Source: Lama glama (Eukaryota). Taken from it: a stretch of DNA of 64,000 bases. Position numbers and translations under genes: made by a program. A model generated the notes under the pieces. The model searched no databases. It was not told the DNA's origin and was given only the letters and a program-made list of their open reading frames with translations. Below, piece by piece: positions 1 through 64,000 of this stretch (position 1 is the first letter of the stretch; each line of letters begins with the position of its first letter). Location of the stretch: the NCBI GenBank assembly GCA_028534125.1, contig CM052822.1, forward strand, positions 77,934,001-77,998,000, in the 5' to 3' direction.

Positions 1-881
1 AGTAAAACTTACAAATGCACTTAATAATAGTTTAATTCACCTGTACCGTAATTGTAACAGATGCTAGCTGATTTAGCTTTGGCAGCCAGAACTTGGTTTT
101 GGGTGTTGCTTAAAGTGTGCACACCAGTAGCGAAATGGGTGTTTGAACTCCCACCCAGAAGGAGCATCTTGGGTCCTGTGTGTGTATACCCTCTGCTCTT
201 TCTTGTACTTGTAAGATCTGGAGGAAGTGAGAGTCTTGGATGGGCAGGATTGGATTCGTAGGGGTGGAAATGGGAGCTGGTTGCTGGTCTAGAGAATAGG
301 GAGCAGGGACGGCCTTTTGGAGGCAGAGGGGATCTGTATTGTGAGGACTCCAGCAGCACTAGCCCTCAGGTGAACGAAGCTCCAGATCACAGGGCTTGTT
401 TCTGTGCTGGAGGGACTGCAGAAATGTGAGTTCAGACAAGCAGGAATTCATCTTTCCAGAGAGAAGCTAGTTGGTCGCCTGGGTGCATGCAGCTGCCTGG
501 TGGGAGGCCGGGGTCAGAGTGTGTAACACGGGCGTGTACTGTGTGTGCAGTACCTTTTTCGCATTTTGCTGCTGTGCCTGGGTTCTCATGGCTCATCTTG
601 GTAAGTGGACTGCAGTGTCAGGCTCACATTCTGGGTGGATGTTTGTGTCAGTCACCTGAGGTATTGTGTGAAATGCAGGTTCGCAGGCTGCCATGCTGCT
701 GGGTGAGATGGCGTCTTTTGGAATGGAGCCAGGAATCCTCATCTAGGCGCATACCTTTTTCCCCTTCTCCATGCACACTGCGTGCCCGTCTCTCTGGTGT
801 CTGTACGTGCTCCTTTCTCCGCAACCCTTACTTTGCTTCACTTCTCAACACCATTCAGTGTCCCGTGTTGGTAGAAGCACT

Positions 882-1033
882 ATTTTTTTACGCTTGAGGG
901 GGTGGGGAATTAGGTTTATTTACTTTTTTTTTTTAAATGGAGGTACCGGGGATTGAACCCAGGACCTCATGCGTGCTAAGCTCGCGCTCTACCACTGAGC
1001 TAGACCGTCCCCATTTGAGCTAGACCGCCCCCA
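882..1033 (-). mobile_element. tRNA-derived SINE (camelid-type)
   Basis: Reverse strand shows A box (tagctcagtggtagag), B box (ggttcaatccc) and A-rich tail; TSD agaagcact at 873-881 and 1034-1042. Confidence 0.88.
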
Positions 1034-1909
1034 AGAAGCACTGTTGACGTGCGGCTTTCTTCCAGCTTAGCAGTGGACAACACCCTTGGACATCCCCATG
1101 TTGAAGGAGTTATTAGGAGACGTGGTCGAGACTTGACTTCCAGTGATCCCAGTAAGCCTTTGTCAGATGTGGTTAGAAAAGTTAAGAGGCCCACAATTAA
1201 GTGGAGAAATGGGCAAAGGATGTAGACTCAGGGAGCACTTACAGAGAGCTCTGAGCTGGGAGAGACGCTCAGCTCCATGAGTGCAGAGCAGTCAGATAGG
1301 CTTCACCTAACTGATTGGAAAAATGGAACAGGTTAGTAATTGTTTCTGAGGGCTGAGGCTCAGGCCCAACGTGAGGCCGAGAACACTGGCTAGGATGGCA
1401 GTTGGTAACCTCTGTGGAAGACAGTTACGCAGTCTTTTTTTTTTTCAGCTGCATAAATTTTTTGATGCAGAAATTTCTACATCTTGCCTAGAGAGATGGT
1501 TCCTGTCACACAGAGCATTGATGAAGACGGCAGCTGTCACTGGAGCACCTAGGGGTGATCTTGACTCCTAGCTCCCCGCTGTGGTGTTTGACCCAGACCC
1601 GTACTTGGCCTTGGGTTAGGCTGCAGTAGTGTCTGCCTACTGCTTAGACCAGTGCTTGACACGGAAGCATTCAAATACCACACGTGTTCACCATGCCCTC
1701 CGCCCTGCAGGGTGTTTTTCATTTTAAAATGGGAAATTGTGGACGGTAAATATTTTTTCCAAAGCGGCCCTGCCAGTTCTCAGCCACTCAGGGGAAGGCC
1801 TCGTGTCGACTTGCCAGCTGACTGTTCCACTGTTGGTATCTCCACTGTCAGTTTTTTTGTCGTGGTACATAGATTTTTGATTTTGATAATGTATCCTGGA
1901 TTTAAAAAA

Positions 1910-2040
1910 ATTTTTTACTGATGTGTGATTGACATGGAAGTTGGAGGTGTACAGCGTGTTAGTTCTACACATCTGCATGTTGCGGTGTGATTACTACAGT
2001 AGTGCAGCTGGACGTTCATCATGTCCCGTGATCATCCTTG
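1910..2040 (-). mobile_element. L1 3' end fragment
   Basis: T-run followed by tgattgacat...gtgtacagcgtg...tgtgattactac, resembling an antisense L1MA-type 3'UTR; boundaries approximate. Confidence 0.45.
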
Positions 2041-2249
2041 TATTTTCTGATTTCACATGGATTCATTATTTGCCAATTTCCACTTTGCATGCTCTACCAA
2101 AAGTTAAGAAAAAGCTAGTAATTTAAATGGCCCCAGTTCCACTCACAGTTTCACTGAAGAAGGGTGAGCAGGTCCTGCCTGTGTGAAGGGCCAAGAGGTG
2201 CAGCTTCTGGGAGCAATTCTGGTAGGGAGGTGTGGGGGTGGTGTATAGA

Positions 2250-3240
2250 CCATTGATGTTTAAAGTGATTGTTATTGTTTGTTGATACTTTGGTCTTCCA
2301 CACTGTTTCTGCCTTTTGTGATTTAAATGGAACATTTTGCATACTTTCATTTTCTCTTCTTTCTTAATGTATGTTTTTAAAACTTAAAATGGTTGCCCTA
2401 GAGTTTGCAGTACACAGTCATGAGTGCTGCGTGGCTCTGGAGGTAGTTGGGCACTGGCCCACCACACTTTCCTAAGTCTCCCTTCCCCGCCCTTGTGTCG
2501 GCCTCTTTGCACCTACCTGCACATGGGCTCAGGTGTGCACATCGCTGCTCCTGTTCGAATACACTCTTATCTCTTAGATCAACTAAACCTAAGAAAAGTA
2601 AGTGTCTATCTTACATCTACTTGTTTCTTGTCTAATGCTCTTTATGTAGATCTGCGTTTCTGATCTGTATCGTCTTCCTTCTCTCTGAAGAACTTTTAAT
2701 ATTTCTAACAGGACAGACGTGATGCCAACACATTCCTCTTTTTCTTTGCCAGAGCACATCTCTATTCACTTCTGAAGGATAACTTTGCAGCTACAGGGTT
2801 CTAGGTTGGTGCCCCGCCGCCCCCTTCTCAGCACTTGAGACCTTCCATTCTGCTTCTTTTTCTTTTTTTCTTCCCCCCCCCCACTCCGCTCTGCTAGCGT
2901 AGGGGAGGGGTTTTTCTTGTCTGACTTCTTCCAGGATGTTTTGGTCTTGGATTTTTCTGAAGTTTGCATATAATAAGCGTAGGCTTGGTTTTTTTTTTTT
3001 TAATTTATCCTGTGTGGTGGTCTCTGGTCTTCCTGGATGTGTGGTTTGGTGTCTGATGTGAATTTGAGGGAAATTCTGTCATTGCTTCAGGACTGATTCG
3101 TGCTTGAAAACATTGCTCCTGTTCCCTTCTCCTGGTGGCCTCCTTATGTGTGTCCCACAGTTCTTGGGTGTTCTATTTTTGTTTTAGTCTCTTTGTTTTT
3201 CAGTTTTTGAGGTTTTTATTGTCCTATCAGATTCCTCAGT
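2250..3240 (-). mobile_element. Old L1 (L1M-type) antisense fragments
   Basis: T-rich segments such as tctgaaggataactttgc...ttctaggttgg and cttcctggatgtgtggtttggtgtctg resemble ancient L1; boundaries approximate. Confidence 0.45.
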
Positions 3241-3879
3241 TATGTTCCTTTCCCCCTCCCCTTGACTGAAGCACCAGGACGTTTTTTTCCTCCAGTATTC
3301 ACTCCGGGGAATTGGTAGCACTCCTAGAGGTGAAACTCAAGACACAGTCCCAGCTGTGGGACTGGGCGCTGAGACGCCGTGGGTGGTCCTGGGAAGGAAG
3401 GGGCTTGGCGGGGCCCCTCCCACTGCTCTGGGCGCTGCTTCCTTTGTAGAGCTCGCTGCAGAACACGTTGGATGAGATTTTCACTTTTTGCTTTTTTTTT
3501 TTCCTGTGAAATTGAAAATCCTCTTTGTATTTCTTTTGGTTAGTGAAAACAGGTACTAATGTGGTTCTTTCTTAAAAGTGACGTGTTAAGGGAACTTTGG
3601 ACTCTGGAAAAGCAAGGGATACCTGTATTTGTAAACCAGTCTAGGGGTAAAAGACTGCAGGGGCTGGGCATCGGGGGAGATTCTGCACGGAACTCCCACC
3701 TGCCAGGGGGAAGGGGGCACTGTCAGGGCCTTCTGGTGGTCTCTCCTCCTGACTGTGTCCCTCGAGATGAGCTGATGATGGTGTGAAGCCATCATAATTG
3801 GTAAGTACAAACAATGTTCTTCATTTCCTCGTTTGTAACTGTACTTCTGGCTTTAACGTACACGGTAGTAGGGCAGGTG

Positions 3880-6098
3880 CAGGCAGACCTCATTGTAGTG
3901 CTTGGCTTTAATTGCACTTCTCAGATTCTGCCTTGTTTTTTAAAACAAACTGAAGGTTTGTGTCAACCCTGCCTCTGTCCAGTCTGTTGGCCCCGTTTTC
4001 CCAACAGCATTTGCTCACATTGTGTCACTGTCACACTTCGGTAATTTTTGAGGTATTTTGAATTACTTTGTTATGGTGATCGGTGATCTTCGATGTTATT
4101 GTTGTAATTGTTTTGCGGCTCACGAACCACGCCCATCTAAGAAAGCGAGCTTGATTAATAAATGTTGTGTGTTCTGACTGTGCCACTGAGGGGGCTGTCT
4201 CTCCCTGCCACGTCCGACCTCCCGATATTCCCTGAGACACAGCAATATTGAATTAGACCAGTTAATTACTCCTTAGTGGGCTCTGCTCAAGTGAAAGGAA
4301 GAGTTGCATATCTCTCACTTTAAATCAGAAGCCAGAAAGGGAGGCCTGTCAGGAGCTGCGATAGGTGGGGAGCTAGGCCTCTAGTGCCAGACAGCCAAGT
4401 TGTGAACGCAGAGAAGTTCTCGAGGGAATTAAAAGTGCGCCTCCAGTGAGCCCACCAGTGGTAAGAAAGTGAAATAGGCTTACTGCTGTTAGGGAGAAAG
4501 CTTCAGTGTCTGGAGAGAAGATCAGACTAGCCACAGCATTCCCTTAACCAAGCCCTCACCCAGCGCACGGTGCTAGTGACCCCGCTCAGTTCTGTGAAAG
4601 CTGGGAGAGGTGAGACAGCCCACAACAGTTTGGAGCCAGCAGAGGTTGGTCCGTGAGGTTTGAGGAGAGAATCGTCTTCATAAAATAAAAGTGCAGGTGA
4701 AGCAGGAGGTGCAGGCCGGCAAGCTCCTCCAGAAGGTCCAGCTGGGCTGATGCGGGCCCGCACTGAGCTGCGGCTTTGTGGTGAGGCGACGCTACACTGA
4801 GGGCGGTGCCGGCTAGGACGGCAGAGAGAAGTCAGCGCCTGGCTGCAAAGAACAGGCTGCTTCTGGAATGCAGCTGGTGACTTCTGTTGAAGCCAGTGCT
4901 CATTTACCATTTCAGAAACCCCAGGGCCCTTAAGAATGATGCTAAATCTACTCTGCTGGCGCTCTGTAAACGGAACAAAGCCTGAGTGGCAGCACACCCG
5001 TTTACAGCGTGGTTACTGAATATTTTAAGCCTGCTTTTGAGACCTACTCAGAGATAAAGATTGTGTTCAGAATATTACTCTCTTAGACAACGCACCTGGT
5101 GACCCAAGAGCTCTTGTGGAGACGGACAGTGAGAGTCATGTTGTTTTCATGCCTGTAACAGCGTCCACTCTGCAGCCCACGGATCAGGGAGTACTTTGAA
5201 TTTGCATGTGTTAAACAAATGCATTCATAAGGCTGTAGCTGCTGTAGACTGATTCCTCTGATGGATCTGGGAAAAGTCAGCTGCAAACCCTCTGAAAGGG
5301 ATTCACCATCATAAATTCATCAAAGAACAGTTACTGTTCTTGGCAAGAGATCAAAACATCAACATTAATAGGAATTCAGAAAAAGTTGACTCTAACCCTC
5401 ATGGATGATTTTGGGGGGTTCAAGACTTCAGTGCAGGAAGGACGTGGTGGAAACAGCAGGAGAACTGGGATTAGACGTGGGGCCTGAAGCTGGGGCTGAA
5501 CTGCTGCAGCCTCATGATAAACGTGCACGGAAAAGGGTGAGCAGAGCAGGTGGTTTCCTGAGACGGAATCCTCTCCTGGTGAAGGCGCTGTGACGGTGTC
5601 CCGATGACAACAAAGCGTTTAGAGTGTGACAGAACCTTAGCTGACAGGGCAGAGTCTGAGAGGATTGAGTCCAGTTTTGAAAGAGGTTCCCCTGTGGGTA
5701 AAACATCACACAGCACTGCCTGCTACAGGGAATCTTCTGTGAAAGGAAGTCAGCCAATGAAGCAAACTTCATCACCTTATTTTAAGAAATTGCCACAGCC
5801 GTGCAACCACCACCCTGAGCAGTTGTCAGCCATCAGCATCGAGGGAAGACCCTCCACCAGCGGAAAGATGCTAAAGCTTAGATGATGGTTATTTTACCTT
5901 TTTGTTTTTTCAAACAATAAATTGTTTTTAAATTAAGGTATGCATATTGTTTTGTTAGACATAGTGCTATTGCATACCTAACAGATTGCAGTGTAAAATA
6001 TCTTTATGCACTGGGAAGCCCCTAAAAGTGTGTGACCCACTTCACTGGCTTCACCGTGATGGTCTGGAACTGCACACACGACATCTCTGAGGCATCTG
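3880..6098 (+). mobile_element. Tigger1 DNA transposon, near full length, decayed transposase
   Basis: Left end caggcagacctcatt; internal caagtgaaaggaagagttgcatatctctcactttaaatcag and downstream blocks match recalled Tigger1 consensus; right end ggtctggaac...tctctgaggcatctg. Confidence 0.9.
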
Positions 6099-9000
6099 GA
6101 CATAATTTATAAATATGCGTGCATGTACACTTTTCCACTGAGGTGGTACTCAGATGAGTGGATACTGCTGGACTTGGATGTGACATGCTTTCTCAAAGTC
6201 CTAACATGAAGGGGGTTAGATTTATTGGAGGAGGCAGTTATTTTGGGTTAATAGTTACTAGGGTAGACAGTGGCTTTACTGAAGAGGGCGAGTTAAATCT
6301 TTTTCACTTGATTAGGCCTATTTTGTTGGAAACTGCATAGATTAACAAATTAGTTGTCCTAAGAAGCTTTTTTCCCTTAATTCAGAATAAAAGCACTGAT
6401 TTCCTATAGCTTTCTTAACACACAGTAGGTGGTGTCCGTGGGAAGTTACAGGAAAGATGATGAGTGCAGTCTAAGAGCACCGCTCCGCTCCTAACCCGGA
6501 GTCCGAGGTGACTTCTGTTAGGATGCTTCCCACTGGCCCCGACTGAGGACTGTGCCCTCTACCTGTGCTTTCCAGGACGGACGCCAGTAGCCACTCTGGC
6601 TGCTGATCCTTGGAAGTGCGGCTCCTGTGCCAGAGGGAATGCGTTCTCAAATAGTATTTGGTTTTAACGACTTGAAGTTTAAGTGGCTGATCTGGCTGGC
6701 GGATTCGTTTTTGGGCAGTGCGGTGTGAGGCGGTGCTTGCTGACTGCGTTCCCACCTGCTGAAGTCCTGGTGGGCACGTTGCTCTGCCTGTTCTTCCCGC
6801 AGGGCCCTGCGCTGCCCCCAGCGCTGAGGGGCGTGCACTGGCTTCCGGGTGTGGGCAGTGGGCTGGGGCAGTGAGCAGGGAGCTTGTTGCCCTTGACCCA
6901 AGGAAGGCGGGCGCCGGGGGAGCTCAGTCCCTCTGAGGGCCTGTATTTTCCTGGCATTCCCTGTCCTCCTCTGATCCCCGAACGAGGGAGATGAGAGGAA
7001 AGGCAGGTCAGGAGACCAGCTCCTGGCGTGGACCCCAGTGCCGACCGTCGTGGGAAGGCCGTGGGAAGTGTCTTAGTGCCATGGACGGCATCCTTCTGAA
7101 AATAAAGGCATATATATTCGGTGCTTTAGAAAGATGGTGTTAGAAAGATTGAAGCTAAACGAAGGTTTGTGTCAATGGGAAATAGTCTCTGTGTGAAATA
7201 GTATTTGTATGCTAGCCTGTTACCTGTTGGTTAAGCGGTTTACTTAAAATTGTTTTGGAGCTGGGTAGTGTTTCTAGGTTTTGACGGTCCTTTTTTCATC
7301 TCATCTAATGTATATTAAATATTGGGCATTTAATGTATACATTTTTTTTCTTTTTTGTATTAGTGTATAAGTTTATCAGTTTTTTAAAATAATGCTGTTA
7401 ATATTTAGAAATACTGACTTCTGTAGGGAAATTGCTGATACAAATGTGTAAGTGGCTTTTTGTGTAAAACTCTGGGGCTAATCAGAAGTAATGTGAACGC
7501 AATTAACCTTTCTTGGATTTTGTCAAATTTTAAATTGTTTCTTTTGTGCCGGATTACTCCGAAGCAGCGGGAAGTGAATTGACCTGTGGCTCCTGCTGCG
7601 GGTGGCAGCTGCAGTAGCAGTACTCAGGCCAGCTTTTCAGATCTCAGGTCTGAGGTCTTCAGCACCTTACTTGGATCTCCATTTCTAGACCTTGGGGTAT
7701 TCTCATGTTACTGTCTGTGTGGAGCACATTTTTATCTGACTTTGTCTTCAGAGTTGGTAACTTGGCTGGCACTTGTTAAACACTGAAGAGATGGTGTTGA
7801 TGTGAAGAGTGTGCTCATGTGAAGCCCTCGGCCCTGGGCTCGCTTGTCCTGGTGAGCTGAGTTGGCAGTGCAGTTTGGCCCCGGTGGTGGGAGCTCTGCA
7901 GGCAGACTGTGGGCTTTGAGTTTACTGGAACTTTGGGCAGTGGCCTGAATTCCTCTGGCTGCCCCGGTCCCCACAGCTGTGCTTGTGACGAGGGTTTGTG
8001 CTTAATCAGAAGGCCCAGTGCGGGAGCCCCCGGCTCAGCTCCTTCTTACCTGGTAGAGCCGTCATTAGTACTAAACTGAGCGGGATGATGTAATTACGCG
8101 GATTGAAAAGCTTTTTAAAATTGTTGTGTTTTCAATGGAAATAGAAGGAAGTCTTTTGACATTTTTCATACAACAGTTGTGGCTGTGCATGGAACCTTTT
8201 CAGTGACATTTCATTGCTTTAGAGAGTGACCCTCAACAGCTGTCAGAGCATCTCCTCGCTCTTCTACTCTATCCTCCGTCTCTGCTGTCGTGGCTCTGAT
8301 TCGGACATGCATCTCTCCAGAATGTTTTGTTAACGGATCTCCCCCAACCCCATCATCTCTCTCTTCCTTTGGAACTCTGCTTACTTTGCACCATACGTGA
8401 CCTTTTCAAATCCGCCCCCGTTTACTTTACACTGATGTTTAAGAGCCCTTAGAGTTGAAAAGTCCTAAATTTGGAGCATGTTCTGAAATTCTTCTTTTTT
8501 TTGTCTTGAGCCCTTGCTAGTAAACCTCATACTGAAATCTCTTGACACACTGACTTCTTGAGTTCACGTGAGCTGTGTGCTTGTATCATGTTTACTGCGC
8601 ATAAGCTGTGCTTTTGTCTGAGGTTTTCCCTCTGCTCAGGGGACTGCTTCCTGTCCTTCAGTTCTTCAGTGAATGGAGTGTTCCTTTAAGCCTTCTTTGC
8701 TACGCTGTCTCCACAACCTCTCCACAGCACACCGTACACATTTCATTGTATGTGCGCATCTGTCTCCTACAGTTGGGTGACTTGGCCCCAGAAGTAGCAT
8801 ATGATTGTTACAAATGTTAAATTTATTTAGTGAAATGCACTCAAAACCGCATCATTGTTTTTTCCTGGGACTGAATGTGTTGGTGATGTAATTGATACCC
8901 AGAAGGTTTTGATGTGTTAGGACAGTGGGCCAGGATACCCAGGGTGGACTTTGTGGGGCAGGCCGTGCCCCCCACCTGTCTGAGGAGCCACTGGTGCACC

Positions 9001-9693
9001 AAGGGAGTGACAGGGAGGACAGCGACCAGAGGCTTCTGGGCTTCCCTGGGAGTCAGGAGGGAAGTGGGGAACAGTCTTCTGTTGTGACAGCGGGAGTGTG
9101 TCCTCGATGCAGTGTTGGACTCTGGGTGCCCAGGGATTGCAGTTTTGGGGCTTGCTCATGGCGAGGCCAGGGCGGTGGTTTGGGGAGTAATTGAAAGAGA
9201 CGTGAGGATGTGCCGGCCTGGAGAGTAAATAGGAAGTAAAGCTCTTGAATGTGTGAAGACAGCTGCACGGAGGGGACATTGAGCTGCGCTGTGGGCCCTG
9301 AGCGGAGACCAGGCGTGGCCGTTCTGTGGGGCCCGCTGCCGAGCTTCGCGAGGGGAGCCCAGGGCCACCAGACTGCGGGCTGCTCCCGGGAGTGGGTTCA
9401 GCAGCGACCGTGGGGACAGGTTAGTGCTTACGCGGTGGCGGTGCTTTCTGCGGCAAGGCTTATGTGATTTCTGTCAAGGCCCTTTTTGTTTAACGAGGGT
9501 GCGGACGCTGCCAGTCACGTCAGTGCTCTGAGAGCCGCAGAGTCGGGGTTTCAGGATGAGAGTTTTCCAGTGCTCACATTTCTCCTGCATTTGTCTGCTG
9601 GAATTCTGTAAAAAGAGTGTTGGCTCAACAGCTGTCAGGGTACAGGGGCAGTATGCACAGGAGAGACAGTGCGGTGATGTAAAATAAACGCTC

Positions 9694-9698
9694 GGTGG

Positions 9699-9723
<25 letters not shown>
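9694..9723 (+). repeat. (GGT)10 microsatellite
   Basis: Ten perfect GGT units read directly. Confidence 0.95.
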
Positions 9724-9730
<7 letters not shown>

Positions 9731-10114
9731 CATGTGCGCGCCATGCCCGTCGGTCCCTCCAGTTACGAGATGAGCGAGTGCTGGGAGCAGTGTGCGTCCT
9801 GGGAAGTGCGACTGATGCCGCTGTGTGTTCACACGTGAAAGTGGAGGGTAGCTCCTGGGTCCCCATCGCAAGGAGAGGCCCTCTGTCTTGTTCTGTGTCT
9901 GTGATGTGATAGGCACTAAGCTCACCGGGGATTGCTGCATGCTGTGTGTACCCTTAACCGAGCGCGCTCTGTGGCGGGTTGTTTTCAGTAAAACGGGCAA
10001 GAAAAAGGTGCATGGCCACCCAGAGTGCCCGCTGGTCTGTGGGGCTTCATCAGGGGTGTTCCGATACCCTTTTGACATGGCTGTACTCCTCTTTTTGACT
10101 TAAAAAATAAGTGA

Positions 10115-10360
10115 AAGTAACTTTATTTTGAAACCATTTTGTATTTACAGAACAGTTGTAAAGAGTCTGCCGGCCTGCTTCTTACCCAGCTGTCATTAGT
10201 ATAATGCATGTAACTAAATTGTGTTTCTCAAAACTAAGTAAGTAGTATCGGTACGTTCCTGTTAACTACAGACTTCATTCACATCTCACCAGTTTTCCCC
10301 TGGCATTCTTTTCCTGCTCCAGACACCAGTCCAGGAGCCCACGTGGCACGTAGCTGTCAG
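10115..10360 (-). mobile_element. Old L1 (L1MC-like) 3' end
   Basis: actttattttgaaaccattttgtatttacagaacagttg...ttaactacagacttcattcacatctcaccagttttccc; boundaries approximate. Confidence 0.55.
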
Positions 10361-10779
10361 GTACTCCTGCCCCTCCACCCTGGCACAGCTGCATGGTCTT
10401 CCCTCGGTTTCCAGGCCTAGGCCTGTACCTCTTGCTAGCATCTCTGCTTGCTTGGCGTGTGCCCTCGGCGCATCTTGTGCCTTCCCTGCCTTGGACCTCG
10501 AAGCAGCCAGGGCAGCGATCCCCAGTGGAGCTGATGGCGTCCTTGAGAGCCGCTCTGGTCTGGCGCCGGGTTGGGTGTTGTGTCTGTTGTGATGTGTTCC
10601 CTTGGCTGTGAGAGGAGAGGCTGGCGGTGTCTCAGGGTGGGGTGTCTGGTGCGGATAACGAGAGAAGAGTGCGGGACTGAGCTGTTCTGCAGAGAAATGA
10701 GGCAGAGCTCTGGGTTGGTTAGTTGAGTGTATGTGGGTGTACCAGTGTCGATCACTGCTGGGGACAGTTTCCCACCTAG

Positions 10780-11010
10780 CAGTTTGGGCACGGGGTAGAA
10801 TTTACTAGGGAGAAACCAGGTGTGGGAGTGGGGCGGGCGGCAGCTGCATTGGGTCATGTTCTATTTGGGATGTTTGTCAGGCATCCAGATGGCCACGTCA
10901 GGTAGCCATCTGTCACTTGTGTCTCAAGCGCCAAAGTGGGACCTAAAATTAGGGAATCACTGCTGCATCAACGGTATTTGAATAATGAGAGCGACAGAAG
11001 CACAGAGGCA
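10780..11010 (-). mobile_element. L2 fragment
   Basis: catgttctatttgggatgtttgtcaggcatccagatggccacgtcaggtagcc resembles recalled L2 consensus; boundaries approximate. Confidence 0.45.
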
Positions 11011-12959
11011 CAGGGGGAGAGAAGGGCTTCGAGGCCCGTTGCTCTCCTCCTTGATGCTCACGGCTGACCGAGGGGAGCAGGCAAACCGCGGGCCATGTGA
11101 CTGGAAAGCCCTCGTGCGTTTAGGGTCTGGGGAGTCAGACACATGAGCCCTGAGTGCATGGATACTACTGGGGGAGGCTTTTCCCCTCTTGACCTTAAGG
11201 CCGAGTAAGCTTCTGGTGCAGGGGTGGGAGCTGGACAGGACTGATTGAGGGAGTAGGGAGGTGGTGTGTGTCCAGAGTTCTACAGAAGGGGCCTTGGATG
11301 GTGAGGTTTGGGGCTCTTCCTTGGACAATTGGCTCATTTGAACTTTCTTCGTGGGGTAGTCTCCATTTTAGGAGGAGAGAGAAACAGCCAACACTTGAGT
11401 GCTGCTCGTATCCCGGGCGCTGTTAATTGATGGTGCTCTTGCGCGCCCTCAGTCCCAGAGACCCTTCTGGGGGATAGATCAGCCTTCCAGGGGGTGTTCG
11501 AGGAGGTTAAGTAAGTCGTCTCGGCACTCCGCTTGGCAGGCAGGCCACTGGAGTCTAAGCCCACCTTCCTGTGCTGGCACTGCCTGCCCCGAGGATCTCC
11601 CTCCTCACCGTCGTCGTCATCCGCCCAGACGCTGGCACCTTACTGCGGACACGAGACAAAACGCATGAGCTGCGAACTGGTAGCAGAGATGTCTGAGCAG
11701 TGCCATCGGACACACTGGACGACCTCTGGTCACGCGTGGCTCAGGCAGTGGTTCAGCTGTTAGGAAAGGGGAGATCCTCCCCTGGTTCCGTGGGTGGCGG
11801 TGAGCTGGTGTCCCCAGTAATCCCCGCGCGTCGCGTCCCTGCAGACCCACGCGGCAGTCCTGGGGCTGCAGAGTGAAAGGGGTTGGTCTTGGGTAGGTGG
11901 TTACAGCCCTTGGAAGTCCCAGTGAAGGGATGCTGCTTTTTGAGCGGCTCATGGTCAAGAGTTTAGTTCCAGAAGATCCGAGGTTGCTGTGTTCCTGCCG
12001 GCCCGCTCTTCTGTGCCTAGTGATTTCCAGACTGAACTTGCTGCTCTCACCAGCCAACCACTGTGCTTCGCATTTTCTAATTATCAACAGAGAAACCTTC
12101 TGTAACTGGGTGCTCGCTCCCATAACTGGTTGTGTGCAGAACAGATTCTCCGGGACTTTATGTTGAACATACCTGAACACAGTTGAGAAAAGCTGTGCAT
12201 TGAGCAACCGTGTACCCAGAGTATGTTCTCCAGTTAGCGTTTTGGTTATCTGTTGCGTATCTGTCACAGCTGATAAGATTTTAACGTGAAGTGGGAGGAA
12301 TTACAAGAAAACAGTAACCATATTTTATCCCTAATTTGTAATTTTAAAAAATTGAGATTCTGTTTGACAAAGATACGTATTTTTACATTCATGTACTTGT
12401 ATGTTGTAAAGATGGCACATCTTGTAGCCTGTTCTGAGTTCTTAACCTTCTGCCATCTAGAACTTTTATTAATGTATTTGAGGTTCTGAATTTCACTGTG
12501 GTCAGTTGATGAAATTGATACGTAGTTCTTGTACATCTAAATATATCCTAATACCTTTATGATTTCTTCGACCCAAGGGCATTCTCAAAAAAGAAGAAAG
12601 TGTTGTTTTCGCAGCTATTTCTTTGTGGTTTGTCATAATTGATTTTTCTCTTAATTCCATAGTTTTTGTAAGCCTTCTAAGCGTGAGTGTTAAGCATGCC
12701 AGACCACATGGCCTTGGTATTTTCTCATGTCCGCTGTGGGGCCCTATTTCAACGTCCATTACATCAAGCTTGTTAAATGTGCTCAAATCTTACCAGTTAA
12801 CTTTTTCTCTGCTTCATGATACGATTGTGGGTGTGTTTTTTAAAAAGTATTTTTTTAAATAAAAACAGCGTAATATACAATTTCAGATACATAATGTATA
12901 AAAAGAAAACATATATAAAAAGTGCTTCTAAATCTAATGTGCCGTGTTTCTGCATAACA

Positions 12960-13140
12960 GCACCTTATTTTTAAGTGAACAGTTCAGTGGCATCATATTC
13001 ACACTGTTGTGTGTTTATCACCACCGTCGTCTCCAGAACATTTCTGCCCTCCCGCTTTGAAACTATGTTCGTAAAGCAGTGACTCCCCACCCCCCGTCCC
13101 CCCCAGCCGCTGGCGTCCTGCACGCTTCCTTTTATGTTGT
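12960..13140 (-). mobile_element. L1MB-like 3' end fragment
   Basis: ttttaagtgaacagttcagtggcat...attcacactgttgtg...atcaccacc...tctccagaacattt. Confidence 0.65.
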
Positions 13141-13586
13141 AATGCTGTTGCTGGTCGGGCTGTTTTGAGGCCACGCTAGTTTTTGAATTCTGTGCTTTAT
13201 CCTCGTGAAGTTACTGTTCCTGAAGATGCTCTTCCTCCAGTGCATGCCTCCTGAGAGTCATGCTGCTGTGCACACACTTAGTGTTCGCCTCGTGCATCTT
13301 TCCTGCCCATGAGTTTGTCTCAAGACAGTGTACAGCTGACCCTTGAACAATGAGGTTAGGGGCGCTGACCCCCCCACAGTTGAAAATTACGACTTTTGAC
13401 TCCTTGAAAACTTAACTTAGAGCCTACTGTTGACCAGAAGCCTTACTCATAACATGGTTGATGAACACGTATTTTATGTGTTTATTACATGGTATTCTTA
13501 CCATAGAGAAAGGTAGAAAAAAATTAAAATTATAAAGAGAAATACATTTTTGTACTTAACTGATACCGTTTTTACACAGTTAAAAA

Positions 13587-13741
13587 ATTTTTTTTTAGTT
13601 TATCTGTATTTTAATTTTTTTTTAGGCGGGGAAGGTAATTAGGTTATTTATTTATTTTGACGGAGGTACTGGGGATTGAACCCAGGACCTTGTGCATTGC
13701 TAAAAGCATGGGCTCTACCACTGAGCTGTACCCTCCCCCCC
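13587..13741 (-). mobile_element. tRNA-derived SINE nested in the Tigger2-like element
   Basis: ggaggtactggggattgaacccaggacc...ctctaccactgagctgtaccctccccc with a T-rich tail on the left. Confidence 0.88.
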
Positions 13742-14357
13742 ACAATATCTGTTTAGAATGTGAATTGTCTGTCAGTACCTACATCAGTATTGTCTTATGT
13801 GATACAAAACACTGTAGATGTTAACACAAGACAACAAAAATGAAAAGATACTGTGGAAAAGAAATTCACGTCTCTTTATGGGTGTGATGAGTCACGCACT
13901 GATAACGAAGCAGCAGTGAATGACTATTGAGGCAGCACAGTGTGATAGCTGTGAGGCTTCAGAGAGCCTGGCCTGCACACTAAGGAGCGAATCCTACAGC
14001 ATTTTTATGGCTTACAGTATTACAATTACTTATAATACAGTATTGGAAACATTGTTACATAAAAAAACACTTTTCCTTGCGATGATAAGCTGACATGGGA
14101 GGGAGAGACATTCTGTATGGTGATGTAATAATTTGGAAGCAAAGTTTGAAAACAGTAAGAAGACTAAGATGTTACTAGTTTTATATTAAGTATCACTCAC
14201 CTTATGCCTATGTGAGGATCGACTGGTATCTACATTATCTCTTTTGTGTTCATAATGTGCCTAATTTTTTTCAATATTTCTAGGCTGCACAGTTATGAGT
14301 TTTTTCAAATTGTGGCAAGTATCTGAAAAAGTTACTAGCATGTCCGCTGAGAAAATC

Positions 14358-14501
14358 CGAGGGAGAGGGCACGGCTCAAGTGGTGGAGGGCGTGCTCTGC
14401 GTGCACCAGGCCCTGGGTGCAGTCCCGGCGCCGCCTCAGAAAAGAAACAAATCTAGTCACCCCCCCCCCCGCCCCACACACACGCAAAAGAAAGAAAGAA
14501 G
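14358..14501 (+). mobile_element. tRNA-derived SINE nested in the Tigger2-like element (GC-shifted copy)
   Basis: gggagagggcacggctcaagtggtggag...ccctgggtgcagtccc...A-rich tail; TSD gagaaaatc at 14349-14357 and 14502-14510. Confidence 0.8.
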
Positions 14502-14869
14502 GAGAAAATCTGCACTCAGGTGGACCCGGGAAGCTCAAAGCTGCGTTGCTCAAGGGTCAGTTGTAGTTTTAAAAAAAAATTTAATGAAATTAAGGTGCAT
14601 GATGTACACCCTAAACTTGTACAATGTTCTATGTCAGTTGTGTCTTAAAAAAGCTGAGAAAACAAAACATTCAATTTTAGGATATCTTTATTTTGTTCTA
14701 CTGAAGTATTTGAGTTAAATGAGTTAATGTTTCTAGGACACTTAGAATTATGCCTGCTTATATGTTTTGTTAAATTAAAAAATTTTGGAGTCCTGTGTTA
14801 CGCTTTCCCACGAGGATCCCTGTGTGGCCCTCCCTCTCATCATGGAAGGTTACATTTTCTTTCTGAAAT

Positions 14870-15250
14870 TTTATTTTTAAAAATGGAGATGTAATTGAGT
14901 TGAGACAGGTTGATTTGAATCATTGATGTACTGCAGTATGATTACTACGTGAGTTAGCTAACACCTCTGTCACATTATGTAATCACCTTTTATGCAGTGA
15001 GAACATTTAAGATCTAGTCTCTTAGCATCTCTGAATGTTATAAAATCCTGTTTTGTTGGCTGTAATCACGGTACTGGGCGTCCAGTTTCCATAACTTATT
15101 CGTTTTCCAGCTGCAGGTCTGTACACTTTGGACGACACCTCCCCGGTTCTCCCAGCCCACGGTGACCACCATGATACTGTTCCTGCTTTTGTAAGGTCCG
15201 CGTGGAACTGACGTCCTGCGCATTTGTCTTCCTCGCGTGCTGTCCTCAAG
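14870..15250 (-). mobile_element. L1MA/MB-type 3'UTR fragment
   Basis: gttagctaacacctctgtcac...gtgagaacatttaagatctagtctcttagc...ataacttattc; boundaries approximate. Confidence 0.65.
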
Positions 15251-15465
15251 CTTGTTTTCGACCAGTGTTTATCCTTACACTTGAGCAGCAGGTTGTGCTT
15301 TCTGCTGTCCACATGGCACCCTGGGCTCTGGGTGCTCCCAGGTGGCGGCAGGGCTGAGGGTGAACTGAACTACTCAGCCTTAAAAAAGTAGGAAATCCTG
15401 CCTGCCACTTGTGACAAAGTGGAGGATGGTAAGCCAGGCAGAGACAAGCCCTGCATCTCAACGTC

Positions 15466-15965
15466 NNNNNNNNNNNNNNNNNNNNNNNNNNNNNNNNNNN
15501 NNNNNNNNNNNNNNNNNNNNNNNNNNNNNNNNNNNNNNNNNNNNNNNNNNNNNNNNNNNNNNNNNNNNNNNNNNNNNNNNNNNNNNNNNNNNNNNNNNNN
15601 NNNNNNNNNNNNNNNNNNNNNNNNNNNNNNNNNNNNNNNNNNNNNNNNNNNNNNNNNNNNNNNNNNNNNNNNNNNNNNNNNNNNNNNNNNNNNNNNNNNN
15701 NNNNNNNNNNNNNNNNNNNNNNNNNNNNNNNNNNNNNNNNNNNNNNNNNNNNNNNNNNNNNNNNNNNNNNNNNNNNNNNNNNNNNNNNNNNNNNNNNNNN
15801 NNNNNNNNNNNNNNNNNNNNNNNNNNNNNNNNNNNNNNNNNNNNNNNNNNNNNNNNNNNNNNNNNNNNNNNNNNNNNNNNNNNNNNNNNNNNNNNNNNNN
15901 NNNNNNNNNNNNNNNNNNNNNNNNNNNNNNNNNNNNNNNNNNNNNNNNNNNNNNNNNNNNNNNNN
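15466..15965. other. Assembly gap (exactly 500 N)
   Basis: Run of N; the round length suggests a placeholder. Confidence 0.99.
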
Positions 15966-16866
15966 TCGAAGGGGGTGTGGTGCTCCTTAACTTAATGTGT
16001 TAGGCCTGGAGTCTGAAAAAATGTGTAGTTTTCCACAAGGCATAGACACTTTAAACTTACCCTGGACTCCCGTTTTTTCATTTTCGCGTGAGCACCCTAG
16101 TGCAGAGCAGTTGTTCTTTCTCTCTCTAGTCTTTCACGTGGCTTGTCTCTTTTTTTAATGGAGGATTTGTAGCACTTCAGGGGTCTTGGTCTGCTACTAC
16201 ACGGATGGGCCACAGTGATGGGAGAATAAAGGACTGGCTTAGCATTACGATCCCAGCTCTAATCAGATTTTAATGAGTTGTGCTGAGGTTTTTCTTTTTA
16301 TTAAAATGACAAAAGTGAACTCGAACCACAGCAGCCTTACATTAGTAAGTGTTGAAAGGTCAGTGTGGTTCTTATTCTAAGGGTCACACCCGCTCCCCTC
16401 CTTGTGTCCCCCCTCTGCAATGTGGACTGCTCATGCCTGGTTAACTAGAAAAGAGGTTGCTTTGTTTCATTTTGTTTTTTGGTGTTTGGGAAGCATGTGC
16501 TTGTGAAAGTTAACTGGAACCTTGGAGCAGACCGACCTTGGTCGTGACCTGTTTGAGTGGATCCTGAATTGAGATGTTGAGTTGTGAAGATACCAGGAGC
16601 ACTTGCCTGTGCTGTGGCTGCTGGCTGGCCTTGCCCACTGACAGACACGCGGACGCAGTCATGCTGGGTCTTCGTCTGCAGGGCCCTCCGGACTCCATCA
16701 GCCTGTCACCATGAGTGCACACTGTGCATAACACTTTGGTCCTCAGACATTTTTAAAATGTTTTTCCTGTCTCTAGAGGTTGATTTGTATTATGCTGCCT
16801 GGATTTTAGAACTTGTTGATTTCATTCTGGGAGAAAAGGAGATGTTACAATAGAAACTAATATTAA

Positions 16867-17148
<282 letters not shown>

Positions 17149-18837
17149 TGAGTGAGGCTGGGGTCACTGAGAACAAAGCTGCTCCTCTTGTGACAATTTG
17201 ACATTGCTGTTCCCGGCAGCCCCTCTGTTACTGTGGAGCACCCTGGCCTCTGGCGAGTTCTCCTAGCATGGCCATTTCCTGACCCCCTGGTCAGAGGATG
17301 GGGAAGTCCTTCCGGGTTAGTGGTGGTGAGGCCACCCGTGTTGTTGGTGTCGTGATCTCTCCCCCACAGTTCCTTACTGAAGCCCACTCTGCGTTTACTG
17401 CTTGAAAGGATTTCCTTAGTTTCAGGAAGTACAGCTTTGTGCATGCCCCTGAGATTCAGACTTCACAACATGTGGGTAGGTTTTCCCACCCCAGGTCGAG
17501 AGCTTAGGTGTTGAAAGTAGGGACTGAAAGTCAGATCTTGTGGCTTAGTTTCATGGATCATGCAGAGGTAGCTGTTCGCCAGTTAGAACCGCTGGGTTCT
17601 CGGTAGAAAAGCCTCGTGTGAGGGTCCTGGGATTAGGGTCAGACTGCAGAACTTTGTATGAAAACTGCTGACATCACTCTGCCTGGAAGCAGTGCTGGGT
17701 GGCCTGGTGTGAGTCACAGCAGAAGCATGTCATTGACCGCAGAGAGTGGACACTTGGGCCAAGTGTAGCTACATATGGTCAGGGTCACTATGAAAGACAT
17801 TTTTTTATTTTAGAAAAAGCTCTGTGTAACCTTCACCACGTGATAACGGTTAACACGTGCCCATGCTTGTTTTAGCTGCTGGCAGCCCTCCCCCTCTGTG
17901 TGAAAGGAAGGCCCCGATGTCTTACTTCACAAGTAACTCGTCATCGTCATTGCCGTTTGTTTGTCTGCTGACCCGTTACTCCCACATTTGTGGGACCAGG
18001 GGCGTTAGAAAAATTTGAGGACTAAAGTCAAACTTGATTTTTGGCAGAAAGAGAACCTTTAAACTCCCATAGGAATGCTTTTGTTCGTTTTTACTTTTAT
18101 TTTTTATTTATTTATTTTTTTTCGAGAGACTGTATTTTTCGTGGTCTCTTAACATCGCCTTCAGCGTCAGGAGTTAACTGTCACAGGTGCACAGTTGTTT
18201 TTAAGAGACTGATGATCAAAGGGTGTCTGAATGGTTAGCTTCTCCACCTGTTTCCTCTGTCACCCCTGTTATTTCACACACGATTCTGTAGAACCTGAGA
18301 TTTTAGGGGAATACAGATGGTCTATCAAAATAACCTATGTGTCTGTAAGGGCTACATCTTAATCCTTTTTCTTCTAGAACATGAAAGATAAGATGACCAG
18401 GCACAGCAGAGCATCATAAGGCTTTGGCTGGCCTGTTGCTTTCCTGGGGGATCAGGCTGTAGGGTGTGGACTGGCTCTTATTCTGGCTTTGCGGACCTCT
18501 GCTTTCTACCCTCACCAAGTGCTGCAGATCTCACCCCCAGTCAGACCTGACAGTGAGAAGGGGCACTTGGAGGGTGGAATGGTTTTGCAGCTTCGTAGTG
18601 TGGCTTTCGTGTGGTCTGCGTGGGCTCTGTGGGCAGTACGAGGGAATAAATATTTTAGACTTTGTACTGAGTTGTTTTTAAGGAGATAAGTACTTAGATT
18701 TTCCCTCTTCCCCCTTTGCATTTAAAGTAAGGGCGGCCTAGCTCCTTAAACTAATGGTGAAAATTTGAGAACTGCATCGGTTCTTTGATTTATAACTTTG
18801 GAAATGCTTTATTAAATTTTGAAGGTAAAGAGCTTAG

Positions 18838-18978
<141 letters not shown>

Positions 18979-19671
18979 TGATGACCCGAGTCTCACAAGG
19001 GCTTCAGTTTGTTACTCCCCTGGACAGTTGTGTTTCAGTAAATAGTATACTTGCAGCCTGGAGAGTGGACTGAATTGGGGAGAGGAAGGAGAAATTGATA
19101 GCATTGGAAAAGTCTAATAAAAATTTTTATTAGGCTAGAGAGTATATTTAATGTTCTATGAAGTAATCTAAAACCTTACTGTGAGTTTGTACCCATAGGT
19201 CAGTACCTGATATTTTGTCAAAATATGTTTAGGTTTTGAAAAACAGATTCTTTTGGAAAATTACCAGAGGAACTGCCTCTGGTGGTGAGGCCTGGATGTG
19301 TGTGTTTTTGATGAAAAGTTCCCGCAGTGACCACTGTCCTGTCGGCTCCACGGTGGGCATTGGGCGTGAACGCTGCAGCCAGCCGCACACACGTCGTGTG
19401 AGTGAATGTTTATGTGCTTGGTTTCCAGGACGTTTCACAACGGAAATGCAAGTAGTGTAATCACAGATGTAGAGGTGGTGGGCCCTGTGTGCAGGCATCT
19501 CAGGAGCGCTGAAGTCCAGCGGTTTCGCCAACTCCAGGCACAGGTCCTTTTGATCGAGGCAGGGCCTGAGGGAGCCTCGGGGTTATGAAATACTTCCTTT
19601 TTTAGGTCACGATTTATACAGTGTTCTGTAGACAAGTAATTGCCTGCTAAGCTCGGGAGTCCAAAAACTGA

Positions 19672-19851
<180 letters not shown>

Positions 19852-20207
19852 TGAAGACTGACGTCCTGTTTCTGTTTACCCACGGTTGGGACTTGTTCTT
19901 AAACTGTGTCTGAGCAGTGCAGGGGTTTAACCAGACCTCGTTTTCTTCTCCCTTTGGGAAAATGCTTTAAATTTAAGCCTTGCACATGAGCATAATAAAG
20001 GCTGTAATGTATCCATTTGCTGTTTTTGATTCTAATTAACTTCTTTTGCCACTGTGATTAGGCAGTGATAAGGTTGTGGACACGAAGGGCCCAGAAGTGC
20101 TGTTTCTGACTGAACAGTGAATTCTGTGTGAATTTGCCCTGTCACACCCTGAGTAGACACTGTGCATCATAGCAGATGACTTTGAGAAATTTGATCTGTG
20201 TGCGTGC

Positions 20208-20320
20208 TTTTTTTTTTTTAATTGAAGTATACTATGTGTCAGTTTCTGGTGCACAGGATAATGTTTCAGTCGTGCAATACAGACTGTGTCCATATTCCTC
20301 TTGCGCGTGCTTTTCTGATT
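20208..20320 (-). mobile_element. L1 3' end (cetartiodactyl-type)
   Basis: T-run + aattgaagtata...agtttctggtgcacag...tttcagtc, the reverse of the tail type seen at 59250-59330. Confidence 0.7.
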
Positions 20321-22242
20321 GTGCTGTGTTGTGACTGTCAAGGTCACACTTTCCGGGAAGAAGGGGCGTCTCTGGGATGAGGCGTCGCCGGTTCCCATCT
20401 TGGAGGGACAGTCATGCTCACGGAGACCCTGCCGCTCTAGCTGCTGCCTCGTCGTAGGAGAGGGTCTCTCAGCAGCGGCACGTCTGGCCCCCGTGCCCGA
20501 CTCGGGTTGTCCTGTGAGTCCTGGACGTGGGCAGTGTTGTGAGCCCACGGTGGTGTCTGCTGGAGCTGCTCCTCCGCTGCAGGGACTGTCCGGTGTGCTG
20601 GGTGACTTGGGAGGTTGGGCTCACTGCGCTGCTGTGGCCACTGTTGTCTTTCGGCTCATTGAGGGGAAACACATCCTGTGTTTGCCCCTTGGTTCCCGGG
20701 AGGCTGGTTGAGAAGACTGAACAGCATCTGTGGCCCCTCCGGAGGGAGACACGAAGCACAGCTCTGTGCACAGTCCCACAGGGAGACGGTGGGCCTTGCC
20801 CATCGCGGGCGCGAGGAGGGATCCTCACCGCCGTGTCTGGTAGGTGTTGGGCCTTTTAAATGGTGCACCCCTCGGTTTATTTCAGACGGGGGTTCGGAGA
20901 CCGTCCTTCGTTTTTTCTGTGGTGTGATGTGACTTTTTAAGAAGGGAGCTTATGGAGGGAGTGGTGTGTGTGTGTTAATGTATGTACTTTTTCACTGACA
21001 TGTGACAACAGGAGCTGATTGTGGGAGGAGACCATGAAAGGGTTTGGAAGACTTTCTGCTGTAATTACACGGCTACCGCAGACAGGCGCGTGTTGGGAAG
21101 GATCCCTGTGAATACAGACAGTAGCACATGTCCTTTATCAGTTGTCCTTCATGGACGTAAGAAATCTTACTGTAGGAAAAGCAGAGGATTCTAATTCTCT
21201 TTCCTGTCTTAAAATTACCTTTGTGTTTCATCACAGTCTGAGGCACACCCTAGAGCGTTGGTCTGGGGAGCAGGCAGTGTTGGGTGAGGCCTGTGTTTGG
21301 TAGCCCGCATCTCCTGGGCCCCATCTCTGTTCTCTGGACCTCCAGCTGCAGGTGGAGGCTCATGAGGCGGGGGCCCTGCCGAGGCCGGGCCTCTCTCATG
21401 TTGCTTGAGCACTTAGTTTCCTTTCAAAAGAAAGAACAGTGAGGGCGAATCCTTTAGTACCTGAATGGTGGCCAGATTTCGTTTTCCTGGGAACAGATCA
21501 GACAGGCCAGGCTTTCTCATTACAAGTGGCTTTCCTTGAGCAGCTCTTTCTAGAGTAAGGGTGGGTGAGTGAGTAACCATTACCCCACTGTCAGCTGTTA
21601 AACGTGCTGGCTCAACGTCTCCTAGACGGAGCACTGTGAACACGAAGCACTGGCGGGCACGTGCATTTCACAGAGAAGCGCGAGAGGTTGCCGCTGTGGC
21701 CCGCTCGCAGAAGTGCCTTCTGTTGGACTCAGAGCCGAGTTTAGGAGGTGCCCAGCCTTCCCGTAACTCAGGGCTCTCCAGCCTCTGCCTTCCATCCTGG
21801 GGCGCTTGAGGTTTTAACAGCAGACATTTCCCTGTGGTGCCCACAGGCGGTGTGGCAGTGATTCCGTCTTCATCCGTTCTAGGTGTTCTAGGTGCCTTCC
21901 ATTTTCAGGCTCTCAGGATTTACACACAGGAGGAGAAGCTGGCCCACGGCTACTGCGTGTCTGAGTTCACGGTGCAGTGCGCTGGCGGTACGTCCAGGGC
22001 AGATCCGTGGGCATAGGGCTGGGGGTTCTGCTTTGGTGGTGATTGGGTTCGTGTTTATCAGCTTCCAGATCCTGCTCCCTCAGCACTGTTGCCATGTCCA
22101 TTCATAGTAGTGCGTGGTCTTTTCATCTTCACTTTTGACACGACCCACTTTTCCCCCTCTCCTGTTTGGTTTACCAAAAAACCAAGAAAAATAGCTCGAA
22201 ATCTGTTAAAAGACATTTTGAGCTTGATTGTGCATTTGTCAG

Positions 22243-22329
22243 AATATAAAATGCCATGTCTGACTTCAGACTCCCCAAATAAAAGGGAAGGAAATGAGAA
22301 GAGCCAGCAAGCTGGTGGGGAGAGTGAAG
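22243..22329 (+). CDS. Candidate in-frame cassette exon in DNAJB6 intron 5
   Basis: catttgtcag|AATATAAA...AGTGAAG|gtatga; 87 nt, phase 1/1, no stop; (E)YKMPCLTSDSPNKREGNEKSQQAGGESE(G); a second in-frame acceptor at 22270 gives 60 nt. Confidence 0.4.
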
Positions 22330-22988
22330 GTATGAGGGGCGTTGGACAGGCTGCAAGCAATTCTGTGCCTGGGGACCAAGCTCTGAGAAACGTCACATTG
22401 TGAAGAGAGGATGTGGACCTGGGGTCCTGCTGGTGGGAGCCCTCCTCTGGGGGTGGGGAGGTAGTGGAGGCTGATTCTGAACTTGCCCTGAGCACTGGCT
22501 CTGAGACGGAGGGGTGCGGGCCAGACTTTCAAGGCTAGCCGACTTTGTTTAAATTCTTCCCCAAATATGGAGCACACAAAAACTAGCCCTTGTGAGAATG
22601 TAAATTGGAGAAGCAAATGAGTAGGGATTACCGTAATTCGAATCAGGGTGATCTCGTTATTAGTGAAGGACTCCGCTGCTCTGTAACGTGTTCTAAGGCA
22701 GGAGAGCAGCGAGTCAGGGCAGGAAGTGCTGCTGGGAAGACATGCTTATTGGCTTGTGCCTTCACGTTCGAAAGCCCAAACCACGCTCTGCAGCCGGAAA
22801 CTGCTTCCAGAGAGCGTGCTCACTTCAGCGCCCCCCCCCCCCCGGCAGTGGTCTCGGTGGCGGACAGTCACTGCGCTCAGCAGAGGGAGTGCTGGGCGTG
22901 CAGACGAGGCAGGTGGGGTGTGGAGGGGCGGCCTCTGCTCTGCCCTCTGCAAGCAGGGGGTAGTGAGTCAGTCGCTTTGCTCACCCAG

Positions 22989-23353
22989 GGTCCGAGGAGG
23001 TGGCCAGCGAGGAGTGGGAGCCTGAAGAGGAGGCGGTGGAAGACAGCTGGAGTGAGGACAGTGAGGTTCTGGACGTGGTGTCCAGCGAGGAGCTCGATCT
23101 CTTTAGCGAAGACGAGCCCAGTGAGGGCGGGGGCTGGGGCCTGGGCAGGCCCCCCAGGGAGGACCTGGAGTCCCTGTCCAGTGAGGGTGGGGCGAGTCTG
23201 GGGGACCTGGAGGAGATCATCGAGGAGTGTGAGGGGCCGCTGAGCGAAGACAGTGGGCCTGAGCTCGAGGCCCTGCTCGTGTACCCGCGAGTGTCCCGAG
23301 AGGAGGCTGGCCTGCCTGCTCAGTGTACCTGGAATAAAAAGTTCTGCTGCTAG
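22989..23353 (+). CDS. Candidate alternative terminal exon in DNAJB6 intron 5 encoding an acidic tail
   Basis: ctttgctcacccag|GG TCC GAG GAG GTG...; phase 1 matches the exon 5 donor; 120 codons, 37 D/E; AATAAA at 23333-23338; TAG at 23351-23353. Confidence 0.55.
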
Positions 23354-26219
23354 TGCCTTGATGTCGTCCGTGGCCAATTCCAGCAGCTGTTTTGGGGATG
23401 ACTGAAGAAACAGCAGAGGAGGGCCCCAGGAGCATCCAGCCAGCTGTCCTACAGGCCACCCTGAACTTTGAAGACCCTGGAAACAGTGTCTTTGCCTGTG
23501 TCAGTGTCCTGGGGCTACCCGGGAAGCTCCCCATACTGAGTGGTGGAGACGCCAGTGCTGGAGGATGGAGGTGTGAGATGAGGGTGTGGGCAGGGCTGCG
23601 TCCCTCTTCCAGGCCTCTCCCCGGCCTTTGGTGGCCTCGGATGGTCCTTGGCCTGCAGGTGTCATCGTTCTGTGTCTTCGCCTCATGCCCTCTTTCCACG
23701 TCTTGCCTCTGCCCACATTTCCTGTTGATCAGGACACATGGGGGTGTGGGGTCAGGGTCCACCCGAATGAGCTCATCCTGACCCTGTGGTCTGCAGAACC
23801 CCCGTTTCCCACATAGGGTTGCGTTCGCTGGCCCTGGGGTGGTGAATTTCACTCCGTTTGGTGGGGGCCCAAATTCATCCTCCAATGTATGGAGCTGTCT
23901 ATACAGTTTAGAAGCAGCAGATTTTGAAGGGGAAAGAAGGGGACACCTCTGAAGTCAGATGCACTGGGAGTAGAAGTCAGGTACGGTGCAGTGCGGTGCT
24001 GTGCAGAGCGAGCTCACAGCTTTCCTGCGGGGCTGACACGGTGCGGGGCCGGGGTACCCGCCTTACTCTGGCTCAGACTGACTTGCTCGCGGCTCATTTG
24101 AGAGAAGCAAGGAGTAAGACTTCAGATCTACATGAAAACGTGTCAGGTGTCCAGCTAAGGTAGTTGAAAGCACTTTTCACGCAGCTGTGAAACAACTGCA
24201 GGCCCCCGTTCAGTGCCAGGTCCTGGAGCAGGCAGCTCCGACGCCCCGCTCCTCTGCCTGGTGGGTGGTGCCCCGGTGTGGTGGGCGTGGGGGCAGGAAG
24301 GATGCTCTCTGCGCCTGGAGAGCTTCCTGTTGGAATGTGGAGCTGGTATTTGAAAACAGTTCATTTTCACATAAGACTTTTTCATCTGTTGGCAAACGTG
24401 GGGGGATGTTCTGGCGATATTCAGCTTTTCTGTGTACTTTGTGTTCTGCTGATCACCCCTGCTCCCAGTAAGGGAGAGGAATGGGTTTCTTGACAAGGTC
24501 TTTCTGGTGAGAGCTGGAGTGCGCCTCCCCGCGGGTGTGCCCCCTGCAGTGAGGTCTGCAGATGTCTTCAGCCGCACCGTGCTGGCAGCAGAGCCCTCCC
24601 TGTGCTGTGGTTTGGAGGCTTGTGACGCAGTTTGCAGGGCCACGTGGGTCAGGGTTTCCTGAGTGCCTTGCAGGGTCTGCTCGTGATCTCTTTCTCGTGG
24701 AATTGTGGTCCCTGTGGCTGAGGGCGGTTGGAGATGTTCTGCGACCACAGGTGGCGGGTGAGGCAGAGTCATGTTCTGGCCGGCCTCCTCCCACTTGGGG
24801 AATTAAAACAGGCACAGCGCAGGGTGTGCGGGAGTCATAGGGCGGAGGCAAGGGAGAAAGTATCTCTGGCTGGTTGGTGTTGGGCAGAGGGAGCCTACCA
24901 GGCAAGACACGCTGTTACCTGTAGGGTCCTTCTCTGAGGGGGCGAGGTTCTCGAGGAACCTGGGCCCTTGGTGTCTGAGATGGATGATTTGGATGCAGTG
25001 TCTGTATTTTGGTTCTTGACTTGGATGGGTTTTTGCAGCCCTTAGAAAATATTGTCCCAAACAGACCTGTGATGTGATTGGAAGTTACATTTTGTAAGAA
25101 GATAATTGTGTGGAAAGTTGAACGTGTGGTGATGTGTTCGGCGGGTATTTACTACGTGCTTACTGTGTGCTGCCAGGCGCCGCAGTGGAGCATGTTCTCC
25201 CGACCCCGTGCTCCCCAGGGGCCCGTTCAGCCTAACACCATCATGGCTGTGTTTTTAGTTTGCTCCCATTTTTGTTTATTTCAGATCCTTTCAAATAAAA
25301 TGTAAGAAATAATGCTTTAAAAATCTGGTTCGTCCTGAAGAAGTGTTGGGTAGCTGGGAGATCGCCTCCCTGAGGTCTGTTTGCCCCCGGCCTTCGAATC
25401 TCACGTGTTCTCTCTTCCCTAAGGGTCGCTCTGGTCGTGCCTGTGGTGCGCTGTGAGGGTCGCTCTGGGTACGCCTGTGGTGCACTGTGAGGACTTTTCC
25501 TTTGTTCGACAAGTCCGTGATGTGTTTAGAGCTTGTGTCTTGTCCAGTTTTCCCGGGTGCCTGGGCAGTCGGTGTGGGAGGCCCTGAGGAGGGGGCTGGC
25601 TGGCACCTTGGGTCATTGGTTCTGGCCTCTCATTGCTTGGGTTTCGTGTTCACTGGAACGTCTTCCTTCAGGACGAGGGCAGGACTGGCCATCACCTTGG
25701 CGTTGAGCCTTGCTCGGTGCCCTTCAGACGGGCGTAGAGCATTGGACTTGAGCTGATGTCTGTTTGTTGCTGTGTGGTTAGTCTGTCAGATACTGAATTT
25801 CGGTAAAATTCAAGGAAATGGATGGCTTTAAACATTTGTTTGACTTGGTTTTTCCTCAAGTCTTTTAACACGTGTGCATGTGAACGTTTGTCACGTTTTG
25901 CGCTCGGTTTTTTCCCACAGCGTTCAGTTCAGTGTACTTTTTTGCCGTAAATGTGACATTGTCACTTGGATTGTCGGTCAGTTGAGTGCTTTGTGGATGT
26001 CACCTTCTTGGACTTGGTGTAATATCTCAGAGGAGCAGGCGGGTATAAAGTTGAGGGCGAGTTTGATACAGGACACCCAGGGCGCTGAAAGGACAGGGCT
26101 CATTTGCAGGCCGATGCCTGTTTCCTGTGACGTTGGTGGCCCAGGACGCACCGTCTTGTTACGGGGTACAGACCTGACGAAAGAACTTGTGAAATGACCA
26201 GTTTCTAGAAACCTGTGAG

Positions 26220-26600
26220 TTCTGTGCTAGGTTCTCCAGAGAGACAGAGCCAACAGGAAGTTAGGAAATCTATCTAAGGAAGTTCAGTGTTTAAGTAATT
26301 GGTCACTTGACTGGAGACGGACAGCTTCCACATTTGCAGAGCTGATGTCCCAGTTTGAGCCCAGAGGCCGAGGCAGCTGCGCTGCAGGTTGGAAGCCGAC
26401 AGGACAGGCAGGAGAATCCGCAGGTGTTCAGGGGAGAGTCAGCCTTCTGCTCTGTTCAGCCCCGCAGCCGATTGGGCGGGTCCCTCCCACACTGGGGAGG
26501 CCAGCCTGCTCTGCTCAGTCCACTCACTCACCCAGAAGCACTTTGAGACACACTGATGGCAGGGCACCGTGCTGCCCTTGAGGATGACACAATCTGTCCA
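26220..26600 (-). mobile_element. MLT2-type (ERVL) solo LTR fragment
   Basis: ggttctccagagagacagagccaacagga...gtcagccttctgctctgttcag...gattgg...cccacactggggagg...ctgctctgctcagtccac. Confidence 0.7.
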
Positions 26601-28672
26601 TCCTTACTACTCAGCTGCCTTCTCTGAAGTGGCTTCTGAAGAAGGTGGTTTGTAATTGGGGAAGTCTTAATCAGCTCGGCGTAAACAAACTAAAACCATT
26701 TATTTGGTACTGGTGTCAGCGGACACCTCAAAAGCCTCACGAGCAACCTTGGAAGGTTTCGCTGCTGTGTACGAAGCTTAAGAAACAGTAACTAACGTGA
26801 TAGCTGTGATAAAAGGCGCATTGTGGAAGGCTGCAGTGCGCCGACGTAGATGAAGTCTCTCAGTGCACGGAAGAGCGCCGGGCTCAGGAACGCGGGGTGG
26901 GGAGCAAGAGCCTGGAGCTGGCCGTGTGAATGCTTTCTAATGGTCACTTGGGAGTGAGAGAGAAAATTACTTCACTGTGAGTTTCAACTGAGTTTGTAAA
27001 GTTTCTCTTAACGGGGAAGGGGGGGTCATGATGCAGGGGTGTTGGGTCTGAGTTCGGCGCTGCCGTGACAGTAAGGGATGAGGTGCCTTAGAGAACGCTT
27101 GGATTTTATTTGAACAGGATGATGCTTTGTAGAAATTCCCAAAATGTGTTGGGTAAAATTAGCACAATCTGGGGGCTAATTTGTGAGCAGGAGCAGCTGT
27201 CGCCTGCCGCTGGCTAGGACTCCCGAACCGCCCCAGGGCTGCTGGGATTGCGCTGTCCTTCCGCTAGCGCTTGGTTCTTTTGGGTCCCTCAGCAAGCTGG
27301 CGGTGACCGGTTTTTCTGAATGTTTCTTCTCCAGGCCCATTTCCCTGCGCTCTGAGTGGCTCTCTTGTTTCTGAGAGGCCTTGTTTCTGCCTCCTCTTCC
27401 CCCGCCACCATCCCGTGCTTTCCTGGGGCCGCCCTGGCCTCACCTCCCCCTGCGTCGTCACCAGGTCTCGGGGAACAGGTGCCCTGTCCTGGGGCTCGTC
27501 CTCCCAGACCGCTGCCCGAGTTCCGCTGCGGGTGGCACGTTGCTCCGGCCATGTTGTCTGGAAACATAAGCGCACCGTGGATCTCAGTTTCTACTTGGTT
27601 TCATGCTCCCTGTGTGCTGTTCTGTTTACTTTAATTGTTCCGCTTCTCAAATGTATTAATTCCCTGCTGTGGTCACTCCTGCCTTGTCTTAAGGATATGC
27701 CGTACGAGTTGATAGTTTCTGTGTCCTAGGTTGCTTTTCTCTTTCCCTTCGTGCATTGCTGTCCATCCATCAGGGGTCCTTGTTTTTATTTCTGAAAGGA
27801 CTCCCATATCCTCAAAAAAATACAGCACTGATAAATATAAAAAACAGACCCTCAGCTAATGTTTTACGAAGTTTATATAGTTCATGTTTTCAGTAAGTGT
27901 TCATTGATCCCCCTCCCCAATCCCTAAAGTGTCGAGGCTAATTTTGTTTTTATTTCCAGGGGCATCGTGGCAGCTTTGGTAGCTGTATAATGCCTGTTGT
28001 GTTGGTTTTCTATCAAAGAACAATGTAATGTCTGCCGATTGACCTTTAGCCAAATCTGACTTTAGCTAACGTTTTCTAAAAGTTTTTGGAGACATCAAGC
28101 TTACAGAAAAGTGAAAGGGATTCTTGAACACCCACGTGGTACAGCATGACAGCCGTTAAATTTTGCCTCACTTGCTGCAACATTCTCTGTGTCACAAGTA
28201 AATATGTAAGGGGAATCCTTTTTTTTTTTATTCCTGAATTATTTTGGAGCAGCCCAGACTCCGTGCAGTACAACGACTTAGCTGTGAAACCATCCTGACC
28301 TCTTAAGTGGCATCTGCTGGGACAGTGTCTGCCAGAACGTTCAGGGAAAATCCGTATCAAAGCAGCTCTCTGTCCGAGTCTGTGTATTAGTGGTGCGGAG
28401 TTTTACACGTGTATGTACCTTGTGTTTTTTTTTTGATTTAAATCAGTCCGCATTGTGGTCTAGCTTTAGTTGCATTGAACAGGTACGTGAAACGCCGGTT
28501 GGATGGACGTCAGCTGCTGTCCCGCGAGCTGCGTTGCTGGACCTCGGGGGTCGGCCGTCGTTCCTGATGGGACCGTGATACGAGGCGCTAACCCGCTTCC
28601 CCGTGTTGCAGCTCTCCCGTGAGAAAACAGACTTGGATAAAGGCTTCACAGAGCACTTCTGTTTGTTTTCAG

Positions 28673-28804
28673 AAGACCCATTTGAGGACCTCTTTGGGAA
28701 TCAGAGGGGCACCCGTAGGAGCCGGAACCGAGGCACAGGGTCGTTGTTCTCCGCTTTCAGTGGATTTCCTGCCTTTGGAGGGGGATTTCCTTCTTTTGAT
28801 ACAG
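28673..28804 (+). CDS. DNAJB6: DNAJB6 coding exon 6 (G/F to S/T region)
   Basis: gttttcag|AAGACCCA...GATACAG|gtacga; 132 nt; [44 protein letters not shown]. Confidence 0.95.
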
Positions 28805-30225
28805 GTACGAATCCCTCGGGCTCAGTCTCCAGTGTCTGAGCAGACATAGCGCAGCGTTCTCGTATTTAGGGCAGTTTGAAGCGTGTGGACGCTTTTTGCT
28901 AGGACAGCTCTGTGGATGTGCACAGAGCTGTGCTTAGTGACCTGGCTCTTACCCCTTTTCTTCCCAAGAAGTTACACTGCAGAACCCGCTTCTGCTCTTA
29001 ACTGTTGAAGCCAACATGTAATGAATCCTGTGGCTTTGGGCAAATGTGAAATTGCCTACTAGACAGTCTCACTATATCTTTTTGTATCTAACCTCCTCAC
29101 TGAAAAATCAAAAAACCAACTCTCGTATCCTGGACGAGTCCAGGTTGGCGGGGTCAGAAGGTGGGGCTTCATAAGGTCCGTGTGTGGCCAGAGCCACACC
29201 GATTCCCTGGGAGGTGCAGTCACTTGTGGCTGTCGGCGAAGGCGGCTGGTGCTGAGTTGGGTGCCAGGTGCACCGGCAGGTGGAGCCCCGGGTCTCCCCT
29301 GCAGGGTGGGGCTCGTAGCTCGTCCTCCACGCCCTCCAGTTCCTCTTCACGGGAGCCGCTTGCCGTCTGTTCTGGTCTTGAATGGCAGTGCTTACTGGCC
29401 GGCTGCCCCACGTGTCACGGCTCCCGGTGCTTGTCCCTTCAGGACGGCGCTGAGGAAGTGACCTGTGGTCAGAGTTGACAAAGGGCAGTTGTAGGGGTAA
29501 CTTTCTTAAGAGATTCTTTCGTCAGGCGCCAGGTAATATGCTGAAGTTGGAGAACAAGAGAAAGCTGGTTAAAAGTATCAGTGCAGTAGTGCTTCAGTTA
29601 AGAGACGTGCGGCTGGCGTGAGGGCTGTGGGGCTGCAGTCCTTACCTTTAACGAGCCCTGTGTAGGGTCACGCCAAGGAGTTACCGGGTGGCTGCTTTCA
29701 TGGGCACGTTTGGGAGCGGGACAGGGAGTGAGCTCGTAACAAGCAGACCGGCCTCAGGTTGCGTCAGTGTGACACGTGGAAGTCAGGACTTTGTAGTGTG
29801 TGTAGGGGACACGCTGTGTTGGGCATTAGTCCGTGAGCTCTGGATCTGTGCTCTTCCGGGGCATTTGCAGCCCCCTTCATAAAGTGGCCTTAGCTTTGTA
29901 ATAATGGACTCTCATCCCCTGCGGGCACATTGCAGTGGGGGGTCACAAACGAGTTGGGCTTGCCAGACTGTGGCAGAAGTCCGCTGCGCTCCTGAGACGT
30001 GCGCACCAGGCTGTCCCCATCCGCAGGGTGAGGTGCCGGTGAGGCCGCAGGGCCCTGTGCAGAGGAGAGGCGGCTGGCTCTCCTCCTGCTCCCCCGATGC
30101 AGAGGAGAGCACGTCTTTCCTCCCGCGCCGTGGCTCTGATGAAAAGCTGAAGAGCGGCCAGTTTTGTGCTAAGTCAGCACCAGGCGTGTTGGTTCTGATG
30201 TCCTTTCTTTCCTGTTTTCCTTCAG

Positions 30226-30367
30226 GATTCACGTCCTTCGGCTCGCTAGGCCACGGAGGCATCACGTCTTTCTCTTCCACGGCGTTTGGCGGTGGTGGAA
30301 TGGGCAACTACAAATCTGTGTCAACGTCTACCAAGATGGTCAACGGCAGGAAAATCACCACCAAGAG
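30226..30367 (+). CDS. DNAJB6: DNAJB6 coding exon 7 (S/T-rich region, start of C-terminal domain)
   Basis: ccttcag|GATTCACG...AAGAG|gtacgt; 142 nt; [48 protein letters not shown]. Confidence 0.96.
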
Positions 30368-30740
30368 GTACGTGGCGGTGGCTCTCATCGGCAGGCGGCG
30401 TGCTTCCCTGGTGGCGCGCTTTGCTCGCACGCTGCAGCGTGGGGGGCGCAGGTGGTACGGGGAGCCTGGCACCACGGGATTCTTGGTCTTCGGTTTCGAG
30501 CTCTTCCTTCTAAGCTTTGGCTGAGTGCTGACTGTTAGACGTCGCCTTTGTTTGGAGCCATCGTCAGCGTGTAGTGGGTGCTGGCAGCCCTGGCGGCGTG
30601 CTGAGAGGGAGGCCGTTCGCAGTGAAACTGGCCGTTGTGAGACAGTGTCTGTCCCCGGCTCGGTGCTCCGCGGTGCGGTGTTAGAGACGAGCTCCGTCTG
30701 TCGGAATAAACCCCGCGAAGACACACTGGTCGCGAGTTAG

Positions 30741-30977
<237 letters not shown>

Positions 30978-31207
30978 CTCCCGGCCCGCATGGCACAGGA
31001 ACGTTCCGTGTGGCGGGCGCCCCGAGGACTGGCAGGTTTCAGACGAACTCGCCTTTCCGTGTAACTGTACCTGATCTAACGTATTTATACGCAGCTCGTC
31101 GGAGCCCTGTTTGTCATAGACTTTTGAGTTTATTGTTGGGACCACATGATAGGACCATTTTTTGTCTTTAAGATTGTTGTAAATCTCTGTGTGCACTTTG
31201 CCTTTTT

Positions 31208-31213
31208 ATTAAA
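31208..31213 (+). terminator. Possible proximal polyA signal ATTAAA, isoform b 3'UTR
   Basis: ATTAAA preceded by a T-run, about 230 nt after the isoform b stop. Confidence 0.4.
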
Positions 31214-31566
31214 CGTGACTCAAGGCGGCCGTGACTCTTTCGTACACTGACACCAGCACGGGCCTGCTTCCCATTTGCTTGCAGCGTGAGCCAAGTAGTG
31301 TCAGCCTGCTGTGAAGCTAACATTGCCAGGACGAACCTTCCACAAAAGTAATTCCAGTTTTCTTCAGTGTTTTCAGTAGCGAAAGACACTAACGCGTTAA
31401 TGGTAACACATTTCTGGTTCAGTATAAATTGAGGATGTTTTCTAGTTGTGCATGATTGCTGGCAACTTAGTAAGTTTTGAAAATTGTTTAGATATGTAAC
31501 GTTAAGCTTAGGTTTAAAAAAGTAAAGCTGGTAAACTGGGTCTTTGTTATTTGCTTAAAAAAAGAA

Positions 31567-31572
31567 AATAAA
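31567..31572 (+). terminator. PolyA signal AATAAA, isoform b
   Basis: AATAAA at the end of the AT-rich 3'UTR, followed by GU-rich tgtgtttgg. Confidence 0.75.
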
Positions 31573-34500
31573 TGCAACTGTGTTTGGCGCATCCTTTCCT
31601 GAGCGAGGCGCGGCCTCCTGTGTCCGTGTGACTTTGTGTCTGGGCTTCCAGTGTCGCCTCCTGACGGTTGCGTCTGCCCGCTGAGGCGGACGCTGAAATT
31701 GTTACGTGTATTCTTCGGTACGTTTGGAGTCGTATGAAGATCTGTATGACGATTCTCGGCTTTATGTTGAGTGACTACCGGCAGTGTATGTCCCGGGGGA
31801 TAACGTTTCTGCGGGGAGAGGGGAGGCGGCTGTTCCACTCTCTGCTCTGCAGAGTGCGCTCTAGTCTCCTGGGTGGTTTTTGACGCCAGCTCATTTAAAG
31901 AAGATACGAATGGTAAGATTGTGGAACGACACAGGTGTGGGCAAAAGTGAAGGTGTTTTGGTTTTCAATCTGTATACTCTGTCGTGGTGACCACTGGTGA
32001 CGAGAGTTCCTGGCAGAGGAAGACGAGTGCGTTCACAGAGCCACGCTCGCCTGTGTTTCGGACGAGCGGTTGCTGAGGGTTATTCCTGTCAGTGCAGGCT
32101 TGGCTGAAGGCAGACGGTACCGCACAGTCTTTAAAGAATCTAATGTAGTCCTGAAAACAAGTAAAAGGTGTTTTTTAAATCTCAAAACCTCAAATAATGT
32201 ATTTTTTAAAAAGTCATTGCAAAATAAAAGTACCCGAAGATAAATAAGGGGAACAGTGGAAAAGGTGCGTCAGTGCGCCATCTTAGTTCACAGACCCTTT
32301 GGATAAGGGGGATGTGCAGATACGTCACGTGTTGGAAACCACACTGTAGAATACAGTTTCACGAACTCAAAAGTTGAGCACCAGAGAGCCTCCGTCCGTT
32401 CCTGCTGTTAGGGTGGGTGGTTCTGTGTTGCTGAGAGACATGGGAGTAACTGGCCCTCCCCAGACGCAGCGCGCATACTTGTCAAGATGGTTGGAACAAA
32501 CCACTGGATAGAGCCAGCTTGAGGGTCCCCAGGGAGACCAGGGAAAGGAACGGAGTCGTGTCCAGCCCACCGAGGTTGGTTTCCGAGGAACCGTTTGATC
32601 GGAACCTTGGTTTCACATGCCTCAGCGTCCTCGGATGGCAGAGTTTGCAACCACTGCAGCCCCAGCTGTGAACGGTTACCTTGACCTTGACGTTGCAGGT
32701 AAAGGTGACTCATGTGAAGTGTTGTTGAGGGACCCCCGCAGTTAGCGGTCTGTCATTTCCACTTGGGACAGTTGCCGCTCTGCACTCTGCCAGTGGGACG
32801 GTTGATCTAGCAGTGGGAGGACTTGCTGCTGTCAGGTCTCGCTCCTCCAGTATTTGAAAACGGTCAAGTTCATTCCTGGGGGCTGAGCCCAGCGTCCTGG
32901 GAGGTGGCTTGGAACAGTTAGGCCAGTGTTTCCAGCACTGGGAGCACCACTCACAGAAGGAGCAGCTTGGAAGAATAGCAGGTAATTTACGTGACAGGTT
33001 CTGGCCATTTGTTGGTCCCTATGCTTCCTGATTTTAAAGAGAAAAAAAACCAAACCAACTTCCTGTGGTCCTGAATGCCTCTGCAGCAGGAAAGCCGAGT
33101 GCCCGCTGCCCCCAGCTGCCGGTGGCGGTGTGCTCGGTCCAGGCGGGGACTGGCGGGTGCTCCGTGTCCTCTGGGGGACCCGCGCGGCCGTTGGAGGCGC
33201 GGGTCTTCGTGCAGCTCCCCGGGCAGCATCGTGCGGGGCGGCCGTGTGCTGCGGCTGTCTGGGCTCTGCTCCTCTCGTCCCGTGGCTCCTCCCTGGGCGG
33301 GTTTGACGTAGTTCAGTAAGTGCTGCTGCCTCGTGTCCTGTCTGACACAGGCGAGTCCCCAAGCTCTCGGCTGTGGCTGTGGGAACCCAGCAGCTGAGTC
33401 TGGTACAGACGGCACCGGAGTGCCTGCGTGGGGGCCCCCCACACCCTGTGTCCTCCCGAGGGCGGGCTGTGGACGTTGCCGCGGTGGCCTCAGTTCCCTG
33501 ACATACCCCGGGTTAGGCCCGGTGGGTCTGGTCTGCCGACGTCTCTGGGGCGCTCTGGGCAGCGCCTCCCCCGCCAGGGCTCGTTCTGCCCGCCGCCTGC
33601 TGAGCCCCCGTGTCGGCTTGGTCGCCCTCGGGCTGCGTGAGCCTCCTCAGGGGCCCGCTCTGCTTGCCCTGCCTTTCAGCTCGATGTAATCCCACGAAAA
33701 CATCTTCAGAGAATACAGCAGTAATGTTGAGCTGGATTTGTCTGTGCTGCTGCACCTCAGGGCGCAGCCTCCGGCAGGGTCACGCACGCACTGTTGGTCC
33801 AGGAGGGATGGTCGTGCGATCCGACGGCCCTTTTTTTTTTTTAAATGCAGGTACAAGATTCTGTCTCCCTTTGAGGTATTTCCAAGGTGGCTGGTGCTTT
33901 GACGGTGGTTTCATGACGCGAGTCTAGAGACATCTGCTGAAGTGATCAGGGTCTCCCTCTGTCACGTCTCCCCCGTCCGTTCTCCCACTTGTGCTCTAGA
34001 TACTTGCCCACGCCGGCTGCGTGGCAGGCCTTGCGTTCCCGTCTCGGCGCCTTTGTGCCTGCTAGTTCCTGTACTCCTGATAAATTGGGTTAACGAGGTG
34101 GAGACTTGGTGCTCAGTGTGACCAGCCGTTGACACACGATCGATCATACGAAGGGCTCCTGTCCGCTCCCCCTCCCCCCACCCTGCTTTTTGGAAGGTCA
34201 GAGGAGGGAAAGTTACGGCGGCTCTTTCTCTGTCCATCAGAAATCTAGCAGTTAGGTGACTCCGGATTTCCAGAGACGAGGCCTGGCTGGGACCTGGGCG
34301 TCTTGGCTGCTGGAAGTGGCATTGGGCGTCACAGGCCTGCCACTTGCTCTGCTTCCTTGGCTTCGTGTCCTCTGTCCGTTGATCTTACCAAACTGCTTAC
34401 AAACCATTAACTTGAGTTTTTGGACCTGGGTCAGCTGTGCACTTCAGGGACGACTGAGACTTCCCCTTTCCCTCCTGCCCTGCAGTCCAGCCCCCCCGGA

Positions 34501-37500
34501 GCACAGATCCCGTGAGACAGGGGCTCTGCGTTCCCAGCATGTGGCACTGCGAGCGTCCCCGAGTGCCTGCTCAGTCAGCCCAGAGCGTGCTGCTGTCCTC
34601 AGCGCTCACCTCCCCGGTGCCCCTGGAGTGTGGGCCTGGGGCACCCTGTCTCCATGCCTGGTGAGCCGGCTGGGCCCACGCCAGCCTTTTCTATCCCAGG
34701 GGGATTGGCTTGATTCTTAAAAGGAGCTGCGTCACACCCTTCTCTCCCCTTCCCCTTCCTCTTGTGTGTCCTGCACGCGGGCAGGCCTGCCTCACCTGCA
34801 GCAGGTCCCAGGGAGACGTGCCGTGGGACCCCAGAGCTGGAAACGGGTACAGAAACCTGGTGGGATCCTGTCTCCTGCTGCTCTGCGAACGGGACTAGAG
34901 CTGCCTACTGGGTGGCCTGTGTGGGGCTGGGAGCTGGGGGGGCTGCCTACTGTGTGGTCAGTGTGGAGCTGACAGCTTGGAGCTGGGGTGGGGGGCGGCC
35001 CACCCACCCCGAGAGTGAGCTCAGCGTGGCCCGCTTTCTGAGACTTGCTCATCTTAGGCCTTTCCCCCCATTTCTTTTCATAGTTGAGATTTATTGGTGG
35101 TTTTGGGACTCAGACAAGGCGTTTCAGTCTGCACACAATGTTTAACATGTGTACCAAAAATCTAACAAGTCCCATCGCTGTGATTCTTTTCTAAATGGCT
35201 TTCCAGCTTAAAATTTGGAGGCAGAATTTCCTCAGGAGGGTGCTGGGTACCAGAATCTCCCAGTCCCACCGATACACAATTTAGTGTCACCCGCGCTGTG
35301 TGTAGGTGTGAACGCATGTGCGGACGTCAGCTGAGTGTCCAGGAGGCCTGGACTGCAGGTGTTCAGGGCACCAGTTCTGACGGGGAGAGCCAGGATCAAG
35401 GGGTGGTTTTCTCTAGGAAACAGTTGTAGCAAAAGCCAACAGGGGGACAGAAGTAAAGATCTCAGAGTGCGGGAAACGTAGGACTCCACCGCGGATATGA
35501 AAACCACCCCCAGCATCCACGCAGTGTTGGCTGGCGCTCCTGCAGAAGCCACTCTTCGGTCGTGCCCACGGGGCAGCTCCAGGGGTTTCACCTCTTCGGG
35601 AGCGTTTGTGCTTACAATTGGAATGAGGTGGCCCTCCCTCCTGATTACAGACACTCCCGGAGCTCCTGAAAACCTAGCGCTCACCAGAGTTGACCGCGAG
35701 TCCCAGTGACTGCACACGAGGAAGAGGAACCAGCCCAGAGTGTGGCCCCCCCCCTTCTGCAGGCGGGTCTCCTAACCCTGCCCTGCTGCCCGCCTCTCCT
35801 CGGGGCGGGGGGAGGAGGAGGAGGCACCTGCAGGCTCCCTGCTGGGCTGCCAGGTCCTGCCCGCCCTTAAAGTTGGGAGCACTGCTGGTAGCCAGGCCTG
35901 AGCCGAGGCTGGTGCCTCTACCTGGGATTCTGGGTGGAATCCAGCCAGGAAGGGAATGGGGTTGTCCATGCGCCACTCGTGTTACCCTCTTCTGGGGACT
36001 CTGATGAAAAGTCTGTGCACAGCTGACCCGTGATGACGTGTGAGAGGCGTGGTGGCCTCAGAAGGGACAGGAGAGGTTCCCGCGGACTCCCGCGCTTGCT
36101 GCTGGTCACCTGCTGTCCTGAGTCGCCACCTGGTGGGCGCGAGGCTGGAGCAGTGGTCAGGCCCGTGGTGCGTGCTCGCTGGCTGTGCACACCTGCACCC
36201 GCTGGGGCCCTGGCCTGAGAGCCTGGCGCAGCCTAGTAGAGGTTGGTATCTCCTTCCCTTGATTTCTGAGGTATTTGCATCGAGTCTGTGCTCTTGTCGG
36301 AGGAGTTCCATTAAATGAGGTGCCTAGAGGTGGCATGACTGGGTTGGGAAATGTGTATGTTTGAATCCAGTCGTCGTAAGTTGTTCTGCACCAAGAGCAC
36401 GCTCCTGTCGATGGTGGGGCCCTCACATCTGCCTGTACTGACTGTTAGCAGTTTCTCTGCTCAGGCCCGGGGCGGCGCGCCTCTGGCGGGGAGAGGCTTG
36501 CCTCTCTGCAGAGCCTTGCCTCCCAGCGCCTCTGAGTCCAGGTTTACCGGCCCTTTGTCTGCTCTGCTGAGGGGTGGTCCTGTGCGGTCGCCACGTGCTC
36601 CTGTGACTCCCTGCGCCGCGGTCCCGGTTTCTTCAGTGGAAAGGTGTGTGTTGGTGGCCGCAGGTTCACCGCCGTGGGCGTCCTGCAGGCGCACACTAGG
36701 CGTGCTTTCTTCGTGCCCTCGCTTGTGTTTGCTGCTCTAGTTTGCACCCAGCTTTCCCCCAGCTTCCTCTTGAGGGCCGCCGCCTGCCAGCTCTGCGGGG
36801 CCTGCAGCTGCCTCGGGCGCCTCTCCTTCTGTGCTTTGGTCTCACTTGATCCCCAGTCTCTGTCTGTCAGTCGTCGCCTTTGCCATCTCCCAGCTCTGCC
36901 GGGGGTTCTACCTCTTTGAGATGAGAAGCCCAGTCAGCTCAGGGCACCCCCCCCCCGCGCCCCTGCTTGGTTGGAGTTGCTGGGTTAACTGGGAGAAAAC
37001 TTGACGTGCGGTGACGGGACAGCTGCCGTGTGAGAACATCCTGCGTTCTGTACGGCTGTGAAGTGGTGCACGTCCTCAGGTGTGACCCGCTGAGGCCCGG
37101 CTGCGCTTGCACGGGGGGCGGGGACCTTTGCCCTTGGTGTGGATTCTGTGCACTAGCTCGTCTTAAACTCCGAGAGGCTCGGGCTGGAGTGTCTTCTGTG
37201 CCCTCCTTGACCTTTACTCTGGGCCCGTGTTCCTGTATCCACGTAGTTGCTGCCAGCCCCTCCCGCCAGAGCCTGGACGCCCTCCCCACTTGGTGTCCCC
37301 TTCCTGGAACCACTTCTCCGTCCACGTCTGCGTGGCCACCGCGTCCCGAGATCTGGTTACGAGGATTAAGTCACTCCCCTGTTTAAAGCCGCTCAGAGCT
37401 CCTGAGCTTACGAGGTATTTTTGGGTATGTCTTGTGCTGCACTTCGTCCTTTACAGCTGCTCTCTGCTGCGCCCTAATCACGGCTCGACCTCCCGCAGCC

Positions 37501-40500
37501 CCGCCCTTGCTGCCCCTGCCTGCGGCGTGCCTGCAGGGCCAGGGCGAGGCCAGGGCCGCTGCCGGGCTCTAGCCGGCTGGTGCTGCTTTTTGTTTTTTTA
37601 GATATTCAGTGCTTTATAAAATCAGCTGTGTTAGACAACGGCCCGGCTGTGGGCTGATGGAAGTGTCCCGGCACGTGCGAGGTGGGCTGAGCTGCGACGC
37701 CCGCAGGTCAGGCAGTGAAGTGCGCTGAACTGACGTCAAGTCCGCGTGTGGGGCTGCCTCAGGGCGTCTCCGTCCTGCACGTATGTATGTGCAGGTACTC
37801 GCATTCACGCTCTGCTCCGTTGTGGCTGCTGCCAGGAGTTGAGCGCGCAGCTCCCCGTGCTGGCCAGCGGTGCCGCGCTGTGCAGCGTGTGCACCCGTGC
37901 CCCCACCCCCGGAACCACGGGTTAGCGTCCCTCCTCCCTTCTCTTCGTTTCTGATTGAGGTACAGTCAGTTTACAGTGTTGCGTCCAGGGATGGATGCAT
38001 TTTTGGATGTTTGAATAATCTAAAAATGTCAGGGTGGTATTCATGATTTGATTAAGTATGAGATTAACCGCCCCCACCAACCAAAAAAAAGCCCGAAACC
38101 AGCCATAAGCAAGGCCTCTTGGGTTGTACATATTTGGGTAAAGTGATTGTGCCTTTATATGTGGAAGTTTGTTTTTATTTGCATGTTATCAGCCGGATTC
38201 CTGTTCTGCATTCGAACTCCATTTGGGGAGAGAACTGAAGTGTTTGGTGTGGTGGCTGTGCACATGTGACAGCGGCCGGAACATTCCTTTCATAGTTGCT
38301 CCATGATTTCAGTGTGCTCTGGCGGGGATCCTGGCAGATCTCGGCTTTGTTTTTAAATTTCATTGAACTTGGTCCTAGAGGGCAGGGTGTCCTGGTGTGT
38401 TCAGCTTCCGAAATGAGAAGGGGGTCTGATCCGTTGTAAGCAGGGTAAACTTTAGTTAATTCGAATGCTTTAATCGTTAATTTGTGCACAGGAAAAGGCT
38501 AGTGGAAACTATACCAAAACAGTCAGTTCCGTTTGGGTTGTAGAATTAAGATGTGGCTCATCTGTGCTTCTCTAAGTAACGCGTCTGGCCTTTATGTAGC
38601 GCAGATTGCCGAACTCACAGTGTCTACAAACAGTTAGTGGTAAGCTTCCACCGAAGAGGAGTGTGTTAGCGACTGACAGCAGCGTGGGGAGTTTGGAAGA
38701 GTCTGTGGAGAGAAGCCGGGACTGTGGGTGGGGCTGAGACAGGAGTGGCAACCCTCGCTTTCTGGGTCCACCCCGAGGCACCATGTGGGTCCATGAGGAT
38801 GGGTGTCAGCGTAGTGTCGCTGGGTCTTAGTTGGTGGGGGTCTTCTGGAGCCGTGTGCAGGGCTGGGGCGCTCCCCGTGGTGGCCCAGGGTGGGGCGTGG
38901 CCCGCAGGGAGCCTTCTCTCCTCGTGAGGGGGCGGCAGCGTGTCCTTCCAGGTGCCGACTGCGGGCTCACCTTCTCTGACTCGAAGATGCTTCAGAGTGT
39001 TTTTGCCAGATGATGTTAACTTACAGCACGGGCGTTCTGAGTTCTCGTTTAGCCCGTGGTTGGGACGACCACGTGGGGGGACCAAGAAAGGAAGGAGACC
39101 GACCCCAGGTCTTTAGTCACGAAAGTGGGCCGGGCTCATCCTGACAGTAACAAGTAAGTGCTGTGGGGCTGAGACGTTTAAGGAAAAGTTGCTTTTGGCT
39201 GAGTGCCTCTTCTGGGGAGGGCACGGCTCTGTGTAGTTGCAGAGCGATGGTGTCTTCCGGTCAAGAGCACCTGGCCAGGGAGAGCCTCGGGGCTTTACTT
39301 CCTGGTGGTGCTCCCGCCACCAGCGGAGAGCTTCCCCTCTGCTTTGGGAAGCACAGTCTTAGACGAGAATTCTGTGATCGGGCTCAGGGCAGCCGTGTTT
39401 TCCTGCACAGCTGGGCTCACAGCCCGACTCACGGAGCTGGGCAGGTGGTGTGTGCCCCCCCTGCCATCTGACTTCCGGACCCTGGCTGCTCAGCGGGGCT
39501 CCCATCGCCCGCTCACCGTCTGCTGCGCCCTCAGGCCAGTGCGTCCCTGCCGTCTAGGTCAGTTCAGTTCTGCCGCCGAGGACGCCCTGCTGGAGGCCAG
39601 GGAGGACGGGGATCCCGGAGCAGAAGACCAGCTCAGGGGCTCCCCACCTGCACTCGCAGTCGGGGGACGGCATTCTCTGCCAGTGCCCATTCGGGGAGCA
39701 GCCAGGTGCCTCTGTGTCCAGTGTCACGTGGCCTTCTGACATTTGGGGTACAGGGGAGGCTGTGAGGATGAGGTCTGGAGGCACTGCGACAGGAAAGCCC
39801 CAAAACAGATGATGCGCTGCAGCGGAGTTCAGGCTGGAGCGGCCGTTCCCATGCGTTCTTGGGTCGCGCCCCCCAGACCCCCCTGCCTTGGAGAGGCCCC
39901 GCTCTGCGCACCGCTCTCGCTCGTCTCCAGGGTGCCTGGTACTTCTGGTCCAGGACCTGGCTGATGGGTGGCCACTCTGGGGTCCCACGGCCCCCAGGGA
40001 TGTGGTGTCCGCAGTGCCAAGCTCGGATGTCCGGCAGCCTTGTCTGCCCCGAAGGCAGGACCGCCTCTGCTCTGGGCAGGACCTGTCCTGAGGAGGCCCG
40101 AGGGGCGTCTCGGGGCAGTGGTTCAGGACCCGGGCTGGGGTCCTCTCCAAACCCCGGCCGGTCTGTGTCCAGGAGGAGTTAGGTCAGTGCTCCTGGGGCG
40201 TAGCCCGTTTGCACATGGTGGAGAGCAGGTCGGGGCTGCTGTTCTGAGGGGCCAGCTGGCCCTGGGGTCACTGGGACAGGACAGCCCTTCCCGGCCCGGG
40301 ACTGCCCTCCTTCCCCTGCGCGTGTCTGCTGACCCACTCCCCATTTTCTTCTCGTTTGTCCTGCTCAGAAGCTGTGGGTGGCACCAGTCCAGTTCGTTCA
40401 CGCTTTGTCCACAGTGCGGGTCACAGCGCTGGAGGCCACGGGCCCCACTGGCCGCCTGGTCAGAGCCAGGCCACTTGAGTTTGTCTGGGAGGAGGATCCC

Positions 40501-43500
40501 ACCACTGGCTTTGACAAAAGCTGTCGCCCCAGTCAGCTCCCCTCCCGTGGGTGTGTGCCACGCACCGCTGTGTCCCTTCTGAGGATGGGGCGTCCTTTTG
40601 TGAATCTGTCAGCACCTGGTGGAATCCTGGGTTTAGTACAGTGGGTTCAGAATGAGTGCTGGAACAAGCGCACGTCGAGGGCTTCCTTCCAGAAGGTCCC
40701 CAGCAGAGATGCTCGGGTAAGGTTCTTAGTCACCACCTTTCTCTCTTTTCTTCAAACCCTTTCCCTGGTACTTGAGGCGCAGCCGGGCGTCATGGAGACT
40801 TTGTGGGGTCCAGACCCAGGACCTCTGGAGCTCGGGACGTTGTCTGGGGGCCTCCAGGGCTGACCACATGGGGCAGTCGGCATCCCGGCTGGGTGTCCCC
40901 AGACGGGGCTTTTCTGGGAGGCCAAGCCCGAGACCTGGCCATCACCTGCTGCCCCTCCCTCTGCCCCTGGGTGACCCCTGATGCAGAGAACGTGGGCCGG
41001 CTGAGAGGGGGGCTTGGCAGAGGCGGGGCGTGAAGCGGGTGGTGCTCAGGGCCTGTGTGGGAGAGAGGGGCTTGAGCTGGCTCTGCCCTGGGCAGTGGCG
41101 GGGAGGCACAGCTGCCCTGATGCTCAGGGAGGGGCTCCACACCCAGGAGAGAGCGGCCCGTCATGCCAGGCCGCTGTAGTCCTGCAGTTCCGTGCTCTCT
41201 GGTCAGTGGTCCGACCACCTCTGGACGCGGAGTGTGTCCCAGGGTCCCAGAGTGCCTGACCTTTGGGGAGACGACTGGGACCCTAAGCCTGGGTGGTGAC
41301 TGTTTCCCATGCTCGAGTGCTTGTTCTCTGACAGCCAAGCTCAACACTTGAGTGACTATTTCATCTTCTGAACAGCAGACACAGGGTGTGCAGGCAGCCC
41401 TGAGATCAGGGGCAGGGCCCGGGGCGGGGCGGCTCCGGAAGGAGGAAGCTGGCAGCTGAGCCAGGCGATGGGCCGGTGTGCCTGGGGTGACAGCACGGCC
41501 GGGGGGACCTCCCCGCCCGCACTCTGGCTCCCGGAGACCATCCCGGAGAAGCGCAGGCGAGCGGCGGGACAGACCAGCCTCGCGCTCCGCCATGGGAGGT
41601 GAGTCTCGGCGGAGCCACGGCTGCACATGGGGGATGTGGAGGCGGGTCTCCCTGAACAGCTGACGGGCACCCGTGGGTTTGGGGTGACCTGAGGTGCGGA
41701 CCTCGCTGCAGGTGAGGTGAGTGAAGCCGCTGAAAATGGCCCTCAGGCCCCTGCCTCCTCCAAGTCTAGGGCCATTGTGGTCACCCCCCTTCTCAGATCA
41801 AACGTGCCAGCGTGTCCTGTGCCCCAAAGGTGTCACCCTGAAATCATCTGAACCACCAGGGAGTGGACCACTGCTCGGCCTCAGGCCCCCGGGAGTCTCC
41901 ACAGCCCCTCCCCGTACAGGGTCCAGGTCCTCTTCCATCCAAGGTGGGGAGAAGCTGAGCGTGGGCTGGGGTCATGCTGAGACGCCAGCGCCTCCCTGCT
42001 TTCTGCTTCAAGTGCAGGTTTGATGTCAGGTCTCCACGGCAGTGACCTCCTGGACCCAGCTCCATGGGTCCCACTCCCTTGAAAGGGCTCCATGTATCTG
42101 GGAATCAGACGGGGCCCACGTGTGGGTGTTAGACTTTGCAGCCCTGAGTGCCCCTGCCCCAGGAGCCGCCCTACACACCGCCCTCCTGCAGGCAAACAGG
42201 CGTGTTCATTCCAAAGCCTGTGGCCCCTTCCTCAGCAGTCACACTGGGGGCGAGGCTGGGCCCACGGAGCACACGCCCAGGTGGAGGGCTTGCTTGAGGC
42301 TGGAGTGACAGCCGGGCCCGGGGCCTGTTTCTTCAGCCTGGCCTTTGACTTTGAGGACCCGCAGTGGGGGCGGCCAGTGGTCCTCAGGAGGGCTACTGAG
42401 GACAGGGCATCTGACGTGGTGGCTGCCAAGGCCCTGGGCATGGAGCGCCAGGCCTCCCTCCCAGCCTTAGGGCCTCCGTGGGTCCACAGATAACGCGTCT
42501 CCCTTCTATTTGAGGGTTGGGGTTGTGACTGGTCTGTGGCCTGGAGGCCAGCTCTCCGCCAGCCCCAGAATGCTGTTCCCTGATGGGGGCACTTGGGTTG
42601 TATAAGGCGTGGCCCGTCCCGGAGCAGAAACTGAGTCTGCATCGCAGGCCCCACCCAGGTTATGGGCTCCCCGGGGTCTCAGGCGCGAACTGCTCTGTGG
42701 TGTGGGTGGTGGGACTCGGACAGCGCACCCGGCGGAGGGGGGACGCCGGGGCCCGAGCAGGTGTGGTGTGCAGGTGGGCCGTGCGTGCGGGTGTGTGGTG
42801 AGGTGGAGGGGCGGCCCCGCACCTCTTCCCCGCGCCCAGCCTGGCACTCGGGGCCGACGTGTGCAGCACAGGCAGCTGTGAGTGTAGGAGCCCCGTGAGT
42901 GCAGGTCTCTCGTAACAAACGCCTCATTTCAGGAGCACCTCCCCGACCAGGTCTGCCTAGTGGTCGGGGGAGGCAGGAGTGGAGGGGCCCCTGCACAGGG
43001 GGCAGAGGAAGAGCTCACGCAGGCGTCCAGCCTCGGTTCACACTCCACGAGGAGGTGACCCTTCCGGCTCATTTGCTTGGGCTCAGGCTTCGAGGCTCTG
43101 GCTGCCGTGGTGTTTGGGACCCCCCGCCCCCTGCACACATGGAGCCGAGTGTCCAGGGGCCCAGGAAGGGTGCCGCTGCGCCCACCCAGCAGACGGGTGG
43201 GCTTGCCATCTCGTTACTGGACTTCCAGCAGCGCCTTTCTCACGTTCCGCCACGTGACTGGCCATCAAAACGTCTCAAGAGAAAGGCGCTGACCCTCTCG
43301 GTGAACGTTACCGCTGTGTTGGAGTCCATCCCCAGCATCCCGCCTAACCTGCAGAACTCCTGGTTTCAAAAGCCCAGCAGAAGCACGGGCCTGCGAGCGG
43401 TGAGGTGGTCCTTGGCGGTGTTTCTGGTGTGGCAGGCGCCTGGTGCGGGCGGGCCGCAGGGCCCACGGCCGCTGCCCCCACCCCAGGCTCGTTTCAGCAC

Positions 43501-43853
43501 CGCGTGCGGGTCCCGGAGCCAAAGCTGCCTACGGGGGAGGCCAACAGTCCGGAGCCCTTCCTGCCGGGGGCTCCTGGGCTGACTCTGACGATGCGACTGT
43601 GGCGGTTGGTCCAGCCTGACCGTGGTTCCGAGAGGACACCCTCTCTCTCTCAGACCCACTAACGTGTGCTGAGGGTTGGTGGGGAGCGGCTGCTCCCCGG
43701 AAGGCGAGTCCAGGCCCCAGCAGAGCGGTGGGGGGAGTGAGGCGATGCCCTCCTTTGCTGCTGCGGGGCCATGGTGGCGGTGGGGGTGGTGGCCCCATCT
43801 GTGTCCAGGTCGGGTAGGAGAACCTGACGTGCGTCTCTGTCCTGTGCTTTCAG

Positions 43854-44069
43854 GTGTGGCCGACGAGGACGCCTTCGAGGAGGAGTGTCGGCGACGAGGC
43901 CAGAGCGCGCTGCCCTTCCAGCCCGCCAGCACCAGCGCTCGCTCACTGAGGTCATACCGGCCCGCCTCTCTGCCCAAACACGCATCCCACTACGTTGGTG
44001 ATGACGAGGACGAGCCAGGCCGCCCCTGGGCCACCGGCAGCTGGGAGCCCCCCTCTGTGTTCTCGGCAG
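43854..44069 (+). CDS. DNAJB6: DNAJB6 exon 9 (long isoform a)
   Basis: gctttcag|GTGTGGCC...TCGGCAG|gtgtgc; 216 nt, phase 1/1; GVADEDAFEEECRRRGQSALPFQPA...WEPPSVFSA resembles recalled human [25 protein letters not shown]. Confidence 0.92.
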
Positions 44070-44239
44070 GTGTGCACCGGGAGCCGCCCATCCCCGCCAC
44101 CTCGGCCCCCACCACCTCGGCCCCAGCTCCGGCCCCAGCTCCGGCCCCGGCCCCAGCCCCAGCCCCGGCCCCAACCCCAACCCCAGCCCCGGCCCCGAGA
44201 GGACAGAAGTCGCTCCTGTGCTGCTGCGTCCTGACCTGA
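44070..44239 (+). CDS. DNAJB6: Candidate alternative C-terminus by exon 9 read-through: Ala-Pro linker plus CCCVLT CaaX
   Basis: Open in frame from exon 9 to TGA at 44237-44239; ATTAAA at 44282-44287; no transcript evidence available. Confidence 0.55.
44096..44197 (+). repeat. Degenerate (GCCCCR)n hexamer tandem repeat
   Basis: About 13 GCYCCR/ACCCCA units preceded by two acctcggcccc units. Confidence 0.9.
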
Positions 44240-47200
44240 GGGCTGCGGCAGGGGGAGGCGCCTCCCCTCCCCAGACCCCCCATTAAAGCGGGTGCAGTCT
44301 CTCTTGGTGGGTGGAAGATGGCAGGTGCTGTGTTCACATGCGACGCTCCTTTCTGTAACTTTCGGCTCACTACTGGGGATCTTTTCTTGTAGACTGGGGG
44401 CCCCACCACCGCCTTTGTGGCTGCTCCCCGCCTTTGTGTTGAGTTGAAAGCTCGGCCTCACACCCGCCGAGGGGGCCTGCCGTCCACTGGACGGGTGCTG
44501 ACCACGCTTTCACCAGGGGAGGCCCCCCGCTGGGTGCCCTGGGCGCTCACCGCTCCCCCGGTGCCCTGGGCGCTCGCTGCCCTGGGTCTCCGGGGCCCCA
44601 GCTCTGCCCCCTTCCTGCGTCTTGGCGCACAGTTTCTTAGAGAGCCCAGGTGGGTCTTCTAAGCGAATTCCCCATAGGAGTTTCTGGATTATCTCTGCCG
44701 GCGTGGTGGTGTGGCTGTGCACGTAGGCTTGACCCTGGCTGAGTTGAAAGGCCGCAGTGATTTAGTGTGAATTATCCGTCAGTTTGAAGCGTCTGTGTCC
44801 TGGTTCTCAGCGCTGGGAGTGGCCAGGGTGACCACGGCAGGTTGTGAGGTGTGCGTCCGTCCTTGGTCCCGCGTCAGGCCGGCGTCTCGGTGCGTGCTGG
44901 AGGCCGGTTCTGTGGGCCTGGGATGGGCGGTGCCTCTGGGCAAGGACCTCCCGGGATGAAGCCTGTCCCTCCTCCAGAACTTCCTGTGGGAGCTCCGTTG
45001 CACGAAGCCCCTTCCAGCCCTTCTCAGGTGCAGCAGAGGTGTGTGTCGGGCTCTGAGCAGGACCAAAGGAAGTGTGCCCTGCGTCCCCCTGAAGGCGCAC
45101 ATCCTGGGCTTCCAGCCGGGGCGCGGAGCCCCGCGGAAGGGTGCAGACCTGGCCACCGGCTGCCGGGGAGCCAGCCGGCAAAGGCAGATGGGCAGAAACG
45201 GCCTTTTCCTGTGTGATTAAATGAAGAGTAGAGGTGATTGGAAGGGCTGTGTGAGTTCAGCGGAAACTTGTTCTGCCTTGAATAGGTGTGCGGACGCTCC
45301 CCCGGCTTTGTGGTCAGCTCCCGGGGCTGGCCGCTCTGGGGGTGGCCTTGGTGAGGGCAGGGCTGTGCCTCAGTCTCCCCAAACAGGTGACCTTCCAGCA
45401 GTGACGTAACGGCTGCGTCCCTCCGGTTGGAAGGACGCTAGGTGGGAAGTCCCAGTCGCAGGAGCAGGGTCCGCCGGCCCCTGGAGCAGGACGAGGGAGT
45501 GGGGCTCGGGCTGGGCTGCCAGCTGAAGGCCCTGTTGCCATGGGTCCCGGGGTGGCGGCGCTGCCGGGGGACCCCGGGAGCAGGGGTTTGCAGGAAGAGC
45601 AGAAGGTGCTGCCGCTTTCTGAAATCGCGGGGTTTTGTCAGTTTTACCCCCAGGGCCCTACCAGGTTTTGTTTCTGAGTGGGGAGGCCCAGCTGACTTAG
45701 GAGCCGCTCGAATCCTCACACGGGCGAGGGACGGACTTGGCTCCTGCTGAACCCCTGCCTGTGGCGGGTGGTGGCGGAGCGCAGCCGGCGGGCTCTGAGG
45801 GCTGCCGAGTCAACCTCGTTTCTTGTTTCCTTTGAAATCAAGTCATGAGGCCTTCAAAGGAGTGTCTGGGTGAAGTCACCAAAGAGTTAAAGACGTGGGT
45901 TTTGCCTAAACATGGCGCATTGTGAGAAAGCACCGCCTGGTTCTGCTGGACGGTGGGCCGCGTGCCTGGCTCCCGCAGCCTGACAGCCTCTGCTCCGGGT
46001 GGTGGAGCCGTGGCCGCTGCACGGCGGTCCTGTCGGTTTGCAGGAAGGAAGCTGCGGTTTTGCTTGCTTGCTTCTCTTCCCAGAAGCACCTGTGATTTCT
46101 TTGGGCTGGAATCTCGGCTGCGTTTGTCTGGGAGGTTAGCGACGTGGCCCGGCCGCCCTGGTGGTGGCGCAGCAGCAGGTCTGTCCGGGTTTGCACTGAC
46201 TCCCCCTGAGATTTGTGTGACGCGTGTGGCCGGGGGCCCGCCATGTCCCCAGACACTCCGTTCCCCCCCGACTTGAGGCCTCGGGTACCAGTGCAGGTCG
46301 TGCGCAGGGCTCACGCGCGTCACCCTGGGGTAGTTTCCACCACACGCTGACCTTCCAGAAGGTGGAGGTTTCCTGCTGACAGCCGGCTCTCAGGATAAGC
46401 GGCACTGCTCTTCGTAGCTCAGATCCGAGGACTGTCCTTGGTGACGGGAGGCACTGCCACCTGGAGGCTGCTCCCTGGACCGCAGCGGTCCCTGAAGCGG
46501 GGAGGGGCAGAGGAGAGGTGGTTTCCACACTGGTGCCTGCCTTCGGGTCTGTAGCCGGGCCGGTCGGTGTCCCCCGGGCGCCCCAGACGCACAGGACTGG
46601 CACCTGCCCGGTGGGACGTACCCTGGAATCCTGTCATTTATGCTGAATTCCTTTAGTTTGTCCGCGGTTATTTTTCTGTGTCTTAAAATTGAAGGTGTCT
46701 TGTTGCAGATGTGGCGTTTAAATAAGAAATTTGAGTGAGGAATTGACTCCCACCGCCTTGTGCTGTGACAGCAGGCGGTCTCCCCGGAGGCGCCGTGGCT
46801 GGGAGGACGGCTGAGCCCCAGCTCTGCCCTCTGCGTCCCCAGAGCTTCCAGGTCCCTTCTGGGTCAGGTGGTAGGATTTCATGACCAGAGACAGGTGTGG
46901 GGCCCAGGTGGGAGGAGGGAGCACGTCACCGGGCCTGCCAGTGCCTCCGTGGGGCCTGGCCTGGCCCAGGGGCAGCCCAGTCGCAGGGACAGGGACCTCG
47001 GGAGTCTGTGGATGCTGGTACGTTGGCAGGTGCTGCCCTCCTTCTTGTTGGCTTGTTGTGCATGTAGCTGAGCCCGGTGGGGGAAGAGAGGCCATCGTCC
47101 TCTCCCTCTCGTGAGCCAGACCCTTTGTCGGGGCCACTTCCCTAAGCCCATGGCCTTGACGGCTCCTGATGGGCGGATGGCCTCCGAGCTGCGAGGGAGG

Positions 47201-48029
47201 TGGGCAGGACACGCAGGCCTCACGGAGCCCTCGGGACACGTCAGCCGGGGCCGCGGCAAGCACGTGTGTGTGAGGTTTGAGTCGGTGGGAAGGCTGGCGG
47301 GCGGGGGCACCTGCAGCCCTGCGGTATCCAAGGCACGTGCGTCTCCCTTGACCCCATGGGTCACAGGCGTCGCGGGCCGTTATGGATTGGCTGGAGGCGC
47401 CCACCTGACCGCCACCAGGCCCAGCCCGCCGGGGACTGCCGTTCTGTGAGGACCGGAGGCCCCGGCATGGATGCGTGAGGGTCCTGCCCTCCGTGTGTGT
47501 CTGCTCCAGAGGGGCGCCATCAAGTTTAAAATCCTGGCAGTGCCTTCAGGCAATCTTTCCAGCAGGCTTGGGGCCCGTGTGTGTTAAGTGCAGTGGTCCA
47601 GGCCGGGTCCAGGCAGGCCACCCCGTGGATCTTTTGTGACCCAAGGTCAGCATTGCGCTTCCCTGCGTCCCAGCCCTCGTGTGGATGGCTGGCTCCGGGA
47701 CAGAACCACTGGAGGGCGAGCGGGTCACGCTGGCTCCTTTGTCCGTGGGCTCCAGGCAGGCACATGACATGGGGGACGAAAGGCCTCAGCCACGTCGAGC
47801 CTGGAGCCCGCGGCCGGGCCGCGGGGGTGGCGGGCAGGGGCGGCTCTGCGGGGCTGTGGCGCTCTTTGGGTTGTGTTGAAGCTCTGCGTGAGTCCCCGTT
47901 TTCCCTGAGCTTGGGTGCGGACCAGGTGGAAGGGGGCGTGACCGGTGTGTCTTCTGACCTGGGGGGTGTTTGCCTCTCGGTGGGGAAGCAGCTGCTCCTG
48001 CCCAGTGTTTCACACGCCTGTTTCCTTAG

Positions 48030-48112
48030 GATTCAGAGAAGGTGGCAAGAGGAAGAAGCAGAAGCAGAAGGAGGAGTCGAAGAAGAAGAAGTCGACCAAA
48101 GGGCACCTCTAG
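48030..48112 (+). CDS. DNAJB6: DNAJB6 exon 10, terminal coding exon of isoform a (basic NLS)
   Basis: tttccttag|GATTCAGA...CTCTAG; 83 nt; GFREGGKRKKQKQKEESKKKKSTKGHL*. Confidence 0.95.
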
Positions 48113-49181
48113 ACGGGCCGCTCCGTGGCCGTGCGCGCGCGTTAGGTAGTGGCACCTGCTTCTCCACGTCCCGAGACCACACCTGCTCACGGCGCGGGGG
48201 ACGCGCTGGCCGACCCGTGGGGCTGGCAGAGGCGGGGAGGGGCCTACGGGTGGCGGTGGTGGGACGCGGAGCCACCCGGGCCGTCCCTGCCTCTCCTCCC
48301 CGGCTCTGCGCCGGGGGCGCCTCCCCGCTCCCCCGGCGCGCAGTGCCAAGACGCTTGTAGCTTTAGCTGTGTGCCCAGGACGGACGGCGTGTGCGTGTTC
48401 GTGGAGCGACCTCCTCTCCTGCTGGCCGCAGCGCTTGCCTCTAGACTCCAGTGCAGCGTAGGGAATGTAGAGGTGCCTCCTGAACATGGGCGGCCGTTCC
48501 TTGGTTTCAGGAGCCAGACCCTCACGGTGGCCCCTGGCCGGTCACGTCAGGCGTGTGGTCATCCTCGTGTTTGTGGTTTTAGTTTTAATCCTCTCCAGGG
48601 GTCCAGATGCAGCTGGAGTTATCCCACGTCTCTTGGACCCATAGCTGTTCTGGGCGTGTGCACGGGGTTCTACAGAGTTCGGTCTGGCCACACCACCCTG
48701 GCTCTCAGCTCCGGTCCTGCTGGAGGTTAGACAAACTCCCTGCACCTGGGTAGCTGTGCTCAGCCAGTGCCGGCTCCTCGGGGCCACTGCGCCCTGGACA
48801 GCTTCCCGCGGTTACTTCTCTGCGGGACGTGCCTCCTCCCCTCCCTCCCGCCAGGGCGACTGGACCCCGTGCTGCCCCCCTCCCCGCCCGCCTGCCACCT
48901 GCGGTCAGGCCCCCGGGGTCCCCCTCCCTTTGCTCTCAGACACTGGCAGCTTTTTTAAGTGGTGGCAGCTTTGACCCTGCAGTGTTGGAACTGGGCACCT
49001 GGGGCACGGCCCTCGCGGCAGCACCGCGGGCGTGGAAGCCAGGAACGAGCGTGCCCTGTGTTTGAAGGCCGGGTGGTGGCAGGAGGCGGTGCGGACTCGG
49101 GGGAAGAGTGGACAGGGTTTAATGCTTGGTGTGGAAAACGCAACCATGGAAGCATCGTGGGTTTTCAGTGCCCCCCACGTC

Positions 49182-49187
49182 AATAAA
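49182..49187 (+). terminator. PolyA signal AATAAA, isoform a
   Basis: First AATAAA seen after the exon 10 stop, about 1.07 kb downstream. Confidence 0.75.
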
Positions 49188-52100
49188 GTGCAAGCGCATT
49201 GACTCACGCTCCCTTGCCGTCATTTGCAGACGCCAGGAGGCTGCAGTTACTAGTGGGCAGAGGAACGGCTTCTTCTCCGTCGTTTCAGTGAGAGACACAG
49301 TGACGTTTTGGGGGCTAAAGGCTGGAGCTGAGGTGCGTTCCTGGAGGGTGGAGACGTCGTCGTTCTAAAGCTGCCCTTCCCACTGCGCGTTCGTTGTGGG
49401 AGACCAGCAGCCTGACGGTCACCAGCGGGAAGCACGGGGGATGAGAGGCGTCCCTCAGGCCCCGTCCCGGATGTGCTGGACTCGGGCCCGGCGAGACAAG
49501 GCCACGTCCGCGGCCACAAGGGGAAGGTCCCTCAGGACTTAGAGCCCCCTGTCAGTTGCTCACACCCTAGAACTTCCCTGTGTGGGACCAGGGAGGGAGG
49601 TGACCCCATGTGGGAAAATGTCACCATCCTCGAGGCTGGTCACCTGGGACAGGACAGTGTCAGGGATGCTGTTAGAGCCCCCAGGGTCGTCTGGGCCCCC
49701 ACGCCTTCACATGCCCCCGCGGTGGGGCAGCTCCTGAGTGAGTGGGAGAGGCCCCTGGTCACAGGTGAGGAGAGGGGCAGAGGTAGCGGTGGGCGGTCTG
49801 TCCACCGGCCCTGCCTCCTGCTGGAGAGTCTGCTCCATGGACCACGTGTTGGGGCCGGGGGGTGGGGGGCTGGCCTGAGCGGGCCCGCAGCCCTGCGCAG
49901 GCTCTCGGGGGGTCTGGGTGACGCAGAGAGGAGGGGGCCTTCTGCGTTGCCTTGTGATCTTCCCCGGGGTCCTTCCTGGGGGTGCTGGGCAAGCACCGAG
50001 GGGGTGGAGGACGGGGTGGGGGCGGCAGGATCAGGGCCCAGCCTCCAGCCGCAGCTCCTTCCCCCAGGAGGCCCTTCGGGGACGAGCCTGCTGGGCTGCA
50101 GGGAGCCGCCCCTCAGTCCCTCATCCCTCCCCTGAGGCTGGTTAGGGGCTTCAGAACTCACTGAAGCAAATACTTTGAAACGTCCTTCTAGAGATGCTTG
50201 TACTTTCACAGGAAATCCTGCCGCGTGCCAGGTGAGTGCCGCCCCAGCCCCCAGGGGTGGGTAGCACGAGAACCAGGAAAGTGACGTGGCACCATCCACA
50301 GGGACACTGCCGGACTGTTGCTGGAGCCTTAAAAAAGTGGGACCGTGGCAGTGGAAACCACACCTGACTGATTTGTTTATTTTTTACCTTTGAAAGTTGT
50401 TTGGCAGTGGGGAGACCGCGGACTCACCAGGCCTGGAACCCAGTTTGCGTCTCCGCCCTCGCTGGTGGTCCTGGTCTCCCTGACGGCTTCAGGGGCGGTT
50501 TCTGCCCGAAGCTGGAGCCGAGACCTCCAAGGGCGCCCACGGCCCCTTCCCCACTTCCTCACCATCTGGTCCTGCCGCCCAGAGACTGTCCTCTTGGGGG
50601 TCATTTGGCCTCAGGTTGATCAGGTTGATGTGTGGGCTCGGGGGTCGTCACCCACCTGGGACGGCCCCTCCTGGTGCTCCCTGGTCCTCACGGGCGCCCC
50701 GTGACTGCTCTGCATTCTCCCCTGGAATTCGGCGAAGGCGAATTTTTCCAGGTCCTCTCTGGATCCCTGAAGTACAGATTGTACAGAGAAAGCCTGATAG
50801 ATGGCGTCCGCCCTGGTTCCCGGTCCTCAGAACGACCAGTCTTCTCTCTGGCCGCCTCTGTGACACCAGGGTGACCAGTCACTTTCGTTACTCACCACCA
50901 ACCCCCAGGCTAGAAGCCCTTTCCTGTGTTCTGTCTGTTGCAGCCCCAGCCCGGGGCCCCCGGGGGCTCACGTCCTGTCGGTCCATGGGAGACAATGTTG
51001 GTGATCGTAATGAGCACACATTTCACCAAGGGTCATTCCAGGACTCGGGTGGTTCTGGGTGCTGAGCTGGGCCTGGTGCGCACATGTGACACAGACGGAG
51101 ACGTGGCATGGAGCCCTGGCCCGTGACAGCCTCCTCAGGAGGGCACGTGGGCCCCAGAAGTGACCGCCACGGCGGGGGTGTCTGTGCCATGACGGGGGGG
51201 TCCGTTTGTTATCAAACCTTGAAGTCCTTTGGGAAGAACCCGCGGGCGGTACTAGGAGGGTAAGAAGGCAGCACAGCCCCCCCGAGTCCCCGTGCCCCCC
51301 AGTCCCTGAGGAAGCCAGGCGCGAGGAACCGCAGGTCTGACCTCAAAGGACCAGCAGAGGCCAGGTGGCCCCAGGACTCCTCCCTCCCCCGGTGCCCCTG
51401 TGCCCCTCAGCCCCTTCCCCGCCCACTGGCCTAGTGGAGGAGGGGCCGCCAGGCGCGGATAGGGCCACCGTCACCCGCCCTCACCCAGCGCACACTCGGT
51501 GTGTCCAGTGTGAGCCAGGTGGGCTCGTGGGGGCACCACTGAGCGAGCGGCAGCCCTGGCCTCCAGACCAGACAGACGTGCCATCCACAGGCAAGGTGAC
51601 CCCCCTGTCCTGCCTCGTCAGGCCCTGGCCCAGGGCTCGACATTGGTGTGGAAGGAGGGCACCTGCTGGTGGGGGACGGAGGTGGGCAGGGGGTCCAGGC
51701 GAGAGGAACCCGTGGGAGGGGGCCAGGCCGCTTCCAGGGCAACCAGGGCTTGGTGCTCTGCCCGCAGGGCGGGCCTGGCCAGGACTCGGACAGCCTGAGG
51801 AGAGGCGGCTGAGCTGCCTTCCTGCCGCCCCCGTGCGGCTTGTACTCTGGTGGCCCTGGTGGATGGGCCGCGCTGGGTCTGCCCATCTGAGGACCACGTC
51901 CATCCTGGTCCGCCCCGTGAGCGCCCCTCCCAGTGTCGGAGAACCAGGGTGAATGGGCACCAGGGCAGGTCCCTGGAGCTCAGGCCTGAGTTTGGACATG
52001 GAGCAGCAGGAGCCAAGGGGGGTCTTCCAGATGCTCACACGCTCCCAGGAGATGGTCGCTCCTTCAGGACCAGTGACGTCTGTCTGGCAGCCTCGAGGGT

Positions 52101-52349
52101 CACCCGTGGCCTGACTGACCACTGACTCCAGGCAGGTCCCCCTTGGCTCTGGGTGTCCCTCTGCTTGGCCCTCATCCCCAGGACCCAGCCTCTGGCAGCA
52201 GCCGGCCAGCAGCCTGTGAGAGGCCTCCCACCCTCGTCCCCTGGGGGTGTCACCCAGGAGGGGGTCAGGAGGAGAACCCGGGATTCAGGGCCATCTGGAC
52301 GACCTCCGGGCGGAACAGGCGAGGGGAGAAGCAGCGCTGGGTGTAGGAC

Positions 52350-53090
52350 CACCCAGGCCGCAGGCGCCCCCCTGCTCCTTGCCACTGCTGCGTCCGGCCC
52401 CCCAAGACCCCGTGCCCTCCGCAGGGAGAGGGTCCCGCCCCGAGCCTGGGAGGAGCTCGCAGAGGCCGTCCAGCCGAGGGCCTGCGGTCTGGCCCGGCGT
52501 CCTGTAGGGGGAGCCCGCGGGGCGCGGCCACCGCCCCGGGCGCATCCCTGTCCCGCGGGCCCTGCTCGCGCAGGCGCGGAGAGTGCAGTTTCGGTGCCGT
52601 GATCCGGCAGCTTCCCAACTCTTAAAACCCCGCGCCGGTATTTTCTGAAAACTCCGCGTATCCGCGCAGCTTGGAGGGGGTTTTTCTTTGTCCAAGGCCC
52701 CGTCTGTGTGGGAAGTTGCTCTTTTGTGGCGCAATATTTTCCGTGGCCACAGGAGGGCGCCTCCACAAAGGAAAACAGGACTGTGGGCAGGAGCCCCGCC
52801 CCGCCCCCGCCCCGCCCCTCCCGCGCACGCGTGCACACACGCCCGCGAGTAAATCAGCCCCAGCTCCAAACGAGGCTGAAGCGAGTCGGAGGGGGGCGAA
52901 CAGAGCAGTCCCGCAGTTCCGTTGGCAGAATAAAGGAACTCCCCCGGGGGTCCGGGGTTTCCTTGCGCAGCGTTTGCCGTGGAGCCTCGCGTCAGAAACG
53001 GCCCGTCCGGAGTCACCGGAACACAGCCTTGAAGGTGAAGCCAGGCTCTGCCGGACGTTCTGGGTGTTCTCCCCGCACGCCCGCACCCAG
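52350..53090. promoter_or_regulatory. CpG island with clustered GC boxes
   Basis: Dense CpG; ccccgccccgcccccgccccgcccc at about 52794-52818. Confidence 0.6.
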
Positions 53091-55505
53091 AGCAATTTCA
53101 CATGTTTTGCTCAAGTAACATCTGACAGCTGGTAATCGGTAGTTTCCTGGGCTCATAGAGACAAGTGAAATCTGCTGTTGCCATTTCTAGCAATTTCTGG
53201 CCGAAGCAGTCCCATGACCTCCTGAACCCTGCCCTGGTCCCCCAGCAGGAGGTGACAGGAGGTGACAGGAGGAGACGCCTGCCCAGACCCGCGCGGCCTG
53301 GTCGTCCCGGCTGCCCGGGCCTCGTCCCGGGAGCAGGAGCCCGGTCGTCTCGGGAGCAAGGGGGAGGCCTTGCTTCTCCGAGCTTGACGAAACCCGTCTT
53401 GGAATTGTTTCTGACGCTCTTAGAGTGAACATGCGTCTGTCTCATTAATCCAGATTTTCACGATGAGTTGCTTCTCCAAGGTGCAGTTTGACATCCCGGT
53501 AAATGATGTAGATCTTCCTTTTCCCCTCCGTTCTTCTGCGTCTCCTCACCTGAGAGCACGTGTGTCTCACTCCTGACACTAACTTCAGAGAGGGCGACCT
53601 CTAGTGTCCCCCACTGTCCTTCACTCCCCACCAAATTGTTACTGAAGCCAAGGTTAGAAAAACTCAAGCTGACAGAATAAATAAAATAAAAGGGAAAGAA
53701 GGCAGTGGCCAAACCTGGAACCACCCCACTCCTGCCGACAGTGGAGGGAGAAGTCACGGCCCCTCACCCTCATTTCCCGTTTACAACGTGCAGGAGGACT
53801 TCGAAATGCGCGACATGCTCCGACGTGCCGGCCGCAGCCCCTTCTTCAAAACAACACCCCAACTCCAGGCTCAGACGGGAACGCAGACCCGGGAAGACCC
53901 TGCGGTGTCCCCAGCCGGGCTCGGAGAAGACCCTCCCGGGTTAGGTCAGCTGCAGTTTGATGCAAGTCAGTTGGCTTATGTGACTCCCCGGTTAACATAA
54001 GCCTTCTACTTGAAGGGTTTATTGTGTGAATTGCAAATGCAGTATCTGAGAGTAGAGTGTGTCTTCAGGCGTCCTCCTGTGTGGTTGTCAGAACTTCGCT
54101 TCACCTGGGGGCTGGGAGGCATTCCGGACACCACGTCCCCAGCTGAGCCCCCAGTCAGACCGTTTATGGTCTAAAGGGTTGTAGAAGTCACAGCGAGCCC
54201 TTCGTCCAGATTTCGGAGCCAGGAAGTACAGCAGGGGCCAGGAAGAAACTCGCCTCTCCGTTCCTCTGCACGCCCCTTCAGCAGTGGTGAGAGAAACCTT
54301 TCAGTTTTCCGCTGCACCGACAAGTACTGCGCAGCAGGTGCCTCACACCTCGGGAGAACCTAGATACTAGTCAGATCTGCCGGCTAAATCCATTGTATTA
54401 GAGCTGGGCAGCCAACGTCATTTCGGATTAAGAGGCTGCCTGCAGATTTCTGGAATTTCGTTTTTGTGTACAGCCTCTACAGTTTACATGCCTTTGGCGC
54501 AACGCCCGTCGTCTGCTCAGAACAGCAGGGCCCACGCGGAGGTGCTGGTCGGACGTGAGTGTCCTCTCACCTTCGTCTGAGCTGCAGATTTGCCAGAGGT
54601 GACGTCGCAGGCTCCACAAACACCCCAGCGGTCCAGAGAGTCGGCATTAATTAGGGAATGTCCCAAATGTCACATTGTTAAGTGAAGCTGTAAAAAGTAA
54701 GCTGTGGTCTTCGGCAAGCAAGTACTTCGTAAAATAAGAGTGCCTGGATTGGAGAGGTACCCGCCTGCTTTTATCGCCACTTTTAGGGACGCAGATTAAC
54801 AATGGAAAAGGTTTAAACTTGAGGTGAACAGCGACGTGTCACAGCTGCCACAAGGAACCACGGGGTTTGGTGTCTAAAACGTGGCCAAAGACCGAGGGAG
54901 CCGCCAGTTCACACACAGTGCTGAGGTGTGTGTGTGAGAGAGACGGACACCTGCCTCTTGTGCTTTGCATTTTAAAAGCCGTTCACAAAGAGAGACAGTG
55001 TGGAGAACACTGGAAGCAGAAGTCAACAAATACAGGAATCTTCTTTGAAATAAATGATCAAACCGCTGGGAGATGACCGGGGGCCCCGGCAGCAGGGACG
55101 CCGCCTGGACACCGGCCGCCTCTCCTTTGCAACACGCCATCTGTGGTGACTAATGAGGCAACAGTTACCAGCAGCCTCAGAAACTTCCCCAAACTGAGAT
55201 CTTGTCTCCTTTCTAAATTTGGCTCTGATGACACAGGAACAGTTTCTGTTTCGAGGCACCGATGTTCCACGCACTGGACAAACTGACAAGCGGGTCTAGG
55301 GGAGCGTTCGCGATTTTTTCTTTATTTTCAGTTGTTTTTGTTGAAAACACTTCTTTTTCAGTCTGGAAGGAATTAGTGAGAAGGTACAAGCAGCCTGTGT
55401 CTGCAGAAGCCTCTGCTGGTCTCAAAGTCCGGAGCCACGACCGCCAACGTTTGCTGCAGGACGCACACGTCTGGGGGCCGAAGGGCTGGCACCTCTGCCC
55501 GGAAG

Positions 55506-56005
55506 NNNNNNNNNNNNNNNNNNNNNNNNNNNNNNNNNNNNNNNNNNNNNNNNNNNNNNNNNNNNNNNNNNNNNNNNNNNNNNNNNNNNNNNNNNNNNNN
55601 NNNNNNNNNNNNNNNNNNNNNNNNNNNNNNNNNNNNNNNNNNNNNNNNNNNNNNNNNNNNNNNNNNNNNNNNNNNNNNNNNNNNNNNNNNNNNNNNNNNN
55701 NNNNNNNNNNNNNNNNNNNNNNNNNNNNNNNNNNNNNNNNNNNNNNNNNNNNNNNNNNNNNNNNNNNNNNNNNNNNNNNNNNNNNNNNNNNNNNNNNNNN
55801 NNNNNNNNNNNNNNNNNNNNNNNNNNNNNNNNNNNNNNNNNNNNNNNNNNNNNNNNNNNNNNNNNNNNNNNNNNNNNNNNNNNNNNNNNNNNNNNNNNNN
55901 NNNNNNNNNNNNNNNNNNNNNNNNNNNNNNNNNNNNNNNNNNNNNNNNNNNNNNNNNNNNNNNNNNNNNNNNNNNNNNNNNNNNNNNNNNNNNNNNNNNN
56001 NNNNN
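55506..56005. other. Assembly gap (exactly 500 N)
   Basis: Run of N. Confidence 0.99.
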
Positions 56006-58831
56006 ATCCATGTAGTTTTCGGTAGGTTAGTTACTTTCTCGCCCTTGGCGAGGTGGCCCTCTGTGGGAGATGTCCTGTGTGTCCCAGCAGTGCACTCCTC
56101 TTGTCCCCCAAGGGCCAGGGTCCTGTTGGTCCCAGTGTGGAGTCTGGCCTGTGTGTGTGGACTCCTTCCACGGGCTTTGGGATTGCTGTTTTCTCATTTC
56201 TGGTGCCTGCCCTGGTGGATGGGGCTGGACTAGAGGCTTAGGCAGAGTTCCTGGCAGGAGGAGCTGGTGCCTGCCCACTCCCTCGCATATACAGTTTTGA
56301 ATCCTGCCTTCCACTCAGTAGTGTGTGTCCTGGACTTTTTTCACGTCTGACCCTTCTCAGGCACATCGTCTCGGTCACTGGAGGCTCCCGTCATTCAGAG
56401 CAGACACGATGGGCTTCGTGCTGTTGAGCTCAGTGTGGAAGCACTTCTGAGCACCGTCTCCACACGCAGCTCCAAGACGGAGCCACTCTGGGGACACACG
56501 CCCTGCCGGGCCCTGTCCGGCCCACGGGGCTGGGAAGCGGCCGTCTGGAGGCACAGGAAAGCTGCAGGTAGAGGAGTAAACCCGCATGTGCGTGTGTCCC
56601 ATGTGTGTGCGTGTGCACACGCGTGTCTGCTGGCGACACGGAAACCCTTGACTGCTTCTCTCTGGGGACTGAACTTGGAGCCGTGAGGGTCCAGGCTTGT
56701 CTGGAGCCGGGCTTGCTGGGGTTCCGGGAGTGCTGAGCCAAGGGGGACGCCGAGTGCCCTGGGGCGAGGCCAGCGGCATGGCCGCCGCTGGGACGGGTGG
56801 GGGTGCGGGGGCGCCGGGCGGCCTCCTGCAGCTGTGGGCGAGGAGCAGGGCAGCAGAAGCCTCCCGCGGTCTTCTGCCTGCTGCCACCTGGTGGAGGAGG
56901 TCGTGGGGACGTTGCCGTGAGCCGTCTTCAGTTGTGGCGCACCTTTTCCGGGGAGCTGTGCCCTTGTCCTCGAGCGGTAGCCTCCGCCGCATCCTGTCAC
57001 AGGCGGAGCTCGCCGGAGCGCTCCCCTCACTGTGGCGACCTGATCCTGACAGGCGTCTGCTTAGGAACTGGGTCGCCGGCCAATTTTCAGGATTTTTTTT
57101 CTTTTTTAGGGAACACTCTGTAATAAAAGAGAAATGTGCAAAGTTACTTAAAAATAGCAGGTGTCCTTTGAGCCCATCGCTGAGTTTTTACCGACGTGAG
57201 AGGGAATGAGACGCATTAGCTTACGTTTTTTTGCTCCCCTGGCGGCTTAAAAGCCGGGGCTTTTCCCCAGCGGACGCCTGCAGGGGGCGCGCCCCGCACC
57301 CCGAGGGCGGCAGGCGTGCGAGGAGCCACCGGCCGCCCCGGGTGCTCCTCCAGCCGCACAGACCAGAGGGCCACGGGCGTTTTCATCGAGGGCAGACCCG
57401 CCGTGCAGTCGTCTCGCTCTGTGACTACCGCAGCACAGAGCAGGTCATTACGCATCCGGCGTGCCTCGGGTCCGCAGCTGCACCCGCAGCCTCTCGCATT
57501 TCCATTGTGCTGACTGACCCTGGGTGTGTCCGTTTGTGCGTTTTTCCCCTTAAAGCGTGATGGGCTCTGTGGGGCCCGTTTGAACGCTGCAGCCGCGTGA
57601 GTGCAGTTTTAAGCCTCAGTCGTTGTTGGAGGTGATGCTTCCGTGTGACTCGAGGGGAGCCACCCGGTGCCAGCGCAGGGCAGACCCGCCGCTGACCGCT
57701 CAGCAGGCACCGGGCAAGGGTGCCGTCTCCCGCGAGACCTGCTCTCAGGACGGTTTCGGGGTGAGGCCCTCCCGCCTTCCAGAGGGGGTTTCGGGGGGAG
57801 GGGGACGCAGCCGCGACAGGGAAGCTGGGTTTTCCTCCTTGTTCTTGGCGGCTTTTGCTAATTTACTCAATTCGTCAAAGTTCAGCATAGGGCAGTGGAC
57901 CCCGAAGTAGGGTTTGGAGTGCCCGTGGGAAGTGTTCCCGCCACTCACGCTGCGGGAGCCACAGTGCAGGCCCACGGGCACCTCCAGGAGAAGGGGCCTT
58001 GCCCTGGGCTCTGGCTCTCGGCTGCCCCAAACCCAGTGCAGAGCAATGAGCTCCTCGTTTTTCTGGAAGAGAAACACGGACGATTTCCTGTGAGCTTATT
58101 CCAGCAGCCAGCGCACGTCTGGGGAGCGTCAGGGCGGCCCCGGGGAAGGTGGTGCTCACGGCATCCCGGAGACTGCATCCTTGGGTGTCTTCCCGTGGGA
58201 CGGACGCATGAAACACTCTGCCCGCGTTGGCTCACCGTGATTTTACAAGGAGTCATCAGGCACCTTCGAGTGAAGGAAGGGCGGGCGTCTGCGTGTCTGA
58301 TGTGCACTTTCAGAGACGCCAGACGGCCAAGCTCAGCTTCAGGCAGAGGCCACTCCCGGACCTCGGGCCCGAGTTGCCATTGGGCCACCAGCTCGCGCTG
58401 CTGGTGGGTGTTTGCTTCGTCTGTGTTGGGGGGCAGCTGAGCAAAGCCTCCTCTGCTTTCTGGAGAGCCGGCCGGGGTGGGCCGCATGGTGTGAATTTGG
58501 CTGTCGCTCCATCGAGGGGCAGCTGGAGATTAGGCAGTCAGAGCTGCAGTGAAGGCGTCATCCTGAAAGACAAAGGGAGGCCCGGCTCCTGCCCTCTTGA
58601 TTAAAGGAACGTCCGTGGCTTTTAACGGGTTTCAGGGCTCCTCCCGTGCGGGTTTCCTGTCGCCGTGGAGCGGGTATAGACGTGTCCCTCCGTGTGGCTG
58701 CAGGTCCAGCCACAACCGAGTGGTTAGAATCAAGTAGGTTCCTGGCTGGGTGGTGGGAGTCGAAGGGTTAAGGTGTCCAGAACCCTCCTCAGCGGAGTTT
58801 TAAACCCAGATTCATTCATCAAAAACAATCT

Positions 58832-59330
58832 GATAGAGAATTTGTGGTGTATTTATACAACGGAATGCTCCTCAGCCATAAAAAAGAATAAAATGATGCC
58901 ATTTGCTGCACCATGATGGACCTGGAGATGGCCATTCTAAGTGAAGTAAGCCAGAAAGAGAAAGAAAAATACCATGTGGTGTTTCTCACATGTGGAATCT
59001 ACAAAAAGGACACAAATGATCTTATTTACAAAACAGAACAGTTTCATATAGAGAACAAACTTACGGTTCCCAGGAGGAAAGTGGGTGGGAAGGGATAAAT
59101 TGGGAGTTTGGGGTTTGCACATATTAACTACTAGATAAGAAATAGATAAATAAGACCCCACTGTACAGCACAGGGAACTATATTCATATCTTGTAGTAAC
59201 TTGTAAGGAAGAAGAGTATGAAAATGAATACATGTATGTATATGTATCACTGAAACATGATGCTGTGCACCAAAAAGTGACACACTGCAACTGACTAGAC
59301 TTCAATTAAAAAATTTTTTAAAAAAGAAAC
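58832..59330 (+). mobile_element. L1 3' end (ORF2 end plus 3'UTR, cetartiodactyl-type)
   Basis: ggaatgctcctcagccataaaaaagaataaaatgatgccatttgc...ctaagtgaagtaagccagaaagag...cagcacagggaactatattc...gacttcaattaaaaa. Confidence 0.9.
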
Positions 59331-59406
59331 TGAAACGACAGACACAGGATTCTTAAATAAAGCTCTTTGCAATCTTGGAAAAACAAACAGACAATCTGGT
59401 TTTCTG

Positions 59407-59615
59407 TACATAAAAGATAAATAACAAGGTCCTGCTATACAGCACAGGGAACTGGATTCACTGTCTTGTAGTGACCTATAGTGAAAAAGAACATGAGAAT
59501 GAATGTACGTGTGCACACGTCTGACTGAGACATGACGCTGCGCACCAGAACTGGACGCAGCGCTGTAAACTGACTGCACTTCAACTGAAAAACAAAAAAC
59601 AAAGAAGAAAACAAG
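59407..59615 (+). mobile_element. Second short L1 3' end
   Basis: agataaataacaaggtcctgctatacagcacagggaac...ctgactgcacttcaact followed by an A-rich tail. Confidence 0.85.
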
Positions 59616-59884
59616 ATTCGACTTGCAGACAAAAAGGGAGGGTTGAAATCTCTATTTTGGCACAATGGCCCCCGAGTGCCAGCAGAGCCCCCCCCAGAGC
59701 CGGCAGTCAGGGGCCTTTGTCGCGAGGCACGTTCATTCTGTGAAAACTACTGGCTAGTGAGAGACGGTGTTGTTTTAAACTCAGTAACCGGCGTGTTCAC
59801 GTCCACCCGGCGAGTGTGGCAGCTACCTCTGCTCTTCACCAAAACGGGATCCTGCCCAGATTTCAGCTAATATTTTCTGCGGCT

Positions 59885-60055
59885 CAAATTCTCCCGCCCA
59901 CACCTCTCCGCCCCCGCCCCAGGCCCGCCCGAGTAATAGTTCATAAAAAGCCGGTACAGATGCGCAGAGTCGGCACCGCGTGGCCCGGCCCGTCCCCTCC
60001 TCCCGGCCGGATTGGCTGCGCCGTTGCCAGGACTCCGTTGCTAGGACGGCGCTGC
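59885..60055. promoter_or_regulatory. Promoter-like module: GC boxes, CCAAT box, tandem RFX-like X-box motifs
   Basis: ctccgcccccgcccc at about 59906-59920; ATTGG at 60011-60015; ccgttgccaggac (60021-60033) and ccgttgctaggac (60035-60047). Confidence 0.55.
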
Positions 60056-63000
60056 CTCCAGCCCCTTCAGGAAACATGCCATGAATTATGGATGGTTGAT
60101 TTTCTCCGAGAGGCCTGGTCTGTAATGTAGATGAGCTCCCGTCCCCCTTTCTTCTGGCTTCTTAGGAGGGAAAAAAAAAAATCAGAGTTTTAAATCAGAA
60201 GCTGGCATTTGCGAAGTCCCTGTTGCCGGTGGAGAGGCTGGGCTGCCCGTGTTAATTCTTATGCAAAGAGAGGCCAGGGGTCAGTGTCTGTTATTTGTTC
60301 TGGAAAAGCCTGTAGGATTTTCACTGAACTCTGTGACCCTCGGGGGGCATCCTTCTTTGTGTGTCATCAGAGACAAAACGGGATAGAAACACTGGAAGTG
60401 GCATTTTCTGGATATTAGACGCTTTTCCCCTGCGCCTGCGGAGCCAGGGACTCAGGGGTCAGGTCTCTGGCTGGCGGATCAGATGGGACCCTCTCTCCCT
60501 CCCAACCTCCCGCTCCCACCTCCACCCCAGAGGCAGAGAAGCATTCGCCCAAAAGGGACCCAGGCCCTCAGTGCGTGGAGCGTGGACCAGTGAGGTCTCG
60601 GCGTGGGCCGCCCTCTGCCCGTTTTGGTTGGAAAGGGCCTCACGCCCCCTTCTGGGGACTGTTGCTGGGGTGGTCTCTGCAGGGTGGCCTCAGTGCTCAC
60701 CCCTGCCTGGCCTGAGGGGGATAGAGGGCTGGGCCCCGCCTGCCCCTCCCCGCCGCCTGGCCCAGGCGCTGGTGCTGCAAGCAGGAGGTCACAGGAGCTC
60801 TGGTGACAAGGGAGCACTCCAGTCCCACTGAGGGCGCTTTCCAGAGAAAGAGCCCCCCTGCGGGCCTCACCTCCAGTGGCCTGCGGGGGAGGGAAGAGCG
60901 GCTGTGAATCCCACGCTCCAACTCCCGCCCGCGTTCCCACCCCTCCTGTGCCGCGGGCTCTTCCTTGCAGACGGACAGGGGGCTGCGTGAGGACAGAGGC
61001 ACCGGGACTCACGGACACGGTGGCGCTGCCTCCGGGGCCCTGGGGCTCCGCACCAGAGATGATCGGCCAGCTTTCTGGGAGGCGCTGGACTTGGCATGGG
61101 CAGCGATGGAAAATCCTTGTTGTTACCTGCCTCAACCAGCGGGCAGCCTCTCACCAGTGCGGAGAGACCCACCATCACTGAAAGAAGGAAAGGGGAGAAA
61201 AGGAACTTCATCTCAAAGAGGCAAGGTCTTTATTCCAGAATGACAGAAAAGCAGTGGAAGTGAAAATTACAGTCGTCACCCCCGTATCGCAGTGTTTGTT
61301 GCGCGGGGACTGGGTCAGCCCAGAGAATTTCAGAGGCACGGGGCACCAGAGCCGCGGATGGGCGGGACGAGCTACTGAGGCTCCTTCCCGAACATTCCCT
61401 GTGCGTCTAAACATGATCCCTTCTGTCCTTCTGTTGAGAGGATGGTGTGGCTGTCTTGTTTCAGAACCTCGGGGACTTTAATGAGGGGCCGTGCGTCACC
61501 TTTTCTGGTCAGGGTCCCCAGGAGAGAGCAGCAACTGGTCACAGCCTTTGTCTAAGGATTTACGAGAGAGCAAAACAGAAAGCCGGGCGTGCTGCTCTCA
61601 CCCGTGTCTGCCCACGGTGGCGGGGGGCGGGTAACCGGACGGAATCGGTGACAGCCCAGGGCGTGCAGGCGGCTGGCGTAGGTGGCGTTCCCTTTCTGGC
61701 CTGAGTCCTCCAGGCAGCTCCTGCGCTGTGCGTGTGTGGGCGCGGCCGGGGCCCCACTGGGGCAGGGACAGCCACGCGACAGGAGGCCCCGGGGACAGCC
61801 ATGCGATGGGCTGGAGCGTCCGGCGTCCGGGGGACGTAAAAGGGTTCTTCTCTCTGGGAACGTCGCGCACGGAGGCGGCTCGCAGGAAAGTGCTGCTTAC
61901 AAGACACGTTTGTGCCATCAGGTTCTTTTCATGGAAGCAATGGGACCAACCACCCGACAGACAAGCGCCAAGGAGGTTCCCCTCGGACGGCGACTTGAGA
62001 TGCCCGTGCGCTGGGACAGAAGCAAAGCCCGGCGCCCGCCTCTGCCCGAGGAGCAGCAGCTCTGCTCCCAGGGCGCGTGCTCCTGTCGCCTACGCGCGGC
62101 CCGCTGGCCTCCCCGCTCCTAGCTGCCGCGAGCGCGTTATGCGTTCTGCCGCGCGGCTGTCAGGTCCGTTAGGCAGCAGAGTGATTGCCGCAGGGACGGG
62201 GTCACACCTCACGCTGCATCCTGCTCGGGACGCGGGAAGCCTCCCGCAGCCCAGGAGGGGGTCTGTGTCCGGGGCCCAGACAGCACGTGTGTTCTCAGCA
62301 GAGCTGAGACCGGGGCTGGGGAGGGAGGCTGGCTCAGCACGGCCCGGCCGGCTGGCTGCAGGGCGCCTGGTCCGGGGCTGCTTCTGGTTGAATTTAGGAG
62401 GTGAAATGTCCAAGTTAAGACCGAAGTATTTGCCAGCAGCCCTGCTGCTGAGCACAGGGCCTTCGGGGCGCCTGGAGACCCGAGGGACCTGTGCCTCGCC
62501 CGGTGGACGTTTTAGCGTCGAGGCGGCGTCACTGCGGGGCAGGATTAGCATGAAGGAGCCCAGCGCCGTGGCCGCCGCCCGGGTTCTACCCGGGGTCTGC
62601 GGCGCGAGGACGACCAGAGGGCCTTCAGGAAGCGCCGGGACGGTTGCTTGGTCTGATTTTCCAGAGCTGCTTGAATTTCTCACGGTCTTTTTGTAGATTC
62701 CACTTGCTGCGGTTTAACGTGGGACATCGGGCCGACAGGAGGAGACCCATCCCGTCCTCAGAGAAGGTGCTGCTCACCCCAGTTCAGCAGCCATCGTGGG
62801 GTGTGGACGGGCCGCGGGCGCTGACCCGATGAAGCGTGTGTGTCTGTCTGCGCCGTAACTATTGCCTCTCAGATCCGTCAGGACGGGGTGGTGTCTGGGG
62901 CTGGGAGGGAGGCGACCTCAGGCGCACACCCGTCACTTCTGACCTCGCTCCCTGGGTCAGCTACGTGACGCCAAGTCAGCTTCACACAGTCTCGCAAATG

Positions 63001-64000
63001 GACAGAATCACTGGACCTGCAAGAATTCCAAAGACAGAGGCGAGTCTCAGTCAGAACCTGGTAAACTGTGGGGCCGGGTGGAGGTCCCCCCAGCTCGCCG
63101 CGCCCCCACGCATGCTCCGTGCACCCTCGCCCTCCCCCAGGGGGCCCACGCGGAGAGGAGCCTGAGCACGTGGGGGCCCTGGACAGTCAGACGTGCGCAC
63201 GGTCGCGTGAAAGTAATTCCCTTCTGTTGCGATTTACAACATGCTGGCCTGCGCCTGATGGGACTCAAATAACAGCTCGTGACACGTGGATCTGAGCTGC
63301 CTTTGCTTCAGGGGCCCTTCCAGACCAGGAGAACCTCCCCCACGATCATCGTTGTGGTCTCTGCTCCAGGGCCGAGCATCCTCGCACGTGGACTCACGGC
63401 TGAGGCCCAGGCACTTCTGTGCAGCCCTGAGCGATGCCCGGACCACTGCCAGGTGCTCTGGTGCGGATGGTGTGGACGCAGGATCCGCGGTGGGGCTGAG
63501 CGTGGGTCGTGGCTGGCCGGTGGCTCTGCGTAGCCCTTTCTGAGCGGGGGCCGCCGCACCCCCCGACACCTGCGAGGGCCTCCCAGCAGGGGCGTGGCCA
63601 GCACCTGCTCACTGAGAGGTGTGTGCACGAGGGCCGTTCCTCGGCCCTGGCGGAGCCCAGGCTGGCGTGGGCGTCGGGCCCCTGGGCCCCTGGGCCCCTG
63701 GCTGCTGTGGCCTCTGGCGGGGGTGCTGACAGGGCAGTTTGCCAGGTCGCGGGGACAAAGGGGGCTTTCTGCCCCTCACAGGGAGGTGCCACTGGACGGG
63801 CCACAGCCCACGTGGGCCTGTGGACCCCCGCAAGGCAGGGTGCAGGAATGTGTGGAAGGACATGTATGATTGAGCACTCAGTGTGACCCCTGTGCCACAC
63901 AGTGATGGCCACTGGACACTGTCTACCATGGGAGGGGGACTGAGCCGCCCAAGTAACCTGGCGACTGCCACGGGTGGCCTCTGCGACCTGCCTGCTCAGT

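What the first reader, a model, noticed from the sequence alone, without database searches (positions are those of the whole stretch)
22989..23370. Acidic alternative terminal exon inside intron 5, in frame with the J-domain and G/F exons
Seen: the acceptor ctttgctcacccag| at 22988 is phase 1, matching the exon 5 donor. It opens a purine-rich 120-codon frame (SEEVASEEWEPEEEAVEDSWSEDSEVLDVVSSEELDLFSEDEPSE...WNKKFCC*) with 37 D/E and recurring S-E-D/E motifs, unlike the flanking intron. AATAAA at 23333 lies just before the stop at 23351. Inference: a protein of about 236 aa (about 265 with the upstream cassette) keeps the HPD J-domain and helix V. It replaces the S/T-rich and C-terminal client-binding/oligomerisation region with an acidic disordered tail carrying CK2-like sites and a SIM-like VLDVVSSEE. 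It could recruit Hsp70 to basic clients such as histones or protamines, or act as a dominant negative; these roles are speculative. The stop lies unusually close to the expected cleavage site.
Basis: partly seen in the sequence, partly recalled or inferred. Interest (0 to 1): 0.8.

Follow-up and report, generated by a model that had tools for sequence, protein, structure and literature searches.

The report
Known acidic-tail DNAJB6 isoform exon
The acidic open frame inside DNAJB6 intron 5 is a real exon: it matches the last exon of a DNAJB6 isoform kept from echidna to placental mammals, which gene databases list but DNAJB6 papers ignore.

Summary
A phase-1 acceptor at 22988 opens a 120-codon acidic frame (37 D/E). 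AATAAA lies at 23333-23338 and TAG at 23351-23353. The frame alone is not beyond chance: local shuffles give P of about 0.05-0.14, and the same intron holds longer stop-free runs.

Comparison settles it. The peptide is the orthologue of the terminal exon of a DNAJB6 isoform of 247-287 aa in the proteins aligned (J-domain, first G/F exon, acidic tail). This isoform is annotated in monotreme, marsupial and many placental genomes. It is a curated mouse RefSeq protein (NP_001033030.2, 261 aa) and a cattle cDNA product (Q58DH3, 259 aa).

Most therian models insert a 35-codon exon, here intact at 21883-21987.

In this window every splice site, the frame and the poly(A) signal are intact. The tail has evolved fast (end branch 0.45 against a median of 0.07), and the ancestral stop is lost, which explains the stop next to AATAAA.

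The proposed functions remain untested.

The parts
16974..17083 (+). DNAJB6 coding exon 3 (J-domain, ..[36 protein letters not shown]), shared by all isoforms
   Evidence: HPD-bearing frame with AG/GT borders read. Identical to the orthologous proteins aligned.
18869..18928 (+). DNAJB6 coding exon 4 ([20 protein letters not shown])
   Evidence: Read. Borders tatag| and |gtacgt. Matches the orthologues.
19694..19804 (+). DNAJB6 coding exon 5 (first G/F exon with helix V). The donor is phase 1.
   Evidence: Read. The donor G|gtaagt lies after 19804.
21883..21987 (+). Exon B: 105 nt, phase 1 in and out, encoding (G)VLGAFHFQALRIYTQEEKLAHGYCVSEFTVQCAG(G). It is the exon that most therian acidic-tail isoforms place between exon 5 and the acidic exon.
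   Evidence: tblastn of the buffalo and panda proteins on intron 5 gives E 8e-12 and 2e-15. Acceptor tccgtcttcatccgttctag|GT and donor G|gtacgt. Only 1 of 12 columns conserved at 90% or more is changed.
22989..23353 (+). Acidic terminal exon, coding part: split Gly codon, 120 codons, then TAG at 23351-23353
   Evidence: tblastn with orthologous isoforms gives E 1.6e-36 to 3e-39 over 22985-23281. phmmer hits 2e-24 and below. Aligns without frameshift to 30 mammalian tails.
23333..23338 (+). AATAAA poly(A) signal, here inside the extended reading frame (codons N-K of WNKKFCC)
   Evidence: The read-through tail of the Pteropus model also contains W-N-K, which suggests a conserved TGG AATAAA. The cleavage site itself was not observed.
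28673..28804 (+). DNAJB6 coding exon 6 ([13 protein letters not shown]...), the canonical partner of the exon 5 donor. It marks the end of intron 5.
   Evidence: Borders ttttcag| and |gtacga.

Best explanation
The frame at 22989-23353 is the orthologue of the alternative last exon of a mammal-wide DNAJB6 isoform.

How it works. Transcripts that use the intron-5 acceptor at 22988 end at the AATAAA at 23333. They reach that acceptor either straight from exon 5 or through the 105-nt exon B at 21883-21987. They therefore never reach exons 6-10. The product keeps the J-domain with HPD and the first G/F exon with helix V. It lacks the rest of G/F, the S/T-rich client-binding region and the C-terminal oligomerisation domain. 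In their place it carries an optional 34-residue segment weakly predicted as a beta-hairpin, and an acidic serine-rich disordered tail of about 100-120 residues.

What is shown: orthology, exon structure, intact signals in this window, and conservation of the tail across mammals.

What is inferred: that the exon is still spliced and translated in this species, and that the protein brings Hsp70 to partners bound by the tail. The conserved core SEVLDV(I/V)SSEELD looks like a hydrophobic SUMO-interaction-type core followed by acidic or phosphorylatable serines.
For: Relatives and annotation
- eight relatives at 56-74% identity.
- those clusters contain buffalo XP_055447362.1 'DNAJB6 isoform X3' and panda A0A7N5J8I6.
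- 46 proteins, nearly all annotated in sequence databases, from ruminants, carnivores, perissodactyls, bats, rodents, lagomorphs, colugo, strepsirrhines, armadillo, tenrec and marsupials.
- curated mouse NP_001033030.2 (261 aa, = G3X8S5), cattle cDNA AAX46471.1/Q58DH3 (259 aa), rat EDL86429.1.
- opossum, bilby, elephant and echidna (247 aa, direct exon 5 -> tail join).

Conservation
- the tails align with in-frame indels only and about 45 columns conserved at 90% or more.
- The wallaby-armadillo path is only about 0.38 changes per site, so the tail is under purifying selection overall.

This window
- exon B and the acidic exon sit in intron 5 on the gene's strand. Both have AG/GT borders, matching phases and no stop or frameshift.
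- the window groups with pig and ruminants (support 97/89).

Protein features
- the AlphaFold2 model gives a confident J-domain, helix 96-103, weak strands 126-148 in exon B (pLDDT about 50-56) and a tail with pLDDT 31-41.
- the solved DNAJB6 structure 6U3R/6U3S covers residues 1-117, which is exactly the shared part.
- PMC6127670 lists G3X8S5, 29.5 kDa, with acetyl S112 and K134 in mouse heart. K134 lies in the exon-B segment. This hints that the protein exists.
Against:
- The window's tail is the second most deviant of 31. Seven of 48 highly conserved columns are changed (L->W, S->R, E->G, L->P and others), and the end branch is 0.45 against a median of 0.07 and 0.25 for pig.
- No annotated protein closer than 74% identity turned up, so the nearest relatives may lack a model for it.
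- The open frame alone is compatible with chance at this base composition.
- The function rests on motif resemblance and on which domains are missing, not on any assay.
Confidence: 0.85

Rival explanations
1. Relic exon. The sequence descends from the conserved acidic exon, but this lineage no longer uses it. It is drifting and stays open only because it is G/A-rich and poor in T.
For: - Long end branch, 0.45 against a median of 0.07.
- Seven of 48 conserved columns are changed, including L10W, S89R, E101G and L132P.
- The ancestral stop is lost.
- An open frame of this length occurs in 5-14% of local shuffles.
- No annotated isoform from a close relative was found.
Against: - There is no frameshift or stop in 155 codons (exon B plus tail).
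- The only lineage-specific indel is one in-frame codon.
- All four splice signals and AATAAA are intact.
- Exon B keeps 11 of 12 highly conserved residues.
- The tail keeps its acidic, Ser-rich make-up and the SEVLDVVSSEELDLFSEDEPSE core.
- My rough estimate, not a computation: full neutrality along the whole branch should have produced several indels.
Confidence: 0.25
2. Product of a separate nested transcript. An internal start in intron 5 gives an mRNA with exon B plus the acidic exon and no J-domain, so the tail acts on its own rather than as a DNAJB6 isoform.
For: Some annotations lack the J-domain. They are panda A0A7N5J8I6 (154 aa, starting in the intron just upstream of exon B), koala LOC144454140 (152 and 187 aa), Pteropus LOC120582014 and a Glossophaga 174-aa model.
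Against: The curated mouse RefSeq, the cattle cDNA and most of the models found carry the J-domain joined in frame. Both new exons are phase 1 and match the exon 5 donor. No CpG island or in-frame ATG was seen just upstream of exon B in the window. Short models may simply be 5'-incomplete.
Confidence: 0.12
3. Chance open frame, repeat or retrocopy of another acidic protein lying in a GC-rich intron.
For: The frame length is not significant on its own, and four of six frames are open here. Pfam finds nothing.
Against: The peptide is orthologous at E 1e-36 to annotated DNAJB6 isoforms from many mammals, with the same acceptor position. There is no poly(A) tract after AATAAA and no tandem or dispersed repeat structure. 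No other protein family was hit.
Confidence: 0.01

Closest known systems
Mouse DNAJB6 'isoform b', NP_001033030.2 / UniProt G3X8S5 (261 aa), and cattle Q58DH3 (259 aa, from cDNA)
   Same: Same gene and same intron-5 acceptor position. The order is the same: J-domain, first G/F exon, exon B, acidic tail. The window's tail is 68-74% identical to these over 97 columns.
   Different: The window's tail lacks the 8-residue SEELDQPxF block, as do pig and ruminants. It has lost the ancestral stop after ..LLVQQ and runs 25 residues further, through the poly(A) signal. It carries seven changes at otherwise conserved positions.
Pig Ensembl models A0A8D1MDT6 / A0A4X1TZJ4 (235 aa), slow loris XP_053462106.1 (246 aa), echidna isoform X2 (247 aa)
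   Same: Exon 5 is joined directly to the acidic exon.
   Different: These are predictions in other species. Whether the window's species skips or includes exon B is unknown.
Canonical DNAJB6a (326 aa) and DNAJB6b (241 aa)
   Same: They share the J-domain and the first G/F exon. That exon contains helix V and the stretch [12 protein letters not shown], where, from my knowledge of the field, the LGMD D1 mutations cluster. The shared part is covered by PDB 6U3R/6U3S.
   Different: The acidic-tail isoform lacks exons 6-10, so it has no S/T-rich client-binding region, no C-terminal domain and no NLS. The review PMC13211831 and other papers describe only isoforms a and b.
DNAJC9, a J-domain protein that hands histones H3-H4 to Hsp70 (recalled from memory, not tested here)
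   Same: The concept is similar: a J-domain joined to a segment that could bind basic partners.
   Different: No sequence relation was found, and DNAJC9 uses a folded histone-binding domain.

Membership tests
Mammalian DNAJB6 acidic-tail isoform (mouse NP_001033030.2 type) | Lies in the intron after the first G/F exon of DNAJB6, on the gene's strand | tested here: met
   Exon 5 ends at 19804 and exon 6 starts at 28673. The acidic exon is at 22989-23353 on the + strand.
Mammalian DNAJB6 acidic-tail isoform (mouse NP_001033030.2 type) | Tail sequence homologous to G(F)EE..SEVLDV(I/V)SSEELD..SEDEPSEG..SSE(D/E)EAS..EELLSE(D/E)..SGPE.EALL | tested here: met
   phmmer 2e-24. tblastn 1.6e-36 to 3e-39. 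Alignment of 31 tails. 41 of 48 highly conserved columns are kept.
Mammalian DNAJB6 acidic-tail isoform (mouse NP_001033030.2 type) | Phase-1 acceptor at the conserved Gly codon, matching the phase-1 donor of exon 5 | tested here: met
   cag|GG TCC GAG at 22988/22989. Spliced orthologues read ..G-G-F-E-E, while genomic read-through ORFs read ..P-P-G-F-E-E. This places the junction in the same codon.
Mammalian DNAJB6 acidic-tail isoform (mouse NP_001033030.2 type) | Upstream 35-codon exon B (VLGDFHFQALRIY..YEVTVQPAG), symmetric phase 1 | tested here: met
   21883-21987, 105 nt, intact AG and GT, 62% identical to the buffalo exon.
Mammalian DNAJB6 acidic-tail isoform (mouse NP_001033030.2 type) | Terminal exon: stop soon after ..EALL, followed by a poly(A) signal | tested here: inconclusive
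   AATAAA is present at 23333. The stop is displaced 25 codons downstream to 23351, as in other cetartiodactyl-type tails with extensions. The cleavage site was not observed.
Mammalian DNAJB6 acidic-tail isoform (mouse NP_001033030.2 type) | Spliced and expressed in this species | not testable with these tools
only shows that some RNA-labelled runs of a related organism hold 18-24% of the sampled words.
   VLDVV-SSEELD in the window. The block is the most conserved part of the tail in 31 mammals. This is a pattern match only.
   Needs a binding assay.

The most novel reading that the evidence does not exclude
The acidic-tail DNAJB6 isoform is a working, pan-mammalian J-protein that the DNAJB6 field has overlooked. 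On this reading it would bring Hsp70 to partners bound by a conserved, CK2-primed SIM-like core (SEVLDVISSEELD), such as SUMOylated or basic nuclear proteins, instead of to amyloid-type clients. It contains the exon that, from my knowledge of the field, carries the LGMD D1 mutations, so disease alleles and 'pan-isoform' knock-downs would also hit it. In this window's lineage the tail would be evolving unusually fast.
Probability: 0.25. Interest if true: 0.6.

Novelty: already known. Interest (0 to 1): 0.35.

Why it matters
It also shows that the exon is already in RefSeq, UniProt and dozens of automatic annotations, so it is not a discovery.

For biology, the isoform is conserved across monotremes, marsupials and placentals. 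It keeps the J-domain and the first G/F exon, where the LGMD D1 mutations cluster (from my knowledge of the field, not tested here), but drops every known client-binding part. Yet reviews up to 2025 speak of only two DNAJB6 isoforms. Its expression pattern, partners and relevance to DNAJB6 disease models are open questions that could be tested cheaply in mouse.

Tried and rejected
- Reads. No read evidence exists.
I could therefore not fetch orthologous DNA, compute dN/dS or compare poly(A) signals.
- Pfam on the tail, on exon B and on the whole mouse isoform shows only the DnaJ domain.
- Tandem and dispersed repeat scans of 22000-24500 found only short, weak matches. I rejected a minisatellite or repeat origin.
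- I rejected a retrocopy: there is no poly(A) tract after AATAAA, and homology stops at splice sites.
- I rejected a CpG-island or internal promoter at the exon: CpG observed/expected is about 0.5.
- The bacterial promoter/terminator scan is irrelevant for this genome.
- Literature searches for 'DNAJB6c', 'isoform c', 'three isoforms', 'alternative last exon', 'transcript variant' plus 'testis' and accession numbers found no study of this isoform. The one trace is G3X8S5 in a mouse heart acetylome table.
- Not done on purpose:
  - a metagenome-contig scan, because it could return human contigs;
  - the large representative-protein search, because identity was already settled;
  - any look at human sequence or filling of the N runs.
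Full report
**What is in the sequence**

The window carries DNAJB6 on the + strand. I read these coding exons:
- exon 3, 16974-17083, with HPD;
- exon 4, 18869-18928;
- exon 5, 19694-19804, whose donor G|gtaagt is phase 1;
- exon 6, 28673-28804, starting EDPFEDLF.

Intron 5 is therefore 19805-28672.

Inside it, the acceptor ctttgctcacccag| ends at 22988. The exon starts with GG, which completes a Gly codon with the G left by exon 5. From there 120 codons run from 22991 to 23350. They hold 29 E, 8 D, 16 S and only 6 K/R. AATAAA is at 23333-23338 and TAG at 23351-23353.

**Is the frame more than chance?**

Not by itself.
- The stop-free run is 128 codons (22967-23350).
- Shuffling the local 600 nt (GC 0.64, strongly G-rich) gives a run this long in a given frame in 4.8% of trials, and in any + frame in 14%.
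- The same intron has longer stop-free runs: 215, 140 and 139 codons on +, and 245, 215 and 207 on -.
- Four of six frames are open at this spot.
- Pfam finds nothing.
- Repeat scans find only short, weak self-matches.

**What it is**

A word search with the peptide found eight unnamed ORFs at 56-74% identity, E down to 2e-24. They align in frame over the whole tail. [quoted passage not shown]

Searching with the non-canonical part of the buffalo protein returned 46 proteins, nearly all of them annotated in sequence databases. Most are 'DNAJB6 isoform X..' of about 220-290 aa. They come from ruminants, deer, carnivores, rhino and equids, bats, rodents, rabbit and pikas, colugo, galago and slow loris, armadillo, tenrec, pig and tammar wallaby.

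Cluster look-up shows that the set includes:
- the curated mouse RefSeq NP_001033030.2, 'isoform b', 261 aa (= UniProt G3X8S5);
- rat EDL86429.1;
- a cattle cDNA product, AAX46471.1/Q58DH3, 259 aa.

A search from the wallaby tail added opossum, bilby, elephant and echidna. The isoform is therefore present in all three mammalian subclasses. I did not test beyond mammals.

**Architecture**

Most therian models read as follows:
- exons 2-5, ending ..[11 protein letters not shown];
- a 35-codon exon B, (G)VLGDFHFQALRIYTQEKKLLHGYYMYEVTVQPAG;
- the tail, GFEEVASEELEP..SEVLDVISSEELD.FSEDEPSEG..GQGELLSEELE..SSEDEASPGD.EELSEECEELLSED..SGPEPEALLVQQ*.

A local tblastn on intron 5 alone places the tail at 22985-23281, E 1.6e-36 to 3e-39. 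It places exon B at about 21876-21989, E 8e-12 and 2e-15.

Read directly, exon B is 21883-21987. It is 105 nt, with acceptor tccgtcttcatccgttctag|GT and donor G|gtacgt. It is phase 1 on both sides, so it fits both exon 5 and the acidic exon.

By counting only, with no joined sequence built, searched or folded, the window would give about 236 aa without exon B and about 271 aa with it. The first coding exon was not found in the window. An N run at 15466-15965 lies upstream of exon 3 and was left as it is.

**The odd stop**

Most species stop right after ..EALLVQQ. Pig, the ruminants and this window have lost that stop and read on for different lengths:
- ruminants: ..LPLPRGRPAEQSL*
- pig: ..APLPPLPRGTGLHHRKCM*
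- window: ..VYPRVSREEAGLPAQCTWNKKFCC*

In the window the frame runs through what used to be 3' UTR and translates AATAAA as N-K. This explains why the stop sits about where cleavage is expected. The read-through tail of a Pteropus model also contains W-N-K, which hints that TGG AATAAA is old.

**State of the copy in this window**

Intact:
- both acceptors, the exon B donor and the poly(A) signal;
- the frame over 155 codons;
- the only lineage-specific indel is one in-frame codon.

Deviant:
- Seven of 48 columns that are at least 90% conserved are changed (L->W, S->G, S->R, E->G, L->I, E->G, L->P). This is the second highest count among 31 species, after a phyllostomid bat.
- In a maximum-likelihood tree of the tail, the window groups with pig and ruminants (support 97/89). 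Its end branch is 0.45 changes per site, against a median of 0.07 and 0.25 for pig. The whole wallaby-to-armadillo path is only about 0.38.
- Exon B is better kept: 1 of 12 highly conserved columns is changed.
- No annotated protein closer than 74% identity was found.

I read this as an exon that is still coding-competent, on a lineage where constraint on the tail is relaxed or shifted. A relic cannot be excluded; I put it at about 0.25.

The grouping with even-toed ungulates outside pig and ruminants, together with the run types, makes me suspect a camelid. That is a guess and nothing rests on it.

**Expression**

This could not be tested.
- The look-up of sequencing runs listed probable DNA runs of the source species (82-92% of sampled words) and small RNA-labelled runs of a related organism (18-24%).

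**How it probably works**

The shared part, residues 1-117, is exactly what the solved DNAJB6 structures 6U3R/6U3S cover.

An AlphaFold2 model of the panda isoform, built with 18 orthologues, has mean pLDDT 54. It gives:
- a confident J-domain;
- helix 96-103 (helix V);
- two weakly supported strands in exon B (126-136 and 139-148, pLDDT about 50-56);
- a tail with pLDDT 31-41, which I read as disordered.

The isoform thus keeps the Hsp70-activating module. It loses the S/T-rich region and the C-terminal domain, which the DNAJB6 literature assigns to client binding and oligomerisation.

The tail has about 40 acidic residues and almost no basic ones. The mouse tail has 41 D/E and 0 K/R, and the whole protein has pI 4.2. 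The tails carry 6-10 S/T-x-x-D/E sites. The most conserved block, SEVLDV(I/V)SSEELD, fits a hydrophobic SIM-type core with an acidic, phosphorylatable flank.

My preferred mechanism is inferred, not shown. It is a J-domain adaptor that brings Hsp70 to partners bound by the tail, regulated by phosphorylation. Competition with isoforms a and b for Hsp70 is a second possibility.

One trace of the protein exists. A mouse heart acetylome table lists G3X8S5 (29.5 kDa) with acetyl S112 and K134 (PMC6127670). K134 lies in the exon-B segment, and the computed mass is 29.47 kDa.

**Known or new?**

The exon and the isoform are already in RefSeq (curated for mouse), in UniProt and in many automatic annotations, so the feature is already known.

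In the papers I could search, it is not discussed. A 2025 review and other papers name only DNAJB6a and DNAJB6b. Searches for a third isoform or for its accession numbers found nothing else.

I saw that ending in passing.

**Verdict**

- Observation: confirmed.
- Interpretation: right on the core (alternative acidic terminal exon in frame with the J-domain), wrong on the cassette, untested on function.
- Novelty: already known in databases, though functionally unstudied.
- Interest: 0.35.

Noticed in passing
window 21883-21987: An intact 105-nt, phase-1/phase-1 exon (VLGAFHFQALRIYTQEEKLAHGYCVSEFTVQCAG). It is orthologous to the exon that most therian acidic-tail DNAJB6 models carry. Because it is symmetric, some models (goat 358 aa, elephant seal 364 aa) appear to insert it into the long canonical isoform too. 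I judged this from lengths and 23% coverage and did not inspect it.
   Followed up: partly
tblastn with the buffalo, panda, beaver-like and other proteins gives no match there.
   Followed up: partly
window 20677-20787: Weak match (40% identity, E 0.001) to a 47-residue segment found only in buffalo isoform X3, between exon 5 and exon B. It is probably a rare or spurious exon of that one model.
   Followed up: no
window 15466-15965 and upstream: The first coding exon of DNAJB6 (MVDYYEVLG..) was not found by motif anywhere in the window. A 500-N run lies about 1 kb upstream of exon 3.
   Followed up: no
The pig model P0061 also ends in CCCVLT.
   Followed up: no
P0029, P0055, P0071, P0099/P0100 (panda, Pteropus, Glossophaga, koala): Several annotations give exon B plus the acidic tail without a J-domain. 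The panda model starts in the intron just upstream of exon B. These may be 5'-incomplete models or a real internal start.
   Followed up: no
P0095, P0061, P0049, P0059, P0062, P0069 (pig, squirrel, hamster, vole, Mus spicilegus): Models of 354-447 aa splice out of the acidic exon before its stop into exon 6 and onward. This would make the exon an internal cassette. They may be gene-prediction artefacts.
   Followed up: no
window 22838-22852 and 22880-23954 (- strand): There is a C run of about 14 just upstream of the exon, and very long stop-free runs on the minus strand (207 and 245 codons). I take them for a side effect of the GC-rich, T-poor composition. I did not search them.
   Followed up: no

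Follow-up and report, generated by a model that had tools for sequence, protein, structure and literature searches.

DNAJB6 is the gene of limb-girdle muscular dystrophy D1, and its product is a major factor in suppressing the aggregation of polyglutamine and amyloid; the question at this locus is whether its exon 9 donor, when left unspliced, leads into a third C-terminus. DNAJB6 is credited with two isoforms in reviews published in 2020 and 2024 and in a research paper of 2021 (PMC7073051, PMC11574355, PMC7869515). The 2021 paper states that exon 9 'uniquely encodes DNAJB6a' (PMC7869515), and according to the 2020 review it is 'completely unknown' what brings the long form of DNAJB6 to the ER and the nuclear envelope (PMC7073051). 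In the window (the whole 64,000-nucleotide stretch of DNA analysed), we find what is probably the coding end of a third DNAJB6 isoform, one of old evolutionary origin and with a predicted prenyl and palmitoyl membrane tether.

The identity of the locus rests on a Pfam DnaJ match (E=7.8e-17) at 16972-17097 with the HPDKN motif present, and on the succession of the J domain with HPD, the G/F, the S/T-rich and the C-terminal exons in DNAJB6 order. Using tblastn with horse and clouded leopard DNAJB6, we placed exons at 16975, 19675, 28666, 30213, 30864 and 43854, the last being exon 9, whose position is also backed by translation. We located no exon for residues 1-22; this exon may fall in the N run at 15466-15965. 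Exon 9 is common to isoform a and the read-through isoform. With its donor unspliced, the frame stays open for 55 codons into intron 9 and ends CCCVLT-TGA, the translation past the donor being G-VHREPPIPATSAPTTS(AP)9TPTPAPAPRGQKSLLCCCVLT (Table 1); the basic nuclear localisation signal of exon 10 is absent from this product. A preliminary description of this DNA had reported the donor, the 55-codon frame, the stop codon, the ATTAAA hexamer and the GU-rich stretch, and all of these hold. Pfam found no domain in exon 9 and the tail.

Table 1. Features of the 3' part of DNAJB6 in the window (positions are those of the window)
Feature	Position	Strand	Remarks
DNAJB6 exon 9	43854..44069	+	G-VADEDAFEEECRRRGQ...PPSVFSA-G; phase 1 at both ends
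Exon 9 splice donor CAG/GTGTGC	44067..44075	+	Off consensus at +4 and +6
Read-through coding extension	44070..44236	+	VHREPP...RGQKSLLCCCVLT; 55 codons, preceded by the last two bases of the split Gly codon
GCCCCA microsatellite encoding (Ala-Pro)n	44118..44196	+	Tandem Repeats Finder
Codons for L-C-C-C-V-L-T	44216..44236	+	Candidate CaaX box, CVLT
Codon of the candidate CaaX Cys	44225-44227	+	Two more Cys immediately upstream, 44219-44224
Stop codon TGA of the read-through isoform	44237..44239	+	TAA at the same position in the avian contig
Intron 9 remainder	44240..48029	+	End-to-end coverage in an RNA run of a relative, depth ~10 (retained intron or pre-mRNA)
ATTAAA polyadenylation hexamer	44282..44287	+	43 nt past the stop; candidate 3' end, composite terminal exon
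GU/U-rich stretch	44297..44334	+	Downstream of the hexamer; candidate downstream element
Exon 10 coding part, isoform a	48030..48112	+	G-FREGGKRKKQKQKEESKKKKSTKGHL-stop; basic nuclear localisation signal

The Ala-Pro microsatellite is an in-frame expansion of the linker, forming a 21-residue insertion in the alignment with horse. In the related organism A the repeat is 42 nt (14 codons) shorter than in the window (RNA contig record 2). Judged from sequence, the repeat is specific to this lineage. Variation within it had been described as falling mostly at third codon positions, and 8 of the 10 variant bases do so. We set this aside as weak evidence of selection, since repeat units copy each other and variants in duplicated units are not independent events.

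By itself the window carries no significance for such a frame, because open frames are cheap here: the DNA is 65% GC, and 27% of start points in 40001-52000 give at least 56 open codons. Among 3205 ORF ends in the window, 12 are CaaX-like and one, the read-through tail itself, has the form CCC-a-a-X. What decides is conservation across species. Cheap open frames would suit a reading in which a GC-rich last intron is spliced inefficiently and yields the ORF incidentally, the conserved block being a splicing or polyadenylation control element in the DNA or RNA that reads as CCCVLT by accident. Also in keeping with such an element, the window and organism A have no listed difference over 44202-44334, non-coding bases included, against ~4% elsewhere.

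The same read-through tail, ending CCCVL[T/A/I] and a stop, was present in 25 sequences (the window, 23 other placentals and one avian contig), with Carnivora, Perissodactyla, Chiroptera, Afrotheria, Xenarthra, Rodentia, Lagomorpha and Primates represented. This comparison covers placentals and one bird, with marsupials, monotremes, reptiles and amphibians outside the sample, and it under-samples species that have lost the tail, as database protein models arise only with an open frame. Fish DNAJB6 representatives included none with the tail. C-V-L is invariant in all 25 sequences and the Cys always lies at -4 from the stop, with Thr as the last residue in 23 and Ala and Ile in one each; the terminal seven residues are LCCCVLT in 22, and GCCCVLT, LCCCVLA and LCCCVLI occur once each. 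The tail is 33-37 aa long in the 24 other sequences, with in-frame indels only, versus 55 aa in the window, and 17 of the 25, bird included, have exactly 34 aa. When 17 species are aligned, pairwise identity is 98% over the last seven residues, against 41% over the linker before them, 55% over exon 9 and 91% over exons 1-8. At the donor, the encoded Gly-Val is invariant in 17 mammals, and the 11-mer CAGGTGTGCAC is identical between the window and the avian contig (L001). A metagenome profile scan returned one avian contig and one goat-like contig, neither of which looks human; the goat-like contig stops at the donor and is silent on the tail. The corresponding scan with the window protein alone gave no match.

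The last codons and stop read TGC TGC TGC GTC CTG ACC TGA in the window and TGT TGC TGT GTG TTG ACT TAA in the bird. Across the six CCCVLT codons, 5 of 18 bases differ, all five synonymous and none non-synonymous, and the stop position is kept, which indicates that selection acts on the protein rather than on the DNA. Together with the TGA/TAA swap, this pattern argues against a nucleotide element, which would not admit changes at just the silent sites, as does the preservation of frame, length and in-frame-only indels in the other 24 sequences despite the low identity of the linker. We regard a splicing by-product as very improbable; by these comparisons, the tail behaves as conserved protein-coding sequence rather than a chance intronic ORF. 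The core proposal of the preliminary description, a third isoform made through an unused exon 9 donor, lacking the exon 10 signal and predicted to have a Cys-rich CaaX end, is strongly supported by the conserved tail, frame, length and stop and by the synonymous codon differences. The check that it had suggested, of frame, C-C-C-a-a-X and stop position, found them kept in 24 placental sequences (window included) and the bird. Its caution that the CaaX end may be lineage-variable does not stand: the macaque protein ends ...ARGQRGHKPRLCCCVLT and the motif recurs in 25/25, the human sequence lying outside the comparison. The human ending that it gave, '...ARGQRGHK', is probably just truncated, judged from the macaque protein.

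The isoform is not 'hidden', as had been claimed. NCBI Gnomon and UniProt/TrEMBL already predict it (as X1/X2, about 332-337 aa) in many mammals, including hyena, mink, sea lion, horse, bat, manatee, tenrec, armadillo, marmot, beaver, pika, macaque, owl monkey, lemurs and guinea pig. In the DNAJB6 literature on CaaX, lipidation, intron retention and further isoforms, we found no paper on the read-through isoform. What is new here is the selection evidence and the functional reading; the ORF itself is already known as a database prediction.

At the RNA level, P0035 is a 333-aa coding sequence, complete from its initial M to CCCVLT. Since the whole of it fits on a 1104-nt Logan contig, it derives from spliced mRNA, and the contig has at most 102 nt untranslated in total. 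In RNA run X1, from a close relative, one contig joins the end of exon 8 (GQLKSLTIN) to 43854 at depth 218.6, a second (44041-44449, depth 11.1) spans the donor and runs on past the tail, and a third extends from 44420 to ~48078 at depth 10.2, reaching exon 10. The exon 9 part of the second contig is 29 nt long; 29 rather than 31 exon-side letters is as expected at a graph branch. Donor-crossing RNA in this run amounts to ~5% of exon 9 depth. No contig of the run covers the last 380 nt of intron 8, while intron 9 is covered throughout; this is the pattern of a retained intron, with exon 9-intron 9 RNA continuous and the upstream intron spliced out. Given the low fraction of exon depth and the lack of a drop after ATTAAA, much of the read-through signal could be nuclear unspliced RNA, and even coverage of the whole intron at this level is also what a splicing by-product would give. 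Three runs labelled as the window's species (X20, X21 and X23) had zero reads on 43470-46469 and are hence uninformative.

The isoform had further been credited with its own polyA signal, with RNA running past 44069/44070 expected to end at ~44300-44315. The crossing is seen in the relative's run, but an end there is not, as coverage runs through the whole intron. What the comparison supports is the signal itself: window and bird each have a hexamer 20-43 nt past the stop, that of the avian contig being AATAAA at 20 nt. The background of A[AT]TAAA is 0.25 per kb locally on the + strand of the window and ~1.7 per kb in the bird contig, and the joint chance of a hexamer after the stop in both is ~0.2%. 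It is quite possible that the mRNA route is plain retention of intron 9, with distal polyadenylation after exon 10 and the ATTAAA unused. Depth hardly changes past the hexamer in X1 and the third contig reaches exon 10, as plain retention predicts, although contig depth is a flat mean from a single run of a relative and a poor measure. Nonsense-mediated decay need not act on such a transcript, since retention of the last intron leaves no exon junction after the stop. The paired hexamers and the GU-rich stretch point instead to a proximal end, and the small untranslated portion of the P0035 contig fits a short 3' UTR.

The end of the tail has the form of a CaaX box: Cys at -4, then two aliphatic residues. 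Among X residues, Ala is classical for FTase; Thr is not among the classical best and may be accepted, as in TC10 (CLIT). A Cys upstream next to the CaaX box is the usual palmitoylation arrangement (H-Ras, RhoB). From the sequence, CVLT is a putative CaaX box and lipid anchoring of the DNAJB6 tail is predicted. Alternatively, the tail may be translated and selected while its Cys cluster serves something other than prenylation, such as metal or redox chemistry, palmitoylation with no prenyl group, or a degradation signal at the C-terminus holding intron-retaining products low. Such a role would suit the predominance of Thr, which is no textbook optimum, and the invariance of three consecutive Cys, beyond what a CaaX box needs. 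Less easily accommodated is the register of the motif, as in all sequences the Cys stands exactly at -4, two aliphatic residues come next and the stop never shifts; CaaX enzymes read this register and nothing else known needs it, and the additional Cys have the familiar palmitoylation layout. We consider a role outside prenylation unlikely. Rab-type CC/CXC geranylgeranylation was rejected, as it requires a Rab fold and REP.

For the third isoform, with the moderately weak donor unspliced, translation enters intron 9 and passes through a poorly conserved linker of ~27 residues (~48 in the window through the in-frame Ala-Pro microsatellite) to the almost invariant L-C-C-C-V-L-T and stop. The product retains the J domain, the G/F and S/T regions and exon 9, with the exon 10 basic signal replaced by the Cys-rich tail. 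We propose that the Cys at -4 would be prenylated, most likely farnesylated (CVLT differs from the CVLS of H-Ras only by Ser to Thr). Removal of -VLT and methylation would be followed by palmitoylation of the two adjacent Cys, and these lipids would hold the chaperone on the cytosolic side of membranes. As for the mRNA, it would arise by intron 9 retention, by cleavage at ATTAAA (a composite terminal exon), or by both.

Known systems offer parallels. In H-Ras (...CMSCKCVLS), RhoB, TC10/RhoQ and paralemmin, Cys palmitoylated after prenylation give stable membrane binding, and in H-Ras-type anchors the CaaX box (CVLS) lies just after other Cys, like CVLT in DNAJB6. These anchors belong to unrelated small GTPases and their lipidation is demonstrated, whereas the DNAJB6 tail has three contiguous Cys and Thr as X. 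The paralogue DNAJB2 makes a geranylgeranylated isoform, DNAJB2b/HSJ1b (PMC7073051), a precedent that the preliminary description had rightly cited. DNAJB2b and the DNAJB6 read-through form belong to one subfamily of class B J-domain proteins. In DNAJB2 the alternative C-terminus sets location, with the CaaX isoform on the cytosolic face of membranes and the other cytosolic or nuclear (PMC7073051), and the same is predicted for DNAJB6. From shark to squirrel, DNAJB2 orthologues keep a CaaX ending. The likeness is functional only: the tails (...RCHIL, CLLS and CSVS versus ...LCCCVLT) do not align, and homology to the DNAJB2b tail was rejected. DNAJB2b carries UIM motifs and, in mammals, an X of the Leu type (geranylgeranyl), in contrast to the Thr (farnesyl more likely) and two adjacent Cys of the DNAJB6 tail, and it has been shown experimentally, whereas the lipid form of DNAJB6 is predicted. 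The class A J-proteins DNAJA1/Ydj1, DNAJA2 and DNAJA4 are Hsp70 co-chaperones that need a C-terminal CaaX farnesyl group to function (reviewed in PMC10939075); class A proteins have a constitutive CaaX and a zinc-finger domain, while the CaaX of DNAJB6 would be isoform-specific, from an unspliced last intron.

Within DNAJB6 itself, isoform a (326 aa, nuclear) has exons 1-9 in common with the read-through form, which is ~334 aa in most mammals. DNAJB6a splices to exon 10 and ends with the KRKKQKQ...KKKK signal, whereas the read-through form ends CCCVLT. On blots the two would probably run together, and antibodies and exon 9 mutations would probably hit both. Because exon 9 is common and the sizes are nearly equal, the third isoform would pass for isoform a by size, antibody and exon 9 genetics.

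A broader reading is offered tentatively. A farnesylated and palmitoylated membrane isoform may have been kept for >300 million years, and may explain the nuclear-envelope and ER pool of 'long' DNAJB6 and part of the exon 9 mutation phenotype currently ascribed only to DNAJB6a, with the length of the linker, which in most amniotes is 34 aa and in the window 55 owing to the Ala-Pro repeat, setting the reach of the anti-aggregation domain from the membrane; as a whole we hold this possible but rather doubtful. If the tail is lipidated, the question of DNAJB6 localisation becomes directly testable, and the Hsp70 system would gain a membrane-tethered anti-amyloid co-chaperone, parallel to DNAJB2b.

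A mammalian DNAJB6 gene lies on the plus strand of the window (table below); in it, exon 8 is followed by the 10-residue C-terminus of isoform b and a stop. No exon for DNAJB6 residues 1-22 was found in the window; it may lie in the run of Ns at 15466-15965, one of two such runs of 500 bases each (the other is at 55506-56005). When the exon 9 donor is left unused, the frame stays open for 55 further codons, VHREPPIPATSAPTTS(AP)9TPTPAPAPRGQKSLLCCCVLT, to a TGA at 44237-44239. All the sequence elements named in the preliminary description (donor, 55-codon frame, repeat, ATTAAA and GU-rich stretch) were found in the window. Judged on the window alone, the ORF is only mildly unusual: 27% of start points in this 65% GC DNA give at least 56 open codons, 12 of 3205 ORF ends are CaaX-like, and CCC-a-a-X occurs once.

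Features of the DNAJB6 locus and its read-through tail, in window positions
Feature	Position	Strand	Evidence or remark
J-domain exon	~16972-17097	+	Pfam DnaJ E=7.8e-17
Other DNAJB6 exons	19675, 28666, 30213, 30864	+	tblastn, horse and clouded leopard proteins
Exon 9	43854-44069	+	
Exon 9 donor		+	CAG/GTGTGC
GCCCCA microsatellite	44118-44196	+	codes for the Ala-Pro run
ATTAAA hexamer	44282-44287	+	GU-rich stretch downstream
Exon 10	from 48030	+	reads G-FREGGKRKKQKQKEESKKKKSTKGHL-stop

Strong comparative evidence supports the core interpretation, an alternative third isoform ending in a CaaX box. A search with exon 9 plus its extension returned P0002, a gene call from Logan made on unspliced DNA. 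It reads past the donor to an ending ...KSLLCCCVLI, and the end of its exon 9 part agrees with a protein from American black bear. Later searches took full-length proteins as candidates too; contiguous references or proteins from databases served as input throughout. The isoform, supposed at first to be hidden, is already predicted: NCBI Gnomon and UniProt/TrEMBL list the same read-through protein as 'isoform X1/X2' (~332-337 aa) in Hyaena, Suricata, Eumetopias, Neovison, Equus, Saccopteryx, Trichechus, Echinops and Dasypus, and further in Marmota, Castor, Ochotona, Macaca, Aotus, Lemur, Microcebus and Cavia. Nor does the suggestion of a lineage-variable CaaX hold, as a CCCVL[T/A/I] ending is common to all 25 sequences (T in 23, A and I in one each). 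The tail comprises 34 residues in 17 of these, 33-37 in all except the window, and 55 in the window. Across a 17-species alignment, mean pairwise identity was 91% for exons 1-8, 55% for exon 9, 41% for the tail linker and 98% for the last seven residues. Among the representatives, long isoforms of fish dnajb6b have another ending, ...APRIGAWF; the tail comparison covered placental mammals, one avian contig and these fish. The yak model P0042 (Bos mutus grunniens, 316 aa) reads exon 9 in another, Arg/Pro/Gly-rich frame yet returns to ...RRLLCCCVLA at its end, giving Ala as the ruminant X residue; such a switch of frame and back points to an indel in the assembly or to patching of the gene model.

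Only the linker is peculiar to the window. An in-frame GCCCCA expansion makes it 21 residues longer than the linkers of other mammals, and the Ala-Pro repeat is 42 nt (14 codons) shorter in a close relative (organism A, RNA run X1). The final 13 residues, RGQKSLLCCCVLT, are identical in horse.

The comparison extends to birds through L001, a metagenome contig from a profile scan, which is avian (93% identity with a treeswift DNAJB6 protein). Its donor 11-mer, CAGGTGTGCAC, is that of the window, and its read-through spans 34 codons ending GCCCVLT-TAA. The terminal codons are TGC TGC TGC GTC CTG ACC TGA in the window and TGT TGC TGT GTG TTG ACT TAA in the bird: five silent differences, no replacements and an unchanged stop position. 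With every codon difference silent and the stop kept, it is the protein rather than the DNA that is conserved: this tail is translated, and purifying selection has acted on it since the bird-mammal ancestor at least. Aligned with L001:1677-1782, P0051 (Hemiprocne comata DNJB6, partial) also reads past the exon 9 donor (…YLSGVHKHVDEK…) and ends …KSQGRS, shortly before the CCCVLT present in L001; this annotation is probably truncated.

Transcripts carry the tail. P0035, a guinea-pig-like protein from Logan assemblies, has a complete 333-aa CDS (M...CCCVLT) on a contig of 1104 nt, which must therefore be spliced mRNA. On 43470-46469, three raw-read runs labelled with the window's species placed no reads and so give no test, whereas contigs of X1, the RNA run of the relative (~4% base divergence), could be placed. 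One contig (depth 218.6) joins the exon 8 end GGCCAGTTAAAGTCCTTGACGATAAAT (GQLKSLTIN) by splicing to 43854-44070. A second (depth 11.1) begins 29 nt inside exon 9 and passes the donor, stop and ATTAAA to 44449, and a third (depth 10.2) runs from 44420 past 46451 with ~1627 nt more, roughly to exon 10; none covers the final 380 nt of intron 8. By contig depth, a flat mean and a weak measure, about 5% of the X1 RNA that contains exon 9 is unspliced at the donor. Coverage continues beyond ATTAAA, so that X1 shows, by the same weak measure, a retained intron 9 and not a 3' end proper to the tail. Three points nevertheless favour a real polyA site after the tail stop: a hexamer comes no more than 43 nt after the stop in the window (local rate 0.25 per kb) and no more than 20 nt after it in the bird; 44202-44334 has no listed difference between the window and organism A (at most one unlisted), against ~4% elsewhere; and the spliced contig of P0035 has room for no more than 102 nt of 5' and 3' untranslated sequence together. 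Both routes, intron retention and an own polyA site, give the same protein. Elsewhere in intron 9, 27 nt (GGGTGCCCTGGGCGCTCGCTGCTCCCC) are inserted after 44531 in organism A, within a local direct repeat of GGTGCCCTGGGCGCTC (44500-44590), so this intronic minisatellite varies in length.

Other gene models use exon 9 differently. Annotated isoforms of ~210-214 aa from pig, panda, horse, dog and fishing cat (P0001, P0004, P0009, P0010, P0014) join the first G/F exon (...DPFSFDFF) straight to exons 9 and 10, in window coordinates from an exon ending ~19803 to 43854, and lack the remaining G/F region, the S/T-rich region and the C-terminal domain. The endings …SAGRDHKQAENQTEREEE… and …SAGQDHHAGEKRGWLVIY… in P0027 (Mustela nigripes X2) and P0228/P0231 (Cavia X1/X2) indicate that some models join the exon 9 donor to other, non-conserved terminal exons. 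Fruit bat DNAJB7 (P0047 and its cluster) ends …SAGFKEGGKRKKKKHKK… with an intronless exon 9-exon 10 junction, which fits DNAJB7 having arisen as a retrocopy of the mRNA for DNAJB6a and not of that for the CaaX form.

In the paralogue DNAJB2, one isoform is geranylgeranylated and resides on the ER (PMC7073051), and our representative search found DNAJB2 CaaX endings in shark, bichir, piranha and squirrel. Since no alignment joins them to the DNAJB6 tail, the latter is a parallel, separate solution. A 2020 review counts two DNAJB6 isoforms and terms the nuclear-envelope/ER localisation of the long form unexplained (PMC7073051), a 2024 review gives DNAJB6 'two key isoforms' (PMC11574355), and a 2021 study of a recessive frameshift in exon 9 states that exon 9 'uniquely encodes DNAJB6a' (PMC7869515). 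Full-text searches returned no paper on a third isoform of DNAJB6 or on one with a CaaX box, prenylation or palmitoylation, nor lipidation data; as far as this literature goes, the read-through ORF is therefore annotated in databases yet unstudied.

The exon 10 nuclear localisation signal is replaced by an alternative C-terminus, which alignment shows to be conserved at the protein level, and RNA with this C-terminus exists. From established CaaX biology, CVLT would be prenylated at Cys -4, with farnesyl the likelier group given Thr or Ala at X; the H-Ras box is CVLS. The box would then be trimmed and methylated and both adjacent Cys may be palmitoylated, and the outcome would be DNAJB6 tethered to the membrane by a flexible linker.
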